Of a DNA stretch of 61,148 nt, positions 1 through 61,148 are shown piece after piece (the first letter of the stretch is position 1; every line of letters starts with the position of its first letter). Where the stretch lies: NCBI GenBank assembly GCA_003427395.1, contig BFEA01000040.1, forward strand, positions 2,617,406 through 2,678,553, given 5' to 3'. Under the pieces are notes generated by a model. It was not told where the DNA came from, made no database searches, and worked only from the letters and a program-made list of their open reading frames with translations. The translations under genes were made by a program, and so were the position numbers. The stretch is from Chara braunii. Lineage: Eukaryota > Plantae > Charophyceae.

Positions 1-57
<57 letters not shown>
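1..57. repeat. (GA)n microsatellite
   Basis: Pure GA run. Similar (GA)/(CT)/(GT) runs occur at about 1448-1880, 7827-8082, 9438-9491, 12330-12403, 30770-31028, 36090-36166, 36756-36925, 43506-43583, 52398-52775, 59706-59775 and 61044-61148, often flanking N gaps. Confidence 0.99.
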
Positions 58-61
<4 letters not shown>

Positions 62-1444
62 GAGTCGAGACTTGGCAACATTCGGCAATTGCCCGGACTC
101 AGACATTGGTTTCCAACAGAGACGTCAGGGATTATTGTTGGCGACTACACGTTCGCGGGGCTATTTTAGTTGATGTCTCCCCTTCCTCTTCCTCTTCCTC
201 TTCCCCTTCATCTTTTCCTCATCCCCTTAGTCCACAGATGCATGAGTTCGATCGCGGCAACTTTCTTCCGTGTGTGTGTCACCGTGCCACTCCCACATTA
301 TGTGATGATGGATGGGTGCAATCAGTCCTTGAGTCGTGATGAATCAGAGATCTGTGTATTTCAGTCTTCCGCTGCATTGTTATTGCTGTTTCTCCTTCGG
401 TCACTTCTCCGGTTCTGCGCCATGCCGTTCTGACGTGTAGGCATGCGACCGAGAGTCTTCTTCTCTTCTGCTAAGTTCACCCATCATCCTCACAATTGTC
501 AGTATCGGTTACGTCAAAGAAAGGTCTTGAAGTTCTCAACATTCTATTTCCGTGACGGTTATGGGTCTTGGAGAGAAATTGTCCGGCTGTGACATTCACG
601 TTGTCGCTCTCTTCTTCGGGTTTATCCCACCTTTCACCTCCATCTCCCAGCTCCATCATCCATGCTTCTCTCCCCATGTCTGTGTGTGCAAGGAGGGAGG
701 GACCTTTCTTCTATGTATGTTTCCCCTCCTTGCTTCTTGGCATGATGATGATGATGATGATGTGTGTGTGTCGCCCTCAAGTAGGATGAGTCAGATTGCT
801 TTTTTTTTTTTCTTTTTTTTCTTTTTTTTAGGTTCTCAACTTACGATTCTTGCATTGTATGTAGATGTTCCTTCATCTTCTTCGTCATCTTCTTCTTCGT
901 CTTCTTCTTCTTCGTCTTCTTCTTCTTCTTCGTCGTCCTCTTCGTCTTGTTCGTCTTGTTCGTCTTCTTTGTCTTCTTCTTCTTCATCTTCATCATCATC
1001 TTCTGATGCGGTTATTCTTGGATATGTGCGTCAGACTCATATATAGAAAGGATGCGTGCAGAGCCAGTGTACGTTTTCCTGACCTGATCTATCACACAAG
1101 ACGATTGCACGTACGTGGCCAGCTTGTCAGTCCAGATATTACATGGAGAAGGTAGAGTACTAGAGTGAGTCCCAGGACACGAGATGCTCAGAATAGTGGG
1201 CATTTTTGCTGAGTGAAAAAAGAAACCCTCAGTTTTGCATTGAGCCTCTCTGCTCGACACCTTGATCACACACACACATTGAGAGATCACACGAAATCAA
1301 CACTGGGGTCCAGAGGTGCAAAGTCCAGAATAGCGCAGCTTAGAGATTACAACAAATTATCATTTTAAACAGTATCGGAGTTCCAGTCCGAGCGCTGAAC
1401 AGAACAGATTTCAGCAACCAAATACCAGCATCTTCATCTAAGGT

Positions 1445-1524
<80 letters not shown>

Positions 1525-1804
1525 NNNNNNNNNNNNNNNNNNNNNNNNNNNNNNNNNNNNNNNNNNNNNNNNNNNNNNNNNNNNNNNNNNNNNNNNNNNN
1601 NNNNNNNNNNNNNNNNNNNNNNNNNNNNNNNNNNNNNNNNNNNNNNNNNNNNNNNNNNNNNNNNNNNNNNNNNNNNNNNNNNNNNNNNNNNNNNNNNNNN
1701 NNNNNNNNNNNNNNNNNNNNNNNNNNNNNNNNNNNNNNNNNNNNNNNNNNNNNNNNNNNNNNNNNNNNNNNNNNNNNNNNNNNNNNNNNNNNNNNNNNNN
1801 NNNN

Positions 1805-1883
<79 letters not shown>

Positions 1884-2218
1884 CCCCCTCCCTTGAGAAT
1901 CTTGACTCTGAATACATCCGCTACTAATCAGCTCTATCTCCTACTACTACCTATGTGGCAGTGGCCGCCTTCCCTCTTAGAACGGCAATGCCCAGCAGGG
2001 CTCTCGCGCATGCTACTGGCAGAGAGCGCACAAGCACTTCAGCAGCAGTTCCACACTTCTCACGAATGAGCCATCTCCCCTGAAATGTGGCTGGCCAGTC
2101 CTTATATTGACTTGGACTGAGCCTCAACTCGTCTCAGCCTCTGCTTCCTTTGGCTTGACTTAGGGCCCTTTGGCTTGACTTAGGCCCGGTACCATATAAT
2201 GCCCATGGCCTGCTTGCT

Positions 2219-2613
2219 TCAGAGAGAAGAGGTTAACAGAGAATTTTCAGGATTTTTTCAGGGTCATTATAACAAACGTCCCACACCTTTTACACCAGAC
2301 TTGTCACCAGTCCATAGAGTGGACACCAAATAAACCAACAGCAAAAAAAATAAAAAATAAAAAAAATCAAAGGGGTGTTAAACCCCAAGGCGAAAGTGTG
2401 TTTTCATGCAAAATTCACTCTTTTCAGTTTTCAGGATTTTCAGTTGGGGCTGTTACTTTGGGGCTGAATAGTGGGGTTCCCTGTTAACCTTTGGTGGTTT
2501 CAGAGAGACGAGGTTAACAGAGTCCAAAATTTTCAGGATTTTTCAGGGTCATTATAACAAATGTCCCATACCTTTTACGCCAGACTTGTCACCAGTCCAT
2601 AGAGTGGACACCA
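2219..2613 (+). repeat. Direct repeat pair of about 110 bp (2219-2328 and 2499-2613)
   Basis: ttcagagag..gaggttaacagag...cagggtcattataacaaa...cagacttgtcaccagtccatagagtggacacca occurs twice. Confidence 0.9.
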
Positions 2614-2688
2614 TGTCAAGGCCTGGTGTACTTTTCCCCCATTTTCATGGGACCAGGTGCGCTGCTGCTTGGGTCTGTGAGTCCCGGC

Positions 2689-2816
2689 TTTTTCATCTGT
2701 GGAACACATGGCTTTTGACTGTGGGTTGTGACTTTTTCATCTATGGAACATGACTTTTGACTGTGGGTTGTGACTTTTTCATCTGTGGAACATGACTTTT
2801 GACTGTGGGTTGTGAC
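2689..2816 (+). repeat. Minisatellite, unit about 39 bp, about 3 copies
   Basis: ttttcatctgtggaacatgacttttgactgtgggttgtgac repeated in tandem. Confidence 0.9.
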
Positions 2817-3014
2817 TCTTGCCTCTGGGAAACGACTTTTGACTGGAGAAGTGTCCTTTGCCTGTGGGATATGACTTTTCAATATGACTTTTCTATATGA
2901 TTTTTCAATATGAGACGTGACGTTTGCTTATCGAATGCAACCTTTGCCTCTGGGATGTGATTGTTCACCGGGTGCCTGTTGGACTTGACTCGTAAGGTAC
3001 CCGACCGTGACCTT

Positions 3015-3360
3015 AAACTTCCATTTCCTCAAAATGGACATCTTTTATTTTTTGAACGAAATTGAAACCGAGTTTTTTGGCTGAAAACACGTCAAAATTT
3101 GTTGTTCCTGAGGGTCCGGCGTTTGTAAAACGCTGGACCCCCTGGCTGTACATGGACCTAGCTTGAGACCAGGTACCTCCAGGCAGTCCTGCCTGGAGGT
3201 GCCTGGTCTCAAGCTAGGTCCATGTACAGCTAGGGGGTCCAGCGTTTGTAAAACGCTGGACCCTCAGGAACAACAAATTTTGACGAGTTCTCGGCCAAAA
3301 AACTCAGTTTCAATTTCGTTCAAAAAATAAACAATGTCCATTTTGACGAAATGGTCGTTT
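3015..3360. mobile_element. 346-bp near-perfect palindromic foldback element (MITE-like), copy 1
   Basis: Arms are reverse complements around the centre caggcag-tc-ctgcctg (3187-3188). Each arm holds a nested hairpin gggtcc(g/a)gcgtttgtaaaacgctggaccc. Confidence 0.85.
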
Positions 3361-5998
3361 TTCTGAACTGGCCTCCCTCGGCCAGAGACCTTGACCCTGA
3401 AATTCGAATTGGGGGTCCGCATTGTGGAATGCCTTTCAGTTTTAACGAGATCGTGGTTAATGGTACTGCTATTTCAACAACAAAAAAAGAAGGAAAATGC
3501 AAGGAATGAGCCCTCACCGGGGCCTTATCAGACATACAAGTGTTCTGGGCTTGCAGGCCCTAGCAAGCCTGTGCCTGCCCTAAGTGAAGACGGGCCTGAA
3601 TATCCACGAGAGGCCTGTTTTCAACATTTTTCCACAAGTGGGGATTCAGACAGTTGCAGCACGTTAGTTGGTTACAGAGCAACGTGAGACTCCAGGCTCT
3701 TTCCATAAACAAGGGCTGCACTGTACAGTTGAGCCCAGGGCTCAGGTGGTTGCACCCTGGGCACACACTGTGTGAGGCCGGCACATCATGGACTGGCCGC
3801 GGGCCAATGAGAGAGCAGCATTGTCGTCACACATGAGCTGGGAGACAATGAGAATGCTGCCAGTGCGAACACTTGGAGGCTGGGTGGCTGCCTGAGCGTG
3901 CCCAACTGCACGAGGCCCAGGCCGGTACTGGAAACTGCGCCTGGGCGCAGGCAGACACTTGGTGCCAGAAGTAAGCTACTGGGCCCCCCACACGCCTGGC
4001 CAGGCCAGCCAGCAGCAGGAACACTATCCATAAAGGAAAGTGTGTGCCCCAGTGGGAGGGGATTCTGGCCTGTGCAGGCATTGCGGCCATGCTGCTGCAT
4101 TGTTGTGCGAAGCTGCGCTATGCGGGCAGGCTGGGGCGCGCGCGGGCACTGAGTGATGAAGAGGGCACTGCAGTGGCAGTGGGTGCAGGGCGGCCATAGC
4201 CGGGCCGAGCGTGCGGGTGCAGGTGCTGACGATGGTGGTCTTCGGGTAGGAGGCGCATGCAGAGGGGGAGTCGAGGTGAGATGAGGGGAGGAGAGAGCTC
4301 GTACCTGGTGTATGCTGGCGTTCGGCATTGGCGATGACGTCAACGTACATTGGTCTTCAACTGCGACCATGTGATCTGGTTGTGAGAACATATATAGGCT
4401 AGATAGGCTGAGTTGAGTAGGCTGGGCGCCGAGCGCCAGGCAGCAGGGGTTGACGGTGGAAACTGTGTTGGTCTGACCAGAGTGTGGCAACATTGACACA
4501 ACAGTTCATTGCATTGCTCTTAATATTTGCTTGGTATCTTGGTGTACTGTGCTCTCTTTTCTTGGTACACGACTATCTGAGCTACTTCGTGATTTTGCAA
4601 CTTGGTTTTCTGTCTATCGCTCCCAGTCATAATCCTTGCAAAAAGGAAAGAAAAGAAAAGGAAAAAGGTTCAGCTTTTGGTACACCCACAAACTGTTGAA
4701 ATACAGACCCAAGTTCGAAATTCACATCCCTTTTTTTTTTCTCTTTTTTCTTTTTTTCCTAATCCTGGGATCATGTCCCACTAGCTCCGTTGAGCTAGGT
4801 CTACATTTAGTTTTTGACTCTGTGTGACTATACGCGACCGCGGAGATGCACGTCGTCCAGGTCATCTAACGGTCCGTTTTTAATAAAAAAAGGCAATAGA
4901 GACTATCATTGCTTTTTCTTACAACAAAAAGCAGAAGTAAATCCTTTCTCTCGAATACTACTCCCCCTACCCTCGCTACTTTCCGTTGAGCTAGCTCTCT
5001 CCTTTTTTTGAGACAGCCAGCTCTGCAATGAACCCAGATCGTGAAGACACTTGTCAACAATGCAAGCCCAGATGAAGGTCAACCTGCTGATGATTATCAA
5101 TAATCATGATCGTGTCCAGATAGAATGGGATGAGAGAATCATACACAGACGAAGGAGAGAGAGAAGGGAGATTAGAGTTAGAAGAATAAGACAATTGCCC
5201 ACTTTTGCTTCGGGTGCCCTCCTCGATCACCACCTCAAATAATCAATAGTCTGAACACCTATCTGAAGTTCTATTACAACGTGCCAGGTGGCACTTCAAT
5301 TAGTCCTCATCAGCTCACTGGAGCAATGTCGACCTCAAGATAACCAGGTACGTGTCCACGATTACAGCACAGTCATGATCTCCTCCTGAGTGACGATGAA
5401 TCAGAACAGCAATCCCAGCCACGTCAGCAAATGTACATGTGGCAGCCGCCACGTCAGCAGCGACATGTGGCATCTGCCACGTCAGCATGCCCGGAAGACA
5501 ATAGCAAGCAAGCCACCATGCCGAGTCAGCATCGCGTCGCCGTAATCACCCAAGTGCCAACACAAAGCCAGCGTCCAACCAGCGTCGCAGCGTCGAGCCA
5601 GCATCGCGTGAAGTTAACATTGACGCAAGACTGAATGAATGTCAAAGTCAGGAAGTCAGCGCTTTATGTAGCGTTGACGCGGGGTCTGGACCCCGGATAC
5701 TGCATCCCTCAGCCGTCCAGATCTCAATGCAAATGATGGCCCAGATTGGCCTGAAACTGAATTCCTTCTGGCCTCGATGCTGTCTGGGTACCTGCGCAAA
5801 ACAAGCGAGTGTATTCTACCGAGGGCCTGGGCGGGTACCTTTGACGTGACAGTTGACTCAGACTTTTGACTTCCAAGGGCAGTGTGTGGTCACACTGCCT
5901 GGTGCAGGCCGAATTTGGCCTGCGTCGTCTGGGCTCCGTTTCGAGGGCCCAGACTGCTGCAGACATGGGTTACTGCAGCTCAACGACCGTCTTATTTC

Positions 5999-6357
5999 AA
6001 CGACCATTTCGTCAAAATGGACATTGTTTATTTTTTGAACGAAATTGAAACTGAGTTTTTTGGCCGAAAACTCGTCAAAGTTTGTTGTTCCTGAGGGTCT
6101 AGCGTTTTACAAACGCTGGACCCCCTGGCTGTACATGGACCTAGCTTGAGACCAGGCACCTCCAGGCAGGACTGCCTGGAGGTACCTGGTNTCAAGNTAG
6201 GTCCATGTACAGCTAGGGGGTCCAGCGTTTTACAAACGCCGGACCCTCAGGAACAACAAATTTTTACGTGCTTTCGGCCAAAAAACTCGGTTTCAATTTT
6301 GTTCAAAAAATAATGTTCAAAAAATAAAAGATGTCCATTTTGACGAAATGGCAGTTT
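5999..6357. mobile_element. Palindromic foldback element, copy 2 (opposite orientation)
   Basis: Highly similar to the reverse complement of 3015-3360 (loop ggac versus gtcc), with a 14-bp internal duplication gttcaaaaaataat. Confidence 0.85.
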
Positions 6358-6469
6358 TTCCCCAAAAGCTGTTTTTTTTTGGAGAAATTGTGCAAGCCCT
6401 CCTTCCGTTTGCCATTTTTGTACGGGATTCTGGCAACTCTTCATTTTTGGCTGTGGACCGTTTCATTCA

Positions 6470-6555
6470 TTTTCACAATTGGAGTGGCATATGGGCAAGT
6501 CCATTTTGTGGGCAAGAAAAAAGGTTCAGCCCATATGTCACTCCAATTGTGAAAA
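6470..6555. repeat. 27-bp inverted repeat hairpin
   Basis: ttttcacaattggagtggcatatgggc ... gcccatatgtcactccaattgtgaaaa; the single mismatch is G:T on the + strand. Confidence 0.8.
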
Positions 6556-6770
6556 AAGAGAAAAGAGAACGAAGTGTATCCGCACGATTTATGAATGCAT
6601 TTCTCATTTTCAATCGAATTAAACTGAACAGTTTCAGCTGTCGCACCGTTGAGTTGCCTCAACTAAACGGTGCAAGTGGGATACGGTCCCTGATGGATGG
6701 AGATGCATGGAATGAAAATAAAAAAGAAAAAAGGTTCAGCTTTGGAATGAGGTGCAGGCCACATGGTACT

Positions 6771-6925
6771 CTCTTCGTCACTTTTACTTTTTTGTCATTT
6801 TGTAATCTTCTTGGCATGATTCCTTATAGTTTTACAGTGACAAGTCATTTTGTGGTCACCTTTGGTCTTTCATTATCTCTTTTTATTGGGCTTACTATAG
6901 TGGGATTTCAAACTCATGGACTGCA
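6771..6925 (+). pseudogene. atp6: Mitochondrial atp6 fragment (NUMT)
   Basis: Translates LFVTFTFLSFCNLLGMIPYSFTVTSHFVVTFGLSLSLFIGLTIVGFQTHGL, matching the plant mitochondrial ATP synthase subunit a segment (NL.GMIPYSFTVTSH). It is an internal piece only, T-rich, with unrelated flanks. Confidence 0.9.
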
Positions 6926-7324
6926 GTGGAATAGGTCCAGGGACCATGTTTCACCAGTGGGGGTTTAGTTTTTGTTTCGTTTATTTTTCAACATGGTCAC
7001 ACTGTGGCTGTGAGATTTTCAGATCGCATGGAAGAGAGCCATGTATACTCGAAACCAGAATTAAACCTCGACAGGTGGGGCATGGCCTCTGGTCTAGGTC
7101 TCACTTGCCCACTTACAATGAATAGGAGGGAGAAGTCCTTAGGGATGTCTGTTACATTGTTTCTCTTTGTTTTTCTAAACTTGAGAAAAGGGACTTTGTT
7201 TTTCTAAACTTGAGGGGAGTCAGGGGACTTTGTTTTTCTGAACTTGAGAAAAGGGACATCTGTTATGAGGGGATGCGGCCCAGAACTTCTTAGGAGGCGC
7301 TACTGGATGCCCTCAAACCACAAA

Positions 7325-7408
7325 TGGGGTGTGTGAGGTTCGAACTCACGACCTTCAGATTCCTTTCTATATATGAGACTGACGCGCTACCGACTGCGCT
7401 AACACCCC
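7325..7408 (-). tRNA. trnM-CAT: tRNA-Met(CAT), elongator type, 11-nt intron
   Basis: GGGGTGTTAGCGCAGTCGGTAGCGCGTCAGTCTCATA[tatagaaagga]ATCTGAAGGTCGTGAGTTCGAACCTCACACACCCCA: perfect acceptor stem, A and B boxes, intron at 37/38. Confidence 0.95.
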
Positions 7409-7499
7409 TTACACAACTCCAATGGCCGAGGTACATCAGATGACGGTAAGAAAAGGAAAGGAAAAAAAAGAGCATGAACAACTTCATTTTCCCCCCCCC

Positions 7500-7544
<45 letters not shown>

Positions 7545-7824
7545 GGGAAATTTGTCTGGCGCCCCTGTAATTTCAATTATTTTGCGCCACGCCCCTCCGA
7601 CGGCCCACTTACCTTGTCGTGCCACTAGGGCCTCTGAACTTACCTGCATGGCCCGGTCAGCAAGGGGGACAACTTTACGTGGTGCCCTTACTTGACGGCC
7701 AGTCTCATTTCACCGGTCCCTGTGCGATATGCCCTGATGAGTGGCATACATCTTTCCATCATGCCCTTGCGCCAGAAATTCGGATTTGAAACACGTGTTT
7801 TTTGCAACGCTGCCACAAGAAATG

Positions 7825-7869
<45 letters not shown>

Positions 7870-7870
7870 T

Positions 7871-7946
<76 letters not shown>

Positions 7947-7996
7947 NNNNNNNNNNNNNNNNNNNNNNNNNNNNNNNNNNNNNNNNNNNNNNNNNN

Positions 7997-8056
<60 letters not shown>

Positions 8057-8083
8057 CGTGTGTGTGCATGTGTGTGTGTGTGT

Positions 8084-9434
8084 TCGAAAATGATCTCACG
8101 GTGCATCCGCCATGCTACTCCACTCTTTCAGTGGTACACCAGGTCCACCCATAGCCCATCACATGCCGTTTTAACTGCCACCCTTCCATACTACCTTGCC
8201 AGCTCAAAATGACAGGCCACACACAAACAAACTAAACAGGCAAACCACTGCTGCCACTTTACTTCTCTGAAGCTACCTCATACATCTGTGGCTAACCACA
8301 ACCAGTTTTCCAAGTCCCACGTAGGATGGAGGGCACAGGAGAGGCGGGAGGGCAGATGACACACAACGACATCAAGCAGGCAATGAAAAGGCATGACGCA
8401 ATAAGGCATGGGATGACAAGCAACAGCGAAGGACAAAGGCTGGAGGGCACAGGGGAGGTGGAAGGGAAGACAACACACAAGCACACCAAGCAGGCGGGAG
8501 GGAAGACAACATGCAAGCACACGAAACAGGCAAACAGGAAAAAATACAAGTCCCAAAAAAACGAGAAGACCGAAAAAAATAGAAACTGATGATAACAAGA
8601 TTGTTTCGTCGGAGTGGCACCGACTCATCAGGAGGCTGAACCCTCGACAATCTGCAGAATCCCCATATTTGATGGTTTGGCTCATGAACCTTGTTGTGTC
8701 CCCAAGCAGAACATAGCGGCGGGCAGCAACCCTGTGGAGCACCAAACAACACAGTAGAGGCAACACGGCTGCACAACGCCAAAAACGACTGCAAGGAACG
8801 TCATGGCACGCAGGGCATGCAGTGTGGCAACCGTGTAGTGAAGCACATGACAACACAAGCAAGGCAACAGCACCGCAGGGGACGACAGGGCGAGCGGGAC
8901 CAGCAGCTTGGCAACCGTGGAGCGGAGCAGAAGTCACCAGCAACAAGGCGGCCAACCTACAAGGCACACAAGCGGCAAACATGGAAGGCACAACCAGCGG
9001 ATGAGCAGCATGGCAGCGGAGCAGCGAAGCGCAAGGCAACACCAACAACACGGCCACACCACACAGCGAACACATCAACCTGCGAAGAACCACATGCGAA
9101 GCAAGCTGGACAAGCAGCAGGGCAACGACAGAGCGCAGACGAGGACGTCCACACATCCAACACAGAACAAAGTGGCACATGACCTACTCACATCACGAGT
9201 TAACCCTGCAGACTGTTGGTTCCCACCACCCACTGAGCCAGGGAGACACTCCGACGACCATCCGTCATCACCGACAGGCAACACAGACATCCCGCACCGA
9301 GCGGCCCCCCGAAGAGTGCAGTAGGCACTCCAAACGAGCGGCCCCCCGAAGAGTGCTAGAGGGTGCTCGGCTAGAGACACAAAAAGTACTTCAAACAAAT
9401 AGGACAAAGACGAAAAACAAACATACCTAAAACT

Positions 9435-9437
<3 letters not shown>
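8084..9437 (-). mobile_element. Putative non-autonomous hammerhead-carrying retroelement between (CA)n tracts
   Basis: About 1.35 kb strand-skewed segment bounded on both sides by (TG)n/(CA)n, containing a complete hammerhead and no credible ORF. Boundaries are inferred from the microsatellites only. Confidence 0.5.
8598..8653 (-). ncRNA. Type III hammerhead ribozyme (complete)
   Basis: Minus strand AGAUUGUC^GAGG-guucag-CCUC-CUGAUGA-GUCGG-ugccacu-CCGAC-GAA-ACAAUCU: canonical core, GUC cleavage triplet, 4-bp stem I, 5-bp stem II, 7-bp open stem III. Confidence 0.92.
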
Positions 9438-9491
<54 letters not shown>

Positions 9492-10373
9492 NNNNNNNNN
9501 NNNNNNNNNNNNNNNNNNNNNNNNNNNNNNNNNNNNNNNNNNNNNNNNNNNNNNNNNNNNNNNNNNNNNNNNNNNNNNNNNNNNNNNNNNNNNNNNNNNN
9601 NNNNNNNNNNNNNNNNNNNNNNNNNNNNNNNNNNNNNNNNNNNNNNNNNNNNNNNNNNNNNNNNNNNNNNNNNNNNNNNNNNNNNNNNNNNNNNNNNNNN
9701 NNNNNNNNNNNNNNNNNNNNNNNNNNNNNNNNNNNNNNNNNNNNNNNNNNNNNNNNNNNNNNNNNNNNNNNNNNNNNNNNNNNNNNNNNNNNNNNNNNNN
9801 NNNNNNNNNNNNNNNNNNNNNNNNNNNNNNNNNNNNNNNNNNNNNNNNNNNNNNNNNNNNNNNNNNNNNNNNNNNNNNNNNNNNNNNNNNNNNNNNNNNN
9901 NNNNNNNNNNNNNNNNNNNNNNNNNNNNNNNNNNNNNNNNNNNNNNNNNNNNNNNNNNNNNNNNNNNNNNNNNNNNNNNNNNNNNNNNNNNNNNNNNNNN
10001 NNNNNNNNNNNNNNNNNNNNNNNNNNNNNNNNNNNNNNNNNNNNNNNNNNNNNNNNNNNNNNNNNNNNNNNNNNNNNNNNNNNNNNNNNNNNNNNNNNNN
10101 NNNNNNNNNNNNNNNNNNNNNNNNNNNNNNNNNNNNNNNNNNNNNNNNNNNNNNNNNNNNNNNNNNNNNNNNNNNNNNNNNNNNNNNNNNNNNNNNNNNN
10201 NNNNNNNNNNNNNNNNNNNNNNNNNNNNNNNNNNNNNNNNNNNNNNNNNNNNNNNNNNNNNNNNNNNNNNNNNNNNNNNNNNNNNNNNNNNNNNNNNNNN
10301 NNNNNNNNNNNNNNNNNNNNNNNNNNNNNNNNNNNNNNNNNNNNNNNNNNNNNNNNNNNNNNNNNNNNNNNNN

Positions 10374-10896
10374 TTTTTTTTTTTTTTTTTTTTGGGACAA
10401 ATGCTCCAGTCTATTCGTGGGGCGCAACACCTGCTGGGAACCGAACCACCGTCATTAAACAACCCTAATCTATCAAAATCGCAACTGGGCAACATGCAGC
10501 CAACGGAAAAGCTTAACACAAAAGCAAGATACTCAATGGTCTCATCCCGCTTACCCACGGACAAAATTCGCAAGTAATTTGCAAAATTGAAAATTCCAAC
10601 TTTATACCCTAAGTACCTCTAAACAGTAACCCCAACTAAAAACCAAATCAGCAAGGCTTCACTAATCATCCCAAAAAAAAAAATAAAAAAAAAATAAGGG
10701 TAATGGACTATCCAACCGTAGAAGTCGACAAGTCATTCACAAAACTCCCACTCCTTTTTTTTTTTTTTTTTTTTTTTTTTAAACATCCCTCATGGGTGAT
10801 AGTGATGCTGATAGGAGCAGGCACCACGATCACCCCAGGGGAGGCTCCATCTATTGGTGGGGAGCTTCACCTGCTGGAAACCGGGTCCAGCGTCCC
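10374..10896 (-). mobile_element. Two short poly(A)-tailed copies of the structured LINE 3' module (10374-10443, 10755-10896)
   Basis: Reverse complement matches GGGACGCTGGACCCGGTTTCCAGCAGGTG..GCTCCCCACCAATAGATGGAGC, each with a poly(T) run on the + strand at its 3' side. Confidence 0.8.
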
Positions 10897-12351
10897 TTTT
10901 TTTTAAAAAAAAAAAAAAAAAACAGGCCCAGTGCCCAAGGCTGATATTACCAATAAGAAGATTGAGGCCGGGGTCCTCACAGTCTACCCGGAGTGACCAT
11001 CAGGTAACCCGAATTATTTGGAGGAATATGAATCAGAGACCTGTCAGCATTGATTGCCCTGGAGTTCAGGGGATTGACTGCACATGTTATGGGATATACT
11101 TTGACTTATTGACTTTTGCCGATACCATTCCGGGGCCCTGCTCAAGCAGTCACAGAAGGGGGTTGGTAGGTGGCAGTTGGAATGATAAGGATGGGGCTCC
11201 CTCCTCCAGGGGGAGACCAGATGAACAACTCTAATTAGCACCTCCAGCTAAACGAAAGCTAACAAACCTTTGCTAACCATCCCAAAAACACAAACGTAAT
11301 GAACACCAACCCCAACGAGGGAATATCACAACCCTGATTACCGACGAAAAAAATCAACGAATTGCCAATCCACAAAATATGAACTATACACGAGAAATGA
11401 CCGTGATTGATACTATTCTGTACCAAAGACCTGAGAATCCTGAGCAACACCACGCCCGAAACAGGAGCATAAGCAACAGTGGACACCCCAGTAGCCGCTT
11501 GAAACCCGGTGTCAGCGACGGTGGGCGATACTGGTCGCGGCATGAAGTCCGTTGTCTCTCTCCCGGAAGTCGACGTTTGTCGACGTACTCTTGTCCTTCA
11601 TCTCCAGCTCTTCGCACAGATAAACTGCAACCGCTGTCGCAACACAATCGTGCTCCCTATCTGTACTCAGAGGGCAAACCCCTGATCAGGTACTAATACT
11701 GATATGTACGATGCGTGGATCCTGCCGATTGACCAGCCCCGCATCTCTTCCCTTCCTCCCACAGTCAATCAAGGATTACCAACTCTCGTCGGCCAAGATC
11801 AGGCTATGGCAGGTGCATGGTTGTGCCCCTTGAAGCCGTCTCCAACTCAGCGCCAAAGCGCTCCATCGCCTCTCCGCCTCCGCCGCTCCCGACATCAAGC
11901 TCTGACTAACCGCAGCTAATTCCCAGCTGCACCTGTGCGATCCCCCGCCGCCCGCGCATCGTAGTAATGACGCTGTAGCGCAGCGTTACCGCTGTGCTAG
12001 CGCGCCTGAAAACATTCTTTCTTTCATTAAAACAAAAATGGACAAAAAGAGCGAAAGAAAGAAAGATTATTCTCTATCCCTCTTGGTTTTATGAAATGAT
12101 GAGTGGTGTCTCACATCCCTTTCGTTTATGAGAGGCGGGCCTCCCCAAGACCGGTTACGACCAGTCGGCCGCCAAAGCCTATCTGACCCGAAAAAAAGAG
12201 AAAAGAAAAAGGAAAGAAAAAAAGAGGAAAGATTCTGAAAGAACGGACGGACGGAAGAAGAATGACATGGTATCGTCAACAGTGCTGTTATCGTATCCAA
12301 GACCTGACACTGTTGGTCACCAATGAACAGACACACACACACACACACACT

Positions 12352-12403
<52 letters not shown>

Positions 12404-12539
12404 NNNNNNNNNNNNNNNNNNNNNNNNNNNNNNNNNNNNNNNNNNNNNNNNNNNNNNNTTGTTGGTCATTTTTGAACACCACTTGCCTCACTTCTTGATT
12501 GATGCGTGTCATACCTGATTGTGCAGACCCTGAGGCCAT

Positions 12540-12680
12540 GCCAGGTTTCTCCGTATGGTTCCAATTTGGACGGTTGAGATGTCCCGAAGAACCTGACAGC
12601 ACACCCCCACACAACTTGCATCTGATTTCGAGGTCGATTCTGTGGGCTACCTTCTTCACCCAAATAGAATTTTGCCGAGG
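12540..12680 (-). pseudogene. Possible BED zinc-finger remnant of a hAT transposase
   Basis: IWVKKVA..IRCKLCGGVLSGSSGHL resembles the W..CxxC..H BED pattern; no catalytic domain seen. Confidence 0.3.
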
Positions 12681-12968
12681 CCAGTTATCCCTGCATCGAG
12701 ACTGAACGCTGCCCCAAATATACCTATAATGACCGGGTGTTGTATTTGGGTTCTGGGGTGAAGATGCCACATGACGCCAACACGATGGAGGGCATAGTAC
12801 TCACACTACAGTCATTCCTGAGCGCAAGGCACGCTTATGATGAATGTATACAAGTTATCTTTCCAGGTGGAAACAGTCATAATTGAAGTAGTTAAGAAAA
12901 AGGAAAAGAAGAAAAAAAAAAAGTCATAATGAGGAGGTATGGTGTTGGAGGGAAGAAGGTAGACTAAC

Positions 12969-13631
12969 GGTTGGACCCCACAGGGGAAAAACTCGGAAAA
13001 CCACCCCGGGGGATGTTCTCTTGGACCCCACAGACAGTGGAAGAATGCCTGGAAGTGTTTTTTCTTCCGGGATCCCAGACCCCACCAGGCGGAAAAAAGT
13101 CGCGTGGAAAAGCGACGAAGGACTTTCCACATCCAATTCCGGCTGGAAAAGTGCCCACATTCCGCAAATCCGCTGGAAATTTGTGGCAAACGCAGGGGCT
13201 AGGGGGGGGGCCATCCCCGTGTGTTTTCCAAAGTAGGAAGACTGCGCAGGTCCACATGATGTCCGCTTGGCGCGCCCCATTGGAGGCTCCGGCTGGACGA
13301 CCACCCGCAGGTCCACACCTGCCCCGCTCAAAGTCGGACGACGGAAAAAACGGCAGAAGTGTTCCAATCCTGGAAAAAAACACCGCCAGATTGCTGGAAA
13401 AGTGGCTGTGCGGTGGGGTCCTGTTTGTTTTCTGGAAAAAGGCCTCCACGCTCTCCGCCTCGGATTTCCAGGGACGTGCGTTTTTCCAGCCTTTTCCCTG
13501 TGGGGTCCACCCCTGAGGCCACTCTGTCAGGGAAAAAGTAGTGGAAAGAATACCCTGGAAGGAGCCCTCCTGAGATTGCTAGTGGTGTCTGCTCTTATCA
13601 GCACCCCTAGCATTATCTCGGGTTGCTTGTG

Positions 13632-13663
<32 letters not shown>

Positions 13664-14161
13664 TTTCCTGGACTCCATTGGACAAAGAAGGGCCTCCGGC
13701 CGCTTTAAGCCAATTTTTTGAGGACGGGCTGGTTTTCCGAGGCCCCACTGCCTGGAAACGCTTGCCGAGAACCGACATTTTGACTTTTCACATGCATTGG
13801 GTTTCCAGTTGCAAAAGTGGCACGGGAGGACTTTCCGCTTAAATTTTGTGCCGTTTCCAGAGAGGAGGAGGAGGGGGGAGAAGGGCATGCCCTTCCTTGG
13901 AAACTCGTTGCCAATGCCACTGGTCCGTCCATGGTCCGGGCCAAGACGTCCGATGGCTCATTGGCGAAGGGGGCGGACATGCGAGAGAGGTCGCTGCCCT
14001 TGAAACCGACATCCACGGGCTCTCCTGGTCCCTCACAACTTTTCAGGCCTTTTCCAGCCTCGGCTGCGGGGTCCCGACTTTTTCAAAAAAACACTCTTCC
14101 AGAGGTCCTCGGCATTCCGAAAATGAACACTTTTCCAATCCTTGTCCTGTGGGGTCCACTG
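12969..14161. mobile_element. Non-autonomous TIR element(s) with tggaccccacag / ctgtggggtcca termini
   Basis: tggaccccacag at 12972 and 13022, inverted copies at about 13498 and 14147, many internal (t)ggaaaa/ttttcc motifs. Interrupted at 13561-13660 by a poly(A)-tailed LINE tail. Confidence 0.6.
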
Positions 14162-14168
14162 TCCAGGC

Positions 14169-14524
14169 CTTTTTTTTTTTTCTTTCTTTCTTTTTTTTCT
14201 TTTTTTTTTCTTGTTTTTTCTTTCTTTTTTTTTTTTCTTTCTTTTTTCCTTTCTTTCTTTTTTCTTTCTTGTTTTTTCTTTCTTTTTTTTTTTCTTTCTT
14301 TTTTTTTTCTTTTTCTTTTTTTTAATTACCAGTGACGACTACAAGAGGGGCCCCGGGTGATAAGAGCAGCTGCCTCTAGTAGCTAGCTGTCCCTGGCTTA
14401 CCAGTGACCACTAATAGAGGGGCCCCGGGTGATAAGAGCAGCTCCCTCTAGTAGCTGTCCCTGGCTGCTCTTTCTATTTTGGTGGGGAGCTGCACCTGCT
14501 GGAAACCGGGTCCAGCGTCCCATT
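14169..14524 (-). mobile_element. Structured LINE 3' module copy with internal 71-bp duplication and long degenerate A tail
   Basis: ggtggggagctgcacctgctggaaaccgggtccagcgtccc at 14481-14521; T-rich run at 14169-14323. Confidence 0.7.
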
Positions 14525-14669
14525 GACACAACAGGATCAGCCACAACATTTGCACGAGAGCATTCCGCCAGCATTGATTACTCCAGTGGGGCCCAGGCCG
14601 AAGTGCCTTGTTGAATGAATTTGGCACTACGGATGCGCCAGATACATGAACTGAATAATACTGAATAAT

Positions 14670-14949
14670 AATGCATTAAAGGCAAGGTTACACTGGCACT
14701 CTCCGGGGTGTATTTGACCAAAGTTAGGACCACATTCAGTTCAGAAAGCCCTGGTCTGAGTAACTATGGTAGGCCCAGATACATTCCCTGAAATCGTACT
14801 GTGAATATGCATTGAAGGCAGAGTTACACTGCCACTTTCTTCCTGGATCTATTTGACTAAAGTTAGGACCACATTCAGTCCAGCCTGGATTTATTTGACT
14901 AAAGTTAGGACCACATTCGGTCCAGAAGCCCTGAACCAGGTCTGAGTAT
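14670..14949 (+). repeat. Degenerate direct repeats (about 135-bp period with internal 42-bp duplication)
   Basis: tatttgac.aaagttaggaccacattc.gt occurs three times; atgcatt.aaggca..gttacactg twice. Confidence 0.8.
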
Positions 14950-16391
14950 GCACCCGTCTGCGAGTCCCTTCTGCAGACATCTGACAATTTATTCATCATG
15001 AGTGAACTCAAGGGGGCACAAGCAGGCCCGTACATCCGAAAACTTGCTGCCGATATAACACAGGCACTTTTTTCTTTTTCTTTTCTAGTCCATCTTGCTT
15101 GCTGACTGCTGGTTTAAAAACGTACTCAGAGTAGGACTTCTTCGACAGTGCAGAATCATGCACTCTAGGACTCAATGTGAGTATGCACTGGCAGAGGTAT
15201 CTTTGTCTTGTCTTTTCCACACACACAGACACACACACTCAATTTGTACTACTAACAAATACATACGAATAAGCATCATTAAGAGAATAGACGATACGAA
15301 GATCAGAAATGAAATGAATGGAAGGCGTAGTATGAAGATGAAGGACGGACACAAAGACTGTATAAGCTGAAGATCTGAAGTGAAATGAACAGGAGTATGA
15401 AGCTCTGAAGTGATGCACAGGAGCATACCTTACCTTTTACTCTGCCTCCTGAAATAACGTGCAAGTGGGCCATGAAGGCACACGGGGATGTGGGCAGCTG
15501 CCGCTCAACCACAATCAACGCGGGCAGCCTTGTGGCACTGCGTAAGAGGCACAGGAAAAGGGGAGCTGCAAGAACAATGAAAGAGGTACCCCAAGGACAA
15601 CCAAAAAACTGTCTAATTATAAAATTGCTTTAATATGCCGGACATCTCAAATGTTCTCCTTGTCTGCAATAGGACAAAGACGGCTTTGATTCTGAATCTA
15701 TTCACCTGGGTGGAATTGGGGCTGTNNNNNNNNNNNNNNNNNNNNNNNNNNNNNNNNNNNNNNNNNNNNNNNNNNNNNNNNNNNNNNNNNNNNNNNNNNN
15801 NNNNNNNNNNNNNNNNNNNNNNNNNNNNNNNNNNNNNNNNNNNNNNNNNNNNNNNNNNNNNNNNNNNNNNNNNNNNNNNNNNNNNNNNNNNNNNNNNNNN
15901 NNNNNNNNNNNNNNNNNNNNNNNNNNNNNNNNNNNNNNNNNNNNNNNNNNNNNNNNNNNNNNNNNNNNNNNNNNNNNNNNNNNNNNNNNNNNNNNNNNNN
16001 NNNNNNNNNNNNNNNNNNNNNNNNNNNNNNNNNNNNNNNNNNNNNNNNNNNNNNNNNNNNNNNNNNNNNNNNNNNNNNNNNNNNNNNNNNNNNNNNNNNN
16101 NNNNNNNNNNNNNNNNNNNNNNNNNNNNNNNNNNNNNNNNNNNNNNNNNNNNNNNNNNNNNNNNNNNNNNNNNNNNNNNNNNNNNNNNNNNNNNNNNNNN
16201 NNNNNNNNNNNNNNNNNNNNNNNNNNNNNNNNNNNNNNNNNNNNNNNNNNNNNNNNNNNNNNNNNNNNNNNNNNNNNNNNNNNNNNNNNNNNNNNNNNNN
16301 NNNNNNNNNNNNNNNNNNNNNNNNNNNNNNNNNNNNNNNNNNNNNNNNNNNNNNNNNNNNNNNNNNNNNNNNNNNNNNNNNNNNNNNNNNA

Positions 16392-16487
16392 CAAAAGGTC
16401 ACACAATTTGCTGCCAGAATCAAACGTTGTAAGCCTCCTGAAGTTTATAAAGGGAAGGGTCTTCGATATCGAAATGAAATTATACTC
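16392..16487 (+). pseudogene. rpl6: Mitochondrial-type rpl6 C-terminal fragment (probable NUMT)
   Basis: Translates QKVTQFAARIKRCKPPEVYKGKGLRYRNEIIL, the uL6 signature KPPEVYKGKG in plant mitochondrial form. It stops before the terminal K-rich end, and the 5' part is hidden in the N gap. Not in the ORF track. Confidence 0.85.
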
Positions 16488-16591
16488 ACACACCCCCCAG
16501 TCTTAATCGAATCATACAACATACGTATCGGCTGCGAAATCACTCTAGATGCACACATTCTTCTGTCTGCAACATGCAGACACAAGCATGT

Positions 16592-16675
16592 GGGTTGTTA
16601 GCGCAGTCGGTAGCGCGTCAGTCTCATATATAGAAAGAAATCTGAAGGTCGTGAGTTCGAACCTCACACGCCCCA
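16592..16675 (+). tRNA. trnM-CAT: tRNA-Met(CAT) with 11-nt intron, acceptor-stem variant
   Basis: Same body as 7325-7408, intron tatagaaagaa. Acceptor GGGTTGT/ACGCCCC has a T4:C69 mismatch and a T5:G68 wobble. Confidence 0.85.
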
Positions 16676-17044
16676 TTCGTGCCAATTTAATGGCACGGCA
16701 AAAGTATACTCTGAGAAACCAGTCTGTCCATACACTGACGAACAAACATACATGAACTCCATAACCATATGGGGTGGGGTGTAAGGCTGTAAGCCCAGTG
16801 CCAATTTTGCTTTTTTTCTTTTGCCCTGTGACTGTCTTTTTTTTTTTTTTTTTTTTTTTGAGATACACCAGGCTGAGCTTCTTTCTTACCCCACCCCATA
16901 GCTTTCTTTGTTCCCAGCAGCTAGCTGTCGGTTGCCAGAGCAAATTTTGTTATGAAGTGCAAGCTATGGCGCATTCGCTTTCTTCCCCGCGGTCCGCGGA
17001 TCAGCCATACATTGGTTCTTCCCAGCAGATAGGTGTCGGCCGGT

Positions 17045-17086
<42 letters not shown>

Positions 17087-20000
17087 GGAAGAATTTAAGA
17101 TTTTATATTATCAATGGAAGAGGCCGGGAATCCTCACAAACAACCCACCCGGAGAGATCCTGGGGCCATTACCCAGGTCAGGCTATGCTGGAAACCGGTT
17201 GCAGCATCCCTTTTTTTTTTTTCTTTTTTTTTTTTTCATCCCTTCTGCTTCCATTACAGTAATCCTTCCAAAATGAAACCTTGAAAACTCTGTTAAAAAG
17301 TGGGACTGCCCTGAGACAACCCAGGGTCAGACACCTGCTAGTGCTAGCCTTACGTTCACCTCGAAGATCATGTATGTAAGGTTGACTCTCTCCATTATAA
17401 TGACTCCCACTTTTTAACCCAATAGAGAGTTTTCTTTCTTTTTTTTGGGGGGGGGTTGGAACATCAACTTGAAGGAGTGATCCCTCTATACCCATGGTGG
17501 TGAGTGAACCACCAGGATTGAGGAGTCAAGTGTGGGATGGCTCCACTCTCATTGGTGGGAACCAGCGCCTGCCGGAAAACGGGTCTGACATCCGATCCAG
17601 CCGATCCAACCATTAGATGCTGGAAACCGGGATGGGGAAACCTTTTCTTTTTTTTTCGGCGGGGCGGGAAACTTTCTTATGTGAGTTACAGCAGCTGCTT
17701 TCTGGGTTGCGGATAGCTATAGACTGCTGGAAAAAAAAAAAAAAAAAAAAAAAACGCTGGGAACAGTTCTCATAGACCCCAGGAACCATTAAAATGGGGC
17801 ACCTACTGCTCTTTGTTGACGAGGTCCCCAGCTCCTTCGGAGGCTTCAGTTTGTCGAAGAGTGGATTTGCCCAGCGGGCGGTACAGACAGCCAATGAGGA
17901 AGCAAATCGAAAAGGCCGTACTCCGTGTCCAGGTAGGAGCTCAAAACGGGCTCGTGTGAACTAGTGGTTTAAACCACCAGTACCTTTGGCAAACGTTGTC
18001 CCGACTGAGTCTCTGGAAATGCCCTGCGCGTCAAGGAAAAACGAACCGCTGCGGGCCTTCATTTGACTGGTGCCGCCAGCCATTTTGCTCCGGTAGCCCA
18101 GGGCCCAAAATTCGCGTCACCTCTTGGAGAAAAATGGCTGGTCGGAGAAAAATGGCCGCGTTGGAGAAAAATGGCTGGGTGAGGTATGGGTGGTTTAAAC
18201 CAGGGTTGTCGAGCCCTGGTCCCGGACCCCGGCGGGGGTCTGGGGCTCCAGGGGTGGGCACCCCTGGCCCCGGCTCCGGAACACCCCCCCCCAAAAAAAA
18301 ATATAGTACGGGCTGTGAAGCGAGAGCTGGCAACCCTGTGACGCCCAACCTCACGCCCAGCGCGACTTCCTGATCGGAGTGGGCTGTGGGCCTGGAAGTG
18401 CGAAAAGGGGTGTGCCAAGGATTTTTGGGAAAATGGGGGGTGGAGTCCCAAGTCAGAACTGAGATCTCCTGTGGCGGGGGTTCAGGGGCATAGGTGCAAT
18501 AAGGCTAAGGGACGAGTTACTTTCGGTCTGATGGCGGTCGATGTCGTGCGGCATAAGGCAGATGGCGTACGCGGTGCATCCTGGGTCGTCCGATCCGCTT
18601 GTTTTCGTAGCAGCGGTTCGGGAGAGGTCCGTCCGTAAGGGTGGCGATTTCTATGAGTCGGACCTCCGGGTGGGGACACGTGGCGAGTGTCGTCGCGTGT
18701 TATGGTTAGGCTCCGTATTTCCATAGGCTCGGCGGTTGCCGCGTCGTCTGCAATTTCTGCACGGCGTGTGGGGCCAATACGGGGCTATGGAGTTCCACGG
18801 GACCATCGTGAGTTGATGGTATGGGAGGAGGATGTGGAAGGGAGGGAAATTGGTGGCGATAACGACGAAACCGGGGGATATGAAATATTGCGTGTTATAC
18901 GTAGTTCGGTAGTCGGGACACCTCGGGTCGCTGGTTACGGCACGGTGAAAATCCCTGGCGCACAGTCGGTTCTCGGTTAGACAGGGGAATTCCGGATATC
19001 TCAGCCTAAGATGTTCTTCCTCCCAGTGCTCTAAGTACTCCCGATCCGCGATGTACGACATCTTGTCATTCCGGCGCACGTATCTGATCGTGCTTCGATT
19101 GACAAGGAAATTTTTGGGTATGGTGGCGGAAATTCCTATCGGCCCAAATCCTCATAAAAAGGAAATTTCACACCTATTCCGATACTGGAGGCACCAAGTT
19201 TGTTAGTGATCGCGAATCATCAGCGTGGGGACACGTGTAGGCCGCGCTGATCAGATCGCGCTTACGCACACGAGGTGTTTGGTTGTACCCAAGCCTGGGG
19301 GCTGATTCTTGTGCAAAAGTGAGAGTTCAATCCTACATGCAAATCTCCACGTGGCATACATAATCACCCAACCATCATTCTGTAATCCCGCAAACCATCA
19401 TTTTTTATCATGCAACATGACATCGCACACATCAGACATAGCAACATTATTAAACTCTTATCGTGACATCAACAGATCAAAATGACAAGCAACGATGACG
19501 ACTAGGCAAAGACAACAAGCATATCCTTCCATCAGAACTCGGTTATCCAACACACACACAAAAGAGAAAGGATCGAGACTAAGTAGGACATCATACAAGG
19601 GACAATATCGAGACAAAGATGCCGAAAGAAAATAACTTAAAGGGCGAATTGCCCGAGCTGCAATCAAAACTTATATACAAAAGCAAGGGAAAAGACAAAG
19701 AAACTTGCAACTCCACGCTCATCCATCTCAACTCTCCCTCTCTCCGTCTCTCCGATGTGGACAGTTCGTCGTCTCGTGCCAACCCACAAAGTTGTCACCC
19801 CGCTTAGTCCTCCTGTCCCCGTCGGATTCGTCCGCGCGCTACAGTCCGTCGTCGCCCCACCCATCAATCCCGCACATTCGGCACCAGCTCGTCGGGTCGC
19901 CCAACTCCCACTTCAACTCACCTCTTACTTCGCTCGTGAGCCAACCCTCACTAATCGCGCTACCCCGAGCTTCCAGCACCTGTTTAAGAGAGCTATCTAA

Positions 20001-20354
20001 TCGCGCAACCGAAATTTATAGCGTGCATGCATGCGCGAAGAACACGGAATTGCAAGGACTTAATAGGAGGAGGGAAGGGAAGGGATCGCCTACGTTCTAC
20101 ATGACCAGACCGTGGCGTGGGGGACGTAGCCACTCATCGATCCGATCATGCAACCCGCGGGCTTACCAGACACAGCAAAAAGGAAAAGAGAGGGCGGGAA
20201 AGACGAAACTCAAGAAGAAAGATACAGTTACAATGGCGTCTGCCCAAAAATTACAGTTACACACAAGATTAAGGGCGCTGACTAATTAGAGCTCCGTTGC
20301 AGCCGCAAAAAGAAGCGCGCAAGTAAAAACAACGCGCGGCAAAAAAAATCCCGA

Positions 20355-20418
20355 ATTCCTAAATTCCTAAATTTCTAAATTTCTAAATTTCTAAATTTTT
20401 AAATTCCTAAATTCCTAA
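20355..20418 (+). repeat. 9-bp tandem repeat (aaatt(c/t)cta)n
   Basis: About 7 units visible. Confidence 0.9.
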
Positions 20419-21367
20419 CTAATGCAAAAAGAACTTCAATAAAACACAAATTCCAAAAAGAAAGTCCGACATTCCGAGAGTCGTCAAGGCTCGACAAGAT
20501 TCGAAAAGGAACATAAAAAGGAAATTAAAAAAGAACGAAGCAAAATTCTCGCGCGATCTCCGCGCTGAAAACCCGACAGCAAAACCAAAGGAGAAGAAGC
20601 AACGTCAACCATTATCAATCGCGCGCGCGGTGGCGCGCCAACCACTCAATCGACCATCCCGGGACTCACCCAGTTCTGAACCCAGCCATCCGAAAAGAAA
20701 CGAGAACACCGATGCAATTTTCCTGTTGATCCCGATCTCCTGTAATTGGCCCAACCTTCACATCTTAGGACCCCTTATTGTCATCGCGCAGAAAATCACG
20801 AAGAACAGAAAGTGGTTCGTCACAACCCTGTGGACTAACCTAAGAAAATGGGGTTTTGTCCATGGGGTGAGGGGGCAGGGGTGAGGGGGTGGGGACGGGC
20901 TTGTGGGAGGCGGGGGTTTGGGGGCGGAAAAACAACAAGTCTTAGGAGTGGAAGGACCTATGCAACCATGGATACCATCCATTACCAGCCAATCAAAAAG
21001 AAGGTATCCCGGAGCCCGTTAGAGATCGAAAAGAAATGAATAGCAGGACTCAGGGCTTCCAAAGCCCGTTTAACAAGTAATGAATAGCAGGCGGGGGTCT
21101 GATCGTCACATCCAAACGGCGCTTGTGTGAACACACAAGACACCCCTTTTCTTATCCCGTTTCGTTTCCTTCCGCAGGAGGAGGCGGGGCGCTGAGCTCC
21201 CCTCAACCATCGCCGGGGATACTTGGGAGGGAGGCAAGTGGAACCGGATTTGGTGGGTCGCTAGCAACGCCGGGAAGATCGAGAACCAGGGGAGCAGGGA
21301 AACAAAGACGGTTAAGCATGACCTCTCAACCGGAGATTACAGCGGAACCCTCGGGAGCGTCAGGGCG

Positions 21368-21988
21368 GTGGGGACGGTTACCCCAGGGAAGAAGACAACG
21401 AGGGATAGGAGATTGGCAGCGGCATCAAGTCAGAGATCCAAGATGACACAAGTAGTCATCCCTTTGGTATGCACGGCGGCGCGAGGCGCGCTATGGGTAA
21501 TCACTTGGCAAAAAGGGCCTGGACTGCAATCGATATTCAGACAAGTAGTCTTGTAGTTGTCGACGGTCCCGGAGATTGAAGATTGTCTGCGAACGCTGTA
21601 CTTGGACGCCTTCCCAACAAGACTCATCCCGGATCTGGTGATGCCAAGGATCCTTTTCGGCCCCTCTGGGAACAAGGTGAAGTTGTATGTACCTATCGTG
21701 GACGCCAGGATACCGGAGAACAAGCTGGCGGAACTGGAAAGTCTGGGCTTGAGTCTAACTCCACTAGCTGTCTTCGTAGAGGCAAGGAAACCGGATCTGT
21801 CTCGGCTTATGATCTCCCCGCTCATGGTGCCGGCGGATGCCATCTCGGAGTTGAAGATCCGTCTTCCGAAGGAGAAAAAGTTGGATTCGAACTTCGTGAG
21901 GCTGACTCTCACTCAAAGTTGGTCAACAGAAGGTTCGGCCTCAATCCAAGCGCAACCACATCAGGGGGCAGCTCTGTATAATGGTTAA
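21368..21988 (+). pseudogene. LINE #1 ORF1 C-terminal remnant
   Basis: ORFs 21368-21556 and 21557-21988 are one frame split by a single TAG, and the frame overlaps the ORF2 ATG by 8 nt. Confidence 0.55.
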
Positions 21989-24900
21989 AGTCCGGGTAGC
22001 CACGTGGAACCTGCAAGGGTTCGGGGATACGACAAGAAGATATAAGGAAGCAAGGGTGAAAGCCTGGCTCCATGAGAACAAAATATCTGTCGCCTGCTTT
22101 CAGGAAACAAAATTGGACAGTGGGAAGATTGCAGAGTTGGGACGATGGTGGGACGGCCCGCAGTTGTGGGCGGCAGCAAACGGTACGAAAGGTGGGGTGG
22201 GAATTCTCGTTCACGGAGACCTGGGGGCGGGTATTATTGATTACTACGCGGACCTGTGGGGTAGGTGGGCGTGGGTGGTTCTGCGACAGGGTAACTGTAC
22301 CTGGGCAGTGGCCTCTGTGTATGCCCCAGTTAAGAGAGCGGAGTGGACAGCCTTCTGCGAAGAGTTGAGGATAGTCTTACCGGATGTAGACGATGTGGTA
22401 ATAGGAGGAGATTGGAATACTAGCCTGGACACACGGCTGGATCAAGGACTTAAGGGATGCCCAAAGGATACCCTGGCGTTAGTAGATGTGTTGATAGACT
22501 TGAATCTCAAAGACTCGTTTAGGGACCTTCACCCGGTGGACCCAGGTTAGACCTGGTTCTCACATCGGAGGAGAGGGAGGAGGTTAGATTTTTTACTGAC
22601 CAGGGGAAAGGTGAGAGAAGGGCTAGTGAGCATTCATACAACAAACAATCCAGTCTCAGATCATAAGCCGGTGATAGGAACCTTCAACTTGGGAACTGAC
22701 TTGTCTCGAGGCCGGGGTTATTTTAATTTGAACACGGTGAACTTGAGAAATGATGACCTGACCCAGTGGACAGAAGAGTACTAGGAACGATGGGGAAGGC
22801 AGAAACAGCGGTTCGCTACTCTGGCGGACTGGTGGGACACGGGGATAGGAATGCTCTTTAAACTTATGGATGTGTTTTCGCATATCGTGGCTCTAAATAG
22901 GAACAAGGAGAAGAGGCGGTGCCAGAGGAGGGTGCAGGAAGCAGAAGATAGAATGAAGAACCATCCTATCTCGGAGCTTACGTGGGGGAAGGAAAGAGTG
23001 CCAAGGCTGATGGAATGGGAGGTGAAATAGCAGGAAAGTTCAGACCCATGGGCGGAGAGGGCGGAGAGGGCGAAGATTAAAGGGCTGCAAGTGTATGACA
23101 GGATGTCGAAGGAAGCGTTCCAAAAAATGGTGCCTGCCAGGTCTGGCCTAGTCATGAAGGAACTTAAACATCCGTTCGACCCAGAGGAGCCAGTGGCGAG
23201 CACTCCCACATAAATCTGCAAACACGCGGTGCTGTACTTCCGAGATATCCTTACATCAAGGAACCCCGAACAGGGAGCAGACACCAATCTTGCGGTAAAC
23301 ACAGATCTTTGGGTGAATACGACAGCAAGATTGTGAACGCAGGGACGTCTCGATTTGGACAGGCCGATCACCAAGGAGGAAGCAGGAGAACCATTGAAGG
23401 TGATGGCGAATGGGAAAGACCCTTGGATTCGACGGATCACCGGTGGAGTTTTACCGAAAGCATTGGGAGGTGATGGGTGATGATATAGTGGAAATCTATA
23501 ATGAAGTACAGTTGGGAGGTAACCTGCCGGCCAGCGCGTGCAAAGGTATTATTTCTATCCTGTTCAAGAAAGGAGACACCAACGAAATTAGGAATTGGAG
23601 GCCGATATCGTTGTTGAATGTCTCCTACAAGATTATGGCAAAAACGTTGACCCGCAGGTTGGGGAAGTATCTTCTGCAGTTGGTAGAGGACGATCAAGCG
23701 GCGTTTGTAAAGGGTAGGTCTATTTATGAGAATATTGTTACCGCTATTGAAGTCCTGGAGGTGGTGAACCAAGAAGAGTTGGAGGTAGCTGTCCTACCAC
23801 TTGACATGGAGAAGGTGTACGACAGGGTGAACTGGTCGTATGTATTGACGTCGCTCAGAACGATGGGCTTTGGAGATGTGTTTTGTAACTGGGTGATTGC
23901 GTTGTACTCCCTTTCCACTGCAGCAGTTATGGTAAACAGACACATCTCTGCTTCCTTTCGGCTGTCACGCTCACTTCGTCAAAGATGTCCATTGGCCCCC
24001 CTCTTGTTTGTGGTTCACCTGGAGGTCCCCCTGAATAATATCAGGGCGAATGCACAGATTGTCGGACTGGATCTTGGACGCAGGGCTTGTAAAGTGAAAG
24101 CCTTAGCGGATGACCTGTTTGCAGTTTCTGCAAACACTAAGGAGTCTATGTCGGCATTACGGTACTGCCTTCGACAGTACTAGTAACTGTCGGAAGCAGC
24201 TATCAACTGGTCCAAGTCAGTATACCTCCTGCCGCCGCAGCTTGCCCCAGAGGTGGACTGGGGAATGAAGAAAGTCCGACAGGACGAATCAAAAAGATTT
24301 CTCGGGGTTCAGGTGGCACTCACGTCATGCGCTATGCGACAGGAGGAAATCTTGCAAACAAGAGTGATGCAAAGGATGACAATTTGGGGAAAGGCTCCAC
24401 ATTTGTCGCTCTTCGGCGGAGCCCTTGTAGTGAACGTAGCATTATTTGCACTTCTCACGTACGTAGGGAATGTCAGACCAATCGGCAGAAAGACTCGGGC
24501 GGTAGTTACAAGAAAGGCAGCTAGATTCATCTGGAGACCGTACGCGGAAGAGGGGGAAGGGGTTATGTCGAAAGTGGCCTGGGATCTGATCTGTGCACCC
24601 AGGCATGAAGGAGGCCTAGGTATGGTGGACCCGGGAAGGAGAAACTGTGCTATGCTAGCCAGGTGGGTAGTCCGAGCCATCATAACAGAGAGGCACAAGC
24701 ACTGGGTAGAGTTGGGGGAGAGGATTCTGTGTAGGGAATGGTCACTGCAAAGGGAGTCGGATGTATGGGCATGTGTATGGATCGGCTCGTTCCTTAGAAG
24801 GAGACTAAAGTCTGAGTTTTGGTAAGCGGTGCTGAAGGCGTGGGCAAGGGTCAAACCGGAGATGTTGTGTGAACCACAGACCAAGGCAGAGGTTCTCTCA

Positions 24901-26222
24901 CAAATCATTTTTGAGAACCCACGTATCCTAGATGCTAATGGAAGGATGCTGATGGCCAACCTTGAGTAAGGGAGCTACGGCAGAGCTTGGGTGGAGCATG
25001 GGGTGGTTAGACTGAGAGATATGTGGAATGAGGTGACGGGAAGGTGGAAGACTAGCGAGGAGATGGAGAAAAAATTGAAGCCCTGCAAGTATATGAGACA
25101 GAGGAGGGACCAGATCCTGGATGCAACCCCAGAGGACTGGTTAAACATTTTGTCTCCAGCGAAGCCCGATCCGCCGGGCACATGGTATGAAATGGTGCAA
25201 CAGGAGGCCCACAACGCAGGATCTCGCAACTTCTTGAAGGTGGTAGAGCAGGGGGCCGAAGGTATCAACAGTGGAAACTGGCGGGGACGGAAGGGGGATT
25301 GAGGATAAACGAAGAGGAAGAATCGACTTCAATCCCCAGAGGAACACTAGTTGAAATCAGAGTTAGAGATGCGGTAAGTGAGGAGGGAGTCTGGAGGGCA
25401 AAGTTGTGGAACTCAGGAGAACCAATTGCGAGGTTAAAGGTGGATCCAAACCAATGGGCTTGGAGGAGCAGAGGGCGGCGGGGTGAACATGTCCGTCTGG
25501 ATGAGTACACGTTAAGCTTGGGTTGTGAAGTGCAGGCTCCAACAACCGCCCCACTGACTACAACCTTGGGGAGGTGGAGCAGGGTATATCCAGAGGAGTC
25601 CGAGAAAGTTGGCGAGGCTCTACGAAACTGCTGGGCTCAGTTAACGGACGCTCCGAATCCCAGAGCAGCATCGATTTTTTGGCTAGCCTCCGTGCTTGCC
25701 ACACCTTTGGCGGTATGGCTGATGAGCAGGGGGATGAAGGTGGACAGCCAATATAAGAGGTGCCTTTGGATCTTTGAGTCAACAGTTCATGTATGGTGGG
25801 ACTGCCCAACATCGAGAAGAATCTGGGAGTGGTGGGCCAAACAGTGGGAAGGTTGGACGGAGGGAGCACTCAGGTGGAATAAAGAGTGGGTGTTGCTAGG
25901 AGGGATCCTTGGAAAGCTGCAGTTAAGCAGAGGCTGGGGTTACGTGGCCCAAGCACTCCGGGCCGTGGGCTTTTGGATCATCTGGACGAAAAGATACAGA
26001 ACGATATTTGAAGGAAAGATCATGCCTGACCCAGAGATCTAGGCTACCTTTAAGGTGATGATCCGGAGAGTAATTGCAGCGGATTGGAGAAGGAAAGTGC
26101 CTCGCGGCAGAGGGAGGGTGGCAGGGATCACATGGTTTTAGGATACTTGGGCGCAAGGGGGAAAGCTGGTCACTATTAAGAATGGGGAAAACTTGCTTTT
26201 TTCGGATTGGCTGTTAAGCTAA
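21981..26222 (+). pseudogene. LINE #1 ORF2: APE endonuclease + reverse transcriptase + C-terminal Cys/His motif, disrupted
   Basis: TWNLQG, FQETK, VYAP, GDWN, SDHKPV (APE); WRPISLLNVSYKI, DMEKVYDRV, LRQRCPLAP, LADDL (RT); GGLG; degenerate CCHC (YKRC..ESTVHVWWDC). Many stops and frameshifts near 23410 and 25290. Confidence 0.93.
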
Positions 26223-26558
26223 GGCAGTGAGAAGACTAGGGAACTAATAATGTAAGACGGAAAAATAAGGAAAAATAAAGAAAAATAATATTTTCGTCTT
26301 TCCTCCTTGCTTTTTACCTTAGGGGTCATAACAGGAGGGGGAGGGTAGGGTTCAACCAGGGAACTCAATTTAATTTCCGCAGGTAGGAAGGTTGAGGGAT
26401 AGGGGGTGGAAGAGAGTGTCCAGCTTTCGTAGGAACCACATTAGGTTCCAGCCGCCGTATAGGCGGCCTGAGTGTACCTAGGTAGAAAGGATAGGTCTAT
26501 AGATATAGGGTAACAGCATTCATTCCACATAGTTTAGTAGAGAGGTTAGTATGGATTT

Positions 26559-29500
26559 TCCCTACAACATCACTATTTGTAGATGACCTGACAGTCCTGT
26601 TTCGGGCTAACGCCAGGAGCTTTCAAGCACTAGCAAACACCATCCAACTGTTTGAAATCGCTGCAGACATGAAGGTCAACTGGGGGACGAAAACGGAAGG
26701 TTGGTGGCTGAACCACCCACAGGATGACCCTCCGGCCGTCCCCCCTGTCACATGGCGAAGCAAGGAGGCGGCAATCAGGGTATTGGGAGTGAATTTGACG
26801 GCGCTGGCCCCCCCCCCGGACCATGGGGATGTGCTGGTGGACCTGGAGACTCAACGAATGACCTGCTGGGAGCCAACCTCGCTGGTAGGGAGGGCGCTGG
26901 CAATAAACAATGCAATATTTGCATCGATCTGGTACAAAGTCGCCTTTTGGCGTCTGAATAAAAAGCAATTAACCAGACTAAATCAGGCGGCAGCTGCCTA
27001 CCTATGGAAAAATGATCACTCACACACCCGCTGCCTGAAACGCTTATCATGGGATGTCCTTACTCAACCCAGATCAAAAGGGGGGTTGGGAATCATAGAC
27101 CCGACCTGAGAGATAAACGCTCTACTGTTTAAACTAATTATTAGAGTGCTACTAGCCGATGACATACCATGGGCTCCGTATGCACACATTCAGATAGCGA
27201 ACCTGGCTCCCCCCTCTCCTCAAGACCACCCGGTGCATCCCCTGCAATGGCTGACCAACTCGGCAAGGACCATCCCCGCCTGCCCACGGGTGGACTCGGA
27301 CGCAAGTGCGGGAGGCCAGGCTAGGTGGGACCTGCGCACCGACCCGTTGTGGCCTACAATCATACGCTTATGGAGAGACCATGGTCCGAAGAGAAAACTA
27401 GTCCTGCTGAAATGGCACAAAATTTTACGGCAAGCGCTGTTTGGACACTCCCAACTCCTAGATCAGGAGGGAGCACCGTTTACCCTTCGGCGCAGGTCCA
27501 AATGGTTGAGATGGGTAAAACACGGACTCTTTACAATCCGGGACCTGTGGGATAGCAATGTGGCTGCCTGGCAAACTGAAGACAAAATAAGAGAAAAGTT
27601 GGGGAGGGCTCCCAACTTGGCCCAAGACTTGCAAGAAATCCAGGAGGCCGTCCCTCTGGCCTGGATCAAGGTGCTACGAGATGGTCCCACCATCGTTCAA
27701 AATGACTGGGTAGTGCACCTTCAATCTCTTCATCTCCCCATGACCGTCTTCAAAGTGGAGCAGGTACACCGGGACCACCTGCAGTTGGCCGCCTACAGCC
27801 CACAACTACCGGGGGCGAGATGGTCAAAAATACACAGAGATGAGGACTTGGACTGCCAAACCCCAATGACATCTGTGCTAAGGGTGAGAGTGGTGGAAGA
27901 CAAGGACGATACGTTGTTTTTATACGAACCAACCACCCCCCTCTCCCACCTCCCATTCGATCCAGCACAATGGGAATGGCAATGGGGGAGATCATCTAAA
28001 ATGAGCCCGTGGCAATACACAGTCAAAAACGGATATCGAATGTCAAACGTACAGGTCCCAATTATGGATGACATTCTGCGAAGGTGGGATAGGGACTCCC
28101 CACTGAAAAAAACGGATTTTAATTTTTTTAAATGGACGTCCTACTCCCACATCCGACCAACTAACCACAGAGCCCTACAATGGTAAATTATACACAGATG
28201 CCTGCCCACCCCCGACTGGGTGACTGCGAGGACAGATCTAGAGCAAAAAGGGATACTCTATCCCTTGTGCACTTACTGCGACCGCATTCTCCCGAGGAAA
28301 CTGGCGAACCTGGAGCACTGTCTAATGGAATGCCCTATGGTAACACGCCTCTGGCGCTGGTGGGACACAGCATGGCACTACCTAACAGGGCACCACCTCC
28401 CATGGGACGTGAAAACCATCCTCTTCGGGGCCCTCCAGCCAACCGAAACAGAATGGTCGAGCTTTATGACCAACCTTTTTCGATATTTGCGTCTCACACT
28501 GCTTATGGCAGCTTGACGAATGAGGTGCTCTCATGAAAGAAAACAACAATCCTTTGAATTCCAGCAGGCAAGAGCCATGATTGCTGACACAATCACAGCT
28601 GAGACACAAGCTGCCTGGAAGAGCCTCAGGGCTAGACTTGACCAAGAATCGGAAGGAGCCAAGAAAACGCAGATCATCGAAACCTTCCAGACCACTTGGA
28701 TCGATCGGAATCACAAGCTCTGCACGTTGGATCAACAAAATAACCTCCAATGGCAACCCTGGCTCTCCACGGAGAGACAGTGGGAGTTCTTGCCAACTGA
28801 ACACTTTCTTATTAATTTCCAACCACCAGACTTTGTGCTGTACCCTGTAGACCCGCCTAACATCCCAGCCATCCCCCACTGACAGTGTCCTCCTCTCCCG
28901 CTCACAACCGACCCTCCCCCAGCCCCTCCCCCTCCCCCAGCATTATCCCTTCAGCCGGCCAGGTGAATCACCAATATTTCAAGACTACAGACAAGAGAGC
29001 TGCGGGACAAAAGAGCTGAGAGGAAGCTAGTAGTCTGCTACGAGTGACACAGGGGCAAGGAGTTCAAGACAACAGGGGGGATATAGGGTTTTGGGGTTTA
29101 GGGGATAGGCGACCTGGGCAAATGGCCTGTAGACAGAGAACACAAGACTAGAGAGAAGGGATAATAGGTAGGGTGACAGAGATAAGACATCGGGACCAAA
29201 GAGCGCAATGTGATGTAATGGAATATAATGGAATATAATATAATATAATATAATATAATGTGATGGGGAACGGGATTTTAGGGAGGGTGGGCACAATAGG
29301 GACGGCGGTAGCCGCCCCGCACTACCTCATCACGGAACCATTACTGAACCAATAGACACAAACGACCAGTAAAACAGTTAGACACAGCAGATAAAGAAGG
29401 CATACCTACATAGGGTGCAACATGATCTCAACTGCAGTCTAGGCCTCTGGCCCACACAAGCACTATTGGACAGTTGCAGGGTTTTGCAATGACATCACAT

Positions 29501-29883
29501 GTTCGTGATATGAGGCCGCTGGCATTGATGGCCTGCTCACATATACTATAACAGAAGGGAGGGTTTAGCCACCCGACCTGACCACATAGAACAATACAAC
29601 GTCATCTAAAATGCATCAAACAGGATAGAGATCTCCCAGCACTTAAACATAGACGGACTGTAAGGCTCACAGAGGTAATTAGACATGTCATTAGACATAT
29701 CAACACATCGCAGCAAAGGGCAGTGGGTCTCTATCTCCACAAACTACATTCAATTCATTGAATAGGGACGCTGGACCCGTTTTCCAGCAGGTGCCGCTCC
29801 CCACCAATAGATGGAGCCTCCCCGACGGCGCTAGTGGTGTCTGCTCGTATCAGCACCCCTAGCGGCAGTTCGGGTTGCTTTCT

Positions 29884-29915
<32 letters not shown>
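26559..29915 (+). mobile_element. 5'-truncated L1/Tx1-type LINE #2 nested in the LINE #1 3' UTR, TSD GTATGGATTT
   Basis: One frame 26561-28882 with three stops: FVDDL RT motif, SLVGRALAINN, KGGLGIIDP, CTYC..LEHCLMEC. About 1 kb 3' UTR, structured tail, poly(A) 29885-29915. GTATGGATTT at 26549-26558 and 29919-29928. Confidence 0.9.
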
Positions 29916-29918
<3 letters not shown>

Positions 29919-30122
29919 GTATGGATTTGGTGCAGAGTGTAAGTAGACGTATCGATTGATTGATCTGGGTCATCGGCCTTTGGGCCTCCTGTGTTGTTGG
30001 GGCTGGTGCCCCCACATGTATCGTAGGGGCTGGTTCCCCACCTGTGGCTCTGGGAAATTCCCAGACAGACTGTGTCGATCCGGGTTGTTTGTGAGGAATA
30101 AATGGAATTTCTCGCTTTTTCC

Positions 30123-30154
<32 letters not shown>

Positions 30155-30157
<3 letters not shown>

Positions 30158-30300
30158 CACGGACCAGACCCGCGGTGAGTGCTGGCAGGGGCAGCCAATG
30201 GTTGTCCTGACAGGATAGGCCACCTACCCTACCTATCCCCCCTTTAATACTCCCATCGCAACCCCTGGCCCTACTATCCGACCTCCGTGTGCCCACTTCC
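30155..30300. repeat. Dispersed repeat of about 140 bp (second copy at 42102-42240)
   Basis: ggccacggaccagacccgcggtga.tgctggcag.ggcagccaa.ggttgtcct.acaggataggcc is shared. Confidence 0.8.
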
Positions 30301-30766
30301 GCCGCCCTTGGCAGCACCGTGGGCGCAAAGTTAACCTTCAGGCTGTCGCTGTCGCTGTCGCTGTCGCTGTCACTAGCTTGTAAGCGACCGCCATAGCCAT
30401 CTTTCTTATCTTACTTGCCATTTGTTTGTTTCGTGCGATCCCCATAGCCATCGTCGTGTTTCTTCCTCGTTTCTCGTCGTCGTTAATGCGGCGGACATAG
30501 CCGCCATAGCCGAATCTTCTGTCCATCGTCCTCAACTTCCCTCGCGGACTGTATTATCGTCGGCCGGCCGTGCTGTCGAGATCCCTCTTCACCGGCGGTG
30601 TTGCGGTGAGGAGCGAGGTGTGTTGCTCGTCGGCTGTCGTTTTTGTGTTTGTTTCGCTTTATCCCTCCTCTTATTGCTTCTCGATTTACGCGTTTGGTTG
30701 CCATGGTGGAACCTATGACGCCGTCTTGAAGGCTGCTGAAGGCGCTAGATGACCGGTAGCCGATAG

Positions 30767-30818
<52 letters not shown>

Positions 30819-30889
30819 GAAACCCCATTCTCTCACACACACACACACATACACACACGCACACACGCACACACGCACTCCCACGCACC

Positions 30890-30950
<61 letters not shown>

Positions 30951-30954
30951 NNNN

Positions 30955-31030
<76 letters not shown>

Positions 31031-31383
31031 TATGTTCTTAAGTTCCTATTTATAATGTATTGTTTTCGTTTAAGAAATGTGCATGAACGTCATCTTTTGT
31101 TCCTCCTCGTCTTCATCTCTTGGATACAAGCTAACGATGTGACCTCAGTTTCCGCCATCTATGGTGGAGGTGTTTCTTACCCTCCCTCTCATGTGCCACG
31201 TGTCTCTCTCACCCTCCCATTTTGCCACGTGCACAGACTGTATTCTCGACGTGTACTCAATCAAAACAGGCCAGGCTGTTCGAGTTTTACTTCGAGCCTG
31301 ATTTGAGTCCATGTTGTGTGCACACTATATGTCCATTTGAGTCTGAGTGAGTACTTTGACTGATCTTTGCTGTGTTTGTTTTA

Positions 31384-31428
31384 TGCGGGGGTAGCCCGCA
31401 CCGCCCCGCACCGCGGGCGCTAAGCTAG
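31384..31428 (+). mobile_element. Helitron-like 3' terminus
   Basis: GC hairpins tgcggg-ggtag-cccgca and cccgc-acc-gcggg, then 7 nt and CTAG followed by T. No clear 5' A|TC end identified. Confidence 0.5.
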
Positions 31429-31588
31429 TATATATATATATATCTTCTCCCTCTCTGCCTACGGTTTACCGGGCAGTTCTATTTGACGATATATATATCG
31501 TCAATATATATATCGTCACAAACAGAACTGCCCGGTAAACCTTAGGCAGAGAGAGAGAAGAGGACAACAAACGAGGGGCTGTGACAAA

Positions 31589-31633
31589 CTGTTTCGTCGG
31601 AGTTTCACGGACTCATCAGGAGGCTGAACCCTC
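31589..31633 (-). ncRNA. Hammerhead 3' cleavage-product sequence (starts at the cleavage site)
   Basis: GAGG-guucag-CCUC-CUGAUGA-GUCCG-ugaaacu-CCGAC-GAAACAG. Stem I and loop 1 are identical to 8598-8653; the upstream NUH/stem III strand is absent and replaced by (AT)n. Confidence 0.8.
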
Positions 31634-31640
31634 ATATATA

Positions 31641-31670
31641 TGATGAGTCGGTGAAACTCCGACGAAACAG
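31641..31670 (+). ncRNA. 5'-truncated hammerhead half (core, stem II, GAAAC)
   Basis: UGAUGA-GUCGG-ugaaacu-CCGAC-GAAACAG; lacks stem I and the first core C. Confidence 0.7.
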
Positions 31671-32360
31671 TTTGTCACAGCCCCTCGTTTGTTGTCCTCT
31701 TCTCTCTCTCTGCCTACGGTTTTCTTATCTAATTCAAAAGTATATTGTCTTTTTTCTAATAGAGAAATACTTTTTTCTGCTCGACGTGCCCAGGCAAATG
31801 GTTTGGTTAATATATGCTATATCTGTTTGTGACGATATATATATCGTCACATAGATATCAGAGCGCAAAAACGAAAAAAACAAACAAAGGAAACAAAAAA
31901 ATATCAATTCATTTTTCATCTTCTTCCTTACAACTCCCCCTGTTCAGAACCTCTTTTGCGTACAAGGCCGCTCACCGCGGCCCACGTGGATGTAGGTTGA
32001 GCGGCGGCTGCCCCCACCCCCGTGTGTCATATCGACCCACTTGCACACAGCCAAAAGGCAAAGAGGCAAAGAAAAGAGGAAGGAAACAGCCCAAACAAAA
32101 CAGAACAGGGGGCTGCAAAGCAAATCCTAAATGACAATCCTAGATGACAAGTCCATATATATATATGACGATATATATATATTGACTAGATGTATCGTCA
32201 CAAAAATGTCAGAGCGCAAAAGCGAAAACTCACCCTGTTCAAACCCTCTTGCGTACAAGGCCGCCCACGTGGATGTATTATAGTAATATTACATTGATTT
32301 GTTGATCTGACTGATGCAGTAGTAATATTTTGTTCTTCTGTCTGTGTACGTGGTACTTAT

Positions 32361-33701
32361 ATGAAGAGGAACGAAATGAAGGGCCCGAAGGTCGTCTGCG
32401 ATCCGCGGCACGGTCCCGGTCCCAATGGTGATGACGATGGCAGACGGCAGTCGACCGTCCCGATCGCGACGGAGGGATTGCCGTCTGTTGCTCTCCCTGT
32501 GCTGTCTGGTGAAGAGGTAATCAACGAGATACGCCGACGTGGCAGGCATTCCAATTGGTCCAAATTTCGCGCCATGTACTCGAGCGTGATTGGCGGCGTG
32601 ACGACGGATCCCTCTGCTATGCTGATTTCTCTCGACGACCACATGGTTCATCGAGGGCACGCAGTTTTCGACACAGCGATGGTGGTCGGCGGCTACGCCC
32701 ACGGGCTGGAAGCGCATCTGGACCGTCTGTTCAGATCGATGGCGATGGCGAGGCTCTCTCCTCCTTTCCCGCGCGAAATTCTTCGCGACGTCATCCTTAA
32801 AACCGCCGGGATCTCTCAGTGTCGCGACGGTCAGATCAGGTATTGGGTATCGGCCGGCCCAGGTGGATTCGGGCTGTTGCCATCGGAATGCCCGAGGTCG
32901 GCATTTTACGTTGTCGTCTTCGACCAGCCTCTCTTTTCGGTTGACGTCAGCGGCGGCAGCGGCGGGAGGATGTCGGCGGCAGCTGGGAAGCAGCAGCAGC
33001 TGATCGCGCGAAGAGCGAAGGCAATCACGACGAGTGTACCCATCAAACCCCCTCCTTTCTGCTTGATGAAGACCAATAATTACATTCAGAACGTGATGGC
33101 CGGGATGGAGGCGGCGGCGCAGGGCGCTGACGTGGCAGTCTGGACAGATCAGGAGGGGTACCTGGCGGAGGGTCCGACCGTTTCGATTCTGATCGTGAGT
33201 GCGGATGGGTACTTAACGTCTCCGACCTCAGACACAGCTCTCAGGGGATGCACGGCTGAGCGGGTGATGGAACTGACACGTCATCGACTGGTAATGCAGG
33301 GACACGTGGCATCGTCAGCCTCCTCCGTGATTGGTGGACACGTGGCAGCAGCAGCAGCTGCAGCGGGGGGAGCAGATAGATTAGCACTCTTGTCGAATCC
33401 ACTTCCCCTGAAGGGGGTAAGAGTGCAGAGGATCCCCGTGGAGGAGGCAAGGCGCGCCAAGGAGATGTTCATAGTCGGTAGCACGAGCCTAGTGCTACCA
33501 ATCGTAGAGTGGGATGGACAACCGGTCGGCGACGGCAGGCCGGGACCGGTCGCGGCAGCACTGTACGAAATGCTGGAGGATGACATGCGCCACGGCGAAA
33601 CCAATGGCAAAAGGACACGTGTCGCCATTCCCTACCCGCCGCCATCAACTGCCACGTGTCCGACACGTGAAGGTTCCACGTCGACGACGTCACGACTCTG
33701 A
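32361..33701 (+). CDS. DAAT: Class IV PLP-dependent aminotransferase, D-amino-acid transaminase / 4-amino-4-deoxychorismate lyase-like (446 aa, single exon)
   Basis: AMYSS..GVTTDP.AM....DDHMVHRGH.VFDT, HLDRL.RS, RYW.SAGPG, PLP lysine in MKTNNY, AEGP, LRGCT, WDG..VGDG.PGP are collinear with plant DAAT/ADCL. The start codon is uncertain. Confidence 0.92.
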   Translation: MKRNEMKGPKVVCDPRHGPGPNGDDDGRRQSTVPIATEGLPSVALPVLSGEEVINEIRRRGRHSNWSKFRAMYSSVIGGVTTDPSAMLISLDDHMVHRGHAVFDTAMVVGGYAHGLEAHLDRLFRSMAMARLSPPFPREILRDVILKTAGISQCRDGQIRYWVSAGPGGFGLLPSECPRSAFYVVVFDQPLFSVDVSGGSGGRMSAAAGKQQQLIARRAKAITTSVPIKPPPFCLMKTNNYIQNVMAGMEAAAQGADVAVWTDQEGYLAEGPTVSILIVSADGYLTSPTSDTALRGCTAERVMELTRHRLVMQGHVASSASSVIGGHVAAAAAAAGGADRLALLSNPLPLKGVRVQRIPVEEARRAKEMFIVGSTSLVLPIVEWDGQPVGDGRPGPVAAALYEMLEDDMRHGETNGKRTRVAIPYPPPSTATCPTREGSTSTTSRL

Positions 33702-34084
33702 TGAGGTTTTTTTTTTTGTTTTTTTTTTTTCGGGAAGAGATGGGAACGGAACAGTGAGGGGAGGGGGTCCGTTCGACTCGATTACANNNNNNNNNNNNNN
33801 NNNNNNNNNNNNNNNNNNNNNNNNNNNNNNNNNNNNNNNNNNNNNNNNNNNNNNNNNNCGCGGTTCCTCCCTCACCCCCCATCGACTGTCACTGCCACGT
33901 GTCACCGCCACGTGTCACCGCCACATGTCACCGCCGCGTGTCAGACACGTGGCAGTCGGAGGTGGACTGGGTCGCGACTCTGATGATGCGTTTTAGAGAT
34001 GGACGGAGAAGGAACAGTCAAGGTTCGTCTGACCCGATTACCACCCCTCCACCCGCCGCCCCCGGTTCCCCTCTCGCTCCCCGC

Positions 34085-34197
34085 CTACCCGTCTTCACCC
34101 GAATACAACGCACGGTCATCATTGCTGTATCTGGACTCGATGTTGGCCTGAATACAGCTATAAGGACCGTGCTTTGTGTTTGGGTGAAGAAGGTTAG
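34085..34197. mobile_element. Hairpin MITE (related copy at 48176-48301)
   Basis: tcttc.cccgaatacaacg.ac.gtcat...gctgtat / atacagctat...tgt.tt.ggg.gaagaag inverted arms in both copies. Confidence 0.75.
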
Positions 34198-34365
34198 CCC
34201 CTCTATCCGCTCATCCTCCTGCGGGTAGTAGGGATCCCAGCTCACCTGGCTTGTTAGGATCTGGACAATGCTCATACGTACTATGTCCTAAAAATAGAAC
34301 ACAGGATATTATGCCTTAGCAGAAGGATAAAAGGATATTTCTGCATTTTCTAAAAATGGAACCGA

Positions 34366-34604
34366 ATACCGTTCTCGGCCTTTGGGTCGGATCAAGTGTA
34401 AGTATCTGTTCTGATCAGATATTAAACTGAAGGGATCAGTTTAATATCTGATCCGTGGTCCATCGGACCCGACGATATTAAATGAATTGTTCTGGGCAAC
34501 GGAGGGGTCGTACGGGTAAGCTTGCTTGCTTGATCCCTTCAGCGGTTGCTTGCTTGATCCCTTCAGCGTTGCCTCTGTATTGCACTGCAGCAGAGTGCGG
34601 CGCG

Positions 34605-34637
<33 letters not shown>
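34366..34637 (+). pseudogene. U2: Polyadenylated, rearranged U2 snRNA retrocopy
   Basis: ATACC.TTCTCGGCCTTT.G...GATCAAGTGTA(A)GTATCTGTTCT..ATCAGTTTAATATCTGAT, stem IIb, stems III/IV with ATTGCAC loop, then A29. Extra A in the branch-pairing GTAGTA, degenerate Sm site, internal insertion and duplication. Confidence 0.9.
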
Positions 34638-35569
34638 CAGAGAGAGAACCGATGCAGCTGTGAGAGGATCAGTGTAGGTTCAGTCAATGAACTGCTGTAT
34701 GATTGTTTTTGGAGATTGGTTGGTCCGAAGGGTTAAAAAAAAGGGGAAAAAAAAAAAAAAAAAGAACGGACGGCTGTACTTGGAAAATACTTCGACAAAA
34801 GCGATATTTCTGCATTTTCTAAAACAAAAAAAAAAAAAAAAAAGAGAACCGATGATACTATGGCTAAAAATAGAACGGAGGGCTGTACTTGAAAAATCGT
34901 ACTGTACTATGCCTAAGAATACTGCTATGCTTCCTGATGCACCTTTTTTTTTTTTTTTTTTTTTTTGGGTGGCAAGTGGTTGTGGGTGCGGCTTCTCGGC
35001 GCCTGTTTGTTGGCCTGGACACTTCCAACGCAGCTCCTGTTTCATTTTTAATTCTTTTTTTTCCTTTCATTTTTTTTTTTTTTTTTTTTTTTTCCCCTAG
35101 TAAGTTTCCGTCGGAGCAACGAAATTGAGCGTACGAAAAAAAACAGAATTTTTTTGCGTTTTTTTGTCCCCATGACTTCGGACGATCTGATGGTCGGGCG
35201 TGGCGACGAAGGCCCCATGACTGCACCCACGGATGTATTTTGACGGTACTTTGCGTACAGATACATCAAATGGCAAAGTGAGATAACCACATTCTCACCC
35301 CATGAGAAATGAAATTTTGACTAAGTCCACTTTCATGGATTTAGAAAAAAAATGTCAGGTTTAACGAAATGTCAGTTAAGGGTCCTTTGGGACATCCGTT
35401 AAAATCGGAACCATAGAGAGAACGAACCTTTTTTTTTTTTTTTTTTTTTTTGTAGAGAACGAACATTAGCAGAGCCCTTGCGCAAGGATGCCACACATAT
35501 ATTGAGAAATAGTCGCCAAAAAAAAAAAAAAAAAAGAACAGAACAGAAAGGTAATGCAGTGATGTAATC

Positions 35570-35615
<46 letters not shown>

Positions 35616-35961
35616 ACATCTTATCGTCTTACATGGTTACCAAGAGTTTGGTTAAACAAAAAAAAAAAAGATGCGTCGGACCCAGGCTCGGCATCAGCTT
35701 CAGCATCCAGATCACGGTCGGTATCAGGCTTGGAATCGGGCTCGGGATCGGGCATAACCTCAATCAGGTCGGATTCGGTTTGGAATCAGGCTTGGAATCT
35801 TCCTCGGCATCAGAATTGGGATCGATCTCCGGATTAGGTGCGCGACCAGCGTCGGGATTGGGATAGAGATCAAGGTTGGGACTGGCAGCGATCCTTCATC
35901 GACACCCATCAATCACGTCAGATAAGGAGGGATATTGCTTCACTTATCAAATCGATCAAGA

Positions 35962-36000
35962 GAGTCGATCGATCGATCGATCGATCGATCGATCGATCGA
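35962..36000. repeat. (GATC)n palindromic microsatellite
   Basis: About 9 GATC units adjoining (GA)n. Confidence 0.95.
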
Positions 36001-36089
36001 GAGAGAGAGAGAGGATTGGTTGCGGTTCTGTGGAGTTGGGATTGCGGAAACAAGGCTTGAAAAGAAGCGCGCAGGAAATGGGGGTACGG

Positions 36090-36170
<81 letters not shown>

Positions 36171-36753
36171 TGAATCCCGACCTGAATTGGGCGCTGAAAT
36201 CGTAATCCAGCGGAGTCGGACATACCGAATCTGAGATGGCCTGATTCTGGACATGCACGTGGACCAAATCCCGCGGCAGTCTGAGTGTACGGTAAGTGAT
36301 CTACTTGTCGCGAATTTGAAATCTGACTTTTTTGCGTAAGCCGGCGGGTCATGGTATGTCGGAACATTGTAGTTTTTTTTTGTTTAAAAAATAAAAAGAA
36401 TAAAAAAAAATAAAGGACAGGGTTAGTTAGCCTTGTGAGAAGATGTGGTCCTGCATCTGGTTTGTAGGTATGTCTCGGTGCATGTTTGCCGCTTTGTCAA
36501 TGGAGGGCTTCGATCCGCTACACTATTAGGTTGTTGTTGTTCACTCTGTGTGTGTTGATGCATTGACTACGCAAGCTTAAAGTTTGATCTGGTTCAGTGT
36601 GGTGTCGTCTTGTTGAACAATGCTTTGTCGACTGGAGTGGGGCCTTGAACCGATGCACTTCTGTACAATGTCATCGGGTACTAGTCTTTCTGAACGTCAG
36701 CTGTCATTTTGGGTTGTACCATGAGACCAGCCGCGAGGTTGGAGACTTCACCT

Positions 36754-36846
<93 letters not shown>

Positions 36847-36855
36847 GATAACCAA

Positions 36856-36928
<73 letters not shown>

Positions 36929-38139
36929 AAGGTTTGAACCCGTTGCGTTCCGGGCCTGTTGCATACTGGTCAGTAGCAGTCTGGCGTTGAGGCACGTCTG
37001 GGACCGGAGACTGTGTGGACCCGTACTACGCTGCATGACTCTTCTGCGATGGTTCTTTTTTTTTTTTTTTTTAATGTTACCTACGGTAATCTACCACCGA
37101 CTGACCGTTAGTTTGGTCTTTGGTGCTGAACAGTTGAAGTACGGAGTAGGTAAGCTCTGATCATTGTGGGACGCGATAGTGTGACTGTAGTATATTAGGG
37201 ATGATTGCATAGCTTGAGGCCTTTTTGGGTCCCGCGCTGTCTGATCTACGGCGTGTGGGGAGATGTCGGTATGGCCAACGGCGGAGGTGGGAGAAAGTGG
37301 AGGGACCGTAAACGTTTTAGGGTTGAAGATTGGTGGACCGCCCCCTGACGGTGACCGGGTGGCGGCGGTCGAAAGCGGTTGGGGTGCCATGACCCGCCGG
37401 CTTAAGCAATTATGTGTGTACTTCGTGCTCTTTCAAGTGTGCTTTGTACTTTTGTGTAGTGTACCCTTTTCAGTGTGCGTCGTGTACGTGTGAACAAATG
37501 TGTAAGGGCCTCGCTGCACTACTCTTGAAATGCACAAAGACAAAAATCATGGCCGTGTATCTTTCCATGTTCTAGCGGAAGATTTCTTGCCACGTTCTGA
37601 AGTAGCAAATCTGGATATCCGGATGTCCTTCGATTATCTGGTATTTTCGGTGGGAAGAAGGACACGGGATAAAACTGGAAATACTATTTCCGGGGCCTGC
37701 ACAAAATATTCGCAGTCCGAATTTTTTTTTTTTGTAGGTCTAGCGGACCACGGGCAGAGGGGGCTAGCCTGAACACCCTCCTGCTTTCAGAATTTGTAGG
37801 GGGCCTACTGGTTTCGAGAAAAAAAGGCTCGATCTGGGCCATTAATAGACGATGATCTACGGCCCAGATCGGGCCTTTTTTTAATTTGAAATCATGCAGC
37901 CCCCATTTTGGACACCGTACGGTGTAGTGCCCTGGCCTTCCTGTCCCTCCGCACCAACGGCCAGCTGCCCAATGGCCGCGCTGCCTGCTGCTCATCGCAC
38001 CCCCGTGCTTTGGAGCTGACGGCCCGCTGCCCCGCCTCACGGCTGCTTACCTGCTGGAGCTATCGCTGCTGTCCTTGCTTGCCATTGCCGGGAGCCTCGT
38101 CTTCCTTCTCCAGGTAACACACATCGTCCCCCTTAAGCC

Positions 38140-39130
38140 CCCTCCACCTCCTCTTCCTCGTTCTCCTCCTCCTCTTTCTCCTCATCTTCCTCTTCCTCGT
38201 TCTCCTCCTCCTCCCAAGTCATCCTCCCTCTTGTCATCGTCCACGTCCTCCTCCTCCTCCTCCTCCTCCTCCTCCTCCACCACCACCTTCAGTTCTCCAC
38301 CTCCCCCTCCTCCTCCTCCTCCTTCTCCTCCTCCTCTTCCTCCTTTTCCTCCTCTTCCTTCCCGTCCTCTTCCTCCTTTTCCTCCTTTTCCTCTTCTTGT
38401 TCTTTTCCTCCTCCTCCTCCTCCTCCTCCTCCTCCTCCTCTTCCTCCTCCTTTTTGTCCTCTTCCTCCCCGTTCTCTTCCTCCTCCTCTTCCTCCTCCCC
38501 GTCCTCTTCCTCCTCCTTTTCCTCCTTTTCCTCCTTTTCCTCCTTTTCCTCTTGTTCTTTTCCTCCTCCTCCTCCTCCTCCTCCTCCTCCTCCTCCTCTT
38601 CCTCCTTTTCGTCCTCNNNNNNNNNNNNNNNNNNNNNNNNNNNNNNNNNNNNNNNNNNNNNNNNNNNNNNNNNNNNNNNNNNNNNNNNNNNNNNNNNNNN
38701 NNNNNNNNNNNNNNNNNNNNNNNNNNNNNNNNNNNNNNNNNNNNNNNCTCCCCGTCCTCTTCCTCCTCCTCCTCCTCCTCCTCCCCGTCCTCTTACTCCT
38801 CCTCTTCCTTGTCGTCCTCCTCCTCTTCCTCCTCTTTCTCCTCTTCCTTGTCGTCCTCCTCCTCTTCCTTGTCGTCCTCCTCCTCTTCCTCCTCTTCCTC
38901 CTCTTCCTCCTCTTCCTCCTCTTCTACTTCTTTGTCTTCGTCTTCCTCCTCCTCCTCCTCATCATCATCATCATCATCATCATCGTCATCATTATATTCG
39001 TGCCACCCTCTTCCTCGTCTTCTACTGTGTCCTCAACTCCTCCTCCTCCTCCTCCTAGGACCTTCCCTCCTCCTCCTCCCCCCTCCTCTTCATCCTCCCT
39101 ATCACCCCCCTCCTCGCCCTCCTCCTCTTC
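38140..39130. repeat. (TCC)n/(TCA)n low-complexity tract
   Basis: Polypyrimidine triplet runs around an N gap; complementary (GAG)n tracts at 39450-39612, 40167-40525 and 40652-40776. Confidence 0.95.
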
Positions 39131-39209
39131 GTCCAGCCGCGTCAGCGTCGCTATGACATCTGGAGCTGTTTAATAAATGTATCAGGTATAGTGAATGATT
39201 AGCGGCCTC

Positions 39210-39819
39210 GGGGGTGAAGCACCCTCGACCTGTTCCCGTACTTCAAATAGGTAAGATTTTGGGATTGCTGAAGCGAACCTGGAGGATCAATGAAAGCTCC
39301 AAATCATTCATTTCTGATAAGCAGAACTGGCGATGCGTGATGAACCGGAACTTGAGCCACGCTCCCAAACTGCACGCTAGCCCAGACACCATAAAGGGTG
39401 ATTGATACAGCCAGCAGGACGGTGGTCATGGAAGCCGAAATCTTTTAAGAAGGAAGAGGAGGAGGAGAATGAGGAGGAGGAACAAGAGAACAATGTGAAG
39501 GAGGAGGAGGAGGAGGGAGAGGAGGAGGAAGATGAGGATGAGGAGAAGGAGGAAGTGGATAAGGAATAGGAGGAAGAGGAGGAGGAGGAGGATGACGAGT
39601 AGGAGGAGGGGGATGACAGCGGTGTTGTTAAGGCGGACTTTGACCCTCCCCCTGCATTTTTTTTCTTCAAATCAATTATTCAATCAATCAATCAACCGAT
39701 CAAACAATCAATCAATCAATCGATCAATCAATCAATCGATCGATCAATCAATCAATCAATCTATCAATCGATCAAACAATCAATCAATCAATGAATCAAT
39801 CGATCAAACAATCAATCAG

Positions 39820-39852
<33 letters not shown>

Positions 39853-40047
39853 TAGATTGATCAAACAATCAATCAATCAATTGATCAATCAATCAATCAA
39901 TCAATCAATCGATCAATCAATCAATCAATCTATTAATCGATCAAACAATCAATCAATCAATGAATCAATCGATCAAACAATCAATCAGTCAATCAATCAG
40001 TCAATGAATGAATCGATCAAACAATCAATCAGTCAATCAATCAGTAG

Positions 40048-40084
<37 letters not shown>

Positions 40085-41222
40085 TCGATTGATTAGATTG
40101 GATTGTGATTGAATGAAAATCAAGATCCAATCCAATGATTGATTGATTGATTGATTGGTTGATTGTCGAGGAGGAACTTTCTGGCGAGCGGGGGAGGAGG
40201 AGGAGAACGATGAGGAGCAGCGGGAGAACAGCGTGGAGGAGGAGGAGGAGGGAGAGTAGGAGGAAGAAGAGGAGGCCGAGGAAGACGATCAGGAATAGGA
40301 GGAAGAGGACGAGGAAGATGTCGACTAGTAGGAGGAGGAGGGGAGGGAGGAGGAGGAAGAAGAGAAGGAGGTGGCAGCAAGCGAAGACGAGGAGGAATAG
40401 GAGAAAGAGGAGGAAGAGCAGGATGAGTAGGAGGATGAGTAGGAGGAGGGGGAGGAGGAGGAGGAGGAGGAGGTGGAGGGGGAGGATGAGAAGGAGGAGG
40501 AGGAGGAGGAGGAGGAGGGAGAGGATTGAGTCAATCAATCAATCGATCAATCAATTGAATCAATTGATTCGATTGGATCTTGATTCAATGAAAATCAAGA
40601 TCCAATCTAATCACAATTGATGCGATTGGATTGATTGATTGGTTGATTGCCGAGGAGGAGGAGGGGAATGAGGATGAGGAGTACAAGGAGGAAGAAGAAG
40701 TACAAGACGAGGACGACGAGGAAGAGGTGGAAGAGGAGGAGGAGGTGGACGAGGAGTAAGTGGAGGAGGAGGAGGAGAATTCAAACGAGACATCGGCGAA
40801 AGACTAATCGAACCTTCTTGTAGCTGATTTTCTCTGAAGTTTTCCTCAAGATAGCTGGGGGTGGAAACGCCCTCGACATTTTCTCGAACTTTAAATAGGT
40901 AAGATTTTGGGGTTGCTTAAGCGACCTCGAGAATCAATGAAAGCTCCAGGTGGGCCTTTTCTGGTAAGCAGAACTGGGAATGGGGGATGAACTGAAAGTT
41001 TGAGCTACGCTGCGAAATTGTGCATTTACCCAGCCACCACAAAGGGTGTTCTCTCTCGCCCTGCCCACGACCCCCTTTCTTTCTCTTTTGTTTTTTTTTG
41101 TTCTCCCAATCAGTCAATCAATTAATCAATCAATCATTCCAATCGGATCGATTGATTTGATTGAATAGTGATTGAATTAGTATCAAGATCCAATCGAATT
41201 GATTGATTGATTGATTGAATTA
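39210..41222 (+). repeat. Composite duplication: about 190-bp direct repeat (39210-39400, 40857-41048) plus three (TCAA)n/(TTGA)n foldbacks
   Basis: aaataggtaagattttggg.ttgct.aagcga...atcaatgaaagctcca...taagcagaactgg twice; core ending atcaagatccaatc at about 40120, 40595 and 41183. Confidence 0.75.
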
Positions 41223-42329
41223 AAAAAACAAAAAAAAAGTTGGGGGAAGGGGCCTTCAGCTAATTTTATTTGCTTTTCACACCTGTTGCTGAGGCTCAAT
41301 CTACTGGCAGGCTGGAAGCCTGAGAGCTGCGTTGAGTCTGTACTCTGTGGCAAAGACTCGCAGGCTTTTCAACTGGTAAGCGAAACTGGATAATGTTTCC
41401 AGAAAAGGTCCTCTCCGGAGTAATGTCGAGGACCATGACCTCTTATTTCTGACTATTGAATGAACTGTTTGAGGGAAAAAAATATGAAATCTACTCGCAG
41501 GGAGCTGGCTAGACTGATTCGATGATGAGACACGCACACGCAAAGTCCATGCATACACAAGTAGTATACCAAATAAATTAGGAGATGTTGTTGTAGCCAT
41601 AGAGAAGGCTCCTGCGTACTAGAGTCAAAAAAGGGGAAAGAGATTGTACGATGATTGCAAAACGCTCAAGGTTATGGCACCGCAACCGGTTTCGACCGCC
41701 GCCATGTGGTCATCCTCAGGGGGATCTTCCACCGATCCTACATTCCACTTCCCACCTCTTTTCTTCTTTTTTTCTCTTTTTTCTATACACAGGAATTACG
41801 AATTGAGAAATGGTCCAAATTTTTACTTTCCTGTATCTACGAATACAGGTTTTATATTTCAGGATTGGGCAAAAGTAGATCCAGCCGTGCCTTTTTTTTT
41901 TCTTTTTTTTTTTAATCACTAGTACCTTTGCCGTTTCGTTTTGGGAAGTTTTAGCCTGGTACTCCCGAACCTTTAGGAGGCGGGGCCCGATAACGGCTGC
42001 TGTTGATAAATCTGATCAGCGGCGGCCTTCTGAAAGGTCGGAGGCCCACTATTTTCTGAACCGACAAAGGTACTAGTGGTTTAAGCCCAGGGTGTTGTGG
42101 AGGCCACGGACCAGACCCGCGGTGATTGCTGGCAGCGGCAGCCAAAGGTTGTCCTCACAGGATAGGCCTCCTAACCTTCCCATCCCTGTATTAATACTGC
42201 CAACACACCCCCTCTCCCTAGTATCCAGCCGTGCCCTTATGTTCCTTTTTGGAATCCCAAATGAGTATGGTTCCCAGGTCTCGGTTTGGTTACGAAAAAG
42301 GTTGGAAGGAAAGTGTGCGTTGAGTCGAA

Positions 42330-42363
<34 letters not shown>

Positions 42364-43510
42364 CATCTTTTGGGGGGGGTTTTTTTATTTTTTTTATGTG
42401 GTCCGATGGACCATGGATCAAGNNNNNNNNNNNNNNNNNNNNNNNNNNNNNNNNNNNNNNNNNNNNNNNNNNNNNNNNNNNNNNNNNNNNNNNNNNNNNN
42501 NNNNNNNNNNNNNNNNNNNNNNNNNNNNNNNNNNNNNNNNNNNNNNNNNNNNNNNNNNNNNNNNNNNNNNNNNNNNNNNNNNNNNNNNNNNNNNNNNNNN
42601 NNNNNNNNNNNNNNNNNNNNNNNNNNNNNNNNNNNNNNNNNNNNNNNNNNNNNNNNNNNNNNNNNNNNNNNNNNNNNNNNNNNNNNNNNNNNNNNNNNNN
42701 NNNNNNNNNNNNNNNNNNNNNNNNNNNNNNNNNNNNNNNNNNNNNNNNNNNNNNNNNNNNNNNNNNNNNNNNNNNNNNNNNNNNNNNNNNNNNNNNNNNN
42801 NNNNNNNNNNNNNNNNNNNNNNNNNNNNNNNNNNNNNNNNNNNNNNNNNNNNNNNNNNNNNNNNNNNNNNNNNNNNNNNNNNNNNNNNNNNNNNNNNNNN
42901 NNNNNNNNNNNNNNNNNNNNNNNNNNNNNNNNNNNNNNNNNNNNNNNNNNNNNNNNNNNNNNNNNNNNNNNNNNNNNNNNNNNNNNNNNNNNNNNNNNNN
43001 NNNNNNNNNNNNNNNNNNNNNNNNNNNNNNNNNNNNNNNNNNNNNNNNNNNNNNNNNNNNNNNNNNNNNNNNNNNNNNNNNNNNNNNNNNNNNNNNNNNN
43101 NNNNNNNNNNNNNNNNNNNNNNNNNNNNNNNNNNNNNNNNNNNNNNNNNNNNNNNNNNNNNNNNNNNNNNNNNNNNNNNNNNNNNNNNNNNNNNNNNNNN
43201 NNNNNNNNNNNNNNNNNNNNNNNNNNNNNNNNNNNNNNNNNNNNNNNNNNNNNNNNNNNNNNNNNNNNNNNNNNNNNNNNNNNNNNNNNNNNNNNNNNNN
43301 NNNNNNNNNNNNNNNNNNNNNNNNNNNNNNNNNNNNNNNNNNNNNNNNNNNNNNNNNNNNNNNNNNNNNNNNNNNNNNNNNNNNNNNNNNNNNNNNNNNN
43401 NNNNNNNNNNNNNNNNGGCGGGGCAGTCACTGCCAGACGTGAATGAATCATCCCGCCTTGTAGCGGAAGATTCATTCCCATTTTTTACAATACTCGCGCA
43501 GCAACTCACA

Positions 43511-43586
<76 letters not shown>

Positions 43587-44307
43587 CCTCCCCGCGCCCT
43601 TGAATTTTGTTGTTTCTTTTTCTTTTTTTCTTTCTTGTTTTTTGAAGTGGTATATCCTTTTTTTTTATTTGGGTTATTTTAATTTCTAAAGGAAATGAGC
43701 TCCTACCGGTCCTTCAAATCCCCGACCCCCGAAAGTCGCGGCTCGTTAACGGCCGCGACTTTTTTTTTTTGCTGGGCGAGGTACTGGTGGTTTAAGTGCA
43801 TTGCAGTCACCGTTTCGCCGATTTTACTCCAAAGCGAGCAAAACCGTGAATGTATCCAACCCAGCTTCAGGGTGGGGTGGGGATGTGCTGTATGCGAGGG
43901 GTGCCCGAAGTGGATGTAGAACTGAAAACCTGACTGCGCCGTAGTTACTGGCTTTTTTTTTTTTTGTTTCCCTCCCACCACTTCACACGAATCTAAGTGG
44001 TGCTCTTAGTACCCGTATATAACGCGGTAAAGCATTTCGATTTCGATTTGGGACTGGGCCGGCAGCGAAACCGGGGCCCAACTTTGAAAAGGCGCAGTGG
44101 CAGGTGGGCAAGCCATGGAACGTAGCTATGTTACGAGTGTTTTTTTTAATTTTTTATGATCCAACATGGCAAACAATCTTCTTTTTTTTGCAGTATTGCT
44201 TCGGATCCATGATATTATGAGCATTAGCATTAGCCGCAATGGCTCAAAACGAAGTAAAAAAAACAAAGTCAGAAAAATAAAAGTCGACTTACGCTCGACG
44301 TGTGGAA

Positions 44308-44484
44308 GGGATGCTGGACCCATTTTCCAGCAGGTGCAGCTTCTCAACCAATAGATGGAGCTGCTGGTGGCTACTACTAGCCGGGGCTGCTCATATCACC
44401 CCTTCTAGTAGACAGGCAAGGCTTCAACAAAGAAAAAAGAAAAAAGAAAAAAGAAAAAAGAAAAAAAGAAAGAAAGAAAGAAAA
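44308..44484 (+). mobile_element. Structured LINE 3' module copy with A-rich tail
   Basis: gggatgctggacccattttccagcaggtgcagcttctcaaccaatagatggagc...ctactag..ctgctcatatca..ctagtag followed by an A-rich tail. Confidence 0.75.
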
Positions 44485-44487
44485 CGA

Positions 44488-45393
44488 GGGTGTGGTTATG
44501 GTTTGAGTTTGTAAATGCATTTCAAACAGTCTGTCTTTTCAGAGTCCAGTCCGGTGGGAAGTTTGCAATGCAGTCAAAACTTCGCTTGACAGAAAATTCA
44601 GTCAGGCATACTTGGCTCTTGAGGCCAAGGTCGCCGGTTCGAAATTGTGCTTGCACGAAGGAGGGCTGAGGCCCAGAGGTACTGATCCAATGACATTGGA
44701 AAGCTCCCGTGAACTGGCGGGCAGTTAAAAGTCCCGCATAAGTGAGCGGGCTATACTACCGATGGGGGTCATGTGCTACTTGGAGCAAGTGTGCAGTGAT
44801 TGCCAGCGTCCGTGTGGTGTTGTGTGTGGTGTGCGTTGAGTGTGGACACTACAGCCTTGCAGGGGCCGGGCGGATATCATGGCCGGTATGGTTCCACTTT
44901 TGAACACCGTGTCCTGGCTGTAGTGGTTACCATACTTGACTCTTGAGGCCGAGGTCGCTGGTTCGAATTCGTGCTTGGACGGAGGAGGGCTTTTGCCCAG
45001 AAGTACTGATCGAATGACATGTGGCTGTCTTTTTTCTTTTTTTTTTTCTGGGCGTGGCTAAAAATTTCATTGCGTGCCTAGGCGACGGCCGAGATGCGTA
45101 AGCCACGCCGGAGGGAAAAAAAAAAAAAAAAAAAAGACCGGCCGAGGTGCCACGGCCTTGCCCAAGATTAGAAAAACAAAACAAAAAAAAAGGTTAAGAA
45201 TTTTGAAACCAAAAAAAAAAAGAAGGAAAAAAAAGGGGCCTGACTGAACTGCAGTTACAAACTCCCGCGGTGCGCGGTGCAACTTGTCTGCAAAGCCGAG
45301 TTTCTTTCGACTGCATAGTAAACTTCCGACGAGACTGGAATTAAAAAATGGCAGTTTGAAATGCGTTTAGAAACTGCTTTTGTGACTGCACCC
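44488..45393. mobile_element. Non-autonomous TIR element with long imperfect TIRs (GGGTG...TGACTGCACCC)
   Basis: 44488-44607 aligns to the reverse complement of 45238-45393. Related termini at about 43935-43943 and 48454-48668. Confidence 0.65.
44607..45020 (+). mobile_element. tRNA-derived SINE-like repeat, two tandem copies (44607-44906 lacking the 5' head; 44907-45020)
   Basis: A box tggctgtagtgg, ctcttga loop (Lys-CTT-like), B box ggttcgaattc, followed by the shared non-tRNA body ggagggct...gcccaga.gtactgatc.aatgacat. Confidence 0.7.
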
Positions 45394-45915
45394 TAGTTCC
45401 CCCCCCCCCCTCCGAAAAAAAAAGGCTCAACGTGTGAACTGGTGGTTTAAACCACCAGGACTTCCTATAGTCCTGCCCGTTAACAAGCCACAATTTTAGG
45501 AAACGTACGGGTCACTACAGGGGCACCCAAATCCATCCGACTAGGAATGTTTCTACTCTATTTTTTTTTTTCCGCGGCCAGTAGCTGGGCCAAGTACTNN
45601 NNNNNNNNNNNNNNNNNNNNNNNNNNNNNNNNNNNNNNNNNNNNNNNNNNNNNNNNNNNNNNNNNNNNNNNNNNNNNNNNNNNNNNNNNNNNNNNNNNNN
45701 NNNNNNNNNNNNNNNNNNNNNNNNNNNNNNNNNNNNNNNNNNNNNNNNNNNNNNNNNNNNNNNNNNNNNNNNNNNNNNNNNNNNNNNNNNNNNNNNNNNN
45801 NNNNNNNNNNNNNNNNNNNNNNNNNNNNNNNNNNNNNNNNNNNTGGAGGGGCGATGCAATGCTGAGCCAAACGTGCCGGGAACTGGGGGCCATCGCCTTC
45901 TGGTGGTCTAAATCC

Positions 45916-46453
45916 CATGGCTACGCCGGACGCGGATCCGGACATTTCCGGACGTGGATCCGGACGGTCTGGATGTCTGGACAGGTCCGGAAATGTCCGG
46001 ACCATTAATAAAAAAATTAAAAAAACTGAAAAAAAGTATGTTATGCAGAATAACAATACAAATCACTTTTGCCTCAGAGTCATGACAGAATTCCTGACCA
46101 AACTTGAGTTAAAAGTCAAAAACTATAAAACAAAAGCTTAAAAAAGACTTTAAAAGGTAATAAAGACTAATAAAAGGTAATGAATTATTAATAATTGAAA
46201 AATTGGGGTTGTCTAATAAATTATTATAGAGAGAGAGCATGTCCGGAACCCCCAAAAAAGCATAAACGGGCCAGAAAAATCCCCAAAACAATTTTGGGGG
46301 CTTGACTCCTCAATGGGGAAGGGTCCTGGACTGTTTTTTTTTTTTTTTTCCCTCCAAATTTGGCAGATCCGGACCTTCCAGACCGGACGTCTGGAGTCCG
46401 GACTGAATCCAGACTGTCTGGACGGCGGTCCGGACGTCCGGACCGTAGCCATG
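45916..46453. mobile_element. hAT-type MITE with 8-bp TSD
   Basis: TIR CATGGCTACG...CGTAGCCATG; flanks ctaaatcc / ctaaatct; subterminal TCCGGA repeats; AT-rich core. Confidence 0.88.
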
Positions 46454-46733
46454 CTAAATCTTGTTAATGAGCTTTTTTGTTTTTCAATTTTTTATTTTTT
46501 TTTGGGGGGGGGGAGTTGGGGTGGTGGCTGGGTGTGGAGGAAAAGGGGGGAGATGCTGCTGAGGGTCAGTCTGCTGGTAGGGAGCTGCACCTGATGGTAA
46601 CCTTGGCTGGCGTCTGTTGTCCTTTTTTTTTTTTTTCTTTTTTTTTTTTTCCAAAGTTCGCGTCTGTTGTCCTTTCGCTTGCTTTGCTTTTCTTTTCGCT
46701 TTTTCATATTACACAGAAGTTCTCAGCATGTGT

Positions 46734-46817
46734 GGGGTGTTAGCGCAGTCGGTAGCGCGTCAGTCTCATACATTGAAAGGAATCTGAAGGTCGTGAGTTC
46801 GAACCTCACACACCCCA
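46734..46817 (+). tRNA. trnM-CAT: tRNA-Met(CAT), elongator type, 11-nt intron
   Basis: Exons identical to 7325-7408; intron cattgaaagga. Confidence 0.95.
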
Positions 46818-47019
46818 CTTGTAATTTCATTTAATTTCATTCATCCCCTTTATGATGTTTCCAATACCTCATGAAAGTCAACATGGTGGCAAGGAAAATT
46901 TTATGTCATTAGTACCAGTCGATGTGGCTGAACGACACACCCATCAACTCCTCTTTTTTTTTTTTTCCTTTTTTTTTTTTCAACTCTTGGGAAGCAGATC
47001 GCAGTTCAGAATTTTTTAC

Positions 47020-47062
<43 letters not shown>

Positions 47063-47214
47063 TAAACATGATGTGGAAGAAGCCTGCAGCCTCGTGATGG
47101 TAGGAGCGCCAACGAGGTCGAGGGCGGTCTATGGATGACCTCAATCTATTGATGGGGAACTGGACCTGCGGGAAAATGGGTGCAGCGTCGCTTATAAACG
47201 AGGCCGGGGGGCTC

Positions 47215-47216
<2 letters not shown>

Positions 47217-47255
<39 letters not shown>

Positions 47256-47320
47256 GGAACAAGGCTCCGATCTATTTGTGGGGAGCAGCACGTGCTGGGA
47301 ACCGGGCCCAGCGTTCCATA
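47217..47320 (-). mobile_element. Short-subfamily structured module with poly(A)
   Basis: Minus strand GGAAC GCTGGG cccggtt CCCAGC a cgtg ct GCTCC c caca aatagatc GGAGC ctt GTTCC c (A)n. Confidence 0.8.
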
Positions 47321-47484
47321 TGGAGATCTACATCCAATTTTGAAAATTTGAGATACCGGGGCCATTACCCGGCTTAGGCTAATTAAATTTGCAGCTACTT
47401 AAGAAATTAGTACGACAAACTTCAAAACTGGTTAAAATTCAGAAAACAACTCAGGAGCCCCCCATCAATTCTCTTTTACCTCAC

Positions 47485-47764
47485 TCCGGCAAGACCTACT
47501 GCAACAGAGCCACCATCTCCGTTGCTGCTGCACCCTATTTCCATCCTACCAGCTAGCCCCCGCACTAGTAGGACGCTTGATATCCCGCCTTGTCCATCTT
47601 TTTCTCCCCCTCACCCAAAAGACTCGAACACCCCCAATCCGTCCCCTGTACCCCACTGCGGCAAGACTTACTTCAGCAGAGCCACCGTCTCCACCGCTGC
47701 TGTGCCCTGTTCCCGTCCTACCTGCTAGCTCCCTTGCTAGTAGGACGCGTAATATCCCACCTTC
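47485..47764 (+). repeat. Direct repeat of about 105 bp (period about 172 bp)
   Basis: cggcaagac.tact.ca.cagagccacc.tctcc...tcctacc.gctagc...ctagtaggacgc.t.atatccc occurs twice. Confidence 0.85.

Positions 47765-61148: not shown

Follow-up and report, generated by a model that had tools for sequence, protein, structure and literature searches.

A short (AT)n tract in the genome of Chara braunii (assembly GCA_003427395.1, contig BFEA01000040.1) is crowded with small inserts, one of which begins where a hammerhead ribozyme is predicted to cut. How did these sequences come to be stacked in a single microsatellite, which enzymes put them there, and was their 5' end made by self-cleavage? A first-pass annotation, made from the sequence alone, had proposed a single family whose RNA 5' end is set by the ribozyme. 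We followed up this proposal in the 61,148-nt stretch of DNA analysed here (the window), in about 197 kb of other C. braunii DNA fetched via neighbouring protein genes (loci designated L001 and so on; ~260 kb including the window), and, for positions 31350-32350, in C. braunii DNA contigs (two sets, X1 and X3) and RNA-seq reads (two oligo-dT runs).

Seven inserts from two families interrupt one (AT)n tract

Reading positions 31200-32500 directly, we found that 31429-32277 is an (AT)n tract interrupted by seven inserts in both orientations (Table 1), in line with the earlier count of about seven. The spacers between them are (AT)4 to (AT)7. Read on its own strand, each unit has a 3' end fixed at (T)GACG adjoining AT repeats, and the 5' ends differ. 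A search of the 61-kb window for GTGACGATATAT with at most one mismatch returned seven occurrences, all in the cluster, against 0.06 expected; all (AT)5-or-longer tracts of the window fall inside the cluster as well. The fixed (T)GACG next to AT of the earlier description is confirmed. Insert U6 is GACG, and insert U7 is followed by ATACAT... rather than by clean (AT)n, its 5' end meeting unique AT-rich flank.

The inserts had been taken for one family. Self-BLAST and alignment separated them into two, family A (U1, U3, and U4) and family B (U5 and U7). In family A, which terminates in CTGTTTGTGACG, a type III hammerhead is located about 120 nt from the 3' end; family B is without a ribozyme and terminates in TATGTGACG or TTTGTGACG. 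A terminal TGTGACG is common to both, and they are otherwise unrelated. Insert U4 proved to be composite: by self-BLAST, alignment, and depth, only 31642-31723 and its last 12 nt are family A. The piece between them (31724-31819) has a contig depth of 65-2300 versus about 10^6 for family A, and it gave no match to family A and none in the sampled Chara loci, in a BLAST that was noisy. The tail of U1 is 2 nt shorter, a variant that recurs in the reads as a 2-nt deletion at 31517.

Table 1. Inserts of the cluster and other mapped features (window positions unless a locus is named)
Feature	Position	Strand	Description
(TA)7 / (AT)7 tract	31429-31443		left cluster edge, abuts U1 5' end
Insert U1	31444-31488	+	last 45 nt of family A, end TTTGACG; then (AT)5
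Insert U2	31499-31503	-	5-nt mini-insert CGTCA (TGACG on element strand), (AT)5 each side
Insert U3	31514-31633	-	120-nt family A copy, start G1.1 (GAGGG...), end GTGACG
(AT)4 spacer	31634-31641		separates head-to-head 5' ends of U3 and U4
Insert U4	31642-31834	+	193 nt, composite; then (AT)5
U4a	31642-31723	+	family A copy truncated within CUGAUGA box, 97.5% identical to U3
Foreign piece in U4	31724-31819		unrelated low-copy sequence, not family A
U4 terminal 12 nt	31823-31834	+	family A end CTGTTTGTGACG, then (AT)5
Insert U5	31845-32154	-	310-nt family B copy without hammerhead, end TATGTGACG adjoining (AT)5; (AT)6 beyond
Insert U6	32167-32170	+	4-nt mini-insert GACG, (AT)6 either side, plus 13 nt before U7
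Insert U7	32196-32277	-	82-nt 5'-truncated family B copy, internal deletion relative to U5
Complete type III hammerhead	8598-8653	-	cleavage-site reference, GUC|GAGGG; Hammerhead_3 45.1 bits, E 1e-6
Complete family A hammerhead	L008:3943-3998	-	Hammerhead_3 45.8 bits, E 5e-7
Family C	8084-9437	-	1.35-kb non-coding element carrying the 8598-8653 hammerhead, bracketed by (CA)n
U2 gene	34366-34610
U6-like matches	35382-35523, 12477-12595
tRNA-Met (CAU) genes	7325-7408, 16592-16675, 46734-46817	-, +, +	near-identical, 13-nt intron each

Such an arrangement might in principle owe more to DNA-level events or to assembly than to insertion, through palindromic or slippage duplication affecting one or two of the inserts or through high-copy repeats mis-joined across short AT tracts. 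Several features are of the kind that these would leave: an exact 15-nt tandem duplication at 31489-31518, which includes insert U2, and near-perfect inverted repeats at 31443-31561 and between 31537-31633 and 31641-31722. No contig of the two DNA sets spans the cluster, and the unit order is as assembled. Runs of N lie directly beside microsatellites or repeat ends elsewhere in this assembly (window 7966-7995 and 9492-9520; L001 7263-7400 and 18500-18748), hence caution is due with its repeat-rich microsatellite junctions. Yet simple duplication would not yield different truncation points, private substitutions, and two families, and AT-flanked stacking recurs at L008 and on other contigs, for example as tail-to-tail joins that lack the 5-nt insert. 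We consider an artefact of either kind very unlikely as the main source of the pattern.

We also noted that U3 and U4a form an 82-nt inverted repeat (31537-31722; 97.5% identical, 8-nt AT spacer), which scores as several miRNA-precursor families, all below threshold. If transcribed, this hairpin could be a source of small RNAs.

Both families also abut (TA)n elsewhere in the genome

Three further copies of family A lie at two other Chara loci, all AT-flanked and with differing 5' ends. One is a 327-nt copy (L004:17855-18181) whose cleavage site is mutated and which adjoins (AT)6 on the 5' side and degenerate AT on the 3' side. The other two, a 59-nt 5'-truncated copy and a longer one, stand at L008 in direct order with (AT)19 between them and AT on their flanks. 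The L004 copy and the longer L008 copy have the same 5' boundary, GGGG(G)TGTGAA, from which we take full-length family A to be probably a unit of about 330 nt, a 5' end based on two copies. The six sizeable family A copies thus measure 45, 59, 120, 193, about 245, and 327 nt. In L001 and L008, all family B copies terminate in TGTGAC(G/A), which is followed by (AT)n. Across the 260 kb, 10-11 of the 27 (AT)4-or-longer tracts abut GAC(G/A)/CGTC (background 1.8% per side), and at least 16 of the 27 touch a family A or family B end.

The reads tell of very high copy numbers. Family A reaches a summed depth of 0.9-1.2 million in the X1 DNA contigs versus about 13 in the unique flanks, which corresponds to roughly 10^4-10^5 genome copies and is consistent with six copies in 260 kb; family B bins have summed depths of 10^4 to 3.5x10^5. 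On the 3' side, hundreds of reads and contigs show loose ends that run from flank through (AT)n into CGT..., or from GACG through (AT)n into unrelated flank. The (AT)n association first seen in the cluster was found again at two independent Chara loci and in hundreds of flanks from reads and contigs. The family appears to occupy much of the genome's (TA)n microsatellite and perhaps also seeds it. RNA reads are strand-biased by 2-4:1, and the bias flips with element orientation, so that transcription of the family runs mainly in one direction, which, by the usual library convention, yields the ribozyme-sense strand. Meanwhile, a 39-nt family A pattern had no match in a metagenome scan, and a scan with a hammerhead-core pattern returned one contig, of family C (see below), and none of family A.

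Other mobile elements also use these tracts. At L001 (18859-19625), a 767-bp element with ends CAGGG.../...CACTG and GC-rich subterminal repeats sits between (AT)16 and (TA)10, and it looks like a TA-inserting, MITE-like DNA transposon. Separately, about 90 nt upstream of the family A stack at L008 is a U6 snRNA-like sequence that ends in a T run (L008 4490-4589 (-); 30.8 bits, below threshold).

Family A carries a predicted type III hammerhead

A search of the window with Rfam at gathering thresholds reported no hammerhead; matches appear in E-value mode. Both complete hammerheads, the one at 8598-8653 and that of the longer family A copy at L008, score just below the gathering score of Hammerhead_3 (RF00008), which is 48.5, and U3 gives a partial match of 22 bits. 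The exact core CUGAUGA ... GAAA is present at 8603-8631(-), 31591-31619(-), and L008:3949-3976(-), and the cleavage triplets all conform to NUH (GUC at window 8646, GUU at L008, and GUA at L011). In the MFE fold, both complete hammerheads form the canonical three-way junction in type III topology, with helix I GAGG/CCUC, helix II GUCGG/CCGAC, and helix III open. The type III topology named in the first-pass annotation is supported by folding and by these covariance-model matches just below the gathering score. Longer copies with an upstream hammerhead strand, which it had proposed to look for, exist, the complete family A hammerhead at L008 being one. By these sequence features, family A carries a canonical type III hammerhead that is predicted to self-cleave. 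U3 itself has neither the helix III 5' strand nor the cleavage triplet and so cannot self-cleave. RNA reads cross the cleavage site, so uncleaved RNA exists.

The hammerhead at 8598-8653 belongs to a third family, C, which resembles family A only over about 63 nt around the ribozyme. Within helix III, families A and C differ by one compensatory change (C-G to U-A) and by one G-U to G-C change. At L011 (BFBZ01011546.1, 1-1534), two family C copies lie head-to-tail with (CA)n between them and with a defined 5' end, AATCAGTTTTA. This tandem and the (CA)n bracketing in the window support a second, (CA)n-specific family, and the (CA)n association fits the target bias reported for Chlamys elements (PMC8557442). 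We noted, in addition, that long family A copies share a 5' start, GGGGTGTGAA..CAGTCTG (L004 17855-17870; L008 4100-4114 (-)), which resembles an internal motif of family C (window about 9220-9250 (-)).

Self-cleavage does not explain most family A 5' ends

The RNA strand of U3 starts GAGGGTTCAG, the nucleotide right after the cleavage triplet as defined by three references (the 8598-8653(-) hammerhead, the L008:3943-3998 hammerhead, and the read consensus). That U3 begins exactly at the cleavage site therefore holds to within 1 nt: the commonest variant of the family is GUU|GAGGG, and the T of the preceding AT run could be U17.

One reading of this coincidence is a separate retrozyme-like system, where the transposition template owes its 5' end to hammerhead self-cleavage and the 120-nt GAGGG unit is the characteristic product. 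The chance that one of 3-6 copies would start within 1 nt of the site is about 1-4%, and a cut by a downstream hammerhead would leave an RNA of exactly 120 nt with the 3' recognition end intact. Contigs in which 31633 is covered away from the contig ends, and which run into AT, have summed depths of 2872 (X1) and 12546 (X3), which suggests a few hundred copies similar to U3. Depth at 31609, however, is 9.4x10^5 (X1) and 1.6x10^6 (X3), and U3-like copies account for only about 0.3-0.8% of the depth at this point, 24 nt inward; this leaves room for a few hundred copies that start at the cleavage site and for no dominant class. The dominant loose ends at 31633/31634, in DNA and RNA alike, run on as (G/T/A)ACAGTCTGCAGAATCCCC..., that is, into the helix III 5' strand and upstream sequence, so most copies and many transcripts cross the cleavage site.

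Further observations point the same way. Family A copies at L004 and L008 reach 125-210 nt or more upstream of the ribozyme, and reads show other 5' truncations joined to AT at 31580, 31597, 31605, 31624, and 31629. Only U3, with its 1-nt ambiguity, starts at the cleavage site among the six sizeable copies sampled; the other five (45, 59, 193, about 245, and 327 nt) begin elsewhere. RNA-seq on 31350-32350 had no reported pile-up of read starts or ends. A copy that starts at G1.1 has, moreover, lost its own cleavage site and cannot pass the trait on. We therefore judge a system built on self-cleaved templates to be quite unlikely, and the earlier claim that the RNA 5' end is made by self-cleavage is not supported as a rule for family A.

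A minority class of copies that start at the cleavage site, at about 0.3-0.8% of depth, is possible, and U3 may derive from a self-cleaved RNA that served as an occasional template. More tentatively, and with considerable doubt on our part, a 120-nt self-cleaved RNA running from G1.1 to ...GUGACG could have been reverse-transcribed into (TA)n often enough to give a distinct class of a few hundred ribozyme-delimited inserts, which would make a green-lineage, non-LTR, microsatellite-homing retrozyme-like family. If true, such a family would connect the hammerheads of Penelope-like elements to the type III ribozymes found in plant retrozymes.

Probable target-primed reverse transcription into (TA)n, and its likely enzymes

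Target-primed reverse transcription into a palindromic microsatellite would be expected to leave just such traces: a fixed 3' end, 5' truncations graded down to 4-5 nt, AT flanking the insert on either side, and inserts in both orientations. With three AT-flanked family A copies elsewhere and 10-11 of 27 tracts at GAC(G/A), this mode of insertion is well supported for families A and B, and we infer its individual steps as follows. An element RNA ending ...GUGACG, with an AU-rich read-through or tail, would anneal to nicked (TA)n; target-primed reverse transcription would then copy the RNA, often halting early, to give variable 5' ends and the 4-5-nt abortive inserts; and (TA)n would be regenerated on either side of the insert, so that the site remains a target. 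Since (TA)n is palindromic and regenerated on both sides, it would serve as a target in either orientation, with head-to-head and tail-to-tail pile-up as the outcome. In part, the (AT)n could have come with the element as a tail instead of having been there beforehand as the target. The non-LTR character, fixed 3' end, and variable 5' truncation proposed in the first-pass annotation are upheld, with no LTRs and no TG..CA ends seen. We considered and rejected a DNA transposon or Helitron: terminal inverted repeats are absent, the termini do not read TC...CTRR, the family is transcribed, and a ribozyme is present.

That two unrelated families have only a terminal heptamer in common suggests one shared enzyme by which the RNA 3' end is recognised. 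We regard it as reasonably probable that the cluster consists of stacked, separate, mostly 5'-truncated insertions of families A and B into (TA)n, made by enzymes most likely from a Chlamys-type Penelope-like element (PLE). Such an element has an N-terminal GIY-YIG domain, and family A would be its non-autonomous or pLTR-tail derivative. In the window and nine other Chara loci, motif scans and Pfam searches of long ORFs turned up neither a GIY-YIG motif or ORF nor a PLE-like RT; the only RTs there are of LINE and Ty3-type LTR elements. The autonomous partner with the same 3' end for which a search had been proposed (GIY-YIG plus RT, or a LINE) did not turn up either, no autonomous element in the window or in the 197 kb of other Chara loci ending in TGTGACG. 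As no PLE lies within the 260 kb examined, the identity of the partner is something we infer from elsewhere.

Microsatellite-specific non-LTR retrotransposons and their SINE-like parasites insert into simple repeats by target-primed reverse transcription, leaving a fixed 3' end and 5' truncation, and their repeat-containing RNA 3' ends anneal to the target. These LINEs have a restriction-like or apurinic-type endonuclease and are not known to carry a hammerhead, whereas family A has one. Could a (TA)n-specific LINE or another non-PLE RT then be the source of the enzymes, with families A and B as SINE-like parasites that have its 3' TGTGACG, and with the hammerhead as a passenger? Families A and B, unrelated save for their terminal heptamer, do recall SINE/LINE pairs. 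LINEs are abundant in the C. braunii genome, no PLE was found nearby (260 kb), and the hammerhead core is also a module in unrelated contexts (family C, and A-rich continuations at 31588/31590). The window indeed holds a LINE with APE and RT domains, but this element ends in a stem-loop and poly(A) rather than in TGTGACG-(AT)n. Inverted and tandem stacks are typical of PLEs, a hammerhead is a hallmark of PLE termini, and C. braunii PLEs with 3' hammerheads have been published (PMC8557442). On balance we hold a LINE or other non-PLE source to be unlikely and retain a Chlamys-type PLE as the preferred source.

Closest known relatives

C. braunii contains Chlamys-type PLEs in very many copies (Craig et al. 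2021, PMC8557442). The same study reports canonical 3' hammerheads in the Chlamys-2 (Chlamys-2_cBra) and PLE-X families of this species, one of whose PLE types joins a gag-like ORF with a canonical 3' hammerhead. Among the general features of PLEs it names frequent 5' truncation, partial tandem or inverted insertions, and a microsatellite bias, with Chlamys elements reported to target (CA)n and (C)n, and Naiad and Hydra elements (TA)n. Like the Chlamys PLEs of C. braunii, family A combines a 3'-proximal hammerhead, high copy number, 5' truncation, tandem and inverted insertions, and microsatellite bias. In this comparison, which is by description, the copies here differ in that they have no ORF and in that they target (TA)n rather than (CA)n or (C)n. 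The hammerheads of PLEs have so far been mostly type I, whereas that of family A is type III. Hydra and Naiad, two further PLE clades, resemble families A and B in their (TA)n insertion (PMC8557442), and Hydra elements universally have hammerheads. This likeness, too, is by description: both are animal elements, the Hydra endonuclease is C-terminal, and Naiads have no canonical hammerheads.

We next compared family A with retrozymes. Metazoan non-LTR retrozymes (Cervera and de la Pena 2020, PMC7229834; Li et al. 2026, preprint 10.64898/2026.07.22.740005) are likewise short, non-coding, hammerhead-bearing, and non-autonomous, with a proposed origin from PLE pLTRs and reliance on PLE enzymes. 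They form head-to-tail arrays of 170-400-nt monomers with type I hammerheads and give circular RNAs; family A, in contrast, is dispersed, AT-flanked, and 5'-truncated, has a single type III hammerhead, and resides in a green alga. We rejected this assignment, since no two complete hammerheads stand in tandem in the cluster (in the L008 pair, the downstream copy alone has one) and the type is III. Plant LTR retrozymes (Cervera et al. 2016, PMC4918200) are closer in belonging to the green lineage and in being non-coding and transcribed with a type III hammerhead. Such retrozymes are built with a pair of LTRs, each bearing a hammerhead, together with a tRNA-Met primer-binding site and a polypurine tract, and they are flanked by 4-bp target duplications; all of these features are absent here. 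This assignment was rejected as well: each copy has a single hammerhead, direct terminal repeats are absent, and the termini do not read TG..CA. As for a tRNA-Met primer-binding site in family A, the longest match was 8-9 nt, between the 5' end of the long copies, GGGGTGTG, and the complement of the 3' end of the tRNA-Met genes in the window. This is a weak primer-binding-site lead, which may be chance (about 1-4%).

The features that family A has in common with non-autonomous or pLTR-tail derivatives of PLEs are a hammerhead in the terminal region, 5' truncation, complex tandem or inverted insertions, and microsatellite bias. Closest to it among known elements are the Chlamys PLEs of C. braunii that bear hammerheads and the PLEs of the Naiad and Hydra clades, which target (TA)n (PMC8557442). 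By literature and resemblance, a Penelope-derived origin of families A and B is likely, and the Penelope pLTR-type origin that the first-pass annotation had offered as one option fits best with the published 3' hammerheads of Chlamys and the (TA)n insertion of Naiad and Hydra (PMC8557442). To call the cluster an undescribed system was, however, an overstatement, as a terminal-region hammerhead, microsatellite homing, 5' truncation, and inverted or tandem stacks have all been described for PLEs and their non-autonomous derivatives. The families look like what is probably the non-coding tail of PLEs already described in C. braunii.

If the Penelope link is true, C. braunii has tens of thousands of transcribed copies of a short hammerhead parasite of Chlamys-type elements, and (TA)n homing would extend to the green-lineage branch of PLEs. 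A type III hammerhead would then also occur in a non-LTR setting in a streptophyte alga. This would bear on the proposal that PLEs gave rise to plant retrozymes and viroid-like RNAs (PMC5680766).

Genomic setting of the cluster

The cluster lies 84 nt upstream of the ATG at 32361 of an ORF (32361-33701) that encodes a class IV aminotransferase and that, in a homology search, was 100% identical to part of CBR_g38626. This public gene model (766 aa; window 21641-33701 (+)) is a chimera of LINE exons, from about 21.6-26.7 kb, and the aminotransferase ORF. Because its last exon starts at 32319, the cluster falls within the predicted last intron; more probably, this stretch is instead the upstream region of the aminotransferase gene. 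Users of the annotation should be warned that the model joins LINE exons to an aminotransferase gene across the cluster. Among the small-RNA genes of the window (Table 1), those for tRNA-Met all contain an intron, and an intron-containing elongator tRNA-Met is a trait of the plant lineage.
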